Positions 1 to 32,000 of a DNA stretch of 32,000 nucleotides are shown here, one piece after another. Below the pieces are notes generated by a model. That model was not told where the DNA came from. It saw only the letters and a list, made by a program, of their open reading frames with translations, and searched no databases. The DNA is from an uncultured archaeon. Lineage in GTDB: Archaea; Asgardarchaeota; Thorarchaeia; Thorarchaeales; Thorarchaeaceae. The stretch's first letter is position 1. The number at the start of each line of letters is the position of its first letter. The stretch covers positions 210,001-242,000 of the forward strand of contig CAZYLT010000003.1 in assembly GCA_964648855.1 (NCBI GenBank). Reading direction: 5' to 3'. The position numbers were made by a program, and so were the translations under genes.

Positions 1-1
1 C

Positions 2-622
2 TTGAATGATCCGAGAAAGAAGCATTTGGCTCGACTCCTGAAAACTCTGGCAAATGGAATAAACAGTAACGAGTATATGCTCATGGAGTATCTTGGCCCT
101 ATCGTTGATGGAACCCGAGCAGCACTAAATGTCAGTTTGGAAAAGGCAAGGCATCTCAATAAACTAACTGAGGAAGATTTCGACAACTACATGCAAAGCA
201 CAGAGCAGTCCTACGTTGACATCACAATATGCTTCATCACTAATGATGGAGAAGAGGTTTCACTCGTTTTCTACTCGAGTGAGGCAGATGTCTTCGATGA
301 ATGCATAGAGCCAGATGTAACTATTTCCGGCAAAAGGGCAGTTCTGGAAGACTTGCTTGATGCTGATTCAAAGAGGAAGCCTGCTGAAGCTTTGGGTGAA
401 GAAATCGACATTCACGGAAAGGACTCACAGGATATCATCCAAGGTCTTGGGCTTCTCTGTTACCCATCATTATTGAGAATCGCAAGATCGGGTGTTGACC
501 CTTCGTCTCTTCTTTCAGAGGATGCAGACAAAATAGTTATGGCTGCTGCCTCAGAACTCGTAACAAGCACGGTTAGAAAATGGATAGATTTTCGATTGGA
601 AAATGACTCTGCATCTACCTAG
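2..622 (+). CDS. Hypothetical protein with a possible SCP2 (sterol carrier protein-2)-like domain; may be 5'-truncated by the window edge
   Basis: 206-aa acidic ORF. The segment EPDVTISGKRAVLEDLLDA...PAEALGEEIDIHG resembles the SCP2 pattern 'xDxTixxxxxdlxxll.....p..a......i.G'. Its stop overlaps the convergent deacetylase stop. Confidence 0.5.
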   Translation: MNDPRKKHLARLLKTLANGINSNEYMLMEYLGPIVDGTRAALNVSLEKARHLNKLTEEDFDNYMQSTEQSYVDITICFITNDGEEVSLVFYSSEADVFDECIEPDVTISGKRAVLEDLLDADSKRKPAEALGEEIDIHGKDSQDIIQGLGLLCYPSLLRIARSGVDPSSLLSEDADKIVMAAASELVTSTVRKWIDFRLENDSAST

Positions 623-1767
623 GCCAAACCATGGTAGGGAAAGATTAGTTCCTTCACCTTTCGGATTGAACGCTCCATATCCAGTGCTACATCATCACGT
701 GAAAAATACTGCTGAACAACTTCCGATTCATCACGCATTCCCTCGGGAAATTTTGTATATCCAGCTTTCCTACAGAGCGTTTTGAATTCGTCGGGCAATT
801 CTTGAGGGACATCTTCATCAAGCATTACTGCCAAGAATAGGGACCATAGGCGGGCAACATTTACGGGATCATAACCTCCTCCTCCCACAGCCAACCATCC
901 CAAACTGCATATGTCTGCAGACATATCCCTTAGCTTCGATATTACTCTCTCATATCCATGGCTGGAATATGAAAGATGGGCCAAGGGATCTAAGAAATGG
1001 CCATCTACACCTAGTTGTGTCACTAGCAGATCAGGCGAGAATGACTCGAACAGTGGAACTATGACTTCATTCAGAACATCAATCATTTCAGCACTGGATG
1101 CACCGGGGATTACTGGGATGTTCACCGAGTAGCCAATCGCCTGTCCGCCACCCTTCTCAAACACATGACCTGTGCCAGGGAAAAGCGTTTTGCCGGATTG
1201 GTGCATGGAAATTGTGAGAACGTCTTTTGACCTGTAGAAGGCATTCTGTACACCATCTCCATGATGTGCATCAATATCAACATAGAGAACCTTGCTTTTC
1301 TTCTTCTTTTGGAGCATCTTTATGGCAATTGCGACATCATTAAAGACACAGAATCCCGAGGCTTCTGTTCTTTGTGCGTGATGAAGCCCCCCAGATATGA
1401 CAAATGCATTCGAGGCCCCATCAAGAATCTTTCTCAGTCCATCCAAAGTTGCCCCCACATACCTTGCTGATGCCTCATAGATTTTCGGAAAAATCGGATT
1501 ATCCGACGTTCCTAGCCCATGTCGAATGTCAGTACACATATTCTGTTCGCATGCCAGCACTGCGTCGATATAATCTGAACGATGGAATAGCTCAAGTTCA
1601 TCTCGGGTTGCTATAGATGGTTCGCTTACATCAACATGATCAATTAGACCAAGTATCTTTGAGAGCTCATATGTGAATTTGAGCCTCTCTGGCTTTAGGG
1701 GGTGAGATTCCTTGAACTCATACTGAAGTAAAGAGTCACTGTAGGGATAGACCAATTTTGAGCTCAT
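619..1767 (-). CDS. Zn-dependent deacetylase, histone deacetylase superfamily (class I / AcuC-like)
   Basis: Motifs HPLKPER, GGLHHA, SGFCVFND, YVDIDAHHGDGVQ, ISMHQ, FPGTG, GVDGHFLDPL and GGGGY. Start moved to ATG 1767 (MSSKLVYPYS); the ORF track starts at 1833. Confidence 0.92.
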   Translation of the reverse strand: MSSKLVYPYSDSLLQYEFKESHPLKPERLKFTYELSKILGLIDHVDVSEPSIATRDELELFHRSDYIDAVLACEQNMCTDIRHGLGTSDNPIFPKIYEASARYVGATLDGLRKILDGASNAFVISGGLHHAQRTEASGFCVFNDVAIAIKMLQKKKKSKVLYVDIDAHHGDGVQNAFYRSKDVLTISMHQSGKTLFPGTGHVFEKGGGQAIGYSVNIPVIPGASSAEMIDVLNEVIVPLFESFSPDLLVTQLGVDGHFLDPLAHLSYSSHGYERVISKLRDMSADICSLGWLAVGGGGYDPVNVARLWSLFLAVMLDEDVPQELPDEFKTLCRKAGYTKFPEGMRDESEVVQQYFSRDDVALDMERSIRKVKELIFPYHGLA

Positions 1768-1848
1768 GATGGTGAGTTTCCTGTTATATGGAGCTATTTG
1801 TATTCTCTGGAAAAGCACAATGAGAACGCGCATATTCGTGTAAGCTAC

Positions 1849-3408
1849 TCAATACCACTCTATTGTTCCAGGTGGCTTTGAGGTCACATCATATACAACT
1901 CGATTTACACCCTCAACTTCGTTGGCGATTCTTGATGCAATTCTGAGCAAACTATCCCAACTCGGTCTTGACACAGATGCTGTCATAGCATCTTGGCTTT
2001 CCACAATTCTCAGTACAATTGCTTGGTCATAGGTACGCTCATCTCCCATTACACCCACAGAACGTATCGGTATCAATACACAGAAAGACTGCCAGACTGT
2101 TGGGTATATGGGTTCGTTTCTAATCTCTTCCTGAAGAATCCTATCTGCCTTTTTGAGGATCTTAAGCTGCTCCCTTGTAACTCGACCTCCAATTCTGATT
2201 GCCAAGGATGGTCCTGGAAATGGCTGCCTCGATATCATGTATTCGGGAAGTCCCAGTTCTTTGCCTACAGATCTGACTTCATCCTTGTAGAAGTGTTTCA
2301 GTGGCTCTACCACGGAAAGGCGCATCCAATCTGGTAGCCTCACATTGTGATGGCTTTTTATCACAGCAGTAGCCGATCCTGTAGCTGCACTCTCTACTCT
2401 ATCTGGATAAATAGTGCCTTGCCCCAAGTATGCAAATTGCCCGTACTCCTCCTGCAATTCATCTGCTGTTTTCTCGAATACTTCAATGAATGTATCAGCG
2501 ATGATTTTCCTTTTTTCCTCTGGGTCAATAATCCCCTCTAAATTGTTCAAGAATTCGTCTGCTGCATTAACTGTGATAAAATTCTCAAAACCCATGCTCT
2601 TGAAGGCACTTTGAACCTCTTCTCTCTCACCAGACCGCAGAAGACCATTATCCACAAACACGCAGAATAGCCGATTTCCGATAGCTTGCTGCACCAATAC
2701 CGCCGCAACTGTAGAATCCACTCCTCCGGATGTGCCCATAAGCACCCTCTGTTCTCCAATTTCTTCAGTTAGCTGTTCGATTATTTCCTCTATCTGGTTT
2801 TCTGGTATCCACCTTTGCTGGTAGCCACAAATCTCTCGGAGAAATGCATCAAGCACGGTCATTCCATTCGGGGTATGCGCAACTTCGGGATGAAATTGAA
2901 CGCCGAAGAACATGTTATCGGAGGAAGCAAAAGAAGCCACATGTCCTTCTTTGCTGGTGGCAAGAATCTGCATTGTATCCGGAGGGCTTGATACTTGGTC
3001 GCTGTGACTCATCCAAACATTCTGCTTCTCATCGAGCCCCTGCAATATAGAAGGATTATCGCTGAGTTGAATTTCTGTTTGTCCGTATTCGGGATTTCCG
3101 CCGTGGTCAATTTCTGCTCCTAATGCCTTGGCTAAGAGCTGATGTCCAAAGCAGATTCCCAAGACTCTGATGCCTCTTTCTTTCAGGGTTTCCAAATTGA
3201 TATCAAACGGCTCACTCAGGTCCGACTCGGTCACTGTGCGGGGCCCTCCCGATAGAATTATTCCCTTTACGCCGTCCAGTAGTGACTTCTTGAGGACGAC
3301 ATTTTGTGGCAAGATCTCAGCATAGACCCCTAGTTCCCTACAGCGCCGCGAAATGAGGTGGGTGTACTGCCCTCCGTAATCGATAATTAGGATTCGTTCC
3401 TGTTTCAT
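1849..3408 (-). CDS. guaA: GMP synthase (glutamine-hydrolysing), single-chain GATase + ATP pyrophosphatase
   Basis: DYGGQYTHLI, GICFGHQ, QFHPEV, SGGVDS, IKSHHNV, PFPGP and KPPGTIEW. GAGGTGA RBS upstream. Confidence 0.97.
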   Translation of the reverse strand: MKQERILIIDYGGQYTHLISRRCRELGVYAEILPQNVVLKKSLLDGVKGIILSGGPRTVTESDLSEPFDINLETLKERGIRVLGICFGHQLLAKALGAEIDHGGNPEYGQTEIQLSDNPSILQGLDEKQNVWMSHSDQVSSPPDTMQILATSKEGHVASFASSDNMFFGVQFHPEVAHTPNGMTVLDAFLREICGYQQRWIPENQIEEIIEQLTEEIGEQRVLMGTSGGVDSTVAAVLVQQAIGNRLFCVFVDNGLLRSGEREEVQSAFKSMGFENFITVNAADEFLNNLEGIIDPEEKRKIIADTFIEVFEKTADELQEEYGQFAYLGQGTIYPDRVESAATGSATAVIKSHHNVRLPDWMRLSVVEPLKHFYKDEVRSVGKELGLPEYMISRQPFPGPSLAIRIGGRVTREQLKILKKADRILQEEIRNEPIYPTVWQSFCVLIPIRSVGVMGDERTYDQAIVLRIVESQDAMTASVSRPSWDSLLRIASRIANEVEGVNRVVYDVTSKPPGTIEWY

Positions 3409-3416
3409 TTCATATC

Positions 3417-3424
3417 TTCACCTC
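3417..3424 (-). promoter_or_regulatory. Shine-Dalgarno (GAGGTGA) for guaA
   Basis: Minus strand reads GAGGTGAAGATATGA-ATG immediately before the guaA start. Confidence 0.7.
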
Positions 3425-3486
3425 TGATATGTTTTTGGCAAGTCATTCCTCCAATGCTCTACTCACTATATTCTTCTCTGGTTTTT

Positions 3487-4743
3487 CTATTCTACACATT
3501 TGGCAATGTCAGAACGATACCGAACATTCCCCGTAACCTTTCTGATGTCATCGTACGCTATCTCTCTAGCTTCAGTAACTGTATCTGCGACACCACACAC
3601 AGCAAGAGATCGACTACTGGTTGTGAAAACACTGCCTTCCTTCTCGTAGACAGATGCGTAATGCAATTTGCTTGTCATTCCTTCGCCAATAGTGATGGGC
3701 GAGTCTGATTTTGCGGCAGTACCCGGATATCTGTCCGGAACAACATACACGCAGACAGTTGCCTTATTCAAAAACTGAGGTTTGGGGACATTGCCCCCAA
3801 TTATACCTTGACATATTTCATCTAGTGAATAGTCCAAGATTGACAAAACATTGATGGCTTCGGGGTCTCCAAACCGTGCGTTGAATTCAATTACCTTCAG
3901 TCCGCCCTTTGTCTTCATGAATTGACCATAAAGAATTCCTTTGTAATCGTAGGTTGTCTGTTTTCTTATGCCTGCGATTGTGGATTTCATAATATCCAAC
4001 GCTTCGTCTAAGTCATCATCAGACAGATAATCTAGACCATGGTCTTGGCGAGAGTACGAACCCATAGACCCGGTATTTGGTCCCTCATCCGCATCATATG
4101 CTCTCTTATAGTCTCTCACAAGCGGCATGGGTTCAAGCTTATTCCCATCCACAAAGCACTGGACTGTAAATTCTGCTCCTTCTAGTCGTTCCTCCAGTAA
4201 AACAACGCCTCGTTGCTTAAGATGCGTGGTAGCATAATCCTCTAACTGGCTGCGTGAAGTGAAGTGCTCGCCATATATCTTGACGCCCTTTCCTCCGGTT
4301 AATCCATCTGGTTTGACTACCATATCTTCGATTCCCACCTCCCTTTCGAATGCTCGCATGTCATCAATGCTGTTTACAATCTTATATCTGGGATTGGAAT
4401 CAGGCGCAACTTTGTCTAGAGTTCTGCGTGCAAATGACTTGCTAGTTTCGATTCGAGCCGCTTCTTTTCTTGGAGCCACACAGGGAACACCATGCCGTTC
4501 GAGATAATTTGTTATTCCGCGTTCGATGGGAGATTCAGGACCAATCACTGCATAATCAACACCTGATACGTCGCTCAAGGTTCTATAATCTGTAATATCA
4601 CCGATAGTTGATTTCTCTGCAAGAGCTGCAATTCCGGGATTATTGCGGTGCATATATGCTCGAATACTCACTCCACTGCGTGACAAAGCTAATGCAATGG
4701 CATGTTCTCGAGCTCCGCTTCCAACCAACAGAACTGTAGTCAT
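3487..4743 (-). CDS. purD: Phosphoribosylamine-glycine ligase
   Basis: VGSGAREHA, VIGPE, ETSKSFA, VKPDGLTGGKGV, GPNTGSMGS and EFNARFGDPE. ATGA-type overlap with the upstream gene. Confidence 0.96.
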   Translation of the reverse strand: MTTVLLVGSGAREHAIALALSRSGVSIRAYMHRNNPGIAALAEKSTIGDITDYRTLSDVSGVDYAVIGPESPIERGITNYLERHGVPCVAPRKEAARIETSKSFARRTLDKVAPDSNPRYKIVNSIDDMRAFEREVGIEDMVVKPDGLTGGKGVKIYGEHFTSRSQLEDYATTHLKQRGVVLLEERLEGAEFTVQCFVDGNKLEPMPLVRDYKRAYDADEGPNTGSMGSYSRQDHGLDYLSDDDLDEALDIMKSTIAGIRKQTTYDYKGILYGQFMKTKGGLKVIEFNARFGDPEAINVLSILDYSLDEICQGIIGGNVPKPQFLNKATVCVYVVPDRYPGTAAKSDSPITIGEGMTSKLHYASVYEKEGSVFTTSSRSLAVCGVADTVTEAREIAYDDIRKVTGNVRYRSDIAKCVE

Positions 4744-6182
4744 TCTAGAGTCACCTGGAATGGTTCTATATCTACTACACCTGCAACCGATTCCTCAATG
4801 ACTCCTATTTCAACGGCATCATCATGCTTTCTGAGTATTTCCAGAGCTTTTTCTTTCTCGTCTTCTGGAAGTACAATTGCCATCCCAATGCCCATATTAA
4901 AAGTTGAAAACATCTCTCTATTGGAGATTCCACCAACTTTTTGAATAACGGAAAAAATCGGTGGGATGGATGGTAGATTCCTAACGCTGAAGCGGTGATT
5001 ACCCAGTCTGAGCAATTTCTTGAACGCATTCCCTGTTATGTGTGCTATTCCATGCAAGTTTATGCCTCCTTTCTTCAGCGATCTAATATGATTTACATAG
5101 ATTCTCGTTGGTCTGAGTAGTTCATTATCAACTCGTTCTCCCCATGGAAGTAGTTGGTTCAGCCGATACTTACTGAGAATTACTTTTCTTGCCAGGGTAA
5201 AACCATTCGAATGCAATCCATTTGAGGGAATACCAAGGATGACATCCCCCTCAACAATTGATGACCCGTCAATTAATTCGTCGGGGTGTGATATGCCCAC
5301 TGCTGTTCCCGCCAGATCCATGCCGACCCCCTTGGCACCTCTGATTATGTCAGGCAGTATGGCGGTTTCGCCGCCGAGAATTGGTATACCACATTCCTGA
5401 CAGCCTTTCAAGAGACCTTCAGCGATTTGTTCCATGATTGGTCCAGGCAATGTTCTTTGGAGTGCAAGATAATCAACGAACGCAATCGGATTAAGGCCTA
5501 TACAAATCAGGTCATTCACATTCATGGCAACACAATCGATTCCAATCGTATCGAATTTTTTTGCTAGTTGAGCTACCAATACTTTGCTTCCAACACCATC
5601 TGTAGATATGCCAAGACAAATCTCATCAGTAATTTGTATTGTATTTGCGAAGTGCCCGTAATCCTGACCGACACGACTACCTCTAAATGACTTTCTGACA
5701 AAATCTCCCATGATTCTGAGGCTCTCTTCAATTGCTTTCTCATCCACACCAGCCTCCGCATACGTGCGGGGAATATGGCTATAGCTTCCCCCTGCTCCTA
5801 GAATTCTTGCTGCCAGATGTGCTGCGTTTTGTCCATTATCTATACCCACTGTAGCTACAGGTACGCCTTTTGGCATCTGAGCTATTGATAATAATGAGTC
5901 GAGACCACCAAGTGCAGCTGACACCGGTACCCCAATTACAGGTGCATCAGTTAGAGATGCTATGAATCCAGGCAAAGCCGCTGACAAACCGGCTATTGCA
6001 ATGATAACCCGCGCATTTGACCTCTTGACGATTTTTGTTACTTTTTCTGGTTCTCGATGAGCCGAGGCAATTTCCGCAATGTAGTTGATATGCAAATCTG
6101 TAAGCGTCTTTGTTACTTTCTTCACAATCTTGTCATCGCTCTTGCTTCCCGAAACAATGAGTACATCCACCATCTTTCTCAT
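4740..6182 (-). CDS. purE-purM: PurE-PurM fusion: AIR carboxylase (N-terminal ~130 aa) + AIR synthetase
   Basis: N-terminus has GSKSD, ASAHR, AGLSAALPG, PVIGVP, GLDSLLS and QMPKGVPVATV (PurE). It continues in frame into TYAEAGVD, STDGVGSK, GIDCVAMNVND, GGETA, SNGLHSNG, HITG and FNMGIG (PurM). Confidence 0.93.
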   Translation of the reverse strand: MRKMVDVLIVSGSKSDDKIVKKVTKTLTDLHINYIAEIASAHREPEKVTKIVKRSNARVIIAIAGLSAALPGFIASLTDAPVIGVPVSAALGGLDSLLSIAQMPKGVPVATVGIDNGQNAAHLAARILGAGGSYSHIPRTYAEAGVDEKAIEESLRIMGDFVRKSFRGSRVGQDYGHFANTIQITDEICLGISTDGVGSKVLVAQLAKKFDTIGIDCVAMNVNDLICIGLNPIAFVDYLALQRTLPGPIMEQIAEGLLKGCQECGIPILGGETAILPDIIRGAKGVGMDLAGTAVGISHPDELIDGSSIVEGDVILGIPSNGLHSNGFTLARKVILSKYRLNQLLPWGERVDNELLRPTRIYVNHIRSLKKGGINLHGIAHITGNAFKKLLRLGNHRFSVRNLPSIPPIFSVIQKVGGISNREMFSTFNMGIGMAIVLPEDEKEKALEILRKHDDAVEIGVIEESVAGVVDIEPFQVTLE

Positions 6183-6183
6183 C

Positions 6184-8352
6184 CTATATCATGTATTTTC
6201 TGATTCCTCGGCCATATCGTTTCCTAGCCTCACTTGCAGACACCTTAAAGGCACCAAAATCGCCTATGGGATTCGGAGTAGTCAAACCTAATTCTGAATA
6301 GATAACCCGGTGCTTGTCCATGATTGCCAAGAACTCTTCTTGATTGCTTTCAGTAACTTCTGCTATGTAGCGTCCGGGTGTTTCAGAGAATAGGATTTCT
6401 GACAACCCTCTCGTTCCATCATCTGCTCCTTCTAAGTCCAGTTTGAAACCGTACTCACTATCAAACATCATTTTCATTAATGAAATGGCTATCCCCCCTC
6501 TTCCTACATTATTGCATGACCTTATCAAAGAATTACTGTGTGCGTCAAGCACTGCTTCCATTGCTACCTTTTCCAATTCTGGACGATATCTTGGAGGATG
6601 ACCTCTCACTTCGCCAAGAGTGTGATGCTGAAATGCGCTTCCATTGAGCTCTCCATGAGTCTCTCCTATAAGATAGATTGAAGCCCATGGCATGGCTAAA
6701 TCGCTCATTATTGGACGTATTCCGTTATCAAGTACGCCTGCCATCATTATTTGGGGAGTGGGATTTATCCGATGAATCTCGCCCTTTTCCTCGCTTTCAT
6801 TGTAGAAAGAAACATTCCCTGCTATAATCGGTATATCAAAGTCATGCGAAAACTGCCCGAGTCCCTTGACCGCCTCCACGAATTGTGAGTATGAATCTGG
6901 ACGTTCTGGATTTCCAAAGTTAAGGCAGTCTGCAATTAGAATGGGTCTAGCGCCCATGCAGACCAAATTTCTCATGGTTTCACAAGCAGAGTTTGCAGCT
7001 CCGCTAAAGGGATCCAGAAGTGACCAAAAAGAGTTGCAATCTGTGGAGAAGGCTACTAATTTGCCGAATGGCAATTCAAGAACGCCAGCATTATCACCAA
7101 TATCTACTACGGTATTGGTCTGTACGTGCTGGTCGTATTGCTCATAAATCCATGATCGGTCACAAATATTCAAGTCCTCCAAGAACTCGAGAAGACATTC
7201 GGCGTAATCCTCTGGCTCCTCCAGCCAGGCCATGCCTCTTGTTCTGGTGGGCAAGTTGCCAACGGGCCTATCCGGTGCCGGAAATCCTTCTACAAGTAGA
7301 TTGATGGGTAACGCTGCTCTCTGCTCCCCCTCTTCTACAACGGTGAAATTGCCATCATCAGTTACTTCTCCAATTACTGCGTGGGTTGTTTCATTCATCT
7401 CAAGAATTTCTAGAACACGCTCCAAATTATCAGGTGATACAACCGCTAGCATTCTCTCTTGAGATTCGGAAATGACTATCTCGTGAGCCTTCATTCCTCG
7501 TTCTCTCAGTGGTATCTTATCGATGTCAATCCTAACTCCAGTTCCTCCTCTTGATGCCATTTCAGCCGCCGCTGAAGTCAAGCCTCCGCCGCCGAAGTCC
7601 TGAAGGCCATCCAGTAGATTCTCAGATACCAACTCCTCAAGTGTATCAATGACCACCTTCTTTGCTAATGGGTCACCAATTTGAACCGCTGCCCTGTTTT
7701 CCTCTTCCGCGTCAGAAAATGCAACAGAAGCGAAGCTAACTCCGGCGATTCCATCTCTACCAGTAGTTGAACCAAAAAGAACAAGATTGTGACCAGGCGT
7801 TCTTGCCGAGCTTCTGATTACTTGGTCTGCTGTAGTTGTTCCCACACATACTACGTTTACAAGACAGTTGCCATCATAAGAATCATCAAATTGTACCTCG
7901 CCCCCGATGGTAGGAATTCCGACGCTGTTTCCGTATACTGAAATTCCTCTTACCACATGCTCAAGCAGATATGCATTACGAGGCTTATCCAAGGAACCGA
8001 AACGAAGACAATTCATGAGGCCAATAGCTTTGCATCCCTGGGAAATAACATCTCTGATGATTCCTCCCACCCCTGTGGCAGCTCCATTGAATGGGTCTAT
8101 CTGGCTTGGATGATTGTGTGATTCCATTGCAACTCCTAACAAGACACCATCACCTAGTTCCACAAGGCCGGCTCCCTCCCCTGTTCCAAGGTAGACTCTT
8201 TCCCCTTTGGTTTTGAATAGATGAAACCACCTTTGGCTGCTCTTGTATGAACAATGCTCTGACCAAAGAACGTCTAGCATAGCCAGCTCTGTTTTTGTGG
8301 GCTCTCTGCCAAGAGCTGCCTCCGCATGTTCAAGTTCTTTGTGTGAAAGCAT
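6184..8352 (-). CDS. purL: FGAM synthase large subunit (small-type PurL)
   Basis: WSEHCSYKSS, ESHNHPS, GAATGVGGIIRD, QDFGGGG, SESQERM, CLNFGNPE and GNVSFYNE. Confidence 0.97.
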   Translation of the reverse strand: MLSHKELEHAEAALGREPTKTELAMLDVLWSEHCSYKSSQRWFHLFKTKGERVYLGTGEGAGLVELGDGVLLGVAMESHNHPSQIDPFNGAATGVGGIIRDVISQGCKAIGLMNCLRFGSLDKPRNAYLLEHVVRGISVYGNSVGIPTIGGEVQFDDSYDGNCLVNVVCVGTTTADQVIRSSARTPGHNLVLFGSTTGRDGIAGVSFASVAFSDAEEENRAAVQIGDPLAKKVVIDTLEELVSENLLDGLQDFGGGGLTSAAAEMASRGGTGVRIDIDKIPLRERGMKAHEIVISESQERMLAVVSPDNLERVLEILEMNETTHAVIGEVTDDGNFTVVEEGEQRAALPINLLVEGFPAPDRPVGNLPTRTRGMAWLEEPEDYAECLLEFLEDLNICDRSWIYEQYDQHVQTNTVVDIGDNAGVLELPFGKLVAFSTDCNSFWSLLDPFSGAANSACETMRNLVCMGARPILIADCLNFGNPERPDSYSQFVEAVKGLGQFSHDFDIPIIAGNVSFYNESEEKGEIHRINPTPQIMMAGVLDNGIRPIMSDLAMPWASIYLIGETHGELNGSAFQHHTLGEVRGHPPRYRPELEKVAMEAVLDAHSNSLIRSCNNVGRGGIAISLMKMMFDSEYGFKLDLEGADDGTRGLSEILFSETPGRYIAEVTESNQEEFLAIMDKHRVIYSELGLTTPNPIGDFGAFKVSASEARKRYGRGIRKYMI

Positions 8353-8361
8353 CTATCTCAC

Positions 8362-9060
8362 CTATCTCTCTATACATCCTCTCACAAAATTATCCAATAT
8401 TGCTCTCCCGTCAACAGACCCAAGAATTTCCCGTGATGCTCTTTCTGGATGTGGCATCAAACCTAGGACATTACCCCTTTCATTTATTACTCCAGCAATA
8501 TTTCCTATAGAGCCGTTGGGATTTGAGGCCTCGTCCGTATTCCCATCCGTGTCGCAGTATTTGAATGGTATTCTGCCATCAGTTACCAGTCTTCCAAATA
8601 CATCATCGTCACAGAAATAATTTCCATCAGAATGTGCTATTGGTATGCGAAGTACAGCATTCTCAAGCCCTTCTGTATACATCGTAGTCCTATCTGCGAC
8701 TTGAAGATAGACCCACTTGCAGATGAAGTGAGAGTTGATATTGGGGAGCAATACCCCCGGAAGTAGACCTGCTTCAGCCAGTATTTGAAAACCATTACAT
8801 ATGCCAAGAACCGGTCGACCAGATTCTGCCATATTTCTAACTTCATTTATGATACCTTCAACAGATGCAATTGCTCCGGCCCTAAGATAATCCCCATAAC
8901 TAAAACCTCCGGGAATAACGATTCCACTGAAGTTTGTGAGGTCCTCTGGTCCCTTGCGACTTGGCACCAACACCGGATTTGCCCTCGGAATTGCCCTTAA
9001 TGCCCTCATAACATCCTGTTCATTGTTTGTTCCTGGGAATCTGAGTACAGCTATGGGCAC
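8362..9060 (-). CDS. purQ: FGAM synthase glutaminase subunit
   Basis: FPGTNNE, PGGFSYGDYLRAG, GICNGFQIL, PIAH, NPNGS and GLMPHPER. GTG start directly after the upstream TAG. Confidence 0.97.
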   Translation of the reverse strand: MPIAVLRFPGTNNEQDVMRALRAIPRANPVLVPSRKGPEDLTNFSGIVIPGGFSYGDYLRAGAIASVEGIINEVRNMAESGRPVLGICNGFQILAEAGLLPGVLLPNINSHFICKWVYLQVADRTTMYTEGLENAVLRIPIAHSDGNYFCDDDVFGRLVTDGRIPFKYCDTDGNTDEASNPNGSIGNIAGVINERGNVLGLMPHPERASREILGSVDGRAILDNFVRGCIER

Positions 9061-10038
9061 CTAATCAAACCTCACTTCTCTCCTCTCAGCAATTGGATTA
9101 GATAGCAATTTCAGCCCTATTATATCCATTTCCTTCACGATTTCAGATGTTACAGGACCTTTGATTTCAATCTGAAAGATTCTGCCAACGCGAACATCTT
9201 CAATCTGCCCGAATCCCAATCGTTTCATTGCCTTTTTCGTGACTTCACCTGGTGGATTCTTTATGCCTTCTTTCGGGAGCACAACGACATTCAGGTTTTC
9301 GGGCCGAATACTAACTTCTTCTGGATTTGTTTCTTTTAGATAATTGAGAAGTTTGCTATATGCATCGATGATGTTACCCGTATCTTGCCTAAACACGTCT
9401 TTGTCCAACGAGTCGCCATCCTGACCCCACACCCTCATGCCATCTCCGGATATGTCATCAGCTAACATGATTTGACCTTTTCTAGTCCTACCAAATTCCA
9501 GTTTGAAATCAACTAATACAAGATCGACTTGATCAAGAAGCTTGCTGAGATAATAATTGACTGATAGAGTCAATGATTTTATAATTCCCATTTCCTCTGG
9601 TTTGGCAATGCCAAGCCTTACTACCGCTTCCTGAGAAATTAACGGATCTTTCAGAGCATCATCTTTCAGAAAGAATTCAACCAAGGGCTGACTGAACATG
9701 TCGAATCCAGGCTCTCCATATCTTCTGCAGAATGAGCCCGTAGGTCTATTTCTGCATACCACTTCAAGCTTGAAAACATCTAGCTTGTGTGCTCGAAATC
9801 TGGGGCCGTCAAGCTCCTCTGTCAAGTGAATTGGAATACCCTTTTTCTGTAGATATTTCATCAATAATGAATTTGTTTCACAAGCAAGTTGCGCCTTTCC
9901 TTTGATTTCTTCTCTCTTTTCTCCATCTCCGGCAGTGACAACGTCTGTGAATTCAATTATCACATGCTCATCAGAATCAGGGTCCTGATATAAACGCTTG
10001 ACTTTGCCTTCGTCAATTAAATCCATTTTGGGAAACAT
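9061..10038 (-). CDS. purC-purS: PurC-PurS fusion: SAICAR synthetase + FGAM synthase PurS subunit
   Basis: EGKVK, LEVVCRN..TGS, EFFLKDD, LVDFKLEFG and LDKDVFR (PurC). The last ~80 aa (VLPKEGIKNPPGEV...LGF...VRVGR...LLSNPIAE) match PurS. Confidence 0.9.
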   Translation of the reverse strand: MFPKMDLIDEGKVKRLYQDPDSDEHVIIEFTDVVTAGDGEKREEIKGKAQLACETNSLLMKYLQKKGIPIHLTEELDGPRFRAHKLDVFKLEVVCRNRPTGSFCRRYGEPGFDMFSQPLVEFFLKDDALKDPLISQEAVVRLGIAKPEEMGIIKSLTLSVNYYLSKLLDQVDLVLVDFKLEFGRTRKGQIMLADDISGDGMRVWGQDGDSLDKDVFRQDTGNIIDAYSKLLNYLKETNPEEVSIRPENLNVVVLPKEGIKNPPGEVTKKAMKRLGFGQIEDVRVGRIFQIEIKGPVTSEIVKEMDIIGLKLLSNPIAERREVRFD

Positions 10039-10079
10039 CTCCTCGGTTTTTACCTTTCGGCTGATTTGGTCGCTTATAA

Positions 10080-11159
10080 CTATGTGGTCGCGTCGCTCAA
10101 GCGGTGCTCAGATACGGCCCTTTTGATATCCAACATGCACAAATCGAGCGGAGATTGAATATTACACTCAAATTTGATGGACAATCTCCTCATCTCTGGA
10201 CTGGTCGGTCCAACACAAGGTGAACCCGGTACTCTAGGGCTTAAGTCGAAGACAACAAATTCAGAATCTGGAGTTAGGGCACCTTGTAGCGCAAAAAGCC
10301 CAATCATCCCTGGTGGGAAATGTCTTCTTACGCCCTCGAGGAGTTTTTCTGCAGCTTCATAGACCAGGGGCTTTTTGCTTTCACGCATTGTAATTCCCTT
10401 GTGCCCTACTTCTTCATTTGTTATCTCTGGAGATATCTTCAGCTGACTTCTTGCTGGGAGATTCAGAAGGCCGCTTAGATTTGTCTGTATTCTGTCATCG
10501 AATCCCACCAAATCCAAGGCGCCAAAATGTTCGTCCATTGCATACGCTTGGAAATTGGCATGAAATCGAGGTGCGAGTATGAATTCTTCGATTGTAGCCT
10601 GTTTCAAATCAATTTCTGAAATGATACCCTGAGCGATCATTTCGTTGGATTTCTCTTCATAATCTTCTGGTGATACGGCATAGAAAAACGCTCGCTCCAA
10701 TGGTTTATCTTTCTGTTGGACTTTGATGATTACAAGTCTATCAATCTGAGAGGGTGTGAAGGATTTAGGTGTCCTTATTCCTGACTTCTCAAGAAGCCAG
10801 TATTGATCCTTAGGTAAGCCCCGTTCTTCAATTCGAAGAATCCATCGATGCCCATAGAGAGGAACTTCGAATTTCTTTTCAATAGCATCATAACCCACAT
10901 ATACTGAAAAAGACCTGTTTGGAATCCAGAGGCAATCAAGGTCTTGTAGTTGCTGCTGCACATCATCTCGGATCATGTCAGCAAAATCGTCAAGCACTAT
11001 CAAATTATCATATAGATGTTTGTTATAATGCTTGTATAGCCTCTCTCTCCCTTGCTGGCATACAACAACTGTTTCAAATCCGTGAATTTTCGCTGATGCG
11101 GCAATTTCCTCTGCACTATGTGAGCCAATCATTCCTATCGTTGGTAATTTCATTTTCAA
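10080..11159 (-). CDS. purP: PurP-family ATP-grasp protein (formate-dependent AICAR transformylase paralogue)
   Basis: IGSHSA, GFETVVVCQQGR, PNRSF, ERAFF, RES, GLFALQ and DLSPRVPG. AGGTGG RBS upstream. Confidence 0.88.
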   Translation of the reverse strand: MKMKLPTIGMIGSHSAEEIAASAKIHGFETVVVCQQGRERLYKHYNKHLYDNLIVLDDFADMIRDDVQQQLQDLDCLWIPNRSFSVYVGYDAIEKKFEVPLYGHRWILRIEERGLPKDQYWLLEKSGIRTPKSFTPSQIDRLVIIKVQQKDKPLERAFFYAVSPEDYEEKSNEMIAQGIISEIDLKQATIEEFILAPRFHANFQAYAMDEHFGALDLVGFDDRIQTNLSGLLNLPARSQLKISPEITNEEVGHKGITMRESKKPLVYEAAEKLLEGVRRHFPPGMIGLFALQGALTPDSEFVVFDLSPRVPGSPCVGPTSPEMRRLSIKFECNIQSPLDLCMLDIKRAVSEHRLSDATT

Positions 11160-11253
11160 GTACCACCTATCCTACGAATATGACCTTACGCCTGTTCAAT
11201 CAAATCCTTGCAATGTTCTGCGTAACGATTATTCCTTAACGTATTCTCCGAAC

Positions 11254-12207
11254 TCACAGGAGTGCCTCCTCCAGCCGATTTTTCTCTAGTAGCTCACGAA
11301 TTTCTCGAGCTATTCTTCTGCCCATCCACATCTCTTCTTGATGAGTGACAAACGAGTAGGGAGAATGTGGCATCCAGATATTGGTTCCGGCAACTATTCT
11401 ACCACTAAATTCGAATGAGTAAATGTCCATTTTTCTGTCTATAATTGTTTCAATGCAGAATGGACCAGGAATCACCTCTCCTGTGAGCTTCTGAAATCCT
11501 CCTAGGAACGATTTTCCAATATCATAGTAGTCTGCTAATGTGGACTCTCTTAGAACTAGAGGAAGATTTCCGACAACCACAAAAGATGGTTGAGAATCAA
11601 ATCTAAGATTTGCGTCGGCGTCGGTTTCATAACGAATATCTGCGCCAAATATTTCTAGTCTTTCTCTTGCTAATGATTGGAAATAGGTCACGAATACTTT
11701 TGTGCCGACAATGTATTCTTGAAACGTATACTCCACTCTGGGGTCCATTTTTTCATAAGCCTCATCTCTGTTCTTGGCAATGAAATATCCCTTGCCTCCT
11801 GCAGCACCATGTGTTTTCGCAATTACAGGAACATCTATATCATCAGCTGAATCCAATTCCCGAGGAACTTGGAGCCCCGATTTCTTTAACAGCTCTGACT
11901 TGAGATTCCTGTCTGCTTCCCATCTCATCAGCTTTCTACTACCAAAGATTCTCAAATCCGATTTGATGAGCTTCTCAGCACCTATGTAAGCGACAAAGGA
12001 ACCATGTGGAATCATTATTATGTCATCGAGCGTCATCTCCAATACTTCGTCAAATGATTCAATTATAACTAGACTATCCTCGAAGCCAAATGAGGCATAG
12101 AAGTCCTCTCTCTCTGGAGGGCAAAAAAGCACTGTTTCGAAGCCTTCTATCCGTGCTCCTGACGCTATGTTTAATGCACTGTGACTAGCTATAGTTCCAA
12201 TTTTCAT
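11254..12207 (-). CDS. purP: 5-formaminoimidazole-4-carboxamide ribonucleotide synthetase (PurP)
   Basis: IASHSAL, IPHGSF, GGKGYF, DIRYET, VGNLPLVLRES, GPFCIE, FEFSGRIVAGTN and MGRRIAREI. Confidence 0.92.
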   Translation of the reverse strand: MKIGTIASHSALNIASGARIEGFETVLFCPPEREDFYASFGFEDSLVIIESFDEVLEMTLDDIIMIPHGSFVAYIGAEKLIKSDLRIFGSRKLMRWEADRNLKSELLKKSGLQVPRELDSADDIDVPVIAKTHGAAGGKGYFIAKNRDEAYEKMDPRVEYTFQEYIVGTKVFVTYFQSLARERLEIFGADIRYETDADANLRFDSQPSFVVVGNLPLVLRESTLADYYDIGKSFLGGFQKLTGEVIPGPFCIETIIDRKMDIYSFEFSGRIVAGTNIWMPHSPYSFVTHQEEMWMGRRIAREIRELLEKNRLEEALL

Positions 12208-13601
12208 GGAAACGACCTCTCATAGTCTCTTTCTGTATCGCTTCCACCCTGCTTCGATAGGTTTTGCTGAATCAGTCTAGCATGCTCGGTAGGATATTTG
12301 CCATCTAGGCACGCCCTGCACATATCCGTAAGTCCTATGGCATTCTCCAATGCGGTGATTTCTTGGTAGATAAGAGCATCTGCTCTTATGTGCTCAGCAA
12401 TCCATTCAAGATTCGATTCAGAAGCGATGAGTTCTTTGTCAGTGGCAATGTCAATTCCGTAATAGCAGGGATGGCTCTGAGGCGGGCAAGTGACTGCAAA
12501 GTATACTTTTGATGCTCCCATTTGCTTGAGGTCCGATACTATCATTCTGGCAGTCGTGCCCCTAACTATACTATCATCTATGACTAGGATGTTTTTTCCT
12601 CTCACTTTTTCTTTCAGATAGATGTATTTTCCTTTGGCAGTATTGCTTCTCTCTTCCTGTGAGCGAAGAATGAACGTGCGCCCCAAATATCGATTCTTGA
12701 GAATGATCTCGCGCAGTGGAACCTTCAGTTCTTCAGCCAATGCCTGGGCTGCAGGTCTGCTTGTGTCTGGAACAGGAACAACATAGTCCGGCGGCTCCAG
12801 TCGCATTTGTTTGAATTTACGCGCAAGAGCACGTCCGAGTCTGAATCTGGTATCATAGACAAGCTTGCCTTCTAGAATCGCTGCTGGATGAGCGAAGTAA
12901 ACATACTCAAAGAAACAATGTGAATGAGCTTCATTCTGACATACGGCATATGATTCCATTCTTGAATCGGAGTAGAATATGATAAGCTCGCCTGGATAGA
13001 TATCTCTCTCAGTGGCTACCCCTCCCATTTCCAGAACTGTGCTTTCAGATGCGACTATAACTCGATTGGTACCACGACCGAATACGAGTGGCTTGAAACC
13101 TCTTGGGTCACGATACGCAAATAGATTGCCATTATGTACTCCTGCTATGCTATATGCACCATCTACATCACTATCAAGACATTGGATTGCCTTTACAAGG
13201 TCGTTGTTATGAGTTTTCAAATAATGATCGAGTCTTTCACAAATGAACTGGGAATCACAATCATATTCTCCCTTACAAAGGCTCTGCATATTTGTGATAT
13301 TTCCATTGTGAGTCAAAGCTAGACTGCCAACCGAAAAAGGCCCAACAAATGCTTCCAAATAATCCTCTGAAATAACTCGGCTTCCCGTGGTCGGGTACCT
13401 TGTGCTTCCAAGAACGATAGATGTTTTGACAGTTGGTAAATCAATCTGGTCAGGGCTACCTATTGACTTCGCGGAAGCATACTTTCCATCATCAACCCAA
13501 AGCAGTCCGGATGCATCCTGGCCTCTATGCGTTAGCAGTAAGAGCATCCGTCTGGCGCTAGTAAGTGAAATCTCTCCGAGAATTCCCAGAACACCGCACA
13601 C
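12204..13601 (-). CDS. purF: Amidophosphoribosyltransferase
   Basis: N-terminal (M)CG, HRGQDASG, HNGNI, RDPRGFKPL, CFFEYVYFA, GRTFI, DDSIVRGTT, CYYGID and CxAC. Start placed at GTG 13601, which gives Met-Cys and has GGTGAG upstream. Confidence 0.96.
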   Translation of the reverse strand: MCGVLGILGEISLTSARRMLLLLTHRGQDASGLLWVDDGKYASAKSIGSPDQIDLPTVKTSIVLGSTRYPTTGSRVISEDYLEAFVGPFSVGSLALTHNGNITNMQSLCKGEYDCDSQFICERLDHYLKTHNNDLVKAIQCLDSDVDGAYSIAGVHNGNLFAYRDPRGFKPLVFGRGTNRVIVASESTVLEMGGVATERDIYPGELIIFYSDSRMESYAVCQNEAHSHCFFEYVYFAHPAAILEGKLVYDTRFRLGRALARKFKQMRLEPPDYVVPVPDTSRPAAQALAEELKVPLREIILKNRYLGRTFILRSQEERSNTAKGKYIYLKEKVRGKNILVIDDSIVRGTTARMIVSDLKQMGASKVYFAVTCPPQSHPCYYGIDIATDKELIASESNLEWIAEHIRADALIYQEITALENAIGLTDMCRACLDGKYPTEHARLIQQNLSKQGGSDTERDYERSFP

Positions 13602-13606
13602 CCTTC

Positions 13607-14236
13607 TCACCCACTCTCAATAATGACTCTTCTTCCGGATATCCTAAGCCTATCTTCACAGAACAGGTTGACTGACTTGACAAGGATTTCATGCTCGAAT
13701 GGTAAGATACGGTTGGCTAGGGTTTCTCCAGTATCATTTTGATTCACTAAAACTTCTTTCTGAAGAATAATGGGACCACCGTCCATTTTCAAATCGACGA
13801 AATGAGTAGTGCACCCTGAAACCCGTACTCCGTATTCAACTGCTTGCCATTGTGCCTTCAAACCTTTGAACGCAGGGAGTAGCGATGGATGCACATTTAT
13901 AATTCTATTTTCGAAAGATGATACAAACACATCCGAAAGAAGCCGCATGTAGCCGGCTAATACAACCAAATCTACTCCTTTAGATTGAAGAATTTCAACA
14001 ACCCTGCGATCATGGGCTTCTCTCTCTGAAAAATCAACCTTGGTAACGATTTCCGTTTCTATTCTAGATGTTCTGGCACGTTCCAGTCCTTGTGCCATAC
14101 TCTTGTTACTAACGACGACGGCTATCTCCCCTGCCAATTCACCACGCGATTGTGCGTCAATAAGTGCTTGAAGATTAGTACCGCGTCCGCTTATCAAAAC
14201 AGCGATTCGCTTCATGTGTGCGGTCGGCGAAACCAC
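13607..14236 (-). CDS. purN: Phosphoribosylglycinamide formyltransferase (folate-dependent)
   Basis: ISGRGTNLQA, LAGYMR, NVHPSLLPAF, GCTTHFV and DGGPII. The true start may be the internal ATG (MKRIAV). Confidence 0.96.
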   Translation of the reverse strand: MVSPTAHMKRIAVLISGRGTNLQALIDAQSRGELAGEIAVVVSNKSMAQGLERARTSRIETEIVTKVDFSEREAHDRRVVEILQSKGVDLVVLAGYMRLLSDVFVSSFENRIINVHPSLLPAFKGLKAQWQAVEYGVRVSGCTTHFVDLKMDGGPIILQKEVLVNQNDTGETLANRILPFEHEILVKSVNLFCEDRLRISGRRVIIESG

Positions 14237-14268
14237 CGCATATATTGCTTCCTCTTTTTTTGGTGGTA

Positions 14269-14796
14269 TTAGAAAAACTCGCGGAGAATTATGCCGAATA
14301 GCGCGCCAAGAATATGAGCCATGACAACAATGTAGACGTATCCCGCTGACACAACAAATCCGGTAATGAAGAAGCCTCCAAAATCAGCTTCGGGGGCTAG
14401 CCATGCTGGTGTCACTAGAAACATTGTAAAGAAAATCAAATAGAAAACGGTGGTCAGCAGAGCGCCAATCATCGCATCACTGGTCTTTCCAGCAGTGATT
14501 CCAACCGGAATAGCAGCAGTCATCGGAATCAAAAATACATAGATTGCAGTATCGGGCAAAGCATCAATTACAATCTGACTGAAAATGTAGGTATCAATGA
14601 GCGCGGCACACGCCGGTATCATTAAAAGAACGAGATAGTTTCTCACTTTTTCTCTCATGGTTATGCCGAGAAAAGTCGTTATGGCTTCTCCTCTGGATGT
14701 GGTTTTCTTCGGAGTCTCGGGAAGTGGTCGTAAGAAGCCCTTCTTCTCTTCCGTTTCGATTGGCTCTTCTACACGATACTTATCTTCATCATCCAT
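14269..14796 (-). CDS. Hypothetical membrane protein (~4 TM helices, charged N-terminal tail)
   Basis: Four hydrophobic segments follow an acidic/basic N-terminus. Start moved to ATG 14796 (MDDEDKY). Confidence 0.75.
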   Translation of the reverse strand: MDDEDKYRVEEPIETEEKKGFLRPLPETPKKTTSRGEAITTFLGITMREKVRNYLVLLMIPACAALIDTYIFSQIVIDALPDTAIYVFLIPMTAAIPVGITAGKTSDAMIGALLTTVFYLIFFTMFLVTPAWLAPEADFGGFFITGFVVSAGYVYIVVMAHILGALFGIILREFF

Positions 14797-14885
14797 AAGT
14801 TTCTCACGTCCTGCAAGACCTCTATCAACGCATAAATACTTCCCCTTACGCAACTATGTGAAAGTATTTCAACCAAAAATACTAT

Positions 14886-14893
14886 CTATAAAT
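14886..14893 (+). promoter_or_regulatory. Putative TATA box for fni (likely leaderless transcript)
   Basis: CTATAAAT about 30 nt upstream of ATG 14922, preceded by A-rich sequence; no RBS visible. Confidence 0.45.
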
Positions 14894-14921
14894 CCATATC
14901 TCGATTGCGTGGTTAATCATC

Positions 14922-16046
14922 ATGTCTAAGGGAAGAGCTGGCGATGTTTCTATAGGGGAAAGTGATGAAGCAGATCAAACGAGACGAAGAAAAATCGAAC
15001 ATATTGAGATTTGTCTACAGGAGAATGTACAGGCTGGAACGTCTGCGCTCTTCGAAGACATTTCATTTATTCATAATGCTCTACCGGAAATCGATAGAGG
15101 GGATATCGACCTAACAACCAATTTCATGGGCCTGCGAGCCAATGCGCCCATAGTTATCGCAGGAATGACCGGTGGTCATCCAGATACCCTTGATATCAAT
15201 AGGCGCTTGGCTGAAGCTGCGGAAGAGCTTGGAATACCAATAGGTGTCGGGAGTCAAAGAGCAGCAATAGAAGATCCTCAATTAGAGAAAACGTTTCGGG
15301 TGGTAAGGGAGTATGCTCCTACTGTACCCATTTTAGCCAATATTGGTGCGACTCATGCAAACGCTGCAATAGATGCAATTGAAATGGTCAACGCTGACAT
15401 AGTAGCGATTCATCTGAATCCGCTTCAAGAGGCAATCCAACCAGAAGGGGATTGCGATTCAACCGGAGTGATTGAGAGAATCTCTAAGATTGTTGATGCT
15501 GTAGAAATTCCAGTCATCGTCAAGGAAACAGGAGCCGGCATATCAAGGCATGTAGCCGAGATCCTCGAGTCCATAGGTGTGACTGGTGTGGATGTTGGCG
15601 GCCTTGGTGGCACATCTTGGGCTGCGGTTGAGTATTATCGGGCTAAACATGAGAAGAACGATGCAAACGCTCAGCTCGGTATTGAATTTTGGAATTGGGG
15701 TATTCCCACTGCTCTTAGTATAATAATGGTCAATAAGACGTCGAATCTGGAGATAATTGCAACAGGTGGAATCAGATCGGGAATTGATATTGCAAAATCA
15801 TTGGCCGTTGGTGCGTCTTCCGCAGGAATTGCTCTACCTCTCTTAGAACCTGCCGTGAACGGACAGACCGAGGACATCATTGCAGAGTTGCAACTGTTCA
15901 TGGATGGACTAAAGACTACGATGTACCTAACTGGTTGCAGAACTGTGGAAGAACTGAGATCATGTCCGCTAATAATAACAGGAAAACTTAGAGAGGCTCT
16001 AGAATCAATCAATATCGATGGGAATCTATTTGCATCTAGACCCTAG
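14922..16046 (+). CDS. fni: Type 2 isopentenyl-diphosphate delta-isomerase (FMN-dependent)
   Basis: RKIEHI, HNALPE, GMTGG, GVGSQR, HLNPLQEAIQPEGD, VKETGAG, GGTSW, WGIPT and GGIRSG. Confidence 0.97.
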   Translation: MSKGRAGDVSIGESDEADQTRRRKIEHIEICLQENVQAGTSALFEDISFIHNALPEIDRGDIDLTTNFMGLRANAPIVIAGMTGGHPDTLDINRRLAEAAEELGIPIGVGSQRAAIEDPQLEKTFRVVREYAPTVPILANIGATHANAAIDAIEMVNADIVAIHLNPLQEAIQPEGDCDSTGVIERISKIVDAVEIPVIVKETGAGISRHVAEILESIGVTGVDVGGLGGTSWAAVEYYRAKHEKNDANAQLGIEFWNWGIPTALSIIMVNKTSNLEIIATGGIRSGIDIAKSLAVGASSAGIALPLLEPAVNGQTEDIIAELQLFMDGLKTTMYLTGCRTVEELRSCPLIITGKLREALESINIDGNLFASRP

Positions 16047-16124
16047 CGTCTGAGTAAATGAGTACCGATAATAGGATATTAGTCCGTCCCTCGCAATTTC
16101 GTATCTTATTTATTCTATTTCTTA

Positions 16125-17534
16125 TCAGGTAATTTTTTCAATGCGTTGAAGAAACTCCGATCTTTTCCGGATGCCATTCAGCATTTGAACCGCTTCTTCG
16201 ATGGTATCGCCAACTGGTATGCCATTTAGTTCAAAGCCTCTGATTATGACTTCGTACTTCTCAAGATAGGGTACGTACGAAACGACTGTTTTCTGATACC
16301 TCTTGGCGACATTCGCCACTCGAGCTCCAATCTGCAATGATATTCCCGGAGCATAAGGTAGCAATAGTAGGAGGGCTGAATCAACATCATCAAATTTCAG
16401 CATCACATCAAGGACACGTTCATAGTCAATATCCGATGCGCTACCCGTTAAGTCACAGGGGTTTCGGAATGAAGAGATGTCCCGATACGAAGGAGTCATG
16501 ACTTCTTTCATGGCTTCCTGCTGGGATTCATCAAATTGTGGAAAATCCAATCCGTAATGAGCTCCCTCATCGACAGCAATGACTCCATGGCCGCCAGAAA
16601 CTGTCAGACAGCCAACCCTCGGACCCTGCATCTCCTGCAGTTTGAATGAGAATGCCTTAGAGTACGCCATGACCTCGTCTTCATCAATCGCTTCGAGAAT
16701 TCCGTACTGTTTGAAGGCGGCAGACGTGATCTCTGCACTACCGGCTAATGATGAAGTGTGACTTTGTGTTGCACGATGCCCTGCCTCAGATTTTCCTCCC
16801 TTCAGTACTACCACAGGTTTCCTTGTTGTGACTGAAGAAGCAGCTTCAACAAAGTTCCTCCCCTCCCCTTCTGGAAATCCTTCTATATATGCAACAATGA
16901 CGCTGATATCATCTCTATTGCCAAAATATTCTACAAAATCGTCTACTCTGGTTTGCGCGGCGTTACCGATAGATATCGCAGCTGCAATTCCAAGATTTCG
17001 AGCTGCGTATTCTTCTAGCCTCTCTACCAGCCAGCCTCCGCTCTGTGAGATTATTGCAACGTTTCCCTCTCGAGGTCGAGCTACACGCTCAGATGGGAGA
17101 AAGAAAGTATCAATGACTCTTGGCACAAAGACCCCAATACAGTTGGGGCCAATCATAGTCATTTCATTTGTATCTGCAATTTCAACGATTTCATTTTGCA
17201 GGCTCTCTCCTGATTCACCTGTTTCGCTAAAGCCGCCAGAGACAACTATCACTGCTTTGATTCCACGCTCAGCACACTCCTTTAGAACTCCAGGTACATA
17301 TTTGGCTGGCACTGAGATTACAACAAGATCAATGCCTTCTGGTGCTTCAGAAATAGACTTGTAGACTTTTTGGCCTTCAACAACTCCTCCCTTCGGATTA
17401 ATCGGAAATGCTTCGAGTTGATTTTCGAAGCGCAGTTTCCGGAATATTACGTTACCAGGGGAGAACGGATTAGTTGTCGATACTCCGACTACAGCGGCGA
17501 CTTTTGGATTTAACATAACATCTAAGGTGGACAT
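16125..17534 (-). CDS. Acetate/acyl-CoA ligase (ADP-forming) alpha subunit
   Basis: CoA-binding fold (AVVGVS, PINPK, SGGFSE, GPNCIG), ISQSG, SIGN, the phospho-His motif SHTSSLAG, SGGHG and NPCDLTG. Confidence 0.9.
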   Translation of the reverse strand: MSTLDVMLNPKVAAVVGVSTTNPFSPGNVIFRKLRFENQLEAFPINPKGGVVEGQKVYKSISEAPEGIDLVVISVPAKYVPGVLKECAERGIKAVIVVSGGFSETGESGESLQNEIVEIADTNEMTMIGPNCIGVFVPRVIDTFFLPSERVARPREGNVAIISQSGGWLVERLEEYAARNLGIAAAISIGNAAQTRVDDFVEYFGNRDDISVIVAYIEGFPEGEGRNFVEAASSVTTRKPVVVLKGGKSEAGHRATQSHTSSLAGSAEITSAAFKQYGILEAIDEDEVMAYSKAFSFKLQEMQGPRVGCLTVSGGHGVIAVDEGAHYGLDFPQFDESQQEAMKEVMTPSYRDISSFRNPCDLTGSASDIDYERVLDVMLKFDDVDSALLLLLPYAPGISLQIGARVANVAKRYQKTVVSYVPYLEKYEVIIRGFELNGIPVGDTIEEAVQMLNGIRKRSEFLQRIEKIT

Positions 17535-17595
17535 TTCTTTCCCTCAAGTATCGGTAGCTTTAACGCCTCAAAGAAATAACCCCTTATATCAAATA

Positions 17596-17635
17596 TGGCT
17601 CCCAGATTCAAGTCTTTAGGGCATATCTGGAGCCA
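17596..17635. repeat. Imperfect inverted repeat between divergent promoters
   Basis: TGGCTCCCAGAT (17596-17607) pairs with ATCTGGAGCCA (17625-17635) with one bulge. Flanked by CTTATATC at 17583 and 17654. Confidence 0.55.
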
Positions 17636-17697
17636 AATTCTGTGTTGCAAGACACTTATATCCCTAGTCAGAAATAGACATAGCTAGGTGTTCCTTA

Positions 17698-18000
17698 TTG
17701 CCATGGGAAAAACATACTAAAAAGTTAGAGGAGATTCAGAAGGCCAATCTGCAGCTCGACAAAGAGATGGGCGAGCGGTTCGATGAATTGGTTAACGAGT
17801 TAGGTGGAACCGACAAAGGTGTCCAATTGGAATTTCTGAAGGAATATTTGAATTTGAGTCCAGAAGATGAAGACGCTCTGAAAGAGCTTTCTTACATGAT
17901 AAAGTCAGTAGAGGACTATCTCATTAAGGTAGTAGTAGACAAGGGGGAGAATGAAGAGTACGTATATTTCCCGAAAAAAGAAGCTGAAAAAGAAGAATAA
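17698..18000 (+). CDS. Small acidic hypothetical protein (100 aa)
   Basis: TTG start with AGGTG RBS and a TTATAT box ~40 nt upstream. Composition is protein-like and the ORF fills the intergenic gap. Confidence 0.75.
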   Translation: MPWEKHTKKLEEIQKANLQLDKEMGERFDELVNELGGTDKGVQLEFLKEYLNLSPEDEDALKELSYMIKSVEDYLIKVVVDKGENEEYVYFPKKEAEKEE

Positions 18001-18010
18001 CAAAAAGCCT

Positions 18011-19072
18011 CTATGGTTTCATCTGAGCAAGTATTTCGCGCAATCTAGGCTCTGCAAGAATAGCGTGTTGCAACTTGCAGAGCATTTTTGTTATTTCTGC
18101 ATAAATTACCTGCCTATAGGCATCAGTAACTGATTCTGCGCTATCGAGTGACTCCTCACAGCGCTGATGGATTCTTTTAATCAAGCGTTTCTCAAGTTCT
18201 GGTCCACCCCAACCGAAACCATCTAGGGCTGAATGTGCCTCAGATACTTTGTCTTTGACATTTGGCTCCTTGTTGCTGAGGATGCCCTCAAGCCCATGAA
18301 AGTACCTTGCAACAGCTCGTTCTATTCGTTCCATTTCTGTCGCATTCAATATGTTCTCTTGCGACCTTTGCTTGGACAAATCCTGTAGTAGTCGTGCTCC
18401 TGGTGCCTCTGTTAATAGCCCCCGAACGATTCTTGCGATTATTTTACTCGGAGTTTCTAAGGCATCACCAATGTATGGTGATTCAGACCGATATTTGTGG
18501 AGCTGCCTCATTACCTCTAGCCAAAATGTTGGCAATAAGACATGACATCTTTTCGAATACTGCCTTATCAATCGCTCAGTTTGCCCAATTAGACCAAACT
18601 CATCATCTTCCACTTCTACTCTTCGATAAGGCTCAGGGGGCGCCGCTTGTTCTGATTCAATGAGTGAAACTTGTTGTCCTTCTCCATCATCCTGCACCAT
18701 CTTCACTGCTAGTTTTGACGAATCATCGAGAAGCGACAGTATTTCCTGTGCGGGAGTTTCTGCAGCTTCCATCTGCTTTGCCTTCTCTGAGAGCCGAGGG
18801 AGCAGATTCTCGATTTGAGACAGCCTTTTGACAATTAGAGCCATAATATTGGATGTTGAGGAAGGAACACCCTGCATTTTAGTAGCTTCTTCCATCCATG
18901 ACCTCGTCTTGATGAGACCCTGTGTGAGAGAATCAACTCTATCGGGGTCAAAGTGTCCTTCTACTTGCGAACTTATGAGGAAATGCACTAATGTAGAGTT
19001 TAGCGTGACAATCAGCAACAGCCTATCAATTAAATCCTCTAGCTGATATGTCTCGCCCACGTGTCTACACAC
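18011..19072 (-). CDS. Hypothetical all-alpha protein, third gene of the tubulin-like operon
   Basis: 353-aa ORF that overlaps or abuts the tubulin-like stop (alternative GTG start at 19060). Two helical regions are joined by a Pro/Glu-rich linker. Confidence 0.85.
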   Translation of the reverse strand: MCRHVGETYQLEDLIDRLLLIVTLNSTLVHFLISSQVEGHFDPDRVDSLTQGLIKTRSWMEEATKMQGVPSSTSNIMALIVKRLSQIENLLPRLSEKAKQMEAAETPAQEILSLLDDSSKLAVKMVQDDGEGQQVSLIESEQAAPPEPYRRVEVEDDEFGLIGQTERLIRQYSKRCHVLLPTFWLEVMRQLHKYRSESPYIGDALETPSKIIARIVRGLLTEAPGARLLQDLSKQRSQENILNATEMERIERAVARYFHGLEGILSNKEPNVKDKVSEAHSALDGFGWGGPELEKRLIKRIHQRCEESLDSAESVTDAYRQVIYAEITKMLCKLQHAILAEPRLREILAQMKP

Positions 19073-20465
19073 CCTGCTCGAGATTATCTCCAGAACCTGG
19101 CGTCATGTAGTAACTGAAAAGTTCTCGGAAGTCAGCTATCGCATTCACCAGTTCCTTTCTTGTTGTTCCCTTCGATCTCTGGAACCAACTCTGTTTCAGA
19201 GGTGATGCGCCACTATGGAGATTCACTAACTGGGTGGCTTCATTGATTATCTGTACCAGCTCAGGAATCTTGGGCAAGCCAAGAAGCAAGAGCAGATTTG
19301 TCTTAGGATTCTCATCATGGTACTGGACGTAACATGGTGTTATTGCCGCTCCTGGAGCAATGAACTTATCCAGAGCTTCTTTCAGGTGCATTCCGTATTC
19401 TGCTTTGCTAATATGTCTGGAACCACTCAGAACATAGTAGACGCTCTCAGCATTTGGTTCATCACCAACATCCGCGTAAGAGGTTTCCTTCACAGCATAG
19501 TCTATCATAGCCTTCAACTGGTTTCGCATACTTCCCGCATCAGGGATGAGACCTATGTCTGTATACAGGGCAGGAACTACCACAGGATCGAGTTTCCTAG
19601 AATAATCCGCAAGATCTGTGGTGGGAAAGACATCTTTGTTTGGCTCATAGACTCCCGGTGAGAGCATTGCTTCAATCACATCAACTGCAAGGGGGTTAAC
19701 GAGTTCAACAAAGGCTTGTTCAGTTCTTTCTTCTATGGCACTCGATTCATCAAGGGTTGAGGGAACCATTGTTTCGATAGAATCAATGTTTGCGATATCT
19801 ACATCGAGCTCTCGTTGAAGATAGTCCACGCTGTCCGTTCTTCTCGACTGAAGTATCCTCTTCAGCATAGTGCGGTTGCTCAGTAGAATAGTTAGGTCTG
19901 CACCACGTTCCTGAAGCTGAGCCCGAAGCAGCTTACTAACGGCCCAGATTGAGTTGAGCGCCTCACTTGATTGTCCCTCGAATGGAAGTACTCCAATTAC
20001 GTAAACAAAAATTCGTCGCCCTTCCTCTTCCTGAAATCTCTGCTTCAAGGCCTCAATAAGTGCTGGGGTTCCTCCGCAACCTGTACCTCCACCAAGACTT
20101 GTGAATATCGAAAATCCTGAAACTCCTTCAAAACCCAAATTTCCCAATTGGTCGAAAATGATGTCTTTGGACTCCTGGACTGCATTGTAGCCCTCCATGA
20201 ACCTTCCACCAACACCTATTTCGCTGGCACCATAGAGCAGTGTATGCTCTTTTGGTACGCCATATTTGGAGCGAACTTTGGTCAGGTCCGCCCTGTCAGT
20301 GTTCATCAAGAGATAGCCTCTCACTCTAGAAGGTAACTTTTTATCCCGACTGGTCTTCAGATATGAACCGACAATATTGGACCCGCATTCTCCAATCCCT
20401 ATGGCAAAGACCTCTGCGGCTTTCGTGGCTTCCTCATCAAGCCTAATTGCGCTGTTTGATACCAT
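19065..20465 (-). CDS. Divergent tubulin/FtsZ-superfamily GTPase with tubulin-like C-terminal helices
   Basis: T1 GIGECGSNI, T2 MNTD, T3 GVGG, T4 SLGGGTGCG, T5 VLPF, T6 LLSN, T7 TTDLADYSRKLDP, and C-terminal WFQRSKGTTRKELVNAIADFRELFSYY. AGGAG RBS. Confidence 0.93.
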   Translation of the reverse strand: MVSNSAIRLDEEATKAAEVFAIGIGECGSNIVGSYLKTSRDKKLPSRVRGYLLMNTDRADLTKVRSKYGVPKEHTLLYGASEIGVGGRFMEGYNAVQESKDIIFDQLGNLGFEGVSGFSIFTSLGGGTGCGGTPALIEALKQRFQEEEGRRIFVYVIGVLPFEGQSSEALNSIWAVSKLLRAQLQERGADLTILLSNRTMLKRILQSRRTDSVDYLQRELDVDIANIDSIETMVPSTLDESSAIEERTEQAFVELVNPLAVDVIEAMLSPGVYEPNKDVFPTTDLADYSRKLDPVVVPALYTDIGLIPDAGSMRNQLKAMIDYAVKETSYADVGDEPNAESVYYVLSGSRHISKAEYGMHLKEALDKFIAPGAAITPCYVQYHDENPKTNLLLLLGLPKIPELVQIINEATQLVNLHSGASPLKQSWFQRSKGTTRKELVNAIADFRELFSYYMTPGSGDNLEQGV

Positions 20466-20483
20466 CAGCTAATTCTCCTTTTC

Positions 20484-23171
20484 CTATCCTCTTTTATCCA
20501 TCATAGTCTGAACAATCTCTTCCAGTGCCCAAGTCAAATATGTGCTTATGTCCTCTCGACTATAGGTTTCTTTGATTTTTCTCTTTGCATCTTCCATGAA
20601 CTTCGCTCTCTCGTCAGCACTTGCTGCTGCGCTGAAGCCGCTCATAAACATTCGAAGCGTCTTATGCCAGCCATCCATCTTTTCTGCTTTATCGATCCAG
20701 TTTTCCTTCATTTTCTCTAAATCATTGTAGTACTCAAGAGCTTTGTCTAGTCGCTCTTCTTCGGATAGACTTTCTTCGATTGACAGCATCTTTGTCATGG
20801 GAAAGATGTGCTTGCTAAACTCCTTAGGATGTTTTTCATATACTCGCACAATTGTTGAGTAGTACTTGCTCTTCTGTTCAATCCTCTTCTCATATTCTTC
20901 TTTGTCTTTCTTTGCGATGTCCTTGATGACACCCAACATTTCATCTTGGATGTTGGCTAGGGTCAAGCAGACTTCGAGAGCTTCTGTTACATATTTTGAT
21001 TCCTGTTCTAATGTTTCTGGGACTTTCTCCAATAACGCTTTAAGACGCTTCACAAAATCCGGCATTCCTTGTTCTTCAAAGATTGATACTGCATCTTTGA
21101 TTTGTCTATGAGCTTCATTTGCTCTTTCAATAATCTTCGCCTGAATAGCCTCCGATGTGGTTAAGGCTGATAATTTGTCGAAGGCATCAGCGGCATCCTC
21201 CAACTCACTCGGAGTATTTTCTTGTAGATTGTAGAGAATTGCTAATTCCTCTTCCAAATCAACGCCAACCAATGAGGCGCGCTCAAAGGATTTGGTTAGT
21301 TTATCAATCTCTTCATTCAGTTTCTCGATTACCTTACCAGTTATCTTCTTTTCATATATCTCAACCATTTTTCGAGCTTTTGCAGGGAGGCTGAATACTG
21401 TGTCTGCCACCACGCCAATGTTATTGAGTTCGCTAATAGCCTCTTGGACCTCTGGAGGCATCTCAACTCCTGCTCCCATAAGTTTAGCAGCAGCGAGCCT
21501 GATTTTTACTCCTAGTCTATATCTGAGGTTTTCAAGGGCATCTTTGGCATCTGCAAGGATTGAGTCCTTTATGGTCCGCATTTCACTGCGGATTGCTGAA
21601 AATTCGTCTAGCTTCTCAATGCCGACTTTTCCTTCATCTAATTCGACTATTAAAGGCATGAAGATTTCAGCGTAAGCGGGTTTAATGGTCTGCAGGTCTT
21701 GAATAATCGCATCGATTTCCTGTTCGCATGCCTCTCTGAATGTAGCAACGCCACTTTCAACTGTATTTCTGAGGTTCACGAGTGATTGATGTAGATAGAT
21801 AACGCCTCCTTCGAGGTCCTCGACCTTCGGAGCCTTTTTGGAAAGCTGTGCATAATCTAATACTCTGTCAGCAGAGGTAGCGAGTTCATTGAACCTCGTC
21901 ATATACTCCCTAATTTCTTCGATTAGATTTTTCCTGTAGATTTCCTGCCGTTTTGAAGCATTGACATATATAGATATCATGTCATCGATTTCAGCATTCT
22001 GAAGCTCTGCTTTTGAATCCGCAACAAATTGCCTGACTGATACTATGTCATCTATTCCAGTGTCCTCTGGAAAATCAGTGGCCTTTTCAACTTCATCAAG
22101 CGTTTCCTCAACCTTATTTTTGAGTGCAATCCTGACTTGTGATTCCCACTCAACCATTTTCTGATATGATGACAACAATGAGGGGACATCTTGGTCTTCC
22201 GCAGACACTGCTGGAGGTTGAGGTATCAAGTCAGAGCTTGTGGGGATTCCTCCCTCCACAATACTGGAAGTCACTTCGTGTTTACTATTGATTATTCTAT
22301 CCTGCAAAATGTTAGCCATTTGAAGCCGCAAAGAGTGTAATTGGCTCTCCAAACTCATTAAAGAGGTCAGATTCTCCGCCTGAGAAGCGTCCCGAGCTAA
22401 TACTCTAATCTTCTGAGAGAAATCCATTGGAAGATCGAGTCCAAGTTTGGTTGCTGTATCAACCGATGCTTGAAGTGAATCGATATCGCTCATTAGAGAT
22501 GCGCTCAACATCCTACTGACTTCGTCTTTTCTTCCATCTAGATACACTCTTTCGTTGTGAAGCTTCTCCATGAGAACCATCAAATCGGCAATAGCAAGAC
22601 CGACGAGATTTTCAGTTGAGATTGTTGTAGAAACCTCTCCCCTATCGATAGTGACATGTCTCTCATAAGTTTCAACTATGCGCTTGTTTTCATCCAATAG
22701 GTCCTTGGCTTCACTTGCTAACTCTTTATGCAACGTCTTGTACAAATCGGAGATATTTTTCGTGAAGTCATATAGACTCTTGAAATCCTTTAGGTCTCCT
22801 GCTCCAATGGATGGCATACTCATAGCCAATAGCTTTTTCGTTTCAGCTGGTTTGTATGATTGTAGCCGCTCTCTCGTCGATAAGGTTCTGCGATGCTCCT
22901 TTCTCAGTAATTCGCCAAAGTCTCTAACGATTCGCATGAATTCCTCGTCTAGATTCTTTTCAGCATCTTCGACTTGTGAACTCACTTTTCGTCGTTTGAT
23001 AAATCCTGCATCCTTGAGTTCTTTTTCCAGTCTAGAGAGCTCTGCAAATATATCATACAGTCCTCTTACCTGTCTGCTGGTCTGTTCCTCAAGAGCAGGA
23101 TTTAGAATGACCAGCATGCTTTTCATTTCAGAGAGGCGGTCAAGCTCTCTTCTCCATTTGTTGCTATCCAA
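20484..23171 (-). CDS. Large helical-repeat / coiled-coil rod protein (895 aa), first gene of the tubulin-like operon
   Basis: Long E/K/L-rich amphipathic helices throughout, with no Walker motifs and no TM segment. TTG start with AGGAGG RBS; 18-nt gap to the tubulin-like gene. Confidence 0.88.
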   Translation of the reverse strand: MDSNKWRRELDRLSEMKSMLVILNPALEEQTSRQVRGLYDIFAELSRLEKELKDAGFIKRRKVSSQVEDAEKNLDEEFMRIVRDFGELLRKEHRRTLSTRERLQSYKPAETKKLLAMSMPSIGAGDLKDFKSLYDFTKNISDLYKTLHKELASEAKDLLDENKRIVETYERHVTIDRGEVSTTISTENLVGLAIADLMVLMEKLHNERVYLDGRKDEVSRMLSASLMSDIDSLQASVDTATKLGLDLPMDFSQKIRVLARDASQAENLTSLMSLESQLHSLRLQMANILQDRIINSKHEVTSSIVEGGIPTSSDLIPQPPAVSAEDQDVPSLLSSYQKMVEWESQVRIALKNKVEETLDEVEKATDFPEDTGIDDIVSVRQFVADSKAELQNAEIDDMISIYVNASKRQEIYRKNLIEEIREYMTRFNELATSADRVLDYAQLSKKAPKVEDLEGGVIYLHQSLVNLRNTVESGVATFREACEQEIDAIIQDLQTIKPAYAEIFMPLIVELDEGKVGIEKLDEFSAIRSEMRTIKDSILADAKDALENLRYRLGVKIRLAAAKLMGAGVEMPPEVQEAISELNNIGVVADTVFSLPAKARKMVEIYEKKITGKVIEKLNEEIDKLTKSFERASLVGVDLEEELAILYNLQENTPSELEDAADAFDKLSALTTSEAIQAKIIERANEAHRQIKDAVSIFEEQGMPDFVKRLKALLEKVPETLEQESKYVTEALEVCLTLANIQDEMLGVIKDIAKKDKEEYEKRIEQKSKYYSTIVRVYEKHPKEFSKHIFPMTKMLSIEESLSEEERLDKALEYYNDLEKMKENWIDKAEKMDGWHKTLRMFMSGFSAAASADERAKFMEDAKRKIKETYSREDISTYLTWALEEIVQTMMDKRG

Positions 23172-23177
23172 GGACGT

Positions 23178-23184
23178 TCCTCCT
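23178..23184 (-). promoter_or_regulatory. Shine-Dalgarno (AAGGAGG) for the 895-aa gene
   Basis: Minus strand reads TAAGGAGGAACGTCC-TTG. Confidence 0.7.
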
Positions 23185-23240
23185 TATTTTTGGACAAACA
23201 ACTCTTGTTTGTCTTCATTGGTTTTAAGTCTGTTCTGCCT

Positions 23241-23249
23241 CTATATAAT
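23241..23249 (-). promoter_or_regulatory. Putative TATA box of the tubulin-like operon
   Basis: Minus strand TTATATAG ~70 nt upstream of the start, preceded by a purine-rich BRE-like stretch. Confidence 0.45.
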
Positions 23250-23399
23250 CCCTTGCTGTTTCGATGAAGTTAAGTGGCGAAAACATGCCGCATCAAAAGG
23301 GAAGGTGAATTTTGCCTATCACAGTAACTTTAAACAGGCTTTTCCATTTCTCCTATAGAGAAAAAGGTCCCTTACAATTCAAAATATGGTGGAAATAAC

Positions 23400-25310
23400 A
23401 TGTCAGGTGCTCAACCAACAAATGGTGAAGAGCTACAGCTGACTTTCGAGCAAGTAGCTTCACTGGATGTGGATGTTACATACTTGAATCAAGATGAAGA
23501 ATACTTGTACGGTGCATGCTCTGATTTGAAAATTCGTGCCTGGACAAAGAAAAACTGGGAAGAAGAAGTAGTATTAGGAGAGACGAACTCAAAGCCATTG
23601 GCTGTCCATGTTGATGATGAGCAGGTCTATGCCACTTGTGAGAACCGAGTATATGTTTGGAAAAAGATTGGGTGGGGAATGACCGGCTGGTTCGAACTCG
23701 CTTATGATGCCGTTACTTCCGCATTAAGAGGCGATTATCTATATGTTGGAGCGAAAGAGGGTCGCTTAGTTTCGATTAGGAAGGATAGTCATGAAACATC
23801 TAGTTGGCAGCTCTACAAATCAGATATATCCAGTCTCTGGGCTGACAAGAATCTCGTTTGCATCTCCACTGCCAAGGACGATGCACGTGTATACGAAATG
23901 AAAGAAGGTGACGCACCAGTCCAACTCGCAACTTTAGAACTAAAGGATAAGGGCCCAGTCTTAACCGGCAATGATGAATTTGTCTTTTCAGCGGTCAAGA
24001 CTGGTTCCATCAAGATATGGGCCCGCGTTGATTGGAGCGAGGTTGACACGCTGGAAGGAAAGAATGATAATGCAATAATCTCGATGTGGGCCAACAGCCT
24101 CTTCTTAGTGACTGCATCTGACTCTTCATTCATTTCTATTTGGGACCTTCAGAGCATGTCACGACTAGGACGAATTAAGGTAGAAGATGCTCGGGTTCGG
24201 AGAGTACTTGTTGACAAAGATCTACTGATTATCGCTACTGACCAAGGCATTAGTGTGATTCGACTTATGATCGGTGAAACTTCCTTTGATTTGTCTTCTA
24301 TTGAAAACAGCAGACTGGGGGCCAACATTCTCAAGACATCTCCTTATGATGTCCTCGAAGATGCAATCGAGCTACAGAAGCAAGCAGACGTACATATTGA
24401 GGAGAAAGAGTATCATGAAGCGGTTACGGACTATGAAAATGCGTTGCAGTTGCTAATCGACAACACTCATTCTCTGCTTGAGGTGCCAGATGAACGGGAG
24501 CGGATGACTAACGACCTAAACGAACGATTGGGCAAGGCATTACTCAAGGCAAAGATTGTGGAGTTAGAAGGCCTAAATGAAGAAGTTTCAGATGTTTTAA
24601 GGGAATTAGACGAAAATGGACGTCTAGAGCGAGATAATGAAGAGATACAGAAATTATGGAACAAAGTAGGAAGGGCTGTCAAAGAGGGTAGGGTTCTATC
24701 AGATGCACAGGAGGGACATATTCTAAGCTATCAGCTGACATATACTGCAGACGAACTAGAATCTGCTATGAAGTCCGCAAAATCAAAACTGGAGGCTTAT
24801 CGAGAGAAAGTGGGAGAAATTCGCTCGCTAATCGAAGGAATCGATAATGAGTGGAGATGGATAGAACGACGCAGAACCAAATTATCAGATAGATTGGAAT
24901 TCCTGAACAAGCAGATAGGAATAGTTGAGACCGAAAGAGAAAAGATAGAGGATGAGGAGGAAATCGAGTCTCTTCTGACAACAGCAATTATGAAGTATGA
25001 AGAAATCAAGGATCAGATTTCGAGAATCATTGAATCATCTCAAGCCAGTCAAGTAGATGTCTTGAGCAGTGAAGAGGAGGCAAGAGATGCCATAGCTGGA
25101 ATACTCGGTCTTGTTCCAAAGAAGAAAAAATCCATTGAAGAAATGACAGATGATGATGGGCGGCAAAAAGCAGTTTTACGATTGAAAGATGCGATTCGAG
25201 AAGCCAAATCAATTGCAGAGGAATTCGAAATGAAAGATGAGCTGGAACATATCAATGAAATTGATGAACAAATCGATTTGCTTTCGAAAGAACAGAAACC
25301 TGAAGACTAG
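23400..25310 (+). CDS. WD40 beta-propeller + MIT/TPR-like three-helix domain + coiled-coil protein
   Basis: About 290 aa of ~40-aa WD repeats (SDLKIRAW, RVYVWK, GSIKIWA, TASDSSFISIWDL), then DVLEDAIELQKQAD...EYHEAVTDYENALQLL, then a long E/K-rich helical tail. Confidence 0.85.
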   Translation: MSGAQPTNGEELQLTFEQVASLDVDVTYLNQDEEYLYGACSDLKIRAWTKKNWEEEVVLGETNSKPLAVHVDDEQVYATCENRVYVWKKIGWGMTGWFELAYDAVTSALRGDYLYVGAKEGRLVSIRKDSHETSSWQLYKSDISSLWADKNLVCISTAKDDARVYEMKEGDAPVQLATLELKDKGPVLTGNDEFVFSAVKTGSIKIWARVDWSEVDTLEGKNDNAIISMWANSLFLVTASDSSFISIWDLQSMSRLGRIKVEDARVRRVLVDKDLLIIATDQGISVIRLMIGETSFDLSSIENSRLGANILKTSPYDVLEDAIELQKQADVHIEEKEYHEAVTDYENALQLLIDNTHSLLEVPDERERMTNDLNERLGKALLKAKIVELEGLNEEVSDVLRELDENGRLERDNEEIQKLWNKVGRAVKEGRVLSDAQEGHILSYQLTYTADELESAMKSAKSKLEAYREKVGEIRSLIEGIDNEWRWIERRRTKLSDRLEFLNKQIGIVETEREKIEDEEEIESLLTTAIMKYEEIKDQISRIIESSQASQVDVLSSEEEARDAIAGILGLVPKKKKSIEEMTDDDGRQKAVLRLKDAIREAKSIAEEFEMKDELEHINEIDEQIDLLSKEQKPED

Positions 25311-25355
25311 TGATGAATCTATCTAGAAAAGTCCAAACTTTAAGCACCTCTTCGC

Positions 25356-25985
25356 TTATCCTGCGGAAGCAATCAAGCTCTCTAGTGATAGGTTACTAAT
25401 TGTTTCACTCTTTGCAAAATCAATCCATTCATCTGCATATTGTTCCAAGCTTGGATTCAAGGAAAAGGCGTACTCTGCAGCAACTATAGCTGCTTGATTT
25501 TCTCCCACAACGAACTTGCACGCCGCATAATTGTACCAGATGATTCCAGAATTGGGATTCAGGTGTAAGGCTTTCTCCAATGCAGAAGCTGCACGGGTCC
25601 AATCCTCTCCTCTCATATATGCCATTGCCAACAGATGCCATCCGCTCGCATTTCTCGGATGCAATTTAAGGCTATTTTCGAGAGCTGCTATACCCTCATC
25701 TAGTTCGCTCAGCAACAAATGGAGAAATCCCTTATCTGCCCATACCTGGCTCTGATTTGGCTCAATGCATAGCATTCGGTCTAGAGCCATGATGGCTTGC
25801 TTTGGCTTTTTCAATTCAATATTGCAGGCAATGACTTGTTCCCATAAACCCGTATTGCAGGGATCACGGTCAATAGCTCTCTCAAGAGTTGCTATGGCTT
25901 CATCGTATTCTGAATTCTTCATTAGCAATGAGGCATGATTGAGAATAGAGCTGACGTCATCATTTGCTTTACTTCCGCAATCCAT
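25356..25985 (-). CDS. Tetratricopeptide repeat protein (~5 TPRs)
   Basis: 34-aa repeats ending AIDRDP, LCIEP, LKLHP, LHLNP and FSLNP with W..A/G...A..A spacing. Start moved to ATG 25985. Confidence 0.9.
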   Translation of the reverse strand: MDCGSKANDDVSSILNHASLLMKNSEYDEAIATLERAIDRDPCNTGLWEQVIACNIELKKPKQAIMALDRMLCIEPNQSQVWADKGFLHLLLSELDEGIAALENSLKLHPRNASGWHLLAMAYMRGEDWTRAASALEKALHLNPNSGIIWYNYAACKFVVGENQAAIVAAEYAFSLNPSLEQYADEWIDFAKSETISNLSLESLIASAG

Positions 25986-26127
25986 TGAGAATTTCCCTTC
26001 CGATCTGAATTCTATTCGAATCAAGACCTTAAGAACCGCCCCAAAATCTGAGCACAAAAGTCTTGCCTTGGTTGCAATACTGAACGGCTTGAGGTGGAAG
26101 CACCATTAGTTTCTCCCTTCTCCGATT

Positions 26128-27582
26128 TCATTCCCAGCCAGTCATTTCTATTTTTGCAATATTTCCCAAATTCCTATCCCCGTGTTCGGATACCAATCTG
26201 ATTGGCCAATCCGGTTCACCAAGTAATTCTCCATTAGTCCAGACCGCCAGCACAAGACTGTCATTATATGCAATCTCATATGCATTGAATGATACAGAGT
26301 TATCTAGAGAATCGTAGAGGGTGACTGTGTAGTTCTTCGTGACGAGACTGGAATTGAACTGGAAATGTTCATCATCAGCTCCATCCATTGCAGAAACAAT
26401 GGTCCAGAGAGCAAGCCCCTCATACTCTGTTCCGTTGTTTGTAACCGTTTTTCTATGATGAGTACACGATGCGGCCGAATAGAATACATCATGTGTCATA
26501 TTGAATGACTCAACTCCTGACAGCTGTAGCTGCCACGATTCGACTTGGTTGAGAACAGTGATGTTCACGACGTCTTTGATCCAGTAATGTCCGTCAGTGA
26601 AATAGCCGCCGTCATTGAAGAATACCATGCGTATTGGTCCTCCATTTGTTAGAGGCTCATCGTCTTCATAATATGCTAGAATGGCGGTGAAATTACGCTG
26701 ACCAACTATATCACCAGTTGTTGAATCATATGCCCGAAGCTCACCCAGCGCCTCTGTGCTGTTGAAGTATCCAGTATATCCATCTGAGGCAACTACTTCA
26801 AGACCGTATTCTGGTGGTAGATATTCTGTTTGGTTCAGGAGATATTCTAATTCAACACCTGTATACGTGAAAGGACCTTCTATTGTTCCAGTCGATTTGA
26901 CATAACCGGCATCGGCAGTTATTGAAGGCATCCCAAGAATCTCATCCATTGTAAATTCCAGGGTTTCTGATTCTGTTTGTACCGCTATCGCAGAAGGTGC
27001 AATATTGTTGACTTTGATGGTTTCTACGCTAGCGACGCACTGTGGTCCAGCTGCACCGCCAAAGAGGTTTTCTGAGGTTGTTGCTTCAGCATCTGAGCTA
27101 TCATAATAGCCATCTTCAGGAACGAATATGACTCTGTAACCATCTTCCCACTCGGGGACAACCGTTCCGTTGTATTCGAAGGCCAAAATCATATCTCCTT
27201 GGAGGTCAAGGATTTCGCCGCTAGGATACACTTTTTGATAACCATAGGTCACCTCATATCCATCGGTAGCATTCACGGTAATCCGGTCTTCTTCGTTCAT
27301 TCCGCCAACTAATTCAATTAGGTCAGAGATTCTAACTCCTGAATAAGTTCCTTGCCCACGCACATTTCCAAAAGAATTCTGAAATGAGGTATATCCACTA
27401 ACAATATCCATTGCTTGCATCTCTGAAAGGTAAACATCCTGTTCTGTTGCATCTGCACCAATCACGGTGATGGATGGCCCAGCGTCGTGGGGTTGCATTA
27501 GGTAGATGGCAGCCAATGCAGATCCTGCCACCACAATTACAATTACCAAGATACCATGCAGCTTCGTTTTTGAACCGTTCAT
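26128..27582 (-). CDS. N-terminally membrane-anchored surface protein with three sulfite-oxidase/molybdopterin-oxidoreductase-like domains
   Basis: TM segment ILVIVIVVAGSALAAIYL. Three repeats carry YSGV/YTGV/YEGL, ATDGY/ASDGY, ILA and YRV/PIRMV/PIRLV. Many N-x-S/T sequons. Start moved to ATG 27582. Confidence 0.75.
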   Translation of the reverse strand: MNGSKTKLHGILVIVIVVAGSALAAIYLMQPHDAGPSITVIGADATEQDVYLSEMQAMDIVSGYTSFQNSFGNVRGQGTYSGVRISDLIELVGGMNEEDRITVNATDGYEVTYGYQKVYPSGEILDLQGDMILAFEYNGTVVPEWEDGYRVIFVPEDGYYDSSDAEATTSENLFGGAAGPQCVASVETIKVNNIAPSAIAVQTESETLEFTMDEILGMPSITADAGYVKSTGTIEGPFTYTGVELEYLLNQTEYLPPEYGLEVVASDGYTGYFNSTEALGELRAYDSTTGDIVGQRNFTAILAYYEDDEPLTNGGPIRMVFFNDGGYFTDGHYWIKDVVNITVLNQVESWQLQLSGVESFNMTHDVFYSAASCTHHRKTVTNNGTEYEGLALWTIVSAMDGADDEHFQFNSSLVTKNYTVTLYDSLDNSVSFNAYEIAYNDSLVLAVWTNGELLGEPDWPIRLVSEHGDRNLGNIAKIEMTGWE

Positions 27583-27699
27583 ATCTCTCACATGTCTTCC
27601 TATTTTTCCCGACGTTATGCATCGCGGAGCATATCGAAGACAGATAAATATCTTACCGTATGTTGGTGAAACAATCAATTCAGGACAATCTGCTTAAAA

Positions 27700-27976
27700 A
27701 TGGCTAAGGAAAAACCTATTGGGTTATCTATGGACGATATCTACGATTCTATCGAAAACTAGGATGTTGCAGAAACTATTCTTCAGGACCGTAGTCCCCA
27801 GAAGACTTACTTCTTCTCAATTGGAGTGCTGATTGATGGGACGGACCAAGCGTCCAATAGGGTTGGTGCAGCCATGCCTGCAGATACTACTTGGACAATG
27901 GGTTGCCGGTGCAGCTGGCGCGGTCGTGATTATCCTCATAGTATTGGTCCTCTTCCGGAGAAGACCGAGTAAATGA
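27700..27976 (+). pseudogene. Remnant of a fibronectin type III-like surface protein with C-terminal TM anchor
   Basis: The frame from ATG 27700 reads ...IYDSIEN*DVAETILQDRSPQKTYFFSIGVLIDGTDQASNRVGAAMPADTTWTM, with TAG at 27760. Removing one G at 27900-27902 continues it as VAGAAGAVVIILIVLVLFRRRPSK* (TGA 27974-27976). Confidence 0.6.
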
Positions 27977-27993
27977 CGCAGAAGAGGGATTGT

Positions 27994-28380
27994 TCATTTC
28001 ATAGCAATGGCTTGAATCTCTATACTAACATCCTTTGGCAGTCGTGCCACCTCAACTGCGGCACGCGCAGGCGGATTCTGGCTGAACCATTTGGCATATT
28101 CCTCGTTCATTACTTGAAACTCATCCATATTATTCAGAAAGACTGTTACTTTCACCACTTTCGATAAAGATGAACCAGCCGCTTCCAAAACCGCTTTCAA
28201 GTTGCTCAGACATTGTTTTGTCTGCTCAGTTATGGATCTATCAACTAATTCACCCGTGTCAGGATTCACAGGAATTTGCCCTGAACAGAAAACCAAGTTT
28301 GCTGTCGCGATTCCTTGTGAGTACGGTCCAATAGCCTTTGGAGCTTTTGATGTCGATATTACTTCTCGAACCATTTTCAT
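27994..28380 (-). CDS. ridA: RidA family reactive intermediate/imine deaminase
   Basis: [44 protein letters not shown] and IEI. Confidence 0.96.
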
Positions 28381-28464
28381 CGGGCAGAGTCCGAAGCCAT
28401 GATGTAATTAATCTATCTGATTATTCGCGATTCCCTTTTTTCTTAAATGAAGTGAATTCTGAGA

Positions 28465-29439
28465 TCAGCGTCTCTCTGGTGGAGGCGGTATGTAGTTTCC
28501 TCTCAAAATCCGTGTCCCTGTTTCACCACGTAGTGCCTTGGTGATATTCGGGGGATCAGTTATTATTGCCATTTCTCCTCCCCGCTCAATGAATGAAATA
28601 CACGCCTCTACTTTTGGAAGCATGCTGCCAGCTGCAAAGTGTCCTTCCTCCATGTATTTCTGAGCTTGAATGTGGTCCATCTTGTCAATGGGCTCTTGTT
28701 CATCAGTGCCGAAGTTCAAGTACACCTTTTCAACGGCTGTGGAGATGAGCAGAACATTAGCATCCAAGCCGTTTGCAAGCAATGCAGAGGCTCGGTCCTT
28801 GTCAATCACAGCAGCAACACCTTCGAGGTTGCCCTGGTCATCTTTTATGACGGGAATGCCGCCACCTCCGACCGCGTAGACAATAACTCCATCTTTTATG
28901 AGTGCTTTAATCGCTGGTAATTCTATAATTCTCTTTGGAATTGGTGATGCCACAACTCTTCTCCAACCTCTTCCAGCGTCTTCTATCACTTGCCACCCCT
29001 CCTCCTTCTCTCGCTTCTTGGCTTCTTTTTCATCCATGAATGATCCAACAGGTTTTGCGGGGTTCTCAAATGCTGGGTCTTTCTTGTCAACAAGGGTTTG
29101 GGTGACAACGGTTGCGACTGATTTGTTCATGTTGCGCTGATTGAATTCGTTGTACATGGCTCTTTGAATCATATATCCGATTGCGCCTTGGGTATCAGCC
29201 CCGCAGTAGTCAAGTGGAACCTCATGAAGCTCATGAGATGCCAATTCGGACCTTCTTAGAATGAATCCCACTTGTGGGCCATTTCCTGATGTAATAACAA
29301 CATTCCATCCCTGTTCAATCATATCAGCAATATGCTTGCAGGTTTCTGCAGCTGCTTCATATTGGTCAGGCACCGTACGATGATTCTTATCCTTGATTAG
29401 CGAATTTCCGCCTATTGCGACTACTGCTTTCTGAGCCAT
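28465..29439 (-). CDS. arcC: Carbamate kinase
   Basis: VVAIGGNSL, GNGPQVG, TQGAIGY, DPAFENPAKPVG, RGWRRVVASP, GGGGIPV, AVIDKD and GSMLPKV. AGGAG RBS. Confidence 0.96.
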   Translation of the reverse strand: MAQKAVVAIGGNSLIKDKNHRTVPDQYEAAAETCKHIADMIEQGWNVVITSGNGPQVGFILRRSELASHELHEVPLDYCGADTQGAIGYMIQRAMYNEFNQRNMNKSVATVVTQTLVDKKDPAFENPAKPVGSFMDEKEAKKREKEEGWQVIEDAGRGWRRVVASPIPKRIIELPAIKALIKDGVIVYAVGGGGIPVIKDDQGNLEGVAAVIDKDRASALLANGLDANVLLISTAVEKVYLNFGTDEQEPIDKMDHIQAQKYMEEGHFAAGSMLPKVEACISFIERGGEMAIITDPPNITKALRGETGTRILRGNYIPPPPERR

Positions 29440-29457
29440 TGTGAAAACATTCTCCTA

Positions 29458-29485
29458 AGGGAAAATTGTGAGGGCAATATTCCCT
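29458..29485. repeat. Inverted repeat just upstream of the arcC RBS (possible operator or hairpin)
   Basis: AGGGAAAATTG-N6-CAATATTCCCT; 10 of 11 positions pair. Confidence 0.5.
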
Positions 29486-29575
29486 CTTAAGCTCAATGGT
29501 TTCAGAAAACTATTCAAGAACGAGTATTTTTGATATGGGGGCGTTTATAGGCATTAATAACAGAATGCTACCTAG

Positions 29576-31636
<2,061 letters not shown>

Positions 31637-31659
31637 AGTTAAGCATCCCTCTCTAGCTA

Positions 31660-31682
31660 GAAGAGGCACTTAGCGCCTCTTC
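31660..31682 (+). terminator. Hairpin downstream of ligA (possible terminator)
   Basis: GAAGAGGC-ACTTAGC-GCCTCTTC forms an 8-bp perfect stem; a short T-run follows a few nt later. Confidence 0.35.
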
Positions 31683-31737
31683 CGAACATTTTAATAAACC
31701 GATTTAACTATAATAAACAAGAGAGTAGGACCTAGCT

Positions 31738-32000
31738 ATGATTGGACGATTAGGCGACTCTGAGCGATTTGAAGTAGAAGCATCGGACGGAAAGATTGGC
31801 AACCTTTCGGATGTATACGTTGATGATTGTGATTGGTGTGTTAGATATCTGGTTATTGATATTGGCAGTTGGATTTCTGACCGCGAAGTATTGATTTCAC
31901 CAGAAGAAATAGATGAGATGGACTGGCAGAAGGAGAAACTAAAACTCAATGTTCCGAAGAAGAACGTGAAAGAAAGCCCGGAGCCCGAAGCCGAAATGCC
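31738..32000 (+). CDS. PRC-barrel domain protein (3'-truncated by the window; absent from the ORF track)
   Basis: Manual translation gives MIGRLGDSERFEVEASDGKIGNLSDVYVDDCDWCVRYLVIDIGSWISDREVLISP..., the typical A.DG.IG.v.D...D...W.vRYLV PRC-barrel pattern. No stop before the window end. Confidence 0.88.
   Translation, partial: MIGRLGDSERFEVEASDGKIGNLSDVYVDDCDWCVRYLVIDIGSWISDREVLISPEEIDEMDWQKEKLKLNVPKKNVKESPEPEAEM

Follow-up and report, generated by a model that had tools for sequence, protein, structure and literature searches.

Does the tubulin-like GTPase of an Asgard archaeon act alone, or is it the core of a dedicated filament system whose parts are encoded next to it? The question is raised by positions 18,011-25,310 of the window, i.e., the 32,000-nt stretch of contig CAZYLT010000003.1 (assembly GCA_964648855.1, Thorarchaeaceae) that was analyzed. 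The initial annotation had proposed three tightly coupled minus-strand genes, for a repeat rod, a tubulin-superfamily GTPase and a helical protein, head-to-head with a WD40 gene, and our re-reading of the sequence returned the same ORFs, coupling, and gaps. The rod gene (20484-23171, minus strand; 895 aa, TTG start) ends 18 nt before the ATG of the GTPase gene (19065-20465, minus strand; 466 aa), and a divergent gap of 228 nt separates it from the WD40 gene (23400-25310, plus strand; 636 aa). The helical partner gene (18011-19060, minus strand) could start at GTG 19072, which overlaps the GTPase gene by 8 nt, or at GTG 19060, which leaves a gap of 4 nt; the 353-aa ORF first described does exist, but the N-termini of homologues favor GTG 19060 and the product is probably 349 aa. 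The clear ribosome-binding sites claimed for the first two genes are present as GGAGG (23179-23183, minus strand; kept in relatives) ahead of the rod gene and AGGAG (20475-20479, minus strand) ahead of the GTPase gene. Further upstream lies a candidate archaeal promoter (23222-23237, minus strand) composed of a BRE-like CAGAA (23237-23233) and a TATA-like TTAAAA (23227-23222). CAGAA...TTAA is among the few blocks conserved upstream of the operon in 45 Thorarchaeaceae upstream regions and is probably the operon's own promoter; a sigma-70 promoter scan, which is ill-suited to archaea, stayed at chance level. An antisense ORF (22678-23358) that overlaps the rod gene and its promoter was dismissed as a shadow frame. 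Purifying selection acts on each of the four genes (dN/dS 0.01-0.07).

From our analysis of the GTPase, the assignment to the tubulin superfamily was upheld by a PF00091 match of 72.3 bits (curated cut-off 33) and the GGGTG signature. Its motifs are GIGECG (T1), GVGG (T3, in GVGGRF), GGGTGCG (T4) and TTDLADY (T7), and it carries an insert of about 40 aa ahead of helix H7. Across 59 sequences the G-rich T4 (G125-G131), N197, F252, N257, D284, and D287 are invariant, and a motif alignment places these residues at FtsZ and OdinTubulin positions; D284 and D287 align with the NxDxxD of FtsZ, with Thr replacing Asn. With a dN/dS of 0.01, the GTPase is 89, 81, 71, 61, and 56% identical to its counterparts in five genomes, the values being 82, 77, and 61% for FtsZ1 (first, second, and fourth genomes) and 86, 80, 66, and 48% for FtsZ2 (all except the fourth). 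Several known families were considered and rejected: FtsZ1/FtsZ2 (TIGR00065 at 30 bits vs. a cut-off of 295, T1 GGAGNN absent, two canonical FtsZs elsewhere in the same genome), FtsZl1/FtsZl2 (PF13809, Tubulin_2, at 17 bits vs. 27, best member E=7e-5), CetZ (T1 GECG instead of GQAG, T7 DxxD instead of DxxE) and true tubulin (no PF03953 match, T3 GVGGRF vs. GAHNVW in an Odin-type sequence). None of the 59 members has a C-terminal Pfam match, and a profile search with the C-terminal part retrieved neither a CetZ chain nor a tubulin chain (H11-H12).

Judged by its sequence, the GTPase is a member of the Asg.Tub clade and hence not undescribed. It is 87% identical to the AB_25 gene (locus L065), an Asg.Tub defining sequence, shares its motifs with KXH77455.1 and OLS30664.1, both from the Asg.Tub set, and agrees in its N-terminal and T7 motifs with those printed for KXH77455.1, OLS26264.1, and PWI48967.1. 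Asg.Tub was named in 2023 by Santana-Molina, del Saz-Navarro, and Devos (PMC9871819), and the accessible parts of that paper give four members (Thorarchaeales SMTZ1-83 and AB-25; Heimdallarchaeia LC-3 and B3-JM-08) and mention coiled-coil genes of unknown nature in the neighborhood of tubulin-like genes of this kind; the same parts contain no operon, partner families, or function for Asg.Tub. The outgroup that appears elsewhere as the "CetZ-related Asgard archaeal clade" (bioRxiv 10.64898/2026.02.15.705738) is probably Asg.Tub. A literature search with thin coverage of subscription journals found the name in one paper only, and neither a bench study of Asg.Tub or the operon nor a description of the operon. 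The full-length matches that carry an organism name are Asgardarchaeota except for two labelled Bathyarchaeota and Thermofilum, which fall inside a Baldrarchaeia cluster and are probably mis-binned; at 50% clustering, there are only two full-length representatives.

We then examined the distribution of the trio in 400 Asgard genomes. The rod was found in 129, the GTPase in 126, and the helical gene in 123 of the 400, all three confined to the same nine families and found in none of the other families searched; among 90 high-quality genomes, each occurs in 32. The carriers belong to Thor-, Hermod-, Baldr-, and Asgardarchaeia, Borrarchaeum, and Hodarchaeales, and include the Asgard lineage thought to be nearest to eukaryotes. 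Within Hodarchaeales two families carry the operon, and it is present in nearly all of their members. The gene order is kept across carriers with median gaps of 12-14 nt, and no more than 150 nt separate the rod gene from the GTPase gene in 114/117 locus records, or the helical gene from it in 108/113, counts in which some contigs occur twice and kin are not independent. From class to class the flanking genes change and the trio remains, and trees of the three proteins recover the same class-level clades; the trio is vertically co-inherited. It is very likely that the three genes are co-transcribed and function together. Nevertheless, 4-10 kb interrupt the trio at a few loci (L132, L133, and L152), which is indicative that strict co-transcription is not universal. 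Hodarchaeales additionally carry a paralogue in which rod and GTPase stand side by side without the third gene. For the divergent relatives P0004, P0013, P0015, and P0016, no rod or helical-gene match was found in the available DNA (L119 comes without flanks); an SMC/ScpA pair lies close to one divergent relative, L118. The accessible parts of PMC9871819 do not describe the constant order of the three genes across nine families, the repeat architecture of the rod, or the Hodarchaeales paralogue.

The rod is predicted to be all-helical (AF2 model, pLDDT 86, pTM 0.41), with an N-terminal bundle (about residues 1-145) followed by tandem three-helix units of about 115-125 aa, and its most conserved domain is the C-terminus (about 750-895), where W835, H836, Y878, and L879 are invariant. 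The "repeat rod" of the initial annotation is thus matched by tandem units of about 120 residues, found by AF2 together with repeat and conservation analysis; their number differs by lineage, with about two more in Hodarchaeales. The helical partner is modelled (AF2, pLDDT 88) as an N-terminal three-helix bundle, a disordered linker and a conserved C-terminal helical domain. Profile searches of Pfam and PDB, Foldseek and two VIA modes against PDB gave no significant match for the rod, and an Atlas feature search returned only its own cluster; Pfam and PDB profiles, Foldseek, VIA modes, and Atlas likewise gave no significant family or fold match for the helical partner, and the two show no mutual homology. 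These fold comparisons reached single rod repeats and the C-terminal domain of the helical partner only lightly. The rod belongs to no known family, and neither does the helical partner; the proposal of an undescribed system therefore holds for both partners but not for the GTPase, which already has a name. The proteins of the trio are all acidic (net charges of -16, -41, and -10), and a transmembrane segment turned up in none of them, which leaves an "anchor" role without direct support. A complex prediction (helical partner 4-349 and rod 700-895, with GTPase 12-457 as partner) yielded no verdict and is given no weight here: its score of 0.54 compares with 0.59 for a control in which the helical protein was swapped out and 0.00 for controls in which the GTPase was.

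We interpret the operon, with a probability of roughly 0.55, as a dedicated cytoskeletal module apart from FtsZ-based division, in which the rod serves a GTP-driven filament as scaffold and the small helical protein serves it as adaptor. Asg.Tub is likely to bind GTP and to polymerize head to tail, with the T7 aspartates D284 and D287 completing the active site of the neighboring subunit, as in FtsZ and CetZ. Asg.Tub carries Glu in T1 where tubulin and CetZ carry Gln, and Cys in T4; either of these, the T7 Thr or the insert before H7 could alter or block polymerization. The rod, somewhat more plausibly than otherwise, would grip the GTPase by its conserved C-terminal domain, set a length by its repeat number, and space, bundle, or tether filaments; it would act like EzrA or PRC1, homology to either not being implied. 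With less confidence, the small helical protein may be an adaptor or a regulator of assembly. In the cell the module would most likely serve shape or internal organization, as CetZ does. It is a long shot that the filament has a tubulin-like outer surface and that the rod is truly homologous to the spectrin repeats of PRC1/MAP65 or to GCPs; if so, the operon would be an Asgard precursor of the tubulin-plus-crosslinker/nucleator system, present and duplicated in Hodarchaeales.

Conceivably, though this is unlikely, Asg.Tub forms no long dynamic polymer but sits as one subunit in a fixed complex, where the rod holds it and it works as a template or GTP switch, like gamma-tubulin on GCP rods. The GTPase is single copy, under extreme constraint, and changed in T1, T4, and T7 besides carrying the insert, and the rod resembles GCPs in size, is helical throughout, and has its conserved part at the C-terminus. 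However, PF04130 (GCP_C_terminal) touches only 1/38 rods (E=0.003, under any cut-off), and gamma-TuRC/GCP chains (Z 5.2-6.6) lie, like PRC1 (Z 5.8), in helical-bundle noise. Both catalytic aspartates are invariant, in line with polymer-coupled hydrolysis, and most carriers have no known true tubulin to nucleate. It is improbable that the module is an accessory to FtsZ or a substitute for one FtsZ, with an EzrA-like rod, in spite of the FtsZ-type T7 spacing, the presence of the EzrA cytoplasmic domain among the fold matches of the rod (Z 7.5, 209 aligned, rmsd 22.8) and the single FtsZ match in three carriers of other families. The EzrA score is within the helical-bundle background, FtsZ1 and FtsZ2 are both present in the source genome and two other Thorarchaeaceae, and no division gene was recognized in the flanking genes examined, which differ between classes.

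A four-gene system, with the filament module under the control of the WD40 protein, appears hardly probable. The WD40 gene, under purifying selection, is head-to-head with the rod gene in 40/47 Thorarchaeaceae loci having room, but it is found in Thorarchaeaceae only, one of nine carrier families, and is absent at the locus in 5/47 members and in every distant family. Profile searches did not find it in G012 (98% complete) or G392 (99%), both of which keep the trio, and no orthologue was found in eight distant genomes. It is no more tightly linked to the locus than two unrelated neighbors, a TPR gene (46/47) and an acyl-CoA ligase gene (51/56). The product is a WD40 propeller plus helical tail, and the signal behind the "MIT-like" part of its first description is not significant: PF04212 reaches E=0.09 (13 bits vs. 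30) over profile positions 1-36 of 66, and MIT is outside the 25 commonest families across 25 WD40 orthologues. The synteny expected of four genes across Asgards therefore extends over nine families for the trio alone, and the WD40 gene is a family-level neighbor outside the core module. DNA segregation, as by TubZRC or PhuZ with the small protein as DNA adaptor, is very improbable. The layout of a GTPase with partners recalls TubZ systems and the SMC/ScpA pair lies near L118, but the trio locus is chromosomal and vertically inherited, profile searches found no DNA-binding domain in the rod or helical partner, and all three proteins are acidic.

The operon, present in about 31% of the Asgard genomes searched, is far commoner in Asgards than true tubulin, which occurs in about 1% (PMC13394414). 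Its two partner families, for which no fold match was found, name the candidates for co-expression, and as the trio proteins are predicted to be soluble, polymerization, binding, and cryo-EM are readily testable. Hodarchaeales cultures have been reported (PMC12583498) and may permit localization if the operon is present in them. If the filament and its partners prove true, the operon would be a new partner-dependent filament system in the cell biology of eukaryote ancestry.

Several tubulin-family proteins work with an elongated helical-repeat partner, as in FtsZ-EzrA, microtubule-PRC1/MAP65, BtubAB-BtubC, and gamma-tubulin-GCP; the partners in these systems have no significant sequence or structure match to those of the trio. 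Tubulin_C, a mark of true tubulins, has no match in Asg.Tub. The true Asgard tubulins OdinTubulin and AtubAB belong to the same superfamily but match the profile less well than CetZ does (E ~1e-6 to 1e-5), and the two-helix C-terminal tail of Odin-type tubulin resembles that of Asg.Tub by eye, a likeness invisible to profile search. CetZ (Haloferax CetZ1/2; 4b46, the best match, 4b45, and 3zid) is the closest PDB sequence match (profile E 1e-13). The likeness is restricted to the GTPase domain, Asg.Tub having GECG and DxxD, and the C-terminal models of the two do not match according to the accessible parts of PMC9871819; no comparable partner operon was found in those of the CetZ paper. Like Asg.Tub in the source genome and two other Thorarchaeaceae, CetZ is an additional tubulin-superfamily protein that stands alongside two FtsZs.

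The three minus-strand genes of the operon, encoding the rod protein (20484-23171, 895 aa), the Asg.Tub GTPase (19065-20465, 466 aa) and the helical protein (longest ORF 18011-19072), and the divergent WD40 ORF on the plus strand (23400-25310) lie where the initial annotation had placed them, and the 18-nt and 228-nt gaps and two SD sequences it reported are present. For the helical gene the likelier start is GTG 19060, 4 nt past the GTPase stop, since this is the position at which its homologues begin; the product then has 349 aa. In comparison with the nearest relative, the GTPase (0.010), rod (0.038), helical (0.036) and WD40 (0.074) genes all have low dN/dS values (dS 1.1-1.3), which indicates that all four are real genes. 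The closest named relatives are Thorarchaeota, and a BRE/TATA-like block and an SD are kept 5' of the rod gene across Thorarchaeaceae. A 100-aa ORF (17698-18000, plus strand) converges on the operon end and, since it is conserved in a few relatives (locus records L029, L033, L039 and L084), is probably a real small gene. The other neighbours (14922-17534 and 25356-29439) are of several kinds, namely an FMN-dependent enzyme resembling type 2 IPP isomerase, a TPR protein, genes of acyl-CoA ligase-like and amino-acid-kinase-family type and a molybdopterin-oxidoreductase-domain protein, which only some relatives have. An NAD-dependent (bacterial-type) DNA ligase (29588-31636, plus strand) is encoded in this archaeon and in relatives too.

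From our survey of 400 Asgard genomes, the trio is co-inherited: the GTPase occurs in 126, the rod in 129 and the helical gene in 123, in the same nine families, and each is present in 32 of the 90 high-quality genomes. None of the three was detected in the remaining families searched, one of which comprises 135 genomes, and profile searches found no trio orthologue in five genomes of non-carrier families, three of them single-contig. By cluster names, the carriers are Thorarchaeia, Hermodarchaeia, Baldrarchaeia, Asgardarchaeia, Borrarchaeum and Hodarchaeales. The order rod-GTPase-helical is conserved among them, with gaps of at most 150 nt in 114/117 (rod-GTPase) and 108/113 (GTPase-helical) locus records, which are not independent (medians 12 and 14 nt). 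Class-level clades agree across the three trees, the flanking genes differ among classes, and between-class identity is 43-61% for the GTPase and down to 17-28% for the rod and helical partners. The operon is split in three records (L132, L133, L152): in two Hodarchaeales the rod is separated from the GTPase by 9.8 kb or 4.3 kb, and in one Thorarchaeote 8.2 kb separates the GTPase from the helical gene. In several Hodarchaeales, a lineage-specific Cdc48-type AAA gene lies two genes 5' of the rod (L104:1796-4991).

The suggestion that the system is undescribed holds for the operon and its two partner families, of which we found no description in the literature searched, and not for the GTPase clade, which was already named Asg.Tub (PMC9871819). 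That paper describes the group as CetZ-like and unstably placed, and mentions only unknown coiled-coil genes as its context; the printed motifs of the supplement's four members (KXH77455.1, OLS30664.1, OLS26264.1, PWI48967.1) agree with the window GTPase family, and the window GTPase shares 87% identity with the AB_25 gene. The protein scores above the PF00091 cut-off, below the Tubulin_2 cut-off and well short of the FtsZ model cut-off (30 bits against 295), and its best PDB matches are to CetZ, limited to the GTPase domain. The catalytic motifs are intact; across 59 orthologues there is no variation in E26 and the glycines of T1, NT of T2, the T3 glycines, GGGTGCG, N197, F252, N257, D284 and D287, and the T7 stretch lines up with NxDxxD of FtsZ. 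Unusual features are that T1 contains Glu and T4 Cys, that Thr replaces the T7 Asn and that an insert of ~40 aa lies ahead of H7. By eye, its tail looks like the last two helices of Odin-type tubulin, although profile searches detect no such match. Conservation is at least that of FtsZ1 and FtsZ2 within the same genomes, which would fit a protein with many contact surfaces. At L084:8001-9475 the GTPase match is split in two, ~110 nt apart (insertion, frameshift or assembly error), and three carrier genomes (G025, G135 and G102, the last one contig rated 96% complete) give a single FtsZ match apiece, whichever FtsZ query is used.

Several Hodarchaeales have an extra rod-GTPase pair without the helical gene, which singles out these two as the core of the module. 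These second pairs (L105:5650-12680, L107:5560-12601, L146-L151) are ~50% identical to the window's, and in L105 and L107 a convergent 740-aa Rag-type GTPase gene (PF04670) follows. The closest divergent relative, P0004 (L118:8001-10149), has GGGTGCG in common and a similar T7; there is no rod 5' of it, smc and scpA lie close by, and a 262-aa unknown gene 3' of it bears a faint likeness to the helical protein (hhalign 12%).

The rod is predicted to be all-helical (pLDDT 86, pTM 0.41), with related units at 213-328 and 329-456 (hhalign probability 80%, E 1.4e-5), added copies of which occur in the 1140-1310-aa rods of Hodarchaeales; conservation is highest at residues ~750-895. In the model of the helical protein, a disordered linker joins an N-terminal three-helix bundle to a C-terminal domain that is modelled with confidence. 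Neither window protein has transmembrane segments, and Pfam, PDB and fold searches gave no significant match for either. In Baldrarchaeia (L100-L102, L144), rods are N-terminally extended (about 1025 aa) and helical partners are shorter at the N-terminus (293-306 aa).

In the most likely reading, to which we assign a probability of roughly 55%, Asg.Tub would form a GTP-driven filament that the rod, via its C-terminal domain, would hold, space or bundle and the small helical protein would tune, and the module would serve cell shape or internal organisation; polymerisation, partner binding and cellular role are inferred. A fixed gamma-tubulin-like complex is unlikely, and a role in cell division, in a genome that encodes two canonical FtsZs elsewhere, is slightly less likely again. 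A four-gene system including the WD40 protein, as the initial annotation proposed, is improbable. The trio is kept over nine families, whereas the WD40 gene was detected in Thorarchaeaceae only: its C-terminal half is found in 64/85 of that family and was not recovered from any of the remaining eight carrier families. A profile likewise detected no orthologue in eight distant genomes, nor in two 98-99% complete Thorarchaeaceae members that retain the trio. The gene adjoins the rod in 40/47 Thorarchaeaceae loci, but the TPR gene (present in 46/47) and the acyl-CoA ligase (adjacent in 51/56) are equally tied, and the adjacency is ordinary family-level synteny. Its propeller is real, while the MIT-like signal reaches only E=0.09 across half of the profile, and the protein may be a lineage-specific accessory. 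Least probable of all, and by some distance from the filament reading, is a role in DNA segregation.

The fold matches of the rod to EzrA (Z 7.5), PRC1 (Z 5.8) and chains of gamma-TuRC (Z at most 6.6) are at background level, and these are therefore analogies only, for a module that represents a tubulin-family protein with dedicated partners.
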